Shown here piece by piece: positions 1-36,846 of a stretch of DNA of 36,846 nt. A program made the position numbers and the translations under genes. Position 1 is the first letter of the stretch. Each line of letters starts with the position of its first letter. Where the stretch lies: contig JBDHKN010000047.1 of NCBI GenBank assembly GCA_039586365.1, positions 1 through 36,846 of the forward strand, written 5' to 3'. Source of the stretch: Gemmatimonadota bacterium. GTDB taxonomy: Bacteria; Gemmatimonadota; Gemmatimonadetes; Gemmatimonadales; GWC2-71-9. Below the pieces are notes generated by a model that saw only the letters and a list, made by a program, of their open reading frames with translations, searched no databases and had not been told where the DNA came from.

Positions 1-130
1 TGATCCCCCCGTCCCTTGCAGTCTTCCAGATCTCTACGAAGCGTTTCAGTTGTTTCTCGTGCAGCAGCACCAGAGCGCGAGCGCCCTTGTAGCGATATCC
101 GGTGAGTTCCCCACCAGTCTTTGTCACCAT
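1..130 (-). CDS. Partial hypothetical protein running off the left edge, possibly DinB-like; last visible gene of the MTase-cupin-arsR operon
   Basis: Not in the ORF track. ATG at 130 lies 4 nt after the ArsR stop (135), and the frame is open to the edge: MVTKTGGELTGYRYKGARALVLLHEKQLKRFVEIWKTARDGGI. The DinB-like guess rests on recalled resemblance only. Confidence 0.7.
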   Translation of the reverse strand, partial: MVTKTGGELTGYRYKGARALVLLHEKQLKRFVEIWKTARDGGI

Positions 131-134
131 CGGG

Positions 135-500
135 TCACCCCAAGCCATCCAGGAACTTGTCTGCGTCCTTCCTCAAGGATTCCAGTGCTTCCCTGTTCAC
201 GAAGTAGTATGCCCACACGCCTTGTCGCTCACTGTCGACTATTCCCGCCTCTCGCAAGAGCTTCAGGTGGTGGGACACGGTCGGCTGTTTCACCGTCATG
301 GCTGCTTCGAGATCGCACACGCACACGCGGCCCTCGTTGCGAGCGAGCACGTCGAGTAGCTGGAGACGGACCGGGTGGGCCAGCACTTCGAACGCGCGGC
401 TCAGCGTCTCCGCTTCGTTGGCCGACACCGTCGGCCGTGCTTCGCCGTCACAGCAACGCGTGCCCCTCGCTCTCTCCGCCCGCTCGGCACGGGAAGTCAT
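135..500 (-). CDS. arsR: ArsR/SmtB family metalloregulatory transcription factor
   Basis: Winged-HTH motifs LAHPVRLQLL, VCVCDL, QPTVSHHLKLLREAGIV and RQGVWAYY. Has the alpha3 CxC metalloid site plus an N-terminal CC pair. The ATG overlaps the cupin stop (ATGA). Confidence 0.93.
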   Translation of the reverse strand: MTSRAERAERARGTRCCDGEARPTVSANEAETLSRAFEVLAHPVRLQLLDVLARNEGRVCVCDLEAAMTVKQPTVSHHLKLLREAGIVDSERQGVWAYYFVNREALESLRKDADKFLDGLG

Positions 501-901
501 GCTCGACTCGTCGCTGCGACGGTTCTCGTGAACTGCTCAGTCGCCGGCGACCAGGCGTCTACCGCCTCCGCACAGCTCGCCCGAGTGAACACCGCGTGTG
601 GCAGACGCGACGGTATGGCGATCGCCTCGCACTCCTTGACCGCGACTACTTCCCCACCCAGGTCGAAGAACAACTCTCCCTTGAGGACCAGCGTGATCTG
701 CTCGCTCTCGTGGCTGTGCATCGTCCAACGAGTGTGCGGCTCGACGCAGAAGTAGGTGAGCATCGCCCGCTCGAGCGCCACCCCCGAAGCCCTCGCTCCT
801 GCCGCACGGGACTCGATCGTGAACGTCCCTCTGGGATAGTGGCGCGCGCTCTGGCGCACCCCAGGTTTCAGAAGGATTGGCACCCGGAGGTCTAGCAGCA
901 T
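497..901 (-). CDS. Cupin domain protein (Cupin_2-like)
   Basis: Cupin motif 1 HSHESEQITLVLKG and motif 2 IPSRLPH. AAGGAG lies 8 nt before the ATG at 901, inside the end of the MTase gene. Confidence 0.85.
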   Translation of the reverse strand: MLLDLRVPILLKPGVRQSARHYPRGTFTIESRAAGARASGVALERAMLTYFCVEPHTRWTMHSHESEQITLVLKGELFFDLGGEVVAVKECEAIAIPSRLPHAVFTRASCAEAVDAWSPATEQFTRTVAATSRA

Positions 902-1554
902 CGGTTCGTCTCCTTCTCGAAAGCCGCCGGCTTCGTGCCCGACGCGATGAAGATGCTGATGGCAATGTCCTGTCCCTCCGCCGACTCGGTACAGCAGTTC
1001 TCACCCACACAGTCCACCTTGACACAATCCAGGCCAGCCCCGCGAAACCACCTCCGAACATCCTCACGCTCGAAACCGAGCCAACGATCGTGTTGCTCCG
1101 TACGCAGGAACTCGAAGTCGTGGGTATCGAGATCAGTCACCACCAGCCTCCCACCCGGCTTCAGGATCCTCGCCATCTCACGAATGGCGGTCGCAGGACC
1201 CTCGACGTGGTGCAGGTACATGTTGGCAAAGGCGTAGTCAACCGACGCCGTGTCGAGTGGCAGATCCTCGGCCTCGCCGATCCGGGTGTCCACTCTGTCC
1301 GGGAAGGGGAACTTGCGGCGCAACGCATCCAGCATGGCCGGTGATTGGTCCACCGCCACGACTCTGAGGCCCCTGCCGAGCAGCGCCTCGGTGATGAAGC
1401 CGGTCCCGGCACCGAGATCAGCGGCCACGCCACCCTCCTCGACCTCGGCAACCGACAGCGCTTCCTCCCGGAGGCGGTTAGAGAAAAAGCCTGCTCGGAG
1501 TTCGTCCCAATCGGCCCCGAGGCTGTCGAAGTACTCCTTACTGGTGGCAGTCAT
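892..1554 (-). CDS. Class I SAM-dependent methyltransferase (UbiE/Methyltransf_11-like) with Cys-rich C-terminus
   Basis: Motif I ADLGAGTG, post-I VAVDQS, ANMYLHH and RILKPGG. Contains DCVKVDC, ENCC and a terminal CC. Start moved from 1584 to ATG 1554, which has GAGG upstream, whereas 1584 lies inside the operator repeats. Confidence 0.9.
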   Translation of the reverse strand: MTATSKEYFDSLGADWDELRAGFFSNRLREEALSVAEVEEGGVAADLGAGTGFITEALLGRGLRVVAVDQSPAMLDALRRKFPFPDRVDTRIGEAEDLPLDTASVDYAFANMYLHHVEGPATAIREMARILKPGGRLVVTDLDTHDFEFLRTEQHDRWLGFEREDVRRWFRGAGLDCVKVDCVGENCCTESAEGQDIAISIFIASGTKPAAFEKETNRCC

Positions 1555-1607
1555 AATTGCCTCATCTATTAAATCGACTGTCATCTATGTTATCGACGAT
1601 TGTCAAT
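1554..1607. promoter_or_regulatory. Tandem imperfect palindromes with a 19-bp period; candidate ArsR operator array
   Basis: ATCGACTGTCATCTAT (1573-1588), ATCGACGATTGTCAAT (1592-1607) and a degenerate TAATTGCCTCATCTAT (1554-1569). They overlap the -10 and the leader of the MTase operon. Confidence 0.65.
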
Positions 1608-1632
1608 ATATATAGGTATGCCACATTGTCAA
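1605..1632 (-). promoter_or_regulatory. sigma70 promoter for the MTase-cupin-arsR operon
   Basis: TTGACA (1632-1627), 16-nt spacer, TATATT (1610-1605). Confidence 0.7.
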
Positions 1633-1917
1633 TCCTGCGGCGGAAGGCGAGGACCCCGAGTCAGCTGGGCCGAAAGGATGTTGCAGCTGTGATTCCCTGA
1701 TCTTCTCGGCTGCTTTCGCCAGCTCATCGGCAAACGCCAATGTTGGTCTCCGAGTTGTAGCGGTGACGACCCCGGCAACTGATTCAATTTAAGATATGCC
1801 CCATGAGATCATGGGATCTAGGGATGGCGAACTGCCTCCCGACATCGATTCGCGGGCGGCAGGGCACACCTAATCCATTATCTCATATAGCCTTATAAGA
1901 GAGCTGTGGCCAGCCAC

Positions 1918-1946
1918 TTGCCGAGCAGGATACAGAGGATTATAGT
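1918..1946 (+). promoter_or_regulatory. sigma70 promoter for arsR-arsM, probably giving a leaderless mRNA
   Basis: TTGCCG (1918-1923), 17-nt spacer, TATAGT (1941-1946). ATG 1954 is 7 nt downstream of the -10. The imperfect palindrome GTTCTATACATGTCGAAC (1945-1962) spans the start. Confidence 0.6.
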
Positions 1947-1953
1947 TCTATAC

Positions 1954-2334
1954 ATGTCGAACTATCGAACTGTTCAAGGGGACATGCTTGCTGACACGTT
2001 CAAAGCGTTGGGGCACCCACACCGCCTGCAGATCTTCCTGCAATTGGCCACCTGTTGCGTCCCGGGCACTGCCTGTGGAGACGACAACAGTATTCGCCGC
2101 TGCGTGGGAGAACTGGCGGCACAGTTGCACATCGCCCCATCGACCGTGTCGCACCATCTGAAGGAGCTGACCCGTGCGGGGCTCATTGCCACCGAACGCT
2201 GTGGTCGGGAGATCCGCTGCTGGGTCGAACCTGAAGTGCTGCGCAAGCTGGGCGATTTTTTCACGAGCTTCATCGCCGAACCGAGTAGCACGAGCGCAAG
2301 GAGGAGTTGTGACGAAGAATGCATCACCGGATGA
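1954..2334 (+). CDS. arsR: ArsR/SmtB family transcriptional repressor of arsM
   Basis: FKALGHPHRLQIF, CVGELA and PSTVSHHLKELTRAGLI motifs, with a Cys-rich insertion TCCVPGTAC. Lies directly upstream of arsM. Start set at ATG 1954 (ORF track 1906; ATG 1984 is also possible). Confidence 0.9.
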   Translation: MSNYRTVQGDMLADTFKALGHPHRLQIFLQLATCCVPGTACGDDNSIRRCVGELAAQLHIAPSTVSHHLKELTRAGLIATERCGREIRCWVEPEVLRKLGDFFTSFIAEPSSTSARRSCDEECITG

Positions 2335-3100
2335 GATCCGGACAGCAGTGCGGAGTACCTACGGCCAGATTGTCACCACGGGAAAGACGGGCTGCGGCTG
2401 CTCTTGCGGTGACGATCCAGCCGTTTCGCCCGAAACGCTGGCGAGCGCAATGGGATACTCTAGCACGGACGTGGTTGACGTGCCTGAGGGTGCGAACTTG
2501 GGGCTGGGGTGCGGCAATCCCCACGCGATTGCATCGCTGCAGCCAGGTGAGACAGTCGTCGACCTCGGAGCGGGCGCCGGCTTCGACTGCTTTCTCGCCG
2601 CGCGACAGGTGGGCGAATCAGGCGCGGTCATCGGAGTAGACATGACGCCCGAGATGATCACGAGGGCCCGTGAGAATGCCCGGAAGGTTGGGGTGTCGAA
2701 CGTGAGCTTCCGACTGGGGGAGATCGAGCATATGCCGGTAGCGGACGACTCTGCGGACGTCATCATGTCCAACTGCGTGATCAACCTCTCTCCCGACAAG
2801 CCTCAGGTGTTCCGCGAGGCGTTCCGCGTCCTGCGCAGCGGTGGCAGGCTGGCCGTGGCAGACGTGATCGCGCTGGCACCAATGCCGCAGGAGCTTCACA
2901 GGAACATCGAGGCCTATACAAGCTGTATCTCGGGAGCCGCCCAGGCGGAGCAAGTCGAGTCGATGTTGGCAGAGGCAGGTTTCATGGACATCAGCATCAG
3001 GCCGCAAGACGCGAGTCGCGAGCTGGTTCGCGAGTGGTCGATTGGAGGAAACCTCGAGGACTACGTGGTGTCGGCGCTGATCGAAGCCAGGAAGCCCTGA
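2309..3100 (+). CDS. arsM: Arsenite S-adenosylmethionine methyltransferase
   Basis: Hallmarks ANLGLGCGNP, VVDLGAGAGFDCFLAA, GVDMTPEM, SNCVINLSPDK and SCISGA, plus N-terminal GCGCSC. GTG 2309 is preceded by AAGGAGGAG and overlaps the end of arsR. Confidence 0.95.
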   Translation: MTKNASPDEIRTAVRSTYGQIVTTGKTGCGCSCGDDPAVSPETLASAMGYSSTDVVDVPEGANLGLGCGNPHAIASLQPGETVVDLGAGAGFDCFLAARQVGESGAVIGVDMTPEMITRARENARKVGVSNVSFRLGEIEHMPVADDSADVIMSNCVINLSPDKPQVFREAFRVLRSGGRLAVADVIALAPMPQELHRNIEAYTSCISGAAQAEQVESMLAEAGFMDISIRPQDASRELVREWSIGGNLEDYVVSALIEARKP

Positions 3101-3157
3101 TCGGAACCGCCTGTGGCAGCAACCGGCGGAGGGTGTTGGCCAGCCCGAACCACGACC

Positions 3158-4249
3158 TCATCTAGTCAACAGGATCCCCCGGGACGTGGCGATCTGCCTT
3201 GCGATCCTTCCCTTCTCGGCGCTCGTCAGCCGGTGGCGTTCTGCCATCACATCATGCGAACACGAGGTGATCTTGCCGAGCACGCCCTCATAGATACCGA
3301 CGATCAGTTCGAGAAGGAATTGCCGGTCGGCACTGAGTCTGCCGTCAAGCGTCGACAGGCAAGCCCGTCCCTCCTGTGCCAGCGTCAATGCTCGCTCGAC
3401 CAGCTCGCGTACTAGGGCTCGAAGTCGGGGGCTCGCGGTTCCAGCCGCAGCGTCACGCCGGAGCGATTCCACGGTCACACCGTGAGCCGCCATGTCGTCG
3501 GCCGCGAGGTACAGCAGCCCCCGCTCACCAGTCGTCAGGTCCTCGCGCAGGTCGCGCAGGATATGGGCGATGTACGCGAATCGGCCGAGTGCCCGACCAC
3601 AACGCACGATGTCGAAGTCCTGCGGTGGGTGGAAAACTCCCTGCTCCTCAGAGGGCTCTCCAGAAATCAGGTGAAGATAGATGGTCGTCGGGGCGACCGA
3701 CGCGCCTGCCGCATAATCGAGATACTGGCTAAACGTCGCGAATTGGCCCCGCTGCAGATCCTGATGCATGGCTGCAAAGAAGTCATCCCACAGCTCTGGC
3801 GGGACGGGAAACTGCTCCACTGTCCTGGCGAACGCGGTAAGCAGTTCGCCAATGTACGGTTGATCAGTTCGCGCTGCGTCACCCGGCGCCGGCGTGTCAC
3901 CTGTCAGACAGGCCGCTATCACCTGATGCCACGCCTCGACCACGCTGGACTCCCGCGCGCGATCCTCGGCCGATGCGTATGGTCTGAACAGCAACCCGTC
4001 GACACGGTCGTCGACGATGCGCATGATCGCATAGCTCGCGCAGAACGCCCGATACCGCTCTTCCTCTCTCAAGTAACAGCTCGCGCGGTACAGGTTGTTC
4101 CGGTCCTTCGCTGCGATGGACTCGGCAATCCAGTAGACACCCGTGAGTGAGCCTGGTGTCCACACGCTCGTAACCTCAAGGTCCCCCTTGCCAGAATTGC
4201 CCCTCTTCGCATCACGTGCAGTTGATCGTGGAATGCGCACGGCATTCAT
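3158..4249 (-). CDS. Squalene/phytoene synthase family (head-to-head isoprenoid synthase fold) protein
   Basis: YAIMRIVDDRVD (first Asp-rich motif), AMHQDL, LDYAAGASVA, LGRFAYIAHILRDLREDL (second motif), GLLYL and C-terminal GIYEGVL…RHRL. The start is uncertain: ATG 4267, ATG 4249 or GTG 4165. Confidence 0.85.
   Translation of the reverse strand: MNAVRIPRSTARDAKRGNSGKGDLEVTSVWTPGSLTGVYWIAESIAAKDRNNLYRASCYLREEERYRAFCASYAIMRIVDDRVDGLLFRPYASAEDRARESSVVEAWHQVIAACLTGDTPAPGDAARTDQPYIGELLTAFARTVEQFPVPPELWDDFFAAMHQDLQRGQFATFSQYLDYAAGASVAPTTIYLHLISGEPSEEQGVFHPPQDFDIVRCGRALGRFAYIAHILRDLREDLTTGERGLLYLAADDMAAHGVTVESLRRDAAAGTASPRLRALVRELVERALTLAQEGRACLSTLDGRLSADRQFLLELIVGIYEGVLGKITSCSHDVMAERHRLTSAEKGRIARQIATSRGILLTR
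4231..4247 (-). promoter_or_regulatory. SECIS-like hairpin following the second UGA (4262-4260)
   Basis: mRNA reads UGA, 12 nt, then GAAUGC[CGUGC]GCAUUC. This is a perfect 6-bp stem with G at loop position 2. Confidence 0.5.
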
Positions 4250-4253
4250 GGTC

Positions 4254-4661
4254 CTAGCCTCAGCCATACCATGGTTTTTCGTCTACCTCCACCTGCAATC
4301 CGTCAAGCAACTTGTTCAGTCCTGCGAACACATCGACGACCGCCATGAGCTCCAGCACCCCCTCATCGTCCAGCCCGAGCTTCCGCACCGCGGAAGTGTG
4401 TACTTCAATTCAGTACTTGCATCCGCTGACGGCTGAAACAGCCACGGCGATAATCTCTTTGGTCAGCGGATCGAGCTTGCCTGTCTGTTTCATGACCGTC
4501 CTGATCTTGTTCCAGTTGACCTCCAGGTATGCCGGGTTGGGCGCCATCACCCTGTACATGTTGGGAACGAAATCGATCCCGAGCGTATCCCTGATTTCGT
4601 CATAGAGCTCTTTGACCCTGCCAGTGGCTTCCTCTTCCGGGATCATCTCAACAGATGCCAT
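4254..4661 (-). CDS. AhpD/carboxymuconolactone decarboxylase-like selenoprotein (CxxU; possible second Sec in C-terminal GUG)
   Basis: The 83-aa ORF stops at GCKY-TGA (4412-4410), exactly where the second Cys of the AhpD CxxC should be. The frame continues IEVHTSAVRKLGLDDEGVLELMAVVDVFAGLNKLLDGLQVEVDEKPWYG, then TGA (4262-4260), GGC, TAG (4256-4254). The product is 133 aa if it ends at 4260, or 135 aa with two Sec. RBS is GGAGG. Confidence 0.88.
4380..4396 (-). promoter_or_regulatory. Bacterial SECIS-like hairpin for the CxxU UGA
   Basis: mRNA reads UGA, 13 nt, then CUUCCGC[GGU]GCGGAAG. This is a perfect 7-bp stem with a G-starting loop 20 nt after the UGA. Confidence 0.75.
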
Positions 4662-4956
4662 GTCGACCCTCCAGGGGAAATGTGGCTCAGCGCTGTTGGG
4701 GGCAAGGCCTTGCGAGGCAGCACCTACCTTCCGGCGCGGTATCCGGCGTTCCTTACCTCAAGTCGATATAGACTCAGCCCTGCTGTAATGTACAGCATCC
4801 GAGCCGTCTCAGCCTTTGGTCAGATACAGCCTGCCCTTCTCATCGATCGCCATCCAGATGCGAGAGAATCCCAAGCTGAGATTCGCGCCGCGGCCGAGCG
4901 CGGCTACCAGGCGCGAGCAACGTTCACCGCACTCATGATCGGCCACCTCTCGACAA

Positions 4957-7455
4957 TCATGCTTCTACTGAGTGAGCGCGGGACACTATGCTCACCAGAC
5001 CCGCCGAGCCATCGACCCGCACCAAGTCTCCATCCCGCAGCGTGCGCGTTACGCCATCAATGTTGGCCACACACGGGATGCCGTACTCGCGCGCTACGAT
5101 CCCCGCGTGACTCAGCGCGCCTCCCAACTCGACCACCACACCGACCGCGCGCGCGAAGATAGGTGTCCAGCCTGGATCAGTAGCCGGTGCCACTAGTACT
5201 GCTCCCGAAGGAAAGCGGTGGCTTTCTGAGGGCGCCTGCAGCACACACACTGCGCCCTCCACGACGCCGGGGCTCACGCCGTTGCCGTGCAAGGTCGTGG
5301 CGGTGGCGTCGACAGCAGTGGAGTGGAAGGAGATGGAAGCCACCTCTTCGCTGGTGAAGCAGTTGGGCACCTCGATCCGGCGCCATGCCGCACGCCTGGC
5401 CAGCTCCCTGACGACGGCGACATCGACGGCGAATTCCGCTTGTGCGACGGCGCGCTCCAGCTCCTCCAGCGAGAGATGCCAAACGTCGCTGCTCTCGCAG
5501 AGTCTCCCGCGTTGTTGGAGACGGTGGCCGAGTTCCAGCACCATCCGCCGGATCGGCACCACGGCGGCGATGCCTTCGCTGCGCACCGATTCACGCAGCG
5601 CCTGCAAGCGGTTGATAGACCGCACCTGCCGCCCCATCCAGCGGCGGCGCCACCGGCCGCAGAGCCATTCCACCTCCTGCCACGCGAGCTCAGCTTCAGT
5701 GCGGCGGCGCTCGAGTATACCAGCCAGAGCGTTCGGCTCGGAGTCCGTAACCAGCGGGAACAGGGAACTGGCCAGCAGGCCCAGATCCTCCACGTACCGC
5801 GGAGAGGAGACATCGCTCTCGAACGGTCCGCGATGACCGTACAACGCGAGCCAGCTACGGATCATGGTCCACAGCTTGGGCGGCAGCCGATCCTGCCAGT
5901 ACTGCGTGGAGGAATACTCAGCAGTGATGGTGCGAGTGAAGTCGCTCGCTCCGGACCAGGCCCGCATAACTTGAGCTATCCCGACGAGATCGTCGATCTG
6001 TCGCGTCGACACCGACGGCTCGCCGCCGGCCACCAGGCGCGCGAGCACGGCCCGCGGAGTCGGGTGACGCCGCAACGCGCTCAGCACGGGGTATTGCGCG
6101 TTGGCGACCGCTGCCGCGACTCCCAGAGCGTTGCGCGCGAGATCGACGCCGACCTCTGCCGAGACATCTCGGATGCGCCGCACCAATTCGCCGTCGGTCA
6201 TGGGCTGGAGATCCAGGCCATTGAGTTCGGTGCGGATGGTCCGGACGCGCTTGATATAGGCGGAAGCACTGCGCGGTGCGGCGAGCGCGACTGCCGTTGC
6301 GCGCAACAGAATCATCGGATGGCGCAGCGCCTTGCTCCGATCCCACACTGGGACGCCGTTGTCGGCTGCGGCCGTTCCCCCGAACTCCGCCTGCATGCCG
6401 TCGCGGGAAACGCCCAGCAGATCCCCCGCTCTGTAGATGCACTCGTTGAAGACGGGGCGGCCGTGAATGAACGTCACCACTGGAACGTCCGGGTCCAGGC
6501 GGACGCCGTACTCCTTCAGGTGAGTGCGCACCCCCTCTTCCAGCCAGATAGCCGTCACAGAGCGAGAAAATGCCGAAGGGAGATCCGGCAGCACGTCGCG
6601 GATGTTGGCCCTGGTCCAGGTCTGGCCAGGAGGCACCGCGTCCGTCAGCGGCCGGGTCCTCGGCCGCGCCTGAAGCATCCAGGCAGCACCGTCGGCCCAG
6701 GCCCATTCCACGTCGACGGGTCGGCCGGCGTGCCTTGCGAGTAGTGCCACCGCCTCGGCAATCGCGCTGGCGCGGGAATCGTCCAGCAAGTCCTGGTGTC
6801 GCTGCTCCGGCGGCAGCGACACGCGGGTGATGCCATCCACGGTCACGGTAGTCGCCATGAGCTGCGTGCGAGGCCGGCGCCCGTTGGTGGTCCAACCACC
6901 GCTGCCCCGTTGAACCAGGTGGGTTTCCGGAACGGCTGCACCGTTCACCGCGGTCTCGCCGAGTCCAGCCACCGCCTCGATCACGACAGTTGCGGAGCTA
7001 TCGTCTGCTGAAAAGGCAATGCCGGCACACTCGGCGCGGATCAGTTGCTGAATGACGACCGCGCATGGACCCGAGGGAGGCGGTAGACCGATCTCTTCCC
7101 GATAGGAGTAGGCCCGATCCGACAGGGCCGACAGCGCCACTCTGCTGGCTGCGGTCGCCAGCTCCGCGGGCCTGACCCCCAGCAGACTTTCGTGGATGCC
7201 GGCGAAACTGGTGTGCTCAGCGTCCTCGCCCTGAGCCGAGCTGCGCACGGCGAGCAACCCGACGCCGTTGGCCTGGAGCTGCGCCGCCAACTCCACTATC
7301 GATTGTCTCGTCGCGTCAGGTAAGATCACCCACGCCGGCGGAACCGGGAGCCCGGATCGCGCGATGAGCCTGAGCCCACGGGCCTTGCCGCCCGCTTCGT
7401 CCGGCAACGGGGTGTCAGCGTCGATACTGATGATCGCTGTGTCCGTTCCCATCAT
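4957..7455 (-). CDS. PEP/pyruvate-binding (ATP-grasp) plus C-terminal phospho-His swivel domain protein, with rifampin-phosphotransferase-like architecture
   Basis: N-terminal GGKARGL, AVRSSAQGED…SFAG, GLGETAVNG and DVEWA…LQARP. Central WTRANIRDVLP and YGHRG…SPRY. C-terminal TDPGWTP…GGALSHAGIVAREYGIP…DG. Translationally coupled to TetR. Confidence 0.92.
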   Translation of the reverse strand: MMGTDTAIISIDADTPLPDEAGGKARGLRLIARSGLPVPPAWVILPDATRQSIVELAAQLQANGVGLLAVRSSAQGEDAEHTSFAGIHESLLGVRPAELATAASRVALSALSDRAYSYREEIGLPPPSGPCAVVIQQLIRAECAGIAFSADDSSATVVIEAVAGLGETAVNGAAVPETHLVQRGSGGWTTNGRRPRTQLMATTVTVDGITRVSLPPEQRHQDLLDDSRASAIAEAVALLARHAGRPVDVEWAWADGAAWMLQARPRTRPLTDAVPPGQTWTRANIRDVLPDLPSAFSRSVTAIWLEEGVRTHLKEYGVRLDPDVPVVTFIHGRPVFNECIYRAGDLLGVSRDGMQAEFGGTAAADNGVPVWDRSKALRHPMILLRATAVALAAPRSASAYIKRVRTIRTELNGLDLQPMTDGELVRRIRDVSAEVGVDLARNALGVAAAVANAQYPVLSALRRHPTPRAVLARLVAGGEPSVSTRQIDDLVGIAQVMRAWSGASDFTRTITAEYSSTQYWQDRLPPKLWTMIRSWLALYGHRGPFESDVSSPRYVEDLGLLASSLFPLVTDSEPNALAGILERRRTEAELAWQEVEWLCGRWRRRWMGRQVRSINRLQALRESVRSEGIAAVVPIRRMVLELGHRLQQRGRLCESSDVWHLSLEELERAVAQAEFAVDVAVVRELARRAAWRRIEVPNCFTSEEVASISFHSTAVDATATTLHGNGVSPGVVEGAVCVLQAPSESHRFPSGAVLVAPATDPGWTPIFARAVGVVVELGGALSHAGIVAREYGIPCVANIDGVTRTLRDGDLVRVDGSAGLVSIVSRAHSVEA

Positions 7456-8117
7456 CGCGTGCCTCCAGAGCCCGGCACGGACGTGGGGGCGGTCAGGCCC
7501 GCCGTGCAGAACGCCACCAGCTCCCGGAGTAGCAACTCACCACGCGGAACCTCGCAGCGCCCGCGCACCAGCAGCTCCATGTCGGCTTGGTTGGTGAGCG
7601 TATGAATCATCGCGCCAAACGTGAACAGGGTGCGGCAGGCCCGCTCAGCGACTCCAAGCTCGGCTGGCAGAGCCGTCCGGACCGCCGCGGCGAACCTGCC
7701 AATCACATCGCCGAACAGTGTGAGGAAGAACTGCTTCATCTTCGGGTCGGCAGCCACGTGCAGTTGTCCGATGAGGCGGGCGAAGTCCGGGTGCTCGTCC
7801 AACAGATCGACGATCGGACCGAAGAAGGCCCTCAGCACGGAGTCGAGCGCTGGGCGGTTGGGGCCGGCAGCGTCTTCCACCTGGTCGAGCAGAGCCAAGC
7901 GCTTCTCGTTGAGCGGCTCCACACGCCGGCGCAGCACCTCGCGGATCAGGCCGTCCCGGTCGCCGAAATGATAGTGGGCGAGCGCCACATTCACGCCGGC
8001 CTCTACCAGAACCCTACGAACCGAGACCCCCTGCACCCCGTGCTGGGAGAAGAGCCGCTCGGCGGTGTCGAGAATCGCGGTCTTGGTGTCCTTGTCGCGC
8101 TCTGTACTTGCTTGCAT
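7452..8117 (-). CDS. TetR/AcrR family transcriptional regulator
   Basis: TKTAILDTAERLFSQHG…VSVRRV…AGVNVALAHYHFG HTH. Start set at ATG 8117, with GGGGAG upstream (ORF track 8168). Confidence 0.92.
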   Translation of the reverse strand: MQASTERDKDTKTAILDTAERLFSQHGVQGVSVRRVLVEAGVNVALAHYHFGDRDGLIREVLRRRVEPLNEKRLALLDQVEDAAGPNRPALDSVLRAFFGPIVDLLDEHPDFARLIGQLHVAADPKMKQFFLTLFGDVIGRFAAAVRTALPAELGVAERACRTLFTFGAMIHTLTNQADMELLVRGRCEVPRGELLLRELVAFCTAGLTAPTSVPGSGGTR

Positions 8118-8244
8118 TCCTGACTCCCCGTGATCGATACCGGGACCGAGATCGCGGTCACCCGCCACTTCATCGAGAAACGGCGCCCAACGGCAGCCCT
8201 TTATGCATACGTACGCTATATTTGCAGCATTGCTAGCTGCATGA

Positions 8245-8275
8245 TTAAATAAATCGATTGATTAAAACCTGTCAA
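8245..8275 (-). promoter_or_regulatory. Candidate TetR operator overlapping the promoter
   Basis: 22-bp imperfect palindrome TTAAATAAATCGATTGATTAAA (8245-8266, 9 of 11 pairs), immediately downstream of a minus-strand TTGACA (8275-8270). Confidence 0.65.
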
Positions 8276-9052
8276 GAAGCGGGACCGGACGTGTTGTTGA
8301 GGTGAGGGGACTAATTGCGAGCTCAAACGGATGGTGACGCGGACGACAGCCACACCCTCGCGGCGGGCCAGGTTCGCCAGGCGATCTGAATGGCCTAGCT
8401 GGACTCCGACACCTTTGATGCACGCTCCTCTGCGCTCAGGCGCCCGGTCCGAGCACCCAACTCACAACATCTCACCTTGCGCGACATCTCCCGCCCCCTC
8501 TTTTCGGCCACCTGACGGGACAGTTCGCGGTCAAGCGAGCTACATCATATTGATGGGAGCAAGCAAATGATTCCAGAGTGCTCTAGACGTTTGATATTGT
8601 ACTCTCATCAATTTAGTTACTAGATTTTATTAGTTATATTATGTAATTGTTAGTACGATGAGCTGCATAGATATTCCTTATCATGTTCTCATTATTATAA
8701 TGTAAGCTTACTTCATAGTGTTGCTTACACCGCCTCATCTGAACGATGTCGCGCCTGGAAATGTAAAGTAGTTGTCAGTAAAGCACTTAGGCAAGAAACG
8801 ACTGAGGGATCCCGCAATGGCCATCTTCCTGACGACGGAGGCCGCATCATCGCCCAGGCGCACAGCCTGATCGCCATTGCTGAACGAGCTGCCGCTTTGG
8901 TCAGGGCAGCCAGGCCCCGGTCACCCATCCTCCGCCGTGCACTGGTGTCGCTAGCGTCGTGAACGCCGGTTTGGGACCTTGGTTAGCGTCGGCGTAAGCG
9001 GGCACGGCTCAGGACATCCTGCTAATGATTGCTCTGCTCTCGAGCCTGCAAC

Positions 9053-10198
9053 TCAGCTCACTCCCCTGAGGATGTAGTTGTATAGCGCGAGGTGTGGGAC
9101 GGCGTCCGACATGCCGCACTCGTATGTCCCGCTGCAACCGAAGAACACCACTACCAAATCCAGGCTCGGGATCACGAACAGCTTCTGACCGCCGTACCCG
9201 CTGGCGACCCAGATGTCGTTCCGATTGGGGATCCTGCCGTCATTGTCCTGTAGTCCATTGAGCCACCACTGGAATCCGTACCACGTCATAGCCTGGTATG
9301 ACTTAGTCCATGGGCGGACCGCGGCATCAACCCAGTTCTCGTGCAGGAGCTGCCGGCCACTCCACTGCCCGCGTTGCAGGTAGAGTTGCCCGATCTTGGC
9401 GAGGCCCCGTGCGGTGAGGCGCAGTCCGTAGTCACCGATCGTGAGACCGCTGGTCATGTGCAGCCAGTCGTACCGGGTTATGCCGAGCGGCTCGAATAGC
9501 TCCCGCGCGGCGAACGTGTCCGCCGGCTGCCCCGACACATTGCGGACGATCGCGACCAACAGGTTGGACAGACCACCCGAGTACAGAAACTCCGTTCCAG
9601 GCTCCGCCACGACCGGTCGCTCGAGCACGTACCGCACGGGGTCGGCTGCCTCGAGCACTCTGCGGCCATGTGTGTCCAGCTCCGACGGGTGCCTTCCCTC
9701 GTCCCACTCGAGACCGGCCGTCATCGTCAGCACATGAGAGAGCCGGATGTCACGCTTCCGAGGATCGGCTTCGAACATATCCGCATGGTCCGGGAAGAAG
9801 TCCGCGATGGACTGCTCGTAGCTGCCGACCAGCCCCTGCAGTGCCGCGATGCCCACTAGCGTCGAGGCCACGCTCTTGGTGGCGGAATTGAGCACGTGGA
9901 GACTGTCGATCCCGACGTATGGTTGGAAGTAGCCCTCGTACACTATCGTCCCGTGGCGCGCGATCAACAACGTGTGGATCTCCTCGAGATCGCCGTGCGT
10001 GATCTCGCGCTGCAGCAAGCCAATTCTGTCGGGGTCGATGCCGTGGTCCGCGAGCGTACCGACCGGCCATCCGTCGGCGCGTTGCATGGGCATATCCGGC
10101 AGTTCGATCGGTGGAGCCACAGGGGAGTCGCCACATCCCGCCAGCGCCGCGGCCGCACACAGCGCGGTCCACTCGATTACGATTCGAGCCAACTTCAT
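9053..10198 (-). CDS. Serine hydrolase lipoprotein, beta-lactamase class C/NylB-like family
   Basis: Lipobox LAGC, SxxK motif (NSATKS), LTMTAG, PGTEFLYS, LFEPLG, YGFQWW and ASGYGGQ. Confidence 0.93.
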   Translation of the reverse strand: MKLARIVIEWTALCAAAALAGCGDSPVAPPIELPDMPMQRADGWPVGTLADHGIDPDRIGLLQREITHGDLEEIHTLLIARHGTIVYEGYFQPYVGIDSLHVLNSATKSVASTLVGIAALQGLVGSYEQSIADFFPDHADMFEADPRKRDIRLSHVLTMTAGLEWDEGRHPSELDTHGRRVLEAADPVRYVLERPVVAEPGTEFLYSGGLSNLLVAIVRNVSGQPADTFAARELFEPLGITRYDWLHMTSGLTIGDYGLRLTARGLAKIGQLYLQRGQWSGRQLLHENWVDAAVRPWTKSYQAMTWYGFQWWLNGLQDNDGRIPNRNDIWVASGYGGQKLFVIPSLDLVVVFFGCSGTYECGMSDAVPHLALYNYILRGVS

Positions 10199-10908
10199 CG
10201 GTCACGCTCCTTCCGGCCGGTAGCGAGCCGCTCCCTGCTCTGTCGGCCTACTGGCACGCTGAATCCCAGCGACAGGTGAATGGCAAGGTTTCTGGCGAAG
10301 CCTGGCGGAAGTGGGTCCCTCTTGAAGTCAAGTAGTCCCAAATCGCCTAGCGCGTCCAGAAATAACGAACCCGAAGCCACCGGATAGCTCACTCCCAATC
10401 CCAAAACCACCCCAAGATCCAGCTTTCTGCGGCTCGTGCCGATGAACGGATCGTCACAGTTGCCCGCACCGATCCCCGCCACGCCGCTTACCCGGCAGCG
10501 AAGCTGCACGGCGGCGGTGGGACCCAGCATGAGATGGGGCGACACGCGTGCTGGAATGCGGAACCTCAGGAGAGCCGGAAGTACTAAGTAGTCGGACTCG
10601 ACCGCTCCGAAGTGCGCGCCTCCGCGATCGTCGAATCCTTTGCGACTCCACAGGGCGTCCACTTCGATTTCTAGCCACCGCGATATCCCGTATGCGAGCA
10701 GGACGCCCGCATGGGGCCCGCTGCGTACACCCATTTGGTCGGCGGCGTACGGATCCTGCCACAGGACCCCCCCAAACGTGAGCCCACCCCGCACACCGAG
10801 TGAGGTTCCCTGCGCCACGCTTGACTATCCGTAGCTAGTGGCTACAAACACGATCCAGAGGGTCAGGAGCCGGCGACCCCACATCGGTCTCGTCACGCTG
10901 TTCCGCAT
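10195..10908 (-). pseudogene. Outer-membrane beta-barrel (PorT/porin-family-like) gene interrupted by an in-frame TAG in its signal peptide
   Basis: ATG 10908 with GAGG RBS gives MRNSVTRPMWGRRLLTLWIVFVATSYG-TAG(10827-10825)-SSVA^QGTSLGVRGG…, in frame with ORF 10195..10818, which has alternating beta-strand motifs and a C…C loop. Confidence 0.6.
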
Positions 10909-10971
10909 ACGGTTGCCTCTCTGAACGAACTCATGTGACGGGTTATACTGTTCGGAATAGTATGGAATATA

Positions 10972-11000
10972 TATATATGTAGTAAATCTATTTGCGTCAA
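10972..11000 (-). promoter_or_regulatory. Probable sigma70 promoter for the OMP-hydrolase pair
   Basis: TTGACG (11000-10995), 17-nt spacer, TATATA (10977-10972), within an AT-rich patch. Confidence 0.5.
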
Positions 11001-11254
11001 GTGTATGTTGCAGGCGAGGTATTCTTCCCCTGCAGACAACCGTGGTTACGAGACTTCGTGTGCGCTTGAGGACGCTCGGGTCGCTTACGTTAGCCACGCA
11101 GTGTGCCGATTGCAGCCTGTCTCCGAGGCCCCAACGATCTCTCTGTCACGGTGGGATAGCGCTCACATCTCCTCACGCGTCCCACAGGGATCCACACGTT
11201 GAAAGAGTGGCGTCGAAGCTTGCAGCCGGAAGCAAGCGAGACCGCCGACCCGCC

Positions 11255-11297
11255 TTGCAGAACGAGGCGTATTACATATATTGATAACATGTATATG
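11255..11297 (+). promoter_or_regulatory. PadR promoter with overlapping palindrome (candidate autoregulatory operator)
   Basis: TTGCAG (11255-11260), 16-nt spacer, TATATT (11277-11282). CATATA-N11-TATATG at 11275-11297. Confidence 0.5.
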
Positions 11298-11326
11298 TCA
11301 AGTGCCTCTATTCTTAGGAAACACCA

Positions 11327-11692
11327 ATGTCCCAGGACCCATCTACTGTCTCGTCTCTGCCTCTGAACCCAAGGACCTTCATGATCCTCCTCGCGTTCGC
11401 GGAAGGCCCGGCGCACGGGTACGAGATCAAGAAACGGGCGGAGGAAAGATCCGGTGGCAGCGTGCAGTTCGATGCCGGGTCCCTGTACCGGTCGATTGCC
11501 CAACTCCTCGACCAAGGTCTGATCGAGCAAATAGCGGCGCTTTCCGGCACGAAAGTGAGCGACGCCCGGCGTCGGTACTACAGCCTCACGACTCTCGGCA
11601 GAGAATTGGTGGCCGCGGAAGCTCGTCGCTTGGCAGGACTGGTGGACTGCGCCAGAGGCCAGGATCTCATCGATAGCCCCGAGCCGGCGTGA
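11327..11692 (+). CDS. PadR family transcriptional regulator
   Basis: ILLAFAEGPAHGYEI, GSLYRSI and RRRYYSLTTLG motifs. Overlaps the permease start (GTGA). Confidence 0.95.
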   Translation: MSQDPSTVSSLPLNPRTFMILLAFAEGPAHGYEIKKRAEERSGGSVQFDAGSLYRSIAQLLDQGLIEQIAALSGTKVSDARRRYYSLTTLGRELVAAEARRLAGLVDCARGQDLIDSPEPA

Positions 11693-14406
11693 TGAGCCGC
11701 CGGAGGAAGGTCCCACCGCCATTGGCACGGGCTCTCTTCTCAATCTTCCTGCTGATCTACCCTCGCACCATTCGTGCGCGGTTTGGCCCCGAGATGCGTC
11801 GCTTCCTCAGCGACAGCTATCAGGAGCGCGCTGGGGCTAACACCGCACTAGGGGCAACGCGGTTCTGGTGCCGGACCTACTGGGCATTGATCGCGAACGG
11901 GATAGGAGCTTGGATAGACTACCGGAGGAGCAAAGCGACTCTCCGCGAATACCGGCCGCAGTTCACGGCGGTACCGCACCTAGGTTTGCCAGAGCACGTA
12001 TCAAGACTGGTTCGCACCCTGCGCCACGCTATTCGCAGCCTGGCCCGCAGTCCCGGTTTCTCACTCACCTCCATGCTCACTCTGGGGCTCGGAATCGGCG
12101 CGTGCACCGTGATCTTCAGCGTCGCTTACCCAATCCTAATCTCCCCATTGCCGTATCCGAGGTCCGACGAGATCACCGTGCTGAGCGAGGTCAGTCCCGG
12201 CCCGGATGGGAGTAAGGGGTGGGTGTCGCCACTCACCTTCAGAGACTGGCAGGAGCGAAGCGAGCACTTCGAGCGAATCGCTTCCTACCGTTTGAATCTG
12301 TTCACTTGGACCGGCGACGCCGAGCCCGCGATGCTCAGAGGCTGGGCCGTCTCGGAGGACTACTTTCCCCTGCTGGGCGTGGGTATGACCCTGGGACGCG
12401 GGTTCACTGCTGATGAGGATCTACCGGGCGGCGAGCGCGTCGTAGTCATCTCCTACGCGTTCTGGCGTCAGCACTTCGGCTCGGATCGCGATGTTCTGGG
12501 CCGGACCATGACCTTAGACGGGTCTCCATACACAATCGTCGGCGTGGCAAGCCCTTCAATCGACTTTCCTTCCCGCGGCGATTACTGGATTCCGGCGGCG
12601 ACCGACTACAGCCGGGAGATGCGCGACTTTCGCTATCTGGGCGTGCTCGGCCGCCTGCGACCCGGCTCCAGCCTGCAGGATGCACGGGCCGGGTTGGAGC
12701 GGATCTCGCGCCAGGTGGAGACTGAGCACCCGGAGACCAACTCGGGTTGGGGCGCGGACGTTACGGGGCTAAGGGACCGTCAAGTGGGCCGCGTTCGTCC
12801 GGTTCTCGTGGGGATGGCGGTGGCCGTGGTCCTACTACTCATCATAGCCATCGGAAACACCACGAATTTGGCGATCGCCCGCAGCACAGGAAGACAGACG
12901 GACACTGCGGTCCGCCTGGCTCTCGGTGCTGGTCGCCCTGCAATCACCCGGCAGTTCGTTACCGAGGCGCTGCTGCTTTCGCTGGCGGGGTGCGCTCTCG
13001 GCGTGCTACTGGCCGCCTGGGGTACCCCCGCATTCGCCACCACGGCACTCCCACGAGTAGAGGAGGTCACCGTCGACACGAGATGTCTCGTCTTTGCGTT
13101 GACCGCGGCCGCCGTGGTGGGACTAGCCCTCGGTCTCCTGTCCGCATTCGTCTCAGGGGGCCGCAATCTGAGCGAGACCCTGCGCGCCGGCGGACCCGGT
13201 CGAACGGCGCCCACCCGCGCCCACCGAATCAGGGAGGCAGTGTTGACCACGCAGGTGGGACTCGCGCTCTCGCTCCTCATCGGGGCAACTCTGTTGGCAC
13301 AGAGTCTGTGGACCCTCGGCCGGGTTGACGCTGGTTTCTCTCCGGACAGCCTCCTCACCTTCAGTTACGACTTACCTGGTTCCTCGTATCCGGACCCCGC
13401 TGCGGAACGAGCCTTCTATCGTGACGCCCTGTCGCGCATCCAGAGCATACCCGGCGTCGAGGCGGCGGGGATCGTCACGCCCATCCCCATGGAGATGGGC
13501 AGCGTTCCCACGTCCTGGTCGCTCTCTGCCGAGGTCGCCGACCCATCCAACCAGATCGCGATGGCCCACATGCGCAACGTGACCTCGGGATACTTCGAGA
13601 CGATGGGCATCAGACTACTGAGCGGCCGCTTGATCTCGGACGCGGACAGGGAGGACTCCGAGCAGATTGCCCTCGTCAACCGTTCCTTCGTCGATCGCTA
13701 TCTCCGGGGTCATGACCCGCTGGGCGTCAGAGTCTCGCCTGGAGAGCCCAGCGCGGACGAAACGGATTGGCTCACCATCGTGGGAGTAGTCGACGACGTT
13801 CGCTTCCGGGCGCTCACCGCTGCAGCAGAACCGGAGATCTACCTGCCGATGCTCCAGGTGCCCTCCGGTTGGGGCCATCTAGTCGTCAGATCAGGAAACC
13901 CGCCCGATGAGTTGGCCAGGTCCGTGACGCAGGCGGTGCAAACGGTCGATCCGGATCTGCCTCTGGCGGACACCAAGACCGGGGAGGAGATCATCGCTGG
14001 TCAGCTCAGGATATCCAGGCTCAGCACCAAGCTCACGTCACTCTTCGCGATACTCGCAACTCTAATGGCCGCGGTGGGAATCCTGGGGGTGCACTCGATT
14101 GTGGTGGCTCAGCGGATGAAGGAGATCGGACTGCGGATGGTTCTGGGCGCCCAGCCCGCCGGAATCTGGAGATTCGCGTTGCTCCGGGGCATGCGACCGG
14201 TACTCAGCGGTATCGCCCTGGGAATAGGCGTGTCACTGGCCGCCACGCGCTTGCTGGAGAGCCAGGTGTACGACGTCAACACACTGAATGCTATGGCGTT
14301 CTTCCTCCCCGGCACGGGCTTGGTGGCGGTCGGCCTGCTTGCGTGCCTGGTCCCGAGTGCGCGAGCATCGGCTGCAGATCCTGTGGACCTGCTGCGGTCA
14401 GAGTGA
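11689..14406 (+). CDS. ADOP-type duplicated ABC transporter permease (MacB_PCD/FtsX repeated twice), no ATPase adjacent
   Basis: N-terminal YPRTIRARFGPEM extension, RSLARSPGF, LGLGIGA, AVRLALGAGR, EIGLRMVLGA and terminal DPVDLLRSE. Paired with PadR, as is typical of this family. Confidence 0.93.
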   Translation: MMSRRRKVPPPLARALFSIFLLIYPRTIRARFGPEMRRFLSDSYQERAGANTALGATRFWCRTYWALIANGIGAWIDYRRSKATLREYRPQFTAVPHLGLPEHVSRLVRTLRHAIRSLARSPGFSLTSMLTLGLGIGACTVIFSVAYPILISPLPYPRSDEITVLSEVSPGPDGSKGWVSPLTFRDWQERSEHFERIASYRLNLFTWTGDAEPAMLRGWAVSEDYFPLLGVGMTLGRGFTADEDLPGGERVVVISYAFWRQHFGSDRDVLGRTMTLDGSPYTIVGVASPSIDFPSRGDYWIPAATDYSREMRDFRYLGVLGRLRPGSSLQDARAGLERISRQVETEHPETNSGWGADVTGLRDRQVGRVRPVLVGMAVAVVLLLIIAIGNTTNLAIARSTGRQTDTAVRLALGAGRPAITRQFVTEALLLSLAGCALGVLLAAWGTPAFATTALPRVEEVTVDTRCLVFALTAAAVVGLALGLLSAFVSGGRNLSETLRAGGPGRTAPTRAHRIREAVLTTQVGLALSLLIGATLLAQSLWTLGRVDAGFSPDSLLTFSYDLPGSSYPDPAAERAFYRDALSRIQSIPGVEAAGIVTPIPMEMGSVPTSWSLSAEVADPSNQIAMAHMRNVTSGYFETMGIRLLSGRLISDADREDSEQIALVNRSFVDRYLRGHDPLGVRVSPGEPSADETDWLTIVGVVDDVRFRALTAAAEPEIYLPMLQVPSGWGHLVVRSGNPPDELARSVTQAVQTVDPDLPLADTKTGEEIIAGQLRISRLSTKLTSLFAILATLMAAVGILGVHSIVVAQRMKEIGLRMVLGAQPAGIWRFALLRGMRPVLSGIALGIGVSLAATRLLESQVYDVNTLNAMAFFLPGTGLVAVGLLACLVPSARASAADPVDLLRSE

Positions 14407-14623
14407 GGCGCGTATCGCCCATGCGATCTGACCGGCAGCACACCTCGAACCGCGCGTAGCTCAAGCTCACCGACACGGTGCCGGGGCCGGCTCAAGGCTC
14501 CGTTGGTATAACCCAACTACGTATTTCGTGTAGCGAGTGTCCCAGCGAAAGCCGGTCGATTCTGGGTGCCGAGCATTCGGACCTGGCACGTCACAACGCG
14601 ACAAGTCACCAACGGAGGAAGTA

Positions 14624-15865
14624 ATGAAGTGTGCAGGAGATAGCGGTCACGGCGACCATCGCAAGAATGCATTTCACCGGGTCCGACGGGCTGGGGTGAT
14701 CCTCAGCCTCCTCGGGATGGCGCCGGCCTGCTCCGAGATAACGGAGGTCGCGTCCCCGGATCTGGCGGTGGTGGTCGCGCGCGACGGTCTACCCTTCACC
14801 GTCCAGGCGATTCCTGGCGAGATCCTCGATCGGATCTCGCCCCATCAGGTAGTCCTGGTCGGCGAAACGCATTTTCTTCGGGAACATCGCGAACTCATGA
14901 CAGGGCTCGTGCGGGACCTGCACGCCCGGGGCTTTCGCCAGTTGCTGCTGGAATGGCCGCATATGGCGGACTGGTTGCTCACCGATTTCGTCGAGGATCT
15001 GCAAAACGAGCCCGACTGGGAGCCTCCGGTCTCACTCGGGGGCGACCTGATCACTGCGATTCGTGACTTCAACCGCACGCTGCCGGCCGTCGAGCGGGTC
15101 CACGTGCGCGGGATCGACGTGAATCTCAATGATTACGGCGGCGCCCGCGACTTCCAGGGCCTGCTGCGGAGGCTGGCACGCCACCTCGCTAGCGCAGGAC
15201 CCGTCGCCGAGCTACTCCAGGACGGCTACGACACGCCCGCAAGGCAAACGGTAGCAATCGAGACCCTGCAAGAGGCACTGCGAACCGACCGAGCTGACCT
15301 ACGGGACTCCTGGGGAGCGTACTGGTACGACACCGTGGCCGAGATGGTTGAGGTGGAGCTGGCCAGCGTGAGCATCCGCGCCATGAGGCAAGACCACTAC
15401 GATCTCACGGTGAGACTGCGCGAGAGCGTCATGAAGCGCCTCGCCGACCTGAGGCTGGACGGGTATGCCCCCGGCACGCTGATCAACGTCGGCGGCAACC
15501 ATGCTCAGAAGGAATACCTCAAGGGCACCGATCAGCAGTGGCTGGGCGACTACCTCGTGCACGAGAGTGCTGCGGTCGGAGGATCGGTGATCGTCCTCAA
15601 CATCAACCCGGCGCGGATAGTGACCGGCTCGGGAGGTGCGACCACGCTGTTCGACATCCGTGATGCCTCGCCCGCTAACGAGCTCTGGCGCTTGATGAAC
15701 GAGGCCTGGCCGGATCGGGCGGTCTTTCTGCCGCTGGATGACCCCGTCTTCGCGGCAGGCGGCGTCCCCATCAACTACGAGGGGACGATATACCTGGCTG
15801 CTCCCAAGCGACAATACGATATTCTCGTGCTCTTACCACTGGCCCACCGTGTGCCACTTCAATGA
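14624..15865 (+). CDS. Erythromycin-esterase/ChaN (EreA-like) superfamily lipoprotein
   Basis: VVLVGETH, LLLEW, VRGIDV, RESVM and GGNH match the EreA-type catalytic pattern. Lipobox-like APAC. Start set at ATG 14624 after GGAGG (ORF track 14537). Confidence 0.7.
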   Translation: MKCAGDSGHGDHRKNAFHRVRRAGVILSLLGMAPACSEITEVASPDLAVVVARDGLPFTVQAIPGEILDRISPHQVVLVGETHFLREHRELMTGLVRDLHARGFRQLLLEWPHMADWLLTDFVEDLQNEPDWEPPVSLGGDLITAIRDFNRTLPAVERVHVRGIDVNLNDYGGARDFQGLLRRLARHLASAGPVAELLQDGYDTPARQTVAIETLQEALRTDRADLRDSWGAYWYDTVAEMVEVELASVSIRAMRQDHYDLTVRLRESVMKRLADLRLDGYAPGTLINVGGNHAQKEYLKGTDQQWLGDYLVHESAAVGGSVIVLNINPARIVTGSGGATTLFDIRDASPANELWRLMNEAWPDRAVFLPLDDPVFAAGGVPINYEGTIYLAAPKRQYDILVLLPLAHRVPLQ

Positions 15866-15877
15866 GGATCTGAAGCC

Positions 15878-16384
15878 ATGTCGTACAATCTCATTCTAAA
15901 ATCGGTGGCGCTCCTCGTCCTGGGAGTTGGCGTGAATGGCGGTATCGCCGCCGCGCAGGTGTCGGTTGGCATTCAAACCGACTGGGGCAGCGACACGGGG
16001 GTCGGGGTGGGATTCCAAACCGTTTTCGACCTCGGCGCTATTGTGAAGGGTCTGGAAACGGTGGGGTCGTTTCACTATTTCTTCCCCGGCACTCGCCACG
16101 GGGCTCAAGCTACCTACCGGGAGCTGAACACCAATCTGGTCTACCGAATCGACATTGCAGATCAGCCTGTGACACCGTATGTAGGCAGCGGGTTCAACGT
16201 CTCATATACAAAGGCATCGGTGCGCGTGCTCGACATCGACGCCTCGGGCAGCGAGATCCTGAACGGGCTCAACGTCCTGTGCGGTCTGATGTTCGACGTC
16301 GGTCGGTTCAGGCCGTTCGTCGAAGGGAGACTGACGACGGGTGGCGGCAGGCAGTTCGTCGCGAGCGCGGGTCTGCGCTTCTGA
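15878..16384 (+). CDS. Small outer-membrane beta-barrel protein (OmpA/OmpW-like 8-strand)
   Basis: Signal peptide ending AAA^Q, PYVGSG strand, alternating hydrophobic strands, and C-terminal GLRF. Confidence 0.82.
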   Translation: MSYNLILKSVALLVLGVGVNGGIAAAQVSVGIQTDWGSDTGVGVGFQTVFDLGAIVKGLETVGSFHYFFPGTRHGAQATYRELNTNLVYRIDIADQPVTPYVGSGFNVSYTKASVRVLDIDASGSEILNGLNVLCGLMFDVGRFRPFVEGRLTTGGGRQFVASAGLRF

Positions 16385-16507
16385 GCGGAGCCTTCGACGG
16401 TACCACTAGATCCAGCTCCGGCGCCGGCTATCTTGTTATGTTCCGTCCGGCGAGCCGATTGAGTTCAGCGCGCGTGTTCCTGTGAACCGTATCACAATGG
16501 TGGGATC

Positions 16508-17074
16508 ATGGCAGCACGAGGACAGTGGATTGCGGTGGGTACCATCGTCGGATTCCTGGCCGCAGCACTTCTCGCAGGAATGGCTCTCATGCCAGAACTC
16601 AAGCCAATCCGACCCGGCAGCCAGGCCCCTGACTTCACCGCCGTGAATCTGGCCACGGGCGACACGGTCCAGTTCGTAGATTTCGCCGGCCAAGTGATTC
16701 TCCTCAATATATGGGCTACCTGGTGCGTGCCTTGCGAGGCGGAGATGCCCTCGATTCAGCGACTGCACGAGGCGCTGAGCGACAGCGGCTTGAAGATCTT
16801 GGCCGTGAGTGTCGACGTCGATGAGTCCGACCAGGTACTGGAGTGGGTGCGCGATCGGAATCTCACCTTCGACGTCTTTCAGGATCGCACGCGCCGCATC
16901 GAGAAACTCTACCAGACAACCGGCGTGCCCGAGAGCTTCGTGATCGACTCCAGCGGCGTGATCGTGCGGTGGGAGATCGGCGACAGAGACTGGAACGATG
17001 CAGCCCGACGGGCGCTGTTCAGACGTCTCCTGGGCCTGAACGAGCGTACCAACCCGACCGAGAACACATCCTAG
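16508..17074 (+). CDS. TlpA/ResA-like thiol:disulfide oxidoreductase
   Basis: N-terminal TM segment, APDFT, LNIWATWCVPCEAEMP and GVPESFVID. Confidence 0.93.
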   Translation: MAARGQWIAVGTIVGFLAAALLAGMALMPELKPIRPGSQAPDFTAVNLATGDTVQFVDFAGQVILLNIWATWCVPCEAEMPSIQRLHEALSDSGLKILAVSVDVDESDQVLEWVRDRNLTFDVFQDRTRRIEKLYQTTGVPESFVIDSSGVIVRWEIGDRDWNDAARRALFRRLLGLNERTNPTENTS

Positions 17075-18312
17075 CCTGGTGCGCCAGAAACAGCATCGCC
17101 GCCACCACTGAAGCGAGCGAGGACGACAGCCGCCGTCATGTCGGCGGTGACGTTCGCGGCGGTGATGAACATGTCTACGACCAGGTCCAATGCAATGAGC
17201 AACCCGATCCCTTCCATGGGTAGCCCGAACACCATGTAGATCGGGGCTATGATGAGGAGACCACCGCTCGGGATGCCGGGCGAGTAGAAACTCAGAGCGG
17301 CGAGCGCCCCTGTGATGGCAACGATTTCCACCACGCCGAGATCGATTCCGTACAACTGAGCAATGAACAACGTCCCGGTGACGCGGGCGGTTGGTGAGGC
17401 GTACTTCAACAGGGCAACGGCGACCGGAAGTACGATCGCAGTCACCGGTGGAGGCAGCTTCAGGTCGTGGTCGGCCGCTTCGAGCATGGCAGGCAACGAC
17501 GCCAAAGACGACCGAGTGCTGAATCCAATCGCCTGCGCCGGTGCGCAGGCTCGAGCGAACCGTCGCAGGGAAATACCCCCGGCCAGCACCGCCACCGGAT
17601 AGAGTGCGACGAGTGCCAGCGACACCAAGCCACATGCAATCAGGAGAAAGACTCCCATCGCACCGACCAGGTCGGCTCCCGTGCGGGCGGTTAATGGCAT
17701 TACCAGACAGAACACGCCTATCGGGGCAACGATCAGAATCCACTCGACGATGACCAGCATCGCGCGCGACACGGCAGTGAAGAAGTTCACGAGGGTCTGT
17801 TTCTGTTCGCTCTCGAGACGGGTGACGGCCAGCGCGAGGATGGCGGAGAACACGACGAGAGGCAGCATCTCGCCGTCCGCTGCGGCTCGAATGGGATTGG
17901 ACGGAATCAGGTTGACGACCCAATCACGAAAGGGAGGCAGTTCCACCTGCGTGGCGGACGTCGTTTCCCTCAGAGCGGCAAAGGCCGTGCCGTCGAAGGG
18001 AGTCAGTGCCAACAGCGGCGGCCCCGCAACAGCGGCGAGCAGCGCAGCGCCCGTGACGAGGAGGACAAAGAGAGCGACGGCGCGGCCTCCAATGCGAGCC
18101 GCCCCGCCGGCCGAGCTGGAGGCGACACCGGTGATGATCAGCGAGACGACGAGCGGGACCACCGTCATGCGGATGGCGTTGACCCAGAGGGTGCCAATCG
18201 GCTCAACGGCAGCAGTCGCAGTGAGCAGCGTGGGGTGCTGGGTCCATGAGACGATTACACCGCCCGTAAGGCCGGCCACGAGGGCCGCGAGTACTCGAAC
18301 GGTCAAGGACAT
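17071..18312 (-). CDS. Dicarboxylate/amino acid:cation symporter (GltP/DctA family)
   Basis: AIRMTVVPLVV, NLIPSNP, APIGVF, FSTRSSLASLP, PGIPSGG and DMFITAANVTAD. Start set at ATG 18312 (ORF track 18375). Confidence 0.92.
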   Translation of the reverse strand: MSLTVRVLAALVAGLTGGVIVSWTQHPTLLTATAAVEPIGTLWVNAIRMTVVPLVVSLIITGVASSSAGGAARIGGRAVALFVLLVTGAALLAAVAGPPLLALTPFDGTAFAALRETTSATQVELPPFRDWVVNLIPSNPIRAAADGEMLPLVVFSAILALAVTRLESEQKQTLVNFFTAVSRAMLVIVEWILIVAPIGVFCLVMPLTARTGADLVGAMGVFLLIACGLVSLALVALYPVAVLAGGISLRRFARACAPAQAIGFSTRSSLASLPAMLEAADHDLKLPPPVTAIVLPVAVALLKYASPTARVTGTLFIAQLYGIDLGVVEIVAITGALAALSFYSPGIPSGGLLIIAPIYMVFGLPMEGIGLLIALDLVVDMFITAANVTADMTAAVVLARFSGGGDAVSGAPG

Positions 18313-18453
18313 ATCTGTGCGCGTTGGGATCGGGTGTGCTAGAATCTGGCTTGTTGGGTCGGAAGGCGCCAACATCGTGTCCCGTGAGGACCCGCGGAAG
18401 GCGAGGCATAGCAGGACAGACGGATCCCCACTGCAACTGGATCGTGAGAGGTT

Positions 18454-19401
18454 CTAGGGCATCACCTCCAGGCCTGCCGGCTGGCTATCCCGACGCATCG
18501 CTCTGAGCTGGAGGGAGGACGCCGCCGCCACGGTCAGCGGCACACCGGCCCGCAACAGAGCCCACAGCACGAGAATGGCACCCGCCACCGCCGCTTGCAG
18601 GCCCATCGACGCAAGTGCAGCGCCAGCGCTCACTTCTACCACGCCGAATCCCTGAGGGATTACCAGAGACCGCGCCAGAACAGACACTAGCAGGAACAGC
18701 AGCATCGTATCAGCCGCGGTCACTGCAATTCCTAGTGCCACGAAGCTGAGATGCAGTGCCAACCACTCGCAAGCGTACCCCATCATGAGAATCGTGTATG
18801 CGGCCAATCGCTCGGCCAGCGAGATGCGCGTTGCGATGCGGGCGATCGACCTGGCAACGTCACCAATCTTCACGTAGCGGGCGAGGCGCCCTGCCGGTCG
18901 AGTCCGCAACGAGTAGAGGAGCGCCAGCAGCCCCACTAGAACCATGCCTGCCAAGGTCACCGGTTGTTTGAGGCTGCCAGGAGATGCAGAGGCGAAGGCA
19001 ACCGTGATTGCCATGCAGAGCAGCGTGACATGCACTCGAAAGGTCCGGGTGACCACGGAGGCGGCAGCGGTGGACTCATAGGCCAGTCCGAGGTGCTTCT
19101 TACCGTACAGCGAGCGCAGCAGATCGGTGCCAAGGTTCATGGGGGTGAGCAGGCCGACGAGTGAGGCCAGGCTCAATGCCAGTGAGGGTCGAGCTGGCAC
19201 GTTGCAGTTCCCTTTCTTCAGTATGCCAACCCATACACCGCTCCAGCAGACAAGGCTAAGGGCGGAGCAGCATACCGCCCCCGCTAGCAGGGATGGGCTC
19301 GCCATCTGGAGCACCGGCAGTGGGTCGGTGACAAAGATGAGCCCCCCGATAGTTGCAGCCGCGGCTCCGGCGCCCATGAGTTCCAGGCTACCCAGCTTCA
19401 C
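18454..19401 (-). CDS. Lysylphosphatidylglycerol synthase TM-domain / flippase-like membrane protein (UPF0104-like)
   Basis: Multi-TM protein with LLTPMNLGTDLLR and IPQGFGVVE motifs. Overlaps the radical SAM stop. RBS GAGGGGAG. Confidence 0.75.
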   Translation of the reverse strand: MKLGSLELMGAGAAAATIGGLIFVTDPLPVLQMASPSLLAGAVCCSALSLVCWSGVWVGILKKGNCNVPARPSLALSLASLVGLLTPMNLGTDLLRSLYGKKHLGLAYESTAAASVVTRTFRVHVTLLCMAITVAFASASPGSLKQPVTLAGMVLVGLLALLYSLRTRPAGRLARYVKIGDVARSIARIATRISLAERLAAYTILMMGYACEWLALHLSFVALGIAVTAADTMLLFLLVSVLARSLVIPQGFGVVEVSAGAALASMGLQAAVAGAILVLWALLRAGVPLTVAAASSLQLRAMRRDSQPAGLEVMP

Positions 19402-20458
19402 GCCGCCCTCCCCTCAGGCCGTGTCTCCGTCGCCCATGGTTGTGCGCGAGTACCGATAGCCCGAGGCGCAACTTCTCGTAGCAGCCCTTCACGGACATCG
19501 TGGTGTCCGACTCCCCCCTAAAGGCGTACCAACATCCACGGCACTGGTCCACTTGCGCCATAGCTTCTGGCGACCTCACCACGGCCAGGTCATCGTGCAG
19601 CAGATGGCCGGCGGCGGGCATGTCAACGCAGGGGTGAACGTACCCGTAGGGATCAACGCTGAAATACTTGCGGCCGGCGCTGCAGGTCGGGTGCGTCGAG
19701 CGATCCCCGAACGACCGAAATCCCTGCAAGTAGCTCTCAGATGACAGCATGTTGCGACTGCTCTTTCTCAACCGGACTAGTCCTGTGACTAGACTATCAG
19801 TTACTGGAGCGTTGAAATCAGGATTCCCAGTCTTGTTCTCGTGATACGGCTGTAGCACGACGTAGACGCCGCGGTCGCCAGCGAACTCCACAATGCGCTC
19901 TATCTCCCGCAAGTTCAGGCGCGACACGACGCACATGATGCCACCCGAGCGGTGGCCTTGGAGGAACTCCTCCCTCAGCCACTCAACACTCTGGAGGACC
20001 TTGCGGTGGGACCCGTCGATACCCCGCTGCCGGTCGTGGACAGCCGGATCGAGAGAGTCGAGCGAAACGAGCAGGTTGTCCAAGCCCGCCTCCTTGAGCC
20101 CCCGGACCCGCTCACGCGTCAGCAAGCTCCCATTGGTGACGGCGGACGTCCACATGCCGTGGCCCGACGCATGCGCGACGATCTCTGCTAGATCCCGCCT
20201 CACGGTCGGTTCCCCTCCCGTGAAGTTGACCGCCCTGCAGCCGTGGTCGTACAGCTTGTCGAGTCCCCTGCGGATTTCGGGTAACTGCAGTTCCTGGTCG
20301 GGCCGGCTCGGTTCCTTCCAATAGTCACAGATGGCGCACCTGGCCGTGCACCTGTAGGTCAACTCCCACAGACAGTAGAGAACACGTCTGCCCGCCAGCG
20401 CCGAGATCCCGGCCGACAGCGCGAACCGAAATGCATCCGGGAATGTCCGCATGCCCAC
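19388..20458 (-). CDS. Radical SAM protein with SPASM/Twitch domain
   Basis: CTARCAIC, TGGEP, TNGSLL and VSLDS motifs, plus C-terminal CSAG…VDPYG…HPC…CRGC. ATG 20452 is an alternative start. Confidence 0.93.
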   Translation of the reverse strand: MGMRTFPDAFRFALSAGISALAGRRVLYCLWELTYRCTARCAICDYWKEPSRPDQELQLPEIRRGLDKLYDHGCRAVNFTGGEPTVRRDLAEIVAHASGHGMWTSAVTNGSLLTRERVRGLKEAGLDNLLVSLDSLDPAVHDRQRGIDGSHRKVLQSVEWLREEFLQGHRSGGIMCVVSRLNLREIERIVEFAGDRGVYVVLQPYHENKTGNPDFNAPVTDSLVTGLVRLRKSSRNMLSSESYLQGFRSFGDRSTHPTCSAGRKYFSVDPYGYVHPCVDMPAAGHLLHDDLAVVRSPEAMAQVDQCRGCWYAFRGESDTTMSVKGCYEKLRLGLSVLAHNHGRRRHGLRGGRREAG

Positions 20459-20496
20459 CTTCCGCCTAGAAGCCAGGCGAACAGTAGGACGACGCG

Positions 20497-20516
20497 GTCA
20501 AGGACGCGTCAAGGAC
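20497..20516. promoter_or_regulatory. Direct repeat GTCAAGGAC x2 with an 11-bp period; candidate OmpR/PhoB-family binding box
   Basis: Exact 9-mers at 20497-20505 and 20508-20516, about 40 nt upstream of the radical SAM start. Confidence 0.45.
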
Positions 20517-20590
20517 TGGGAGCGGGGGAGACGGAGTCGCTTGACCTCTACGACCTCGCCTTCGGAACCTGTGTCTTCCGAACTTGGAGG

Positions 20591-20983
20591 TTAGTGGAAT
20601 ATCCCCTCTAAGATGTCGACAATTAGGCCACTGGCCTCAAGCAACACGATACGGTCCCCGAAGATCGTTATCTCAAACCCCTCTCTGGCCGGAAGTGCCG
20701 TGACGAGATCAGGCGGCAGAGTACGTTTCGCTATCCCGGGAGGCAGCGGCTTGCCACGGGCGAGCTTCTTGACGATACCCGGAGGCAGTGCCTCCACAGT
20801 GTAGGCATGCCTGGTGAAGTAGTCGGCTATGGCCTGTCGCTCAGTGGAGGAGAATCCCGACGCCACCTGCGCCGCCGGGTTTGAACTCTTCTGCTTCCCC
20901 CGTCCAGCGTCCTGAGCTGATGCGGTGGCCGCTAGCGGTAGAACGATCAGTAGCACAGTGAGCACGAGGTTCGCTGGACGCAT
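20591..20983 (-). CDS. Secreted small protein with LPPG repeats (CigR/RcnB-like)
   Basis: Signal peptide ASA^Q and LPPGIVKKLARGKPLPPGIAK motif. Start set at ATG 20983 after GGAG (ORF track 21133). Confidence 0.75.
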   Translation of the reverse strand: MRPANLVLTVLLIVLPLAATASAQDAGRGKQKSSNPAAQVASGFSSTERQAIADYFTRHAYTVEALPPGIVKKLARGKPLPPGIAKRTLPPDLVTALPAREGFEITIFGDRIVLLEASGLIVDILEGIFH

Positions 20984-21352
20984 ATTGGGTCTCCAGGTCA
21001 ACGGCCTAGCCTCTGAGCCGGGCGTTCCAAATTGGTTTGGCGTCATCGCCCGATGGGTGAACTCGATCTTTGTGAAGCTGTCTCGAGCGACTGCACCCAT
21101 ACGTGGAAGACGCGACACCCCAAACTGAGGCAACGGTACGGCTCCAGCTCGCTGCGCGAGGTGACGCGAATCACTGGAGCAGTCCGGCTCCGCAGCGACC
21201 TACTTAGCATAGGAACACTCGGTGGCTGTTTGGGCAGCGGCGCCGCTAGTCCTGGCACCGACGCTCCGAAGACCCTGGGAGCCTGACAGCCTCCGCGCCC
21301 CAGATCAGCGACCTGCGGGCAGAACCGGCGTGGGATCAGTCCGGGCGTACCG

Positions 21353-22240
21353 CTACCGTCCGGTCGACCAGTGTTCCCATCGAGCCTTTGCGAGAGCAGC
21401 CGGGCCGTGCACCAGATGACACTTGGCACAGCTCTCCATACCAATCTGCTGGCCGAGTTCCGCCGCCGCAGCTGCATCGGGAGTATCGCTCTGGAGCACC
21501 GCACCGAGCCGTTGCACCGTCTGCTGCACGCCTGCGTCGATGAAGTACTCCCGTTCCGTCGCGTGGCAGGCCACGCAGGCGGTCGCAAGCAGTCTGAACC
21601 TCGCCTGGAACGTCGCGAACTGCGTGCGGGCATTGTCCGGTTGCTGCTGGCGAAGATCAGCACCTATTCCAACGAAGGCAGTCTCCATCTCCTGCATGAG
21701 CTGCCTGTAGCTCAACTCCCGGCCCGAAGAGGGATCTACCAGGCGGATCTTCGCAAAGTCGCCCCACCGATACCGGTAGTGCACCTTCGCCATGTTGGCG
21801 ACGTGGCACTCGTGACAAACCGCACCCACGCCTTCAAACGCCGCGCCGATTCGCTCGGGGTCGCCGGATTCCACGGCAGCCACCAATGTGTCCACCGGAC
21901 CTGCCGGATAGCCTGCCTGCCATTCGGGCACTAACCGCGACACCGCCACGTACTCGTTCCTGAAACGCTCCAGGCCTGCGCGGGCGTGCTCCACATCCTG
22001 CTCGAACACGTCGACCGCGATCCCGCTAAAGGCTTCGCCCAATTCCAGCATCCGCTGTAGCATTACTGGTCCCGGGGCGACGGGTGGGTAGAGACTGTCT
22101 AGCGAGCTGGGTGGTGGACCCACCATGTTTCGAAGCTCGGCCACTTCCTCTCTCAGCCTGGAGAGTTCCTCATTTTGTTCCCCAGCGCAGCCGGTCAACA
22201 CGATCACGACCACGGTCGTGACGCATGTGAGTGTTCTCAA
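21353..22240 (-). CDS. Triheme c-type cytochrome lipoprotein (helical, cytochrome c'-like repeats)
   Basis: Three CxxCH motifs (CHECH, CVACH, CAKCH), lipobox LTGC, and TTG start preceded by AGGAGG. Confidence 0.85.
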   Translation of the reverse strand: MRTLTCVTTVVVIVLTGCAGEQNEELSRLREEVAELRNMVGPPPSSLDSLYPPVAPGPVMLQRMLELGEAFSGIAVDVFEQDVEHARAGLERFRNEYVAVSRLVPEWQAGYPAGPVDTLVAAVESGDPERIGAAFEGVGAVCHECHVANMAKVHYRYRWGDFAKIRLVDPSSGRELSYRQLMQEMETAFVGIGADLRQQQPDNARTQFATFQARFRLLATACVACHATEREYFIDAGVQQTVQRLGAVLQSDTPDAAAAAELGQQIGMESCAKCHLVHGPAALAKARWEHWSTGR

Positions 22241-22304
22241 GATCCACCTCCTGTAAGACCAGCGACTGTTCGGCGACCCCGCGGAATGCGAGCGTCGTCA
22301 GCAG

Positions 22305-24932
22305 TCACATCACTCCACGGACCAAGCGCCCGAACGCCGAATCCCCTTGCAGGGACGCGAAGTTCGGATCGATCCTCAACCAGCCAGGTGACACCAAATA
22401 CGGGGTGGACAGCAGCGACCGTATCGTCTCGAGGGCCCGCGCCCGCTCGCCAACCAGCGAGTAGACGCGCGCTAGCTGGTGCTCGTAATAGGGCCCGTTG
22501 TACGCATCGCGACTGCTAGGAGCGAGCGAGACAGCGTGCTCGGCCGCGCTGATCGCTTCAGCCCCGCGACCCAAATAGGCGAGCACCAAAGCGTGGGTCG
22601 CATGCAGCTGAGCGTCGTCGGGTGCGTCTGCCAACTGACTCTCTAGGGCAATCCTCGCGGAGTCGGCATACACGCGGGCCCGCGCGGTGTCACCGCGCAG
22701 CCAGGCCGTCCCTGCAAGGATGACTCCCCAGGCAGCACGATCGTCGTCGAACGCCGCGGGCGACAGTCGCAGCAGCAATTCTTGCTGACTGTCATTCAGC
22801 ACCCAGTACAGGTCCCAGAAGTACGCGAAGTACGCCACCAGCGTGGTCTGCTCGACCTCGCGGGGCACAGCCGCGATCACCCCCCGTGCCATCCCCAAAT
22901 CACCGCGTCCCAAATGAGCCGCGGCCATTCGTTGCAGTAAATCCAGATTCGCCGGCGCCAGAGCGAGACCGCGCTCGGCGGCCTCCATCGCCTCCGGGTA
23001 GCGACGCAAATATAGCAGCGTGGTGGCTAGCCGCCGGGCTGTCGTCACCGACCGGGGGTCGACTACCTGAGCCCGCTGCAAATTGACCAGCGCCGAATCC
23101 CATTGGCCCAGCCCCTGCTGGATGACCGACATTTGGCTCAGGACGGCAGCATCGTTCGGCGCCCGGCGCTGCCCCTCCAGTAACTCCGCAAGTGCCCAGC
23201 GATAGTCCCCCTCCACGGCCAGGTAGTAGGATGCGAGTGCGAGCGGTCCCTCGGCCCCCCGACCACCGAGAGCATGTGCCCGCTCGGCCGCACGCTGTGC
23301 CGCTTCGGCTGCGGCTTCCGAGGGAACGGAGTTGGCGTAGATAGCCGCCCGTGCGCGCGCCAGCTGCGACCACGCCGCCGCGAATCCGGTGTCGAGGGCA
23401 GTTGCCTGCTCGTAGTACGCCACCGCTCGTCTGAGCGTCGCAGGATTCAGCACTGAGACTCCCCCGGACAGCTCTTCGCCCCTCACGAAGGCGTCGTAGG
23501 CCGCCAAGCTCTGCGTCGGAGGACTCGTCAGCGTGCGCCGCTCCCTCTCCCCGAGTGCCAAACCCAGCGCCCGCGCTACTTGTCCGGCGATATCCGCCTG
23601 CACGCGGAAGACGTCCGTCATCGTGGCATCGAACGGCCGGTGCCAACGAAGTGTCGGCGCCCCACTCCCCGCAAACGAGACCAACTCGGCGCTCACGTGC
23701 ACCCTGGGCGCGGGAGTAGCTGAGTGATCCCACCGCACCGTGCCAGTGAGCAGGTACTGTACACCGAGTTCGCTGGCGATCTGCCCGTGGGACAGCGTGC
23801 TCTTCTTGAAAGGTGTTGAGCTGCTGCGCGCTATCACCAGTACTCCGGGCAGGGCTGCCAGCTTTCCCCGCACCTCATCCGTCATGCCGTCCGCGAAATA
23901 GTCCTGTTCGGGCGCTCCCAGGTTCTCGAAGGGGATCACCGCGAGATGCATCGGCCCCTCGCCTGAGACCGTGTCACCTCTGCCGAGCCGAAGGAAAAGC
24001 GCTGCCACCCCTACCGCAGCGACGAATCCGAATTGCAGCGCTCGTCGTACACGTCTTTGCCGACGTGGCCGCTCAGCTACCGTCGCGGACCCGACCGAGG
24101 CGGTAGTTCCGGCGGTCTTTGCCAACTCCACGGCCCGGCTGAAAGCCGCCATCGACGCATAGCGATCCGCCGGAGCCGCAGCGAGCGCTTTGGCTATCAC
24201 ACCGTCGAGCGCCGCTGGCACCGCTGGCCGCAGCGAGTGAATGGATTGCGGTGCCTCCGTCATCGCCCGGGAGGCGATCGCATACACACTTGAACCGGTG
24301 AAGGGGGCTTCACCTGCGAGCATCTCGTGTAGCACACAGCCGAGGGCGTACACATCCGTGCGGGCGTCGAGGTCCTGCTGTCCATTCAGCTGTTCGGGAC
24401 TCATATAAGCCGGCGTGCCGATGGCCACACCGCTCTCGGTGAGATGACCTGCGGCGGTGACCGGCCGGGCGATGCCGAAGTCGGCCACCAGAGCGTCGCT
24501 CCCACTCAGGAGAACGTTCTCCGGCTTGATGTCACGATGAATTATGCCGTGATCATGTGCATGCCCGAGCGCGTCAGCCACGTCGCGGGTGATGCGCAAT
24601 GCCTCCTCCAGGGGGAGCTGGTGCTCGCGATCCAAGCGCTGGCGTAGCGATTCGCCGCGAACGTACGGCATCACGTAGTAGACCAGCCCGTCGACCTCGC
24701 CCGAGTCGTGCAACGGGAGGATATGAGGGTGGGCGAGGTTGGCTGCGATCCGGATCTCCCGCCTGAACCGATCCTGCCCGAGCGCGGAAGCGACCTCCGG
24801 GCGCAACAACTTGAGCGCGACCGGCCGATCGTGCTTGAGGTCGCGTGCCAGGTAAACGGTCGCCATGCCACCCTCACCGAGCTTGTGCTCTAAGGCATAG
24901 CGATCACCGAGGACCGCCAGGAGACGGTCCAA
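22305..24932 (-). CDS. Hanks-type Ser/Thr protein kinase with TM, TolB_N-like and TPR domains
   Basis: LGEGGMATVY, VALK, HRDIKPEN, DFGIA and GTPAYMSPEQ motifs. AVIPFENLG…YFADGMTDE segment, followed by TPR-like repeats. Confidence 0.95.
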   Translation of the reverse strand: MDRLLAVLGDRYALEHKLGEGGMATVYLARDLKHDRPVALKLLRPEVASALGQDRFRREIRIAANLAHPHILPLHDSGEVDGLVYYVMPYVRGESLRQRLDREHQLPLEEALRITRDVADALGHAHDHGIIHRDIKPENVLLSGSDALVADFGIARPVTAAGHLTESGVAIGTPAYMSPEQLNGQQDLDARTDVYALGCVLHEMLAGEAPFTGSSVYAIASRAMTEAPQSIHSLRPAVPAALDGVIAKALAAAPADRYASMAAFSRAVELAKTAGTTASVGSATVAERPRRQRRVRRALQFGFVAAVGVAALFLRLGRGDTVSGEGPMHLAVIPFENLGAPEQDYFADGMTDEVRGKLAALPGVLVIARSSSTPFKKSTLSHGQIASELGVQYLLTGTVRWDHSATPAPRVHVSAELVSFAGSGAPTLRWHRPFDATMTDVFRVQADIAGQVARALGLALGERERRTLTSPPTQSLAAYDAFVRGEELSGGVSVLNPATLRRAVAYYEQATALDTGFAAAWSQLARARAAIYANSVPSEAAAEAAQRAAERAHALGGRGAEGPLALASYYLAVEGDYRWALAELLEGQRRAPNDAAVLSQMSVIQQGLGQWDSALVNLQRAQVVDPRSVTTARRLATTLLYLRRYPEAMEAAERGLALAPANLDLLQRMAAAHLGRGDLGMARGVIAAVPREVEQTTLVAYFAYFWDLYWVLNDSQQELLLRLSPAAFDDDRAAWGVILAGTAWLRGDTARARVYADSARIALESQLADAPDDAQLHATHALVLAYLGRGAEAISAAEHAVSLAPSSRDAYNGPYYEHQLARVYSLVGERARALETIRSLLSTPYLVSPGWLRIDPNFASLQGDSAFGRLVRGVM

Positions 24933-25121
24933 TGAATGGTCCGACGTGGGCGACTCCGCTGATCCGACGCGCCAAACTATAATCGGCCGTCGGCCTTGAG
25001 GCCAGCTTACTCAACAGGGTTATTGGTTCCCCGCAAGGCCGGGCCGTTGCCGACGATCCTCGACGGGCAACGGCGCCACCAACAGGATTCATTCCAGCGT
25101 GGTATCACTTTGGATTATCGC

Positions 25122-26918
25122 TTAGCGACGCAGACCTTCAATCGCCCACACCTCGAAGTGGAACGGCTCCTCCGCAATGAAGGCGAGTTGCTTTCCATCG
25201 GGACTGACGCTACCAGCGGAGTAAGGCATCTCCGTCGGGAGTTGAATCTTCCCCAGATGGCGTGGCTCTGCCCCGCTCACCGACGCCAACCAGACGTCGT
25301 TTTCTGAGAAGTACAGGAACTGTCGGGAGTCGGGGAACCACAGGGGCGGGCCCCAAGCACCGGGAACCTCACGTGACTCGCCCGACAGCAACACGATCTC
25401 CAGCTTCGATGATCGTCCTTGTTGGCTATAGAGCCCGATCGCCAGGTAGCGACCGTCCGGCGACATCTCGTACCCGTACATGTACGGGGGCACCGTGCGG
25501 GCAAGCAATTCTGTTTCCTGACCGGACTCGGGATCGAACCGAACAACTCTCGCGGTGCCGGAGGCCTGCGGCACCAGATACGTAACGGCGGCGCCCTCAC
25601 CCGCCCACCCCACCCACTCGATCATCCGCTCCCACAGCGACCGGGTGCTCGTGATGGTCGTGCGCGCTCCCGTCTCGACATCGATGCTGTACACCAGCTC
25701 GCCTGGCGGCGCCAGAGGATCCCAACCGTTGGCCAGGAGAGAGCGACCGTCGGAGGACCACCGTGGGTACAGCCGATGCAGGATATCCACGTCCTGCGGC
25801 AGGGTCCGCACCTCGCCGGTCTCCACCGACCGTACGGTCACGGTCCAGGCGTTGGCCGACACGCCGCCAGCCGGGGATACGTACGCGAGCCGGCTGCCGT
25901 CGGGCGACCAGTCGACGCCGCTGTTGTGAAACGCAGGAGCTACGTATTGCGGTGTGTACTGCCGATCCGTCGAGTCCGAATCGAGTTCTGTCAGATAGAG
26001 CTCACACCGTCCGCGGCGGACGAGGTAGTAGTACGAGCCGTCCGCAGTGAAGCCGAGCGGCTCCAGCTGACCCACTTCATCGGCCAGCATCTCGGGTACG
26101 CCTTGCGCCTCTCCCTCTGCGACTGGTATCCACCACAGGTCCACCTTGCCCGAGCGGTCGCTGGCGAACACGATGCCGCCGCCATCCGGAGTCCAGCCCA
26201 GGAGGCGATCATCGGCGGCGCGCTGCATGAGGATGCCCTGTTGGGTCCCATCTGCCTTCACGACGTGGATGTCATGGTTCGGAGCGTCGCTACGCACGGA
26301 TACGTCGTAGGCCACGAAGCGACCATCGGGAGAGAAAGCCATTGTTCGGGGAGACTCGCCCCACACCGGACTCGACGGACCCTGCAGCCGCGGTTTCACG
26401 GGGATCGACAGCAGCTGCTGGAACGATCCGTCCACCACCGAGACGAATCCAATCCGACCGCTCGAATCCGCCCGCAGTTGAACGACCAGCAGCTGCTGTC
26501 CGTCCGGTGACCACGCCTTAGGCACCGTGTATCGCACGGTCGGGTTGCGGTAGAGAATCCGAGGTTCCGAACCGCCGGTTTCGACCACGCGAATGTCGAT
26601 GTAGCCCTCCTCATTCTGCCACGCGTAGCCGATTCGTTCGCCATCCGGGGAGAACACGGCCGCCAGCACCACCTGGGGCAACTGTGCATTGGTCAGGTTG
26701 CGGGCCTCATCGGTGGCCACGTCGCGGATGCTGAGGTTCCCGAACGTCATCCCTGCAGCCATTTCGGCGAAGAGCTTCCCGTCTGGCGACACCGAGAACG
26801 GCGCCGCGCGCCCACTGGGTACATCAACGACCCTGGATGCTTGCGCCGACAGCTGCGGCGCCATGAGCGCCAGCACTGGAAGCCAGACGAGCAAACATCG
26901 CTCATGTGGTTGAATCAT
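25122..26918 (-). CDS. Secreted PD40/TolB-like beta-propeller protein
   Basis: Signal peptide LSA^Q and many (W/F)SPDG repeats. Confidence 0.88.
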   Translation of the reverse strand: MIQPHERCLLVWLPVLALMAPQLSAQASRVVDVPSGRAAPFSVSPDGKLFAEMAAGMTFGNLSIRDVATDEARNLTNAQLPQVVLAAVFSPDGERIGYAWQNEEGYIDIRVVETGGSEPRILYRNPTVRYTVPKAWSPDGQQLLVVQLRADSSGRIGFVSVVDGSFQQLLSIPVKPRLQGPSSPVWGESPRTMAFSPDGRFVAYDVSVRSDAPNHDIHVVKADGTQQGILMQRAADDRLLGWTPDGGGIVFASDRSGKVDLWWIPVAEGEAQGVPEMLADEVGQLEPLGFTADGSYYYLVRRGRCELYLTELDSDSTDRQYTPQYVAPAFHNSGVDWSPDGSRLAYVSPAGGVSANAWTVTVRSVETGEVRTLPQDVDILHRLYPRWSSDGRSLLANGWDPLAPPGELVYSIDVETGARTTITSTRSLWERMIEWVGWAGEGAAVTYLVPQASGTARVVRFDPESGQETELLARTVPPYMYGYEMSPDGRYLAIGLYSQQGRSSKLEIVLLSGESREVPGAWGPPLWFPDSRQFLYFSENDVWLASVSGAEPRHLGKIQLPTEMPYSAGSVSPDGKQLAFIAEEPFHFEVWAIEGLRR

Positions 26919-26951
26919 CTCACCCCCCAGTCAATTGCGCTGCTGTGAACC

Positions 26952-28055
26952 TCAACGCCACGGACACACTGCATCGTGTCCCGCCGGACTAAGTAAGCGG
27001 GCATTCGCGCCGTCCGGATCCATGACGAAAGTGCTCAACTTCTCACGCGAACCATCAGGAGTAGAAAAGAGCTCGATCCCGCTTGCCAACCAGCGCATTG
27101 CCCTGCTCCACCCACCGCCGTCGGCGGTCGTCGTCAGCCTGCGGACGTTCTCCCCGTCAATGTCCATGACATAGACATCTTCCGAGAACGGCACGCTCTT
27201 GCCGTTCACCTGGCGAGACGAGTTGAACACCATCTCCGTACCGTCAGGCGACCATGCTGCTGGTGAGCTCAACGCGTGGAATTGCCGCTGATCGGAGCCA
27301 TCGGCTTGCATGATCCACGTGGCCCAGACCCCGTTCCTGACCGACTCAAACAGGACCTTCGTCCCATCCGGGGACCAGATGCCACCCGAGTTCATTTCGG
27401 TCGTGTCCTTTATTTGCGTCAAACGCCTCACGTTTGAGCCATCGGGATCTGCCAGGAAGAGATCGGTGCCACCGAGTTGCACTTCAGGCTGATAGCGCAC
27501 CACCGCGCCGGTCTCCCAGGTCGAGTGGAACAGAAACTTCGTACCGTCAGGCGACCACGGATCCTGGACGGAGTACCAGTCCTCCCCGGGTGTGTCGGTC
27601 AATCGCCTTTGATCGGAGCCGTCAGCGTCCATGATCCTAATGTTTCGCTTGCCACCTACAGTTGCGATGTAGAGGATGCGGTTGCCATCGGGCGAGAAGA
27701 TTGGCATGTAATCCCAGTCGCGGCCACCACGCTTCGTGAGTTGCCTGATGTCTGACCCGTCCGCATTCATGACGTAGATCGCTGCGCCGCCTCCGTCGTC
27801 CCGGTTGGATGCGAAGGCGATCCTGCCGCAGTCCCGCGAGAAGCTGGGGATCCAACTACCGCGTCCTTCAGGTGTGTGCGTGAGGTTCTCGCCGAGTGTG
27901 CCGTCAAGATTCACCCGGTAGATGTCCGCCGTGCTGTCGCGGTAGCTCACGATCACGCGATCCGGGTTTGTTGCCGTTTGAGCGTTCGCATGTGAGAGTG
28001 AGGTTGTTGCACCGATCACGGCAGATATCACCAGGTGCGTAGTCTTGGTCCGCAT
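26952..28055 (-). CDS. Secreted TolB-family (PD40) beta-propeller protein
   Basis: Signal peptide ANA^Q and repeated M(N/D)ADGS..R.LT / SPDG units. Start set at ATG 28055 after GAGGAG (ORF track 28145). Confidence 0.88.
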   Translation of the reverse strand: MRTKTTHLVISAVIGATTSLSHANAQTATNPDRVIVSYRDSTADIYRVNLDGTLGENLTHTPEGRGSWIPSFSRDCGRIAFASNRDDGGGAAIYVMNADGSDIRQLTKRGGRDWDYMPIFSPDGNRILYIATVGGKRNIRIMDADGSDQRRLTDTPGEDWYSVQDPWSPDGTKFLFHSTWETGAVVRYQPEVQLGGTDLFLADPDGSNVRRLTQIKDTTEMNSGGIWSPDGTKVLFESVRNGVWATWIMQADGSDQRQFHALSSPAAWSPDGTEMVFNSSRQVNGKSVPFSEDVYVMDIDGENVRRLTTTADGGGWSRAMRWLASGIELFSTPDGSREKLSTFVMDPDGANARLLSPAGHDAVCPWR

Positions 28056-28137
28056 GGCAAAGCTCCTCAACAGAGATTTGGCGGGGTGGGTCACGACCGC
28101 GAGATCACACCGGCGCAACCAGCAACCCTCAACAACC

Positions 28138-29790
28138 TCAGTCACGTTCGCCGAGTAACCGCGCGAGCGTCTGCTGCAGTCCCTCTCCTTGGACGTCCGA
28201 GTCCACTCCCACTATCCTGCCACTTCGGTCGACGAGAATGGCCTTCGGAATCGACCACACTTCGAACGCCGCGATTGCCGCGTCATTCCACCCGTGAAAT
28301 GCATGTAGCCACGGCATGGACCAACGGACTCTGCGAAACTCGGAGACGTTATGCCTGGTGTCCCCCAGGGCAACGCTCAAGATCTGGAAGCCGCGTTCCC
28401 TGTACCGTTCATATGCTTCGTGTATGTTCGGCATCTCTTGCACGCACGGCAGGCACCATGTGGCCCAAAAGTCGATGAGGTATACCGAGCCCTGGAGGCC
28501 ATCCGGGGTGTAGATCGTCTCTGCATCATCCAGTGACGTGAGCGCGAAGTCGGGGATCGTCTTCCCCACCATGACCTTGCGGTCCGAGGCAAACCCGGTC
28601 CTGGCAACTTCTGCCTGCCACGTCTCCGAATGCTCCGTCACCAGACGATCGTAGTAACCGCGTGCTCTCTCCTCATCGCCTCTTTCATCGGCGCTCCACA
28701 TTGCCGAGGACAACACGCTGGCACGGACAGCGGGATCGGGATGCGAGTCGACCGCTTGCTCGAGGTACTCGGCGGGTCGGCCCGTAGTATCCGCTTGTTC
28801 GGCACACTTCAACGCCGTACTCAGGAAGTCTGGCGCATAGGACCACAATGGAGAATCCGCCGCGATCTCGTCCAAGGCCTGATGTATGAGCACCGGGTCA
28901 ATCTCTCCGTCGAGGTCCGCTATGCCCAGCACGCTCCAGAGCAGTATCTGCCGTAGCACCGGATCATCCTCGCTCGAGAGTCGAGCGTCGAGATCTGCGA
29001 TTTCTGAGGTCCAGTCGTACTGGAACGGTTGAGCAGCATCGGGGCCCTCGAGATGAGCCCATTGCGCAGCAGTGTGAGCAATGATCCGGTTTCGGACCTC
29101 CGCGGCGATCGCGTAATGCCTTGCCGCACGCGACTGTGGGTCGCGAAAACGCACCTCGACTGATTGCGACCCGCGGACCAGCTTGCTCGGGTCGAACACC
29201 AGCGTGGCCTTGCCCTCGCGGGTGGGAATGACGGACTGATATCCGTAGAGCAAGTCGTACCCGAACTCGTCGGAGTCCGTGCCAGGGATCCAGGGAGCAT
29301 GAGGAGTCTTCGTCGCGCCCGCCAAGTGATAGGTCACCTCCGGATCGGGGCTCTCGATGACTGCCGTCATGCGTCCTTCGGGCTGCAACTCGAGCGGTGT
29401 GCTGGAAAACCCGTTGAAGGCACCACTGGCTACGACAGCACCGAAGTCGTCCTTGTAGTCGGGAGTGCCCAGCCGGACATCTACCTCGATGTGCTGAGGC
29501 GACTCAACATACAGAGGTACGTCTTCAGACACGTGCCCTACCCCGGTGAAGCGCACGACGAGTGCACCAGCTTCTGTTGTCTCCAACTCGAACTCAGAGT
29601 CACCCGCCAGGTCGAGAGACGCCAAGGGTCCGACAGCCGGCGCCCGCAAGAGGTGAACGTGCGCGACGGCCATGGGACGGCCGTCATATCCGACGAGGGT
29701 GCCGGATACGACCGACTTGAGTGGCTCATCGGTACAGCCGAGTGACAAACTGAAAACTGCCAGAACTGGTACCAGAGAGGTGGGTTTCAT
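28138..29790 (-). CDS. Large lipoprotein with C-terminal TlpA-like redoxin domain
   Basis: Lipobox SLGC, about 400-aa N-terminal region, IDFWATWCLPCVQEMP and SIPKAILVD. Confidence 0.88.
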   Translation of the reverse strand: MKPTSLVPVLAVFSLSLGCTDEPLKSVVSGTLVGYDGRPMAVAHVHLLRAPAVGPLASLDLAGDSEFELETTEAGALVVRFTGVGHVSEDVPLYVESPQHIEVDVRLGTPDYKDDFGAVVASGAFNGFSSTPLELQPEGRMTAVIESPDPEVTYHLAGATKTPHAPWIPGTDSDEFGYDLLYGYQSVIPTREGKATLVFDPSKLVRGSQSVEVRFRDPQSRAARHYAIAAEVRNRIIAHTAAQWAHLEGPDAAQPFQYDWTSEIADLDARLSSEDDPVLRQILLWSVLGIADLDGEIDPVLIHQALDEIAADSPLWSYAPDFLSTALKCAEQADTTGRPAEYLEQAVDSHPDPAVRASVLSSAMWSADERGDEERARGYYDRLVTEHSETWQAEVARTGFASDRKVMVGKTIPDFALTSLDDAETIYTPDGLQGSVYLIDFWATWCLPCVQEMPNIHEAYERYRERGFQILSVALGDTRHNVSEFRRVRWSMPWLHAFHGWNDAAIAAFEVWSIPKAILVDRSGRIVGVDSDVQGEGLQQTLARLLGERD

Positions 29791-29990
29791 GACGCCTGCT
29801 CCCTGTCTGGAACCTCGCGGTCTTCGTCGTCGGGCGGGCGTCGTACTGCGGCGTCTACTGCGGCGGCGGCGGCCGGGAGGCGACCGACGGCATGCTGATC
29901 TACGCTAAGATGTCACTCGGGCAGCGAGGTGCAAGCCCAACAGGGCCTCAGCCGCAGCATCGTCGAAGTGACGAAGTTCGTGCACCCGCT

Positions 29991-30632
29991 CTAGTGCAGA
30001 ACACCCTCGAAAGCAAACGGCACGTCGTAGTCTCCGATCGTCTCCTTGAACTTGCTGAGTCGACCAACGCACCCGACCTCGGAGACCACACGCCACGAGT
30101 CTTCTGCAATGTGCTGTACCGCAACGCATTCGCCGATGTCGATGCGGTACTGGTCCTTCCACCCAGTGCCCAGAGGCCGACAGAACACCAGTCCGATGGC
30201 CAGTACCGCGTCACCTACCGGCACGTCGAGGAACTCGCTGGAGGAGTAGACTCTGAGCTGGAAGTTGCCACATTCCATATCGAGTCCGGCCAGCACGATT
30301 CGACCATTACGCGAGTGGCGCTTGGCGCCACTCTTCACGTACATCTGATCGTCCGACATCTCCCAGTCCTGCAGCTCGACGATGGCTCCCTCGCCATGCA
30401 CGTAGGTCCAGGCGCCGTCGCTTAGTACTGCGTCGCCCACCCTGTCCTCGAGTGTGATCGCCATTGAGTAGACATTCACACCTTCGCGAGGCGGCGCCGG
30501 TGGTTTGACCTTGGCGGCGGCGAGCTCCAATGGTATGACGGAATCAGCCACATCGCCGCAAGCGACCAACGCAGAGCACAGGACGAGGCTAGCGCAACAA
30601 CAGACTCCTAGCTTGATGCGAGACTTGTTCAT
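29991..30632 (-). CDS. Hypothetical lipoprotein
   Basis: Lipobox LVAC and four Cys in the mature region. RBS GGGGAG before ATG 30632. Co-oriented in the operon. Confidence 0.7.
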   Translation of the reverse strand: MNKSRIKLGVCCCASLVLCSALVACGDVADSVIPLELAAAKVKPPAPPREGVNVYSMAITLEDRVGDAVLSDGAWTYVHGEGAIVELQDWEMSDDQMYVKSGAKRHSRNGRIVLAGLDMECGNFQLRVYSSSEFLDVPVGDAVLAIGLVFCRPLGTGWKDQYRIDIGECVAVQHIAEDSWRVVSEVGCVGRLSKFKETIGDYDVPFAFEGVLH

Positions 30633-30668
30633 GATAGTTCTCCCCCGCATGGCTGGTGTCCTGGATGT

Positions 30669-32546
30669 CTAGTTGTTGCCGGACGGCAGGAAGTTCTCCA
30701 TCACCCACACCTCGATCGACCTGACCCCCGCCGCGAATGCCAGTCGCCGGCCATCGGGATGCAGTCGCAGGTCCTGCATAGAATCCGTGTCGAGGCCGAC
30801 GGGCTCGGGTTCGCCGCCGTCCACCGCCACCCGCCATAGACTCGTCCGCTGGTCGGTCAAGTCCTCACTCGCATACGTGGAATAGAGGATGGCGTCACTG
30901 TCCGGCGTCCACGCGATAGAGAAGATCCCCGTTGACATAGGAGTCACTGGCCTCGCCTCACCACCTTCGGCCGGCAAGACCCAGATCTGATGGTGTAGGG
31001 GCGGGTCCGCCATTGCCTGCAGCGAGACCGCCAGGCTCGCGCCGTCGGGCGAGACGGCCACATTGCGTATGAGCCCGGCCGGTGTTCTGTAGACCTCTTG
31101 GGCGCTACCGTTGCTTAGGTCCTTCCTGAATACACGCTCCGGGTAGCTGTCCTCGCCTTCTACCTGGGTCCGATAGTACAGGAAGCGCGCGTCCGGACTC
31201 AGGTCGAAACCATCACCGTTGTCCCACATCCGTTCGCTGACCAGAGCCTCGGATCTTCCGGCCTGCACGTCGACTCTGTAAATGCCTGTTGGGCCAGTGG
31301 CGTCGCCGCCTATGAGCAGCAGAGAACGCCCGTCGGGTACCCACCGAGGCGTCGACACGGGTTTGATCTGCCCGCCGAGGTTGAGTTCCCGGATCTCGCC
31401 TGTCTCCAGGGACCGGATGAACAGGCTGCCCGAAGGCGATGCGACACCACGAGTTCGGATGTAAGCCAGGTAGCGCCCGTCCGGGGACCAGGCCGGGTAG
31501 CTGCTCTGCCCCAAGCGGCGAGGAGTAGCCAAGGTGGGCGGCGCCGCCACACTCCTCAAATCGGCACTCAATGTTGCGACGTAGGTCTGTTGGGCTCCCG
31601 CCCCGACCCCGTAGAGGTACCGGCCGTCCGGTACGAAGCCGACCGGATAGATGCCCCATGCGTCCGGCAACACCAGTTGGGGATCTCCCGCCGGGCGCCC
31701 CTCTCTGACGGGCAACAGCCAGACGCCCGGTGTCCCCGTGCGGTCGCTACAGTAGAGGATGTGCTCCCCGTCGGGAGCCCACCCCAGTAAGTAGTCATTG
31801 GACGGTTCGTCTACTACGCGAATCCGTTCCCGACCATCCAGCCTCAGCACGAAAACGTCCCGCTCCTCTGCTTGCTCCCTGCCCTGTTGATCGTAGGCCA
31901 CGAACCGGCCGTCCGGCGAGAACGCGACGATCTGAGGGAAAGACACGCCGAACGATCCGAGTGACGTGACGGAGCCGTCACGCAGCGCGACCAACACGGC
32001 GTCGGGTGGGTCATGACGGTTCTCCGAATAGGACGCCAGAATAGCCCTGCCGTCCGGTGACCACGCGTAGGGAACCGTGAACCCGTCGCTCTTCAGGATG
32101 CGCGGCTCGCCGCCATCGAAGTCGACGAGTCTGAGTTCGAACCTAGCTCGTTCGTTGTGCCACCACCCGTAGGCGATCTGGCTGCCATCGGGCGAGAGAT
32201 GCGTGTGGAACGCAAAGCCGGATCCGTAGCTGTCAGCGTCGTTCGTGACGTGGCGGATCTCCCCCGTTTCCATGTTGCGTACGGCCACTTCACCGTTGCT
32301 CCAATCCGTGAGAGCCACGAACCGGAGGTCCAGAGACGGCGAGATCAGCCAGTGCGCATTGAACCCGGTCCATACCCTGCGCATCGACGCGGGAAGCGTG
32401 TCCTGCGGCGGATCCACTATAGCGGCCGGCGTGATGCCCAATCCCGCCTGCAGCATCACCTCGTCGGCAGCACGCTGAGAGCTCGTATCACAGGCGGTCA
32501 GGGCGAGGAGCATAATGACCGAGAGGTGCAGGGCGATCCTGTACAT
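30669..32546 (-). CDS. PD40/TolB-like beta-propeller lipoprotein
   Basis: Lipobox LTAC, many WSPDG repeats, and RBS AAGGAAGG. Confidence 0.9.
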   Translation of the reverse strand: MYRIALHLSVIMLLALTACDTSSQRAADEVMLQAGLGITPAAIVDPPQDTLPASMRRVWTGFNAHWLISPSLDLRFVALTDWSNGEVAVRNMETGEIRHVTNDADSYGSGFAFHTHLSPDGSQIAYGWWHNERARFELRLVDFDGGEPRILKSDGFTVPYAWSPDGRAILASYSENRHDPPDAVLVALRDGSVTSLGSFGVSFPQIVAFSPDGRFVAYDQQGREQAEERDVFVLRLDGRERIRVVDEPSNDYLLGWAPDGEHILYCSDRTGTPGVWLLPVREGRPAGDPQLVLPDAWGIYPVGFVPDGRYLYGVGAGAQQTYVATLSADLRSVAAPPTLATPRRLGQSSYPAWSPDGRYLAYIRTRGVASPSGSLFIRSLETGEIRELNLGGQIKPVSTPRWVPDGRSLLLIGGDATGPTGIYRVDVQAGRSEALVSERMWDNGDGFDLSPDARFLYYRTQVEGEDSYPERVFRKDLSNGSAQEVYRTPAGLIRNVAVSPDGASLAVSLQAMADPPLHHQIWVLPAEGGEARPVTPMSTGIFSIAWTPDSDAILYSTYASEDLTDQRTSLWRVAVDGGEPEPVGLDTDSMQDLRLHPDGRRLAFAAGVRSIEVWVMENFLPSGNN

Positions 32547-32600
32547 GGGGTGCCTTCCTTCAAAGGGATCTCTGATCGATCTCTGCCAGCGGGAGCAGGG

Positions 32601-32615
32601 GCAAGGCGCGTTCCG
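32601..32615 (-). promoter_or_regulatory. sigma54 (-24/-12) promoter
   Basis: CGGAACGCGCCTTGC against consensus TGGCACG-N4-TTGC, with exact GG-N10-GC spacing, 55 nt upstream of ATG 32546 and next to a bEBP system. Confidence 0.72.
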
Positions 32616-32690
32616 ACCGTCGGACCACTGCCTAAGTCCCTTGCCAACAATTGGATAGCCGCCAGGCCCGGAATGTGCTGCACCCGGAGC

Positions 32691-32730
32691 CGTTACGGAT
32701 CGTTACGAATTGGAAAGCAAGTTCGTTACG
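32691..32730. repeat. Three CGTTACG heptamers; candidate upstream activator sequences
   Basis: Exact copies at 32691-32697, 32701-32707 and 32724-32730, about 75-115 bp upstream of the sigma54 site. Confidence 0.55.
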
Positions 32731-34393
32731 CCGGTGCGGGATTGTCGCCGGGCTCCAGCGGAAGCGAAAACCGGAAGGTCGTCCCCACGCCCGGCTCGCT
32801 CTCCACCCTAAGCTCGCTCCCGTGTGCGCGGGCGACTCTCTGCGCCACCGCCAGCCCGAGGCCGGTTCCATCGTCTCGTGTCGAGAAGAACGGCTCGAAG
32901 ATGCGCTCCAGGTGCTCGCGAGCTATCCCTCGCCCCTCATCCCACACCACGATCTCGACCCTCTCGTCTCGCACTTCCACCCTAACGCCGGCACGTCCTC
33001 CCGATTGCAGGCTTTCGGCCGCGTTGAGCAGCAGGTTGAGCAGCAACTGCTCCAATGCACCGCCGTCGGCTGTGACCCTGATGGGGATGTCGCGCGCCGA
33101 GTATTCGAGCCGAGCGTTCCGCTCGGCGAAGCGGGGCTGTGCTGCGCGCACTGCGGCCTCGAGCGGCACCCGCAGATCGATCCGGGCGGGCGAGGCGCGC
33201 CCGCTCCTTGCCACACGCAGGAAGCCATCAACCGACGCTTTTAGCCTATCGATCTCCGCCAGCGCGTGGTCCACGAGCGCCACGGCGTCCGGCTGTTCAT
33301 CGACTTTCGCGCGCGTGAGTTGAAGATCCATCCGGACCGACGTCAGCGGGTTCCGCACCTCGTGGGCCAATGACGCGGCGAACTCGCCCACCGCCGCCAC
33401 CGCCTCCCGCTGCGTGAGCGTCCGCAGCGTATTGCTCAGGCTCTCGGTCATGGAGTTGAACGCCCCGGCCATGCCTTTGATTTCGGGCGGGCCCTCTTCC
33501 CTCGCTCTGCGTGAGAGGTCGCCGTGCGACACGGCCTGCGCTGCCTCACTCAGGTCAAGCAGCGATCGCGTGAACCGCCTGACCAGCAGGGTGACGAGCA
33601 CAAGGGCCAAGATTGCCACGAGCAGTAGAGCCACTATCCCTCGCCGCGCGGCAGCCTCGAACGGCCCGGCGAACGGACCCACGGGTCCCGCCAATGCGAG
33701 GCGCATAGGCGGCTCCCGCAACCCGCGTTCGACCGCGATCCAGGCCTCGCCCATCCAGGTGAAGCGAGACCGCGCAAACAACTCGGGCTCGAGTGCGAGT
33801 GGCGTGAGCGGCTGACCGGTGCGGGAGTCGAAGGCAGCGAGCCTAGAACCGCTCACACCGGTGGTCAACAGACCCGGGGGGAGCAACTGCTCCGTGCGGA
33901 GCTGCACCTCCAACGTCCCCAACAGCGCTCCCGTGCCGGGATCGTGAATTGGGATACCATAGGACAGTCGTCCCATTGTCCCTGTCGTTCCCGAGCCTGC
34001 AACACGTGGCAGACGGCCGACCACCTCTCCTGCCAGGTTCAGGAATCGCACCTCGGCCGCGACTTGGGCCACTCTGGCCCACCCCTGCTCGAGGTTTCGC
34101 AGCGCGAGGCCATCCTGGCTTTCCTCCACCTGCCGCGCATCGCGTAACGCGGCGACCACCGCAGGGTCCTCGGTCAGATCCAGCAGAGCCGTGCGGTGAG
34201 CCGCCCATTGGAGGCCGATCGAGTTCACGACATCCAGCAGTGAAGCTTCCAAGCGCTCCCGCACCAGATTCACCCCTGACTGCCGGGTCGAGCGGGACAG
34301 CCACACGCCAACCAGGCCGAGCGGCACGATCACGCCGAGCAACACGAGCGAGAGAAATCGACTGCGGAGACTAAGGGATGCTGGGGTGCGCAT
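32726..34393 (-). CDS. HAMP-domain sensor histidine kinase (NtrB/ZraS-like)
   Basis: Two TM segments, HAMP, LAHEVRNPL H-box, NLLLNA, DEGRG, FEPFFST and GTGLGL. Confidence 0.95.
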   Translation of the reverse strand: MRTPASLSLRSRFLSLVLLGVIVPLGLVGVWLSRSTRQSGVNLVRERLEASLLDVVNSIGLQWAAHRTALLDLTEDPAVVAALRDARQVEESQDGLALRNLEQGWARVAQVAAEVRFLNLAGEVVGRLPRVAGSGTTGTMGRLSYGIPIHDPGTGALLGTLEVQLRTEQLLPPGLLTTGVSGSRLAAFDSRTGQPLTPLALEPELFARSRFTWMGEAWIAVERGLREPPMRLALAGPVGPFAGPFEAAARRGIVALLLVAILALVLVTLLVRRFTRSLLDLSEAAQAVSHGDLSRRAREEGPPEIKGMAGAFNSMTESLSNTLRTLTQREAVAAVGEFAASLAHEVRNPLTSVRMDLQLTRAKVDEQPDAVALVDHALAEIDRLKASVDGFLRVARSGRASPARIDLRVPLEAAVRAAQPRFAERNARLEYSARDIPIRVTADGGALEQLLLNLLLNAAESLQSGGRAGVRVEVRDERVEIVVWDEGRGIAREHLERIFEPFFSTRDDGTGLGLAVAQRVARAHGSELRVESEPGVGTTFRFSLPLEPGDNPAPA

Positions 34394-34405
34394 GATGCGG
34401 CGGCG

Positions 34406-35740
34406 TCAGCCGAGTTCGTGCTTCTCGATCAACCGATACAACCGCGGCTTGGAGATCCCCAAGATGTCTGCCGTTCGGGTCTTGTTGCCACCCGTCGCAG
34501 CGAGCACGCGCCGAATCTCATCGCGCTCAGTCTCCTCCAAGGTCTTGAAGGGTCGTAGTGACGCCCCGGTTTCCTGCGCAAGACCGAGGTGCTCTGGCCG
34601 AATGACTCCACCCGTCGCCAGGGCGACGGCCCGCGTCAGACAGTTCTCGAGTTCACGCACGTTACCGGACCAATCATGTCGCAGCAGGACTTCGATCGTC
34701 GAGTCGGGCAACGTCGGCTCTGCGCGGTGCAGCTTCGCGCTCGCCTTTTGCACCAGGTGGCGCGCCAAGAGGGGGAGATCCTCAGGACGGTCTCTGAGTG
34801 GAGGAAGCGCGATCTCCACGACCCGCAGACGATAGTAGAGGTCTTCGCGAAACCGGCCTTCCCTCACCATGTCCTCCAGGTCACGGTGCGTTGCGGTGAT
34901 AACCCTCGCCTCCGTGCGCTCGGGATGCTCGGTGCCCACAGGGTAGAATTCCCCGCCCTCCAGGATGCGAAGGACCTTGGCCTGGAACTCCGGTCCGGTG
35001 TCGGCGATCTCGTCGAGGAAGATCGTGCCCGTTCCCGCCAGGGCGAACCGTCCCCGGCGGTCCGAAACCGCGCCCGTGAACGCGCCGCGCACGTGACCGA
35101 ACAGCTCGGACTCCAGCAGCGTTTCCGTGAGCGCCGTACAGTTGACGGCGATGAACGGTTCGGGCGCGTCTGCCGAGTTGAAGTGTATGGCCCGCGCGAC
35201 GAGTTCTTTGCCGGTCCCGGTCTCTCCTCTCACCAAGACGCTCACCCGGCTTGCAGCGAGTTGACCGACCAGCTTGTATACCTCTATCATGCGCGGGTCT
35301 CGACCCACCAGCTCGTTCAGCCGATAAGGTTCGGCTTCCTCCTCCGCCGCGCGGCGGACCCGCTCACGGGCACGCTGGTCCTCAAAGGCTCGCTTCAGTA
35401 CCACATTCAGTTCGTCAAGATCGATGGGCTTCACCAAGAAATCGAACGCCCCTTCACGCATCGAGCGCACAACGGTGGACATATCGTCGAATGCGGTCAT
35501 GAGCACGACGTCCACAGAGGGTGCCCGAGCACGCACGAGCTTCAGCAACTCGATACCGTCGAGGCCGGGCATGCGAATGTCCGAGAGAATCAGATCGGGT
35601 GGATGACGTCCGAGTTTGGCTAACGCTTCCTCCGCGCTGCCCGCACGATCCGGCTCGACGCCCAGGTGTGACAGGCCCTGGCTGAGCGAGGTCAGTACAC
35701 CGGCATCGTCATCGACCAGGAGTACACGTCTTGGCGTCAT
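34406..35740 (-). CDS. sigma54-dependent NtrC-family response regulator (REC-AAA+-HTH_8)
   Basis: LLVDDD, DIRMPG, GETGTGKE, ESELFGH, GAFTGA, FLDEI, DLYYRL, WSGNVREL, and Fis-type HTH. Confidence 0.96.
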   Translation of the reverse strand: MTPRRVLLVDDDAGVLTSLSQGLSHLGVEPDRAGSAEEALAKLGRHPPDLILSDIRMPGLDGIELLKLVRARAPSVDVVLMTAFDDMSTVVRSMREGAFDFLVKPIDLDELNVVLKRAFEDQRARERVRRAAEEEAEPYRLNELVGRDPRMIEVYKLVGQLAASRVSVLVRGETGTGKELVARAIHFNSADAPEPFIAVNCTALTETLLESELFGHVRGAFTGAVSDRRGRFALAGTGTIFLDEIADTGPEFQAKVLRILEGGEFYPVGTEHPERTEARVITATHRDLEDMVREGRFREDLYYRLRVVEIALPPLRDRPEDLPLLARHLVQKASAKLHRAEPTLPDSTIEVLLRHDWSGNVRELENCLTRAVALATGGVIRPEHLGLAQETGASLRPFKTLEETERDEIRRVLAATGGNKTRTADILGISKPRLYRLIEKHELG

Positions 35741-35887
35741 TGGCTGTGGGTCGCACGGATCGCGGCAGAGGCAGGAGGGATGCCTGGCGTCGCATGGCAG
35801 GACGTTCAGACTGCTCGGCCATCAGAGACGGCTCCCGATGGGTCAAGCCATAAGATGTACCGCGGATCGCCGTGGTGCCAGCGAGGA

Positions 35888-35938
35888 CTACTCCGCCCTC
35901 AACGACTCAACCGGATCGACGCCGGCTGCCGTTTCCGG
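35888..35938 (-). pseudogene. Orphan 3' remnant of an ADOP/FtsX-type ABC permease gene
   Basis: Translates PETAAGVDPVESLRAE-TAG, matching the family C-terminus (compare ASAADPVDLLRSE at 14406). There is an in-frame TGA immediately upstream and no start. Confidence 0.6.
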
Positions 35939-35996
35939 TCAGGGTGAGACAACCGTACGGCGCCGGCTATTCAGTCACAATACCCGCGCTCGCCGT

Positions 35997-36845
35997 TCAG
36001 CGGATGAATACGTGGAGCAGCGAATAGCTGATCGCGCCGATTCCAGCCGACGCCGGGATCGTCAATACCCACGCCCATACGATCCGGCCGGCGAGGGCCC
36101 ACCGCACAGCCGACAACCGCCTCGCAGACCCAACGCCGGCGATTGCACCGGTTATGGTATGCGTGGTGCTGACGGGGATTCCCATGAACGATGCCACGAA
36201 TATGGATAAGGCACCTCCCGTCTCCGCACAGAAACCATGCACGGGTTTCAGCCTGGTGAGTCGCGAACCCATTGTCTTGATGATGCGCCAGCCTCCAGCC
36301 ATCGTCCCGGCCGCAATTGCCGTGTACGCGCCGACTATGACCCACCATGGTATCTGCGAAGCATCGGTGACGTGAAGGGCTCGAATCGGAAAATCCTCGA
36401 ACAAAGCCTGCGACGCGAAGAGCAGTCCGACTATGATCCCCATGGTCTTCTGAGCGTCGTTGGTGCCATGGCTCAGACTGTACGCTGCTGCTGATACCAA
36501 CTGCAAGCGGCGGAAGTACTTGTCCACAGCACGCCTCTTTACATGTCGCAACGCCCACGCCGTGGCCACCATCAGCGACAACCCTAGCATCCCGCCCAGG
36601 ATCGGTGAGATGAAGATGAACAAGACTGGCTTCACCCATCCGCTCACGATGAGCGCCCCGATTCCCGCTTTGGCCACGGCTGCCCCGCCATACCCACCAA
36701 TCAGTGCGTGGGAAGAGCTGGACGGTATCCCAAAGTACCACGTTACCAGATCCCAGATTATGGCCCCGAGCAATGCGGCCAGAATCACGAGTGGGTCCAC
36801 AACCGATAGATCGATGAGCCCTGTGCCTACGGTCTTCGCGACAGC
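35997..36845 (-). CDS. pit: Inorganic phosphate transporter, PiT family (5' end outside window)
   Basis: GIPSSSSHALIGG, SHGTNDAQKTMG, GGWRIIKTMG and PVSTTH. The frame is open to the edge (AVAKTVGTGLIDLSV…). Confidence 0.95.
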   Translation of the reverse strand, partial: AVAKTVGTGLIDLSVVDPLVILAALLGAIIWDLVTWYFGIPSSSSHALIGGYGGAAVAKAGIGALIVSGWVKPVLFIFISPILGGMLGLSLMVATAWALRHVKRRAVDKYFRRLQLVSAAAYSLSHGTNDAQKTMGIIVGLLFASQALFEDFPIRALHVTDASQIPWWVIVGAYTAIAAGTMAGGWRIIKTMGSRLTRLKPVHGFCAETGGALSIFVASFMGIPVSTTHTITGAIAGVGSARRLSAVRWALAGRIVWAWVLTIPASAGIGAISYSLLHVFIR

Positions 36846-36846
36846 G

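Follow-up and report, generated by a model that had tools for sequence, protein, structure and literature searches.

AhpD-like selenoproteins, in which selenocysteine (Sec) takes the second position of a CxxU active site, have been known since 2005, and they are recorded in the Sargasso Sea and GOS surveys and in a 2026 review, as far as the accessible parts of these sources extend (PMC1088965; PMC2398784; PMC13188914). They are among the most abundant environmental selenoprotein families, the GOS table counting 299 and 70 genes. The tables in the accessible part of the review assign a single Sec to each AhpD-like protein (PMC13188914), and the surveys feature CxxU only (PMC2398784; PMC1088965), the model that the same part of the review gives for 'AhpD-like protein' being TIGR01926. 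The locus described here resembles the known AhpD-like and CMD-like CxxU selenoproteins in its fold family (PF02627, TIGR00778), in the placement of Sec as the second residue of CxxU, and in possessing a SECIS shortly past the UGA, inside the coding region, but it differs from them by a second, predicted penultimate Sec, whose SECIS would be located beyond the stop codon.

Sec at the C-terminus is known from other bacterial proteins. One example is SaoC, ending in Cys-Sec-COOH, for which a hairpin after the stop has been proposed, according to the accessible part of the report (bioRxiv 10.1101/2022.07.06.499078), and which shares with the present locus a stop-like UGA followed by few residues or none, and, past the real stop, a hairpin whose loop contains G. 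Other examples are the NCBIfam families KCU-star, UXX-star, GUXX-star, and UXPK-star (Haft and Gwadz; Haft and Tolstoy). All of these represent other protein families, whereas here the tail Sec would belong to a protein already furnished with an active-site Sec, and a comparison of the AhpD-like protein with the SaoC and star family models returned no match at E <= 0.01. Animal thioredoxin reductase presents a third example, with its C-terminal Gly-Cys-Sec-Gly arm on a flavoprotein disulfide reductase. What the two have in common is a flexible C-terminal tail in which Gly follows a penultimate Sec, with a proposed role as a redox shuttle. However, the folds are unrelated, the AhpD-like protein has no flavin domain, and its G-U-G tail has no vicinal Cys, so that a redox partner has to be sought elsewhere (Sec84 is proposed below); as G-U-G lacks the neighboring Cys of GCUG, the likeness is one of analogy and not of membership. 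When thioredoxin reductase is expressed in Escherichia coli, a bacterial SECIS placed past the stop codon works for its penultimate Sec, as described in the accessible parts of two reports (PMC11431864; PMC3834832), and this is the arrangement that the present locus would possess naturally.

Two further relatives deserve mention. NF041537, the arsenite methyltransferase/AhpD domain selenoprotein, also ties an AhpD-type CxxU domain to ArsM, but it is, by the accessible part of its description, a fusion with three Sec residues (UxxG, CxxU), whereas the AhpD-like protein stands alone and scores 24.6 bits with this model, under its cut-off of 510. The nearest solved structure, 2ouw_A (E 2.5e-26 by sequence), an 'alkylhydroperoxidase AhpD core' of Rhodospirillum rubrum from structural genomics (138 residues, 135-136 of them modeled), is 40% identical over 130 columns, but it possesses CxxC and not CxxU, and the alignment ends at query residue 128, before the tail. 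Both AhpD-like CxxU proteins and C-terminal Sec tails have precedents, and it is their combination that is absent from the catalogues covered. The literature searched, the scope of which extended neither to Haft and Tolstoy 2025 nor to the BSepDB entries, yielded no account of a penultimate Sec in an AhpD-like protein. The initial annotation, made from the sequence alone, had likewise known of no described AhpD selenoprotein of this layout, in agreement with the accessible parts of these catalogues, which list one Sec only.

The gene in question is an AhpD/CMD-family gene on the minus strand of the window (the whole stretch of 36,846 nucleotides analyzed, from a Gemmatimonadota bacterium; Table 1). 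It starts with an ATG at 4661, with GGAGGG just upstream, and opens with M-A-S-V-E-M-I-P-E-E-E-A-T-G-R-V-K. With TGA translated as Sec (U), it reads M...SGCKY-U-IEVHTSAVRKLG...DEKPWYG-U-G-stop, 135 residues in all, the frame going on after the first TGA with I-E-V-H-T-S-A-V-R-K-L-G and extending to D-E-K-P-W-Y-G. Re-reading and translation confirmed, to the base, the frame, both UGAs, the GGC-TAG end, and the hairpin positions of the initial annotation, which had also named, among other checks, three on the Sec machinery of the genome, on the residue at the PWYG-x-G position in homologs, and on covariation in the hairpin at 4231-4247. The read-through product matches PF02627 (CMD; 59.2 bits versus a cut-off of 23, E 3.9e-16; Pfam) and TIGR00778 (AhpD core domain; 51.8 bits versus a cut-off of 27.8), and the CxxC-type redox motif of the AhpD/CMD family is present as C81-K-Y-U84, the Cys forms showing CxxC in the same columns. 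The TIGR01926 model, for peroxidase-related enzymes, scores 65.8 bits, under its cut-off of 81.8, over residues 4-94 only, and among the NCBIfam selenoprotein-specific AhpD models and C-terminal-Sec models none scores above its own cut-off.

Table 1. Features of the AhpD-like locus and of its neighborhood (positions are those of the window).
Feature	Position	Strand	Remarks
AhpD/CMD-family CDS	4661-4254	minus	135 residues + TAG, both UGA translated as Sec
UGA-84, predicted Sec codon of active-site C-K-Y-U	4412-4410	minus	corresponds to second Cys of CxxC in Cys-form homologs
Putative SECIS 1, CUUCCGC-GGU-GCGGAAG	4396-4380	minus	13 nt past UGA-84, within CDS
UGA-134, predicted penultimate Sec codon	4262-4260	minus	TGA or TGY in 82/82 genome-derived loci
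Gly135 codon GGC	4259-4257	minus	GGN after tail TGA in 127/130 distinct sequences
TAG, real stop	4256-4254	minus	in-frame stop two codons past TGA in 111/130
Putative SECIS 2, GAAUGC-CGUGC-GCAUUC	4247-4231	minus	12 nt past UGA-134, beyond TAG; covariation, UGA-anchored distance
Squalene/phytoene synthase family gene	3158..4267	minus	PF00494 E 2.9e-31; candidate starts ATG 4267, ATG 4249, GTG 4165
Arsenite methyltransferase ArsM	2174..3100	plus	NF008823 350.4 bits vs cut-off 263; convergent, about 1.1 kb from AhpD-like gene

As to the decoding capacity of the genome, the check resulted in the recognition of selA (430.6 bits), selB (352.8 bits), and selD (358.6 bits), the latter carrying an in-frame TGA of its own, along with a tRNA-Sec on contig C87, so that all four components are present. 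TGA is at the same time the commonest stop codon in the window, ending 12 of the 19 long ORFs, and thus it is not generally reassigned; its reading as Trp, of the code 4 type, is ruled out by this usage and by the aligned residues, which are Cys.

Both candidate SECIS elements fit the published bacterial model in loop size, stem length, loop G, and spacing, the accessible part of the 2026 review giving a loop of 3-9 nt, a stem of 4-16 bp, a distance of 16-37 nt from UGA to loop, a G within the first two loop positions, and a minimum free energy of at most -7.5 kcal/mol (PMC13188914). Hairpin 1 (arms 4396-4390 and 4386-4380, loop GGU) forms 7 bp, with 20 nt from UGA to loop, and hairpin 2 (arms 4247-4242 and 4236-4231, loop CGUGC) forms 6 bp, with 18 nt from UGA to loop. 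Against the energy threshold, hairpin 1 stands at -9.1 kcal/mol and hairpin 2 at -5.3 kcal/mol, each folded alone, and the stretch folded by the published program may differ. In comparisons with shuffled sequences, 23 of 200 shuffles were at least as stable for hairpin 1 (z -1.25), and 138 of 200 for the 56 nt around hairpin 2 (z 0.56). As neither hairpin exceeds chance in the window alone, it is the comparison with relatives that decides the case, and as only one residue follows the tail UGA, homology downstream of it is of no use as a test.

Relatives of the gene are numerous. Among 61 related genomes, there are six full-length (135-residue) matches of 75-99% identity, each with two TGAs, and a 401-genome sample of the phylum provided two further full-length two-TGA copies and one broken copy. 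A scan of one genome per species resulted in 80 loci from many phyla, including Gemmatimonadota, Zixiibacteriota, KSB1, Chloroflexota, Acidobacteriota, Nitrospirota, Nitrospinaceae, Desulfobacterota-type lineages, Actinomycetota, Planctomycetota, Myxococcota, and Gammaproteobacteria. A total of 87 genome-derived loci were aligned to the query, and the 82 with an alignment score of at least 377 were counted, leaving out five that were more distant or broken, one of them (L123) with an internal TAG. Of the 82, 64 possess TGA at both the active site and the tail, three (L090, L103, L118) possess a Cys codon at the active site and TGA at the tail, 15 possess Cys codons (TGY) at both, and the combination of an active-site TGA with a tail TGY is found in none. 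A separate scan of metagenomes, seeded with P0006, a database protein 'ending at PWYG', produced 80 loci, all with TGA at the tail, 79 of them with TGA and one with TGT at the active site. The latter is P0006's own contig (L127), whose DNA reads on as TGA-GGN-stop, so that the one 133-residue form 'ending at PWYG' for which DNA was fetched is continued past that point.

The protein databases present a more varied picture. Of 120 homologs, 55 end in PWYG-C-G plus 0-9 residues, 33 stop at PWYG, 30 show W at both positions (29 CxxW, one SxxW), which we take as gene calls reading TGA as Trp, and two are odd. In 29 aligned Cys-tail forms, C84, C134, P130, W131, and G133 are invariant and C81 is variable. 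Pairing of Sec with Cys in homologs is therefore found for both UGAs, and the PWYG-x-G position holds Cys or TGA, then Gly, with neither TAA nor TAG at the tail position in any of the 162 loci (82 genome-derived and 80 metagenomic), as was to be looked for according to the initial annotation.

For the region past the tail TGA, 144 loci with this codon were pooled, representing 130 distinct downstream sequences. The codon following TGA is GGN in all but three of these, in which it is GCN, and another in-frame stop occurs within six codons in all 130, being TAG in 67, TAA in 34, and TGA in 29. After the tail TGA, 128 of the 130 have a hairpin with a stem of at least 4 bp and a loop of 5 nt, the exceptions being L049, with an internal mismatch, and L096, near a contig end. 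Of these 128 hairpins, 112 have the loop CGUGN, the consensus being GAAUGC-CGUGN-GCAUUC, and the distance from UGA to loop, most often 18 nt, is 16-22 nt in 126. With the real stop two, three, or five codons on, the distance from UGA to loop is 18, 18, and 19 nt, and that from the stop to the loop is 12, 9, and 4 nt, respectively. Hairpin 2 is thus anchored to the UGA rather than to the stop. Covariation in the hairpin, the third of the checks, is also apparent, the helix being maintained across phyla by compensatory pairs: in 63 distinct sequences, 92.5% of the cells of a 7-pair helix are paired, with changes on both sides in all seven pairs, and 42 cells are compensatory, compared to 12.8 +/- 4.0 in column shuffles, none of the 500 shuffles reaching 42. 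Controls with a slid register show 19-54% pairing. Variants of the stem include GGAUGC/GCAUCC, GGGUGC/GCACCC, GAGUGC/GCACUC, GAAUAC/GUAUUC, GAAUGU/ACAUUC, GGACGC/GCGUCC, and AGUCGC/GCGGCU. Conservation ends beyond hairpin 2, and the flanking genes vary between loci, so that a common downstream gene does not explain its conservation. A covariance model built for the hairpin (R1) scores 46.8 bits at hairpin 2 in the genome itself, the next match being of 18 bits (E 5); it located no second site there and so revealed no further tail-Sec gene. A search of Rfam returned a single match, to sR23, with E 0.88 and far under the gathering score, which we take as chance.

Hairpin 1 retains a mean of 6.7 of its seven pairs in 58 distinct TGA-active forms, compensatory variants included, versus 2.6 in 18 Cys-active forms. 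In the three genome-derived loci with a Cys active site and a TGA tail, hairpin 1 is lost (3-4 of seven pairs) and hairpin 2 is kept, with R1 scores of 21.8-41.4 bits. In L127, both hairpins are kept despite the Cys codon at the active site, which suggests a recent change in this sequence. Hairpin 2 is also retained behind Cys codons in L088, L091, and L099, its loop lying 21 nt past that codon, and in L099 it is found in a 3' gene fragment as well; these may be fossil SECIS elements, or they may be a sign of a second role. The more distant Cys/Cys loci showed no R1 match at E <= 1. In a FastTree phylogeny of 157 rows, the tail codon switches state only twice, providing two independent contrasts, and the association of hairpin with TGA is therefore beyond statistical testing.

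These comparisons make it most likely that the tail UGA specifies a penultimate Sec, with its SECIS in the 3' UTR. For the reading as a whole, in which both UGAs specify Sec (Sec84 and Sec134), each decoded with its own hairpin, and the tail is proposed to serve as a redox arm, we would estimate a probability of about 0.8. By this reading, SelB with Sec-tRNA(Sec) would bind hairpin 1 within the coding sequence, at the distance of 20 nt from UGA-84 to the loop, and deliver Sec; fifty codons on, SelB would act at hairpin 2, past the TAG, at the distance of 18 nt from UGA-134 to the loop, Sec would be inserted, Gly would be added, and translation would terminate at UAG. Should insertion at UGA-134 fail, release by RF2 would produce a protein short of its last two residues only.

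The tail would form an unstructured arm, flanked by glycines, whose selenol could pair with Sec84, in a diselenide or, in the mixed forms, a selenenylsulfide, and which might either resolve the oxidized active site or pass reducing equivalents to a partner, which in some lineages may be the neighboring arsenite methyltransferase. The idea of a flexible redox arm pairing with Sec84 is inferred from sequence comparison and from a structural model, and mainly from homologs of the SxxC type with a Cys tail (14 of the 120 database homologs), which have lost Cys81 and maintained both Cys84 and the tail Cys; four of these were inspected, and each has exactly two Cys residues, at position 84 and in the tail. 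AlphaFold2 without an alignment produced a poor model (pLDDT 54.5), which was set aside, and with the 29 Cys-tail homologs the mean pLDDT was 73.6. In this model, residues 123-135 have no secondary structure and pLDDT is below 50 at 130-135, which may reflect the missing context of an oligomer. A Foldseek search, with 2ouw_A again as the top match (TM 0.48), confirmed the AhpD/CMD fold and nothing more.

The squalene/phytoene synthase family gene downstream is found in the same order in L045, of the same genus, and is absent at the 93%-identical L041; whether hairpin 2 overlaps this gene hinges on which of its three candidate starts is used. No universal partner gene was found among 148 flanking ORFs at 75 loci, in which the recurrent neighbors are ArsM, ECF sigma factors, PEMT/ICMT methyltransferases, and SpoIIE. 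ArsM scoring over the NF008823 cut-off flanks the AhpD-like gene in L041, L045, L046, L057, L058, and L104 (Gemmatimonadota and Myxococcota), and in L114 (Actinomycetes) an ArsM-like ORF lies beside it, under the cut-off, amounting to seven such loci outside the window, from at least three phyla. In L086, an ArsR-type regulator is found beside the AhpD-like gene. These arsenic-related neighbors, along with the existence of the fused ArsM/AhpD selenoprotein family in NCBIfam, would agree with an alternative in which both UGAs are Sec but the tail is no redox relay, Cys81, Sec84, and Sec134 jointly forming instead a three-chalcogen site for a soft metalloid or metal, most notably As(III), and the protein acting as a chaperone or donor for the arsenite methyltransferase. 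As(III) favors three thiolate ligands, and this would suit such a site. However, an arsenic gene within 1.5 kb is missing from about 67 of the 75 loci, one of the three ligands has been lost in the SxxC forms, and the AhpD family is known for CxxC oxidoreductases, and we therefore consider this function unlikely.

A less probable alternative still is that both readings of the codons occur, RF2 terminating the majority of chains at UGA-134, or earlier at UGA-84, when selenium is scarce, so that the tail would act as a Se-dependent switch between an enzyme lacking it and one possessing it. Recoding in E. coli, in competition with RF2, attains 30-40%, according to the accessible part of the report (PMC4513850), and a chain ended at UGA-134, being short of two residues, would probably fold, but the tail Cys is invariant in the Cys forms, indicating that the tailed form is the selected one, and we regard such a switch as quite improbable. 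Finally, UGA-134 as a plain stop, with the protein ending in ...PWYG, hairpin 2 being a 3'-end element (for mRNA stabilization, as a protein-binding site, or as a weak terminator) and the C-G tails elsewhere an unrelated short extension, would agree with the frequent use of TGA as a stop in the window, with the weakness of hairpin 2 alone, no better than shuffles, with the same hairpin behind some Cys-tail genes, in which recoding is unneeded, and with the public gene calls that end at PWYG, but it appears highly improbable, as it leaves the GGN codon and the close in-frame stop unexplained, the hairpin spacing holds to the TGA and not to the real stop, the Cys forms have an invariant Cys in the aligned position, neither TAA nor TAG takes the tail position in any of the 162 loci, and a terminator scan is blank at hairpin 2, where the required T run is absent.

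Returning to the reading with two Sec residues, a broader proposal can be put forward, tentatively and at somewhat less than even odds, of a widespread AhpD-like subfamily whose penultimate Sec would form a diselenide couple with the active-site Sec, with a conserved 3'-UTR SECIS (core GCCGUGNGC), with Cys-active/Sec-tail forms hidden from the pipelines, and with -U-G tails as perhaps a general hidden class in Bacteria. If a large subfamily indeed possesses a second Sec clipped by annotation, then selenoproteome counts and figures for Sec per protein are too low, and the members combining an active-site Cys with a tail Sec go wholly unrecognized as selenoproteins, missed by the current pipelines because their frame seems complete at the UGA. 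Such tails are out of reach for methods that rely on homology past the UGA, and hairpin 2, being compact and highly conserved, is usable as a search model. The locus would also present a natural bacterial case of a SECIS acting from the 3' UTR, the very layout that engineers have used for thioredoxin reductase in E. coli, and the pairing of two Sec residues in a small thiol oxidoreductase would be chemically unusual and testable.

Two minor observations concern related sequences. A search for longer homologs revealed no fused forms of the two-Sec AhpD-like subfamily, the two longer matches being read as a truncated or merged call (P0122) and as a read-on past the tail (P0123). The C56 paralog possesses a 6-bp hairpin with a GGC loop, located 20 nt from its UGA.

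The hairpin that follows the tail UGA, the predicted second SECIS, is found not only behind TGA codons. Three related loci (L088, L091 and L099) that carry Cys codons at both the active-site and the tail position, with tails such as CGGH-stop, retain it as GAAUGC-CGUGA-GCAUUC, at a SECIS-like spacing from the Cys codon, and L099 harbors, in addition, an isolated 3' fragment of an AhpD-like gene with a hairpin of its own. The hairpins behind Cys codons may be fossil SECIS elements, or they may be hairpins with a second role. In 29 of the 130 distinct tail sequences (L054, L057, L064, L075 and L079-L081, for example) the true stop is also TGA, and in these UGA-GGN-UGA tails one codon would mean Sec and then, six bases on, stop, illustrating how position-specific the effect of the hairpin must be.

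Coordinates of the features discussed (L, related loci; G000, the window's own genome; C, contigs)
Feature	Location	Strand	Remark
Second AhpD-like gene	G000:C56:50724-50996	+	distant relative, 36% identity
selD	G000:C97:171022-171954	-	in-frame TGA in G-A-G-U-A-C-K
Hairpin after Cys tail	L091:1091-1138		Cys/Cys member
Hairpins	L099:1902-1951 and 2680-2730		Cys/Cys member and isolated gene fragment
ArsM gene	window 2174-3100	+	NF008823 over cut-off
ArsM gene with in-frame TGA	L114:326-1105	+	adjoins Cys/Cys AhpD-like gene, Actinomycetes MAG
Degraded AhpD-like gene copy	L123 (G421:C134:1056-1304)		other Gemmatimonadota genome

Among the 120 database homologs (P0002-P0121), 30 have W printed at both Sec positions (CxYW ... 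PWYGWG, for example), presumably due to a TGA=Trp code used by gene callers on short metagenome contigs, and such entries disguise selenoproteins as ordinary proteins. One homolog, P0103, has Ser at position 81, W at position 84 and in the tail, and not a single Cys in the whole protein. Both W probably stand for TGA, and if both are Sec, the proposed Sec84-Sec134 couple would provide the sole redox residues. The copy at L123, with a TAG inside the gene (EKP-stop-YG) and a longer read-on past the tail TGA, is probably a pseudogene.

An arsenite methyltransferase (ArsM) gene is located within approximately 1.5 kb of the AhpD-like gene in the window and at seven other loci, of Gemmatimonadota, Myxococcota and Actinomycetes, and this proximity across lineages hints at a functional link between the two proteins. 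The cut-off of the ArsM profile, NF008823, is exceeded in the window and at six of the seven (L041, L045, L046, L057, L058 and L104), the score at L114 being under it. The arrangement echoes the pairing in NCBIfam's ArsM/AhpD selenoprotein family (NF041537), in which, however, the two are fused, while here they are separate neighboring genes. The ArsM of L114 has a TGA in frame within ...DLWCA-U-IAGG..., a context matching the UxxG motif of ArsM selenoprotein families, and its table-11 ORF, of 201 residues, ends at this TGA. The second AhpD-like gene of the window's genome possesses a single TGA, in C-K-Y-U, and 20 nt downstream of it a hairpin whose stem has 6 bp and whose loop reads GGC.
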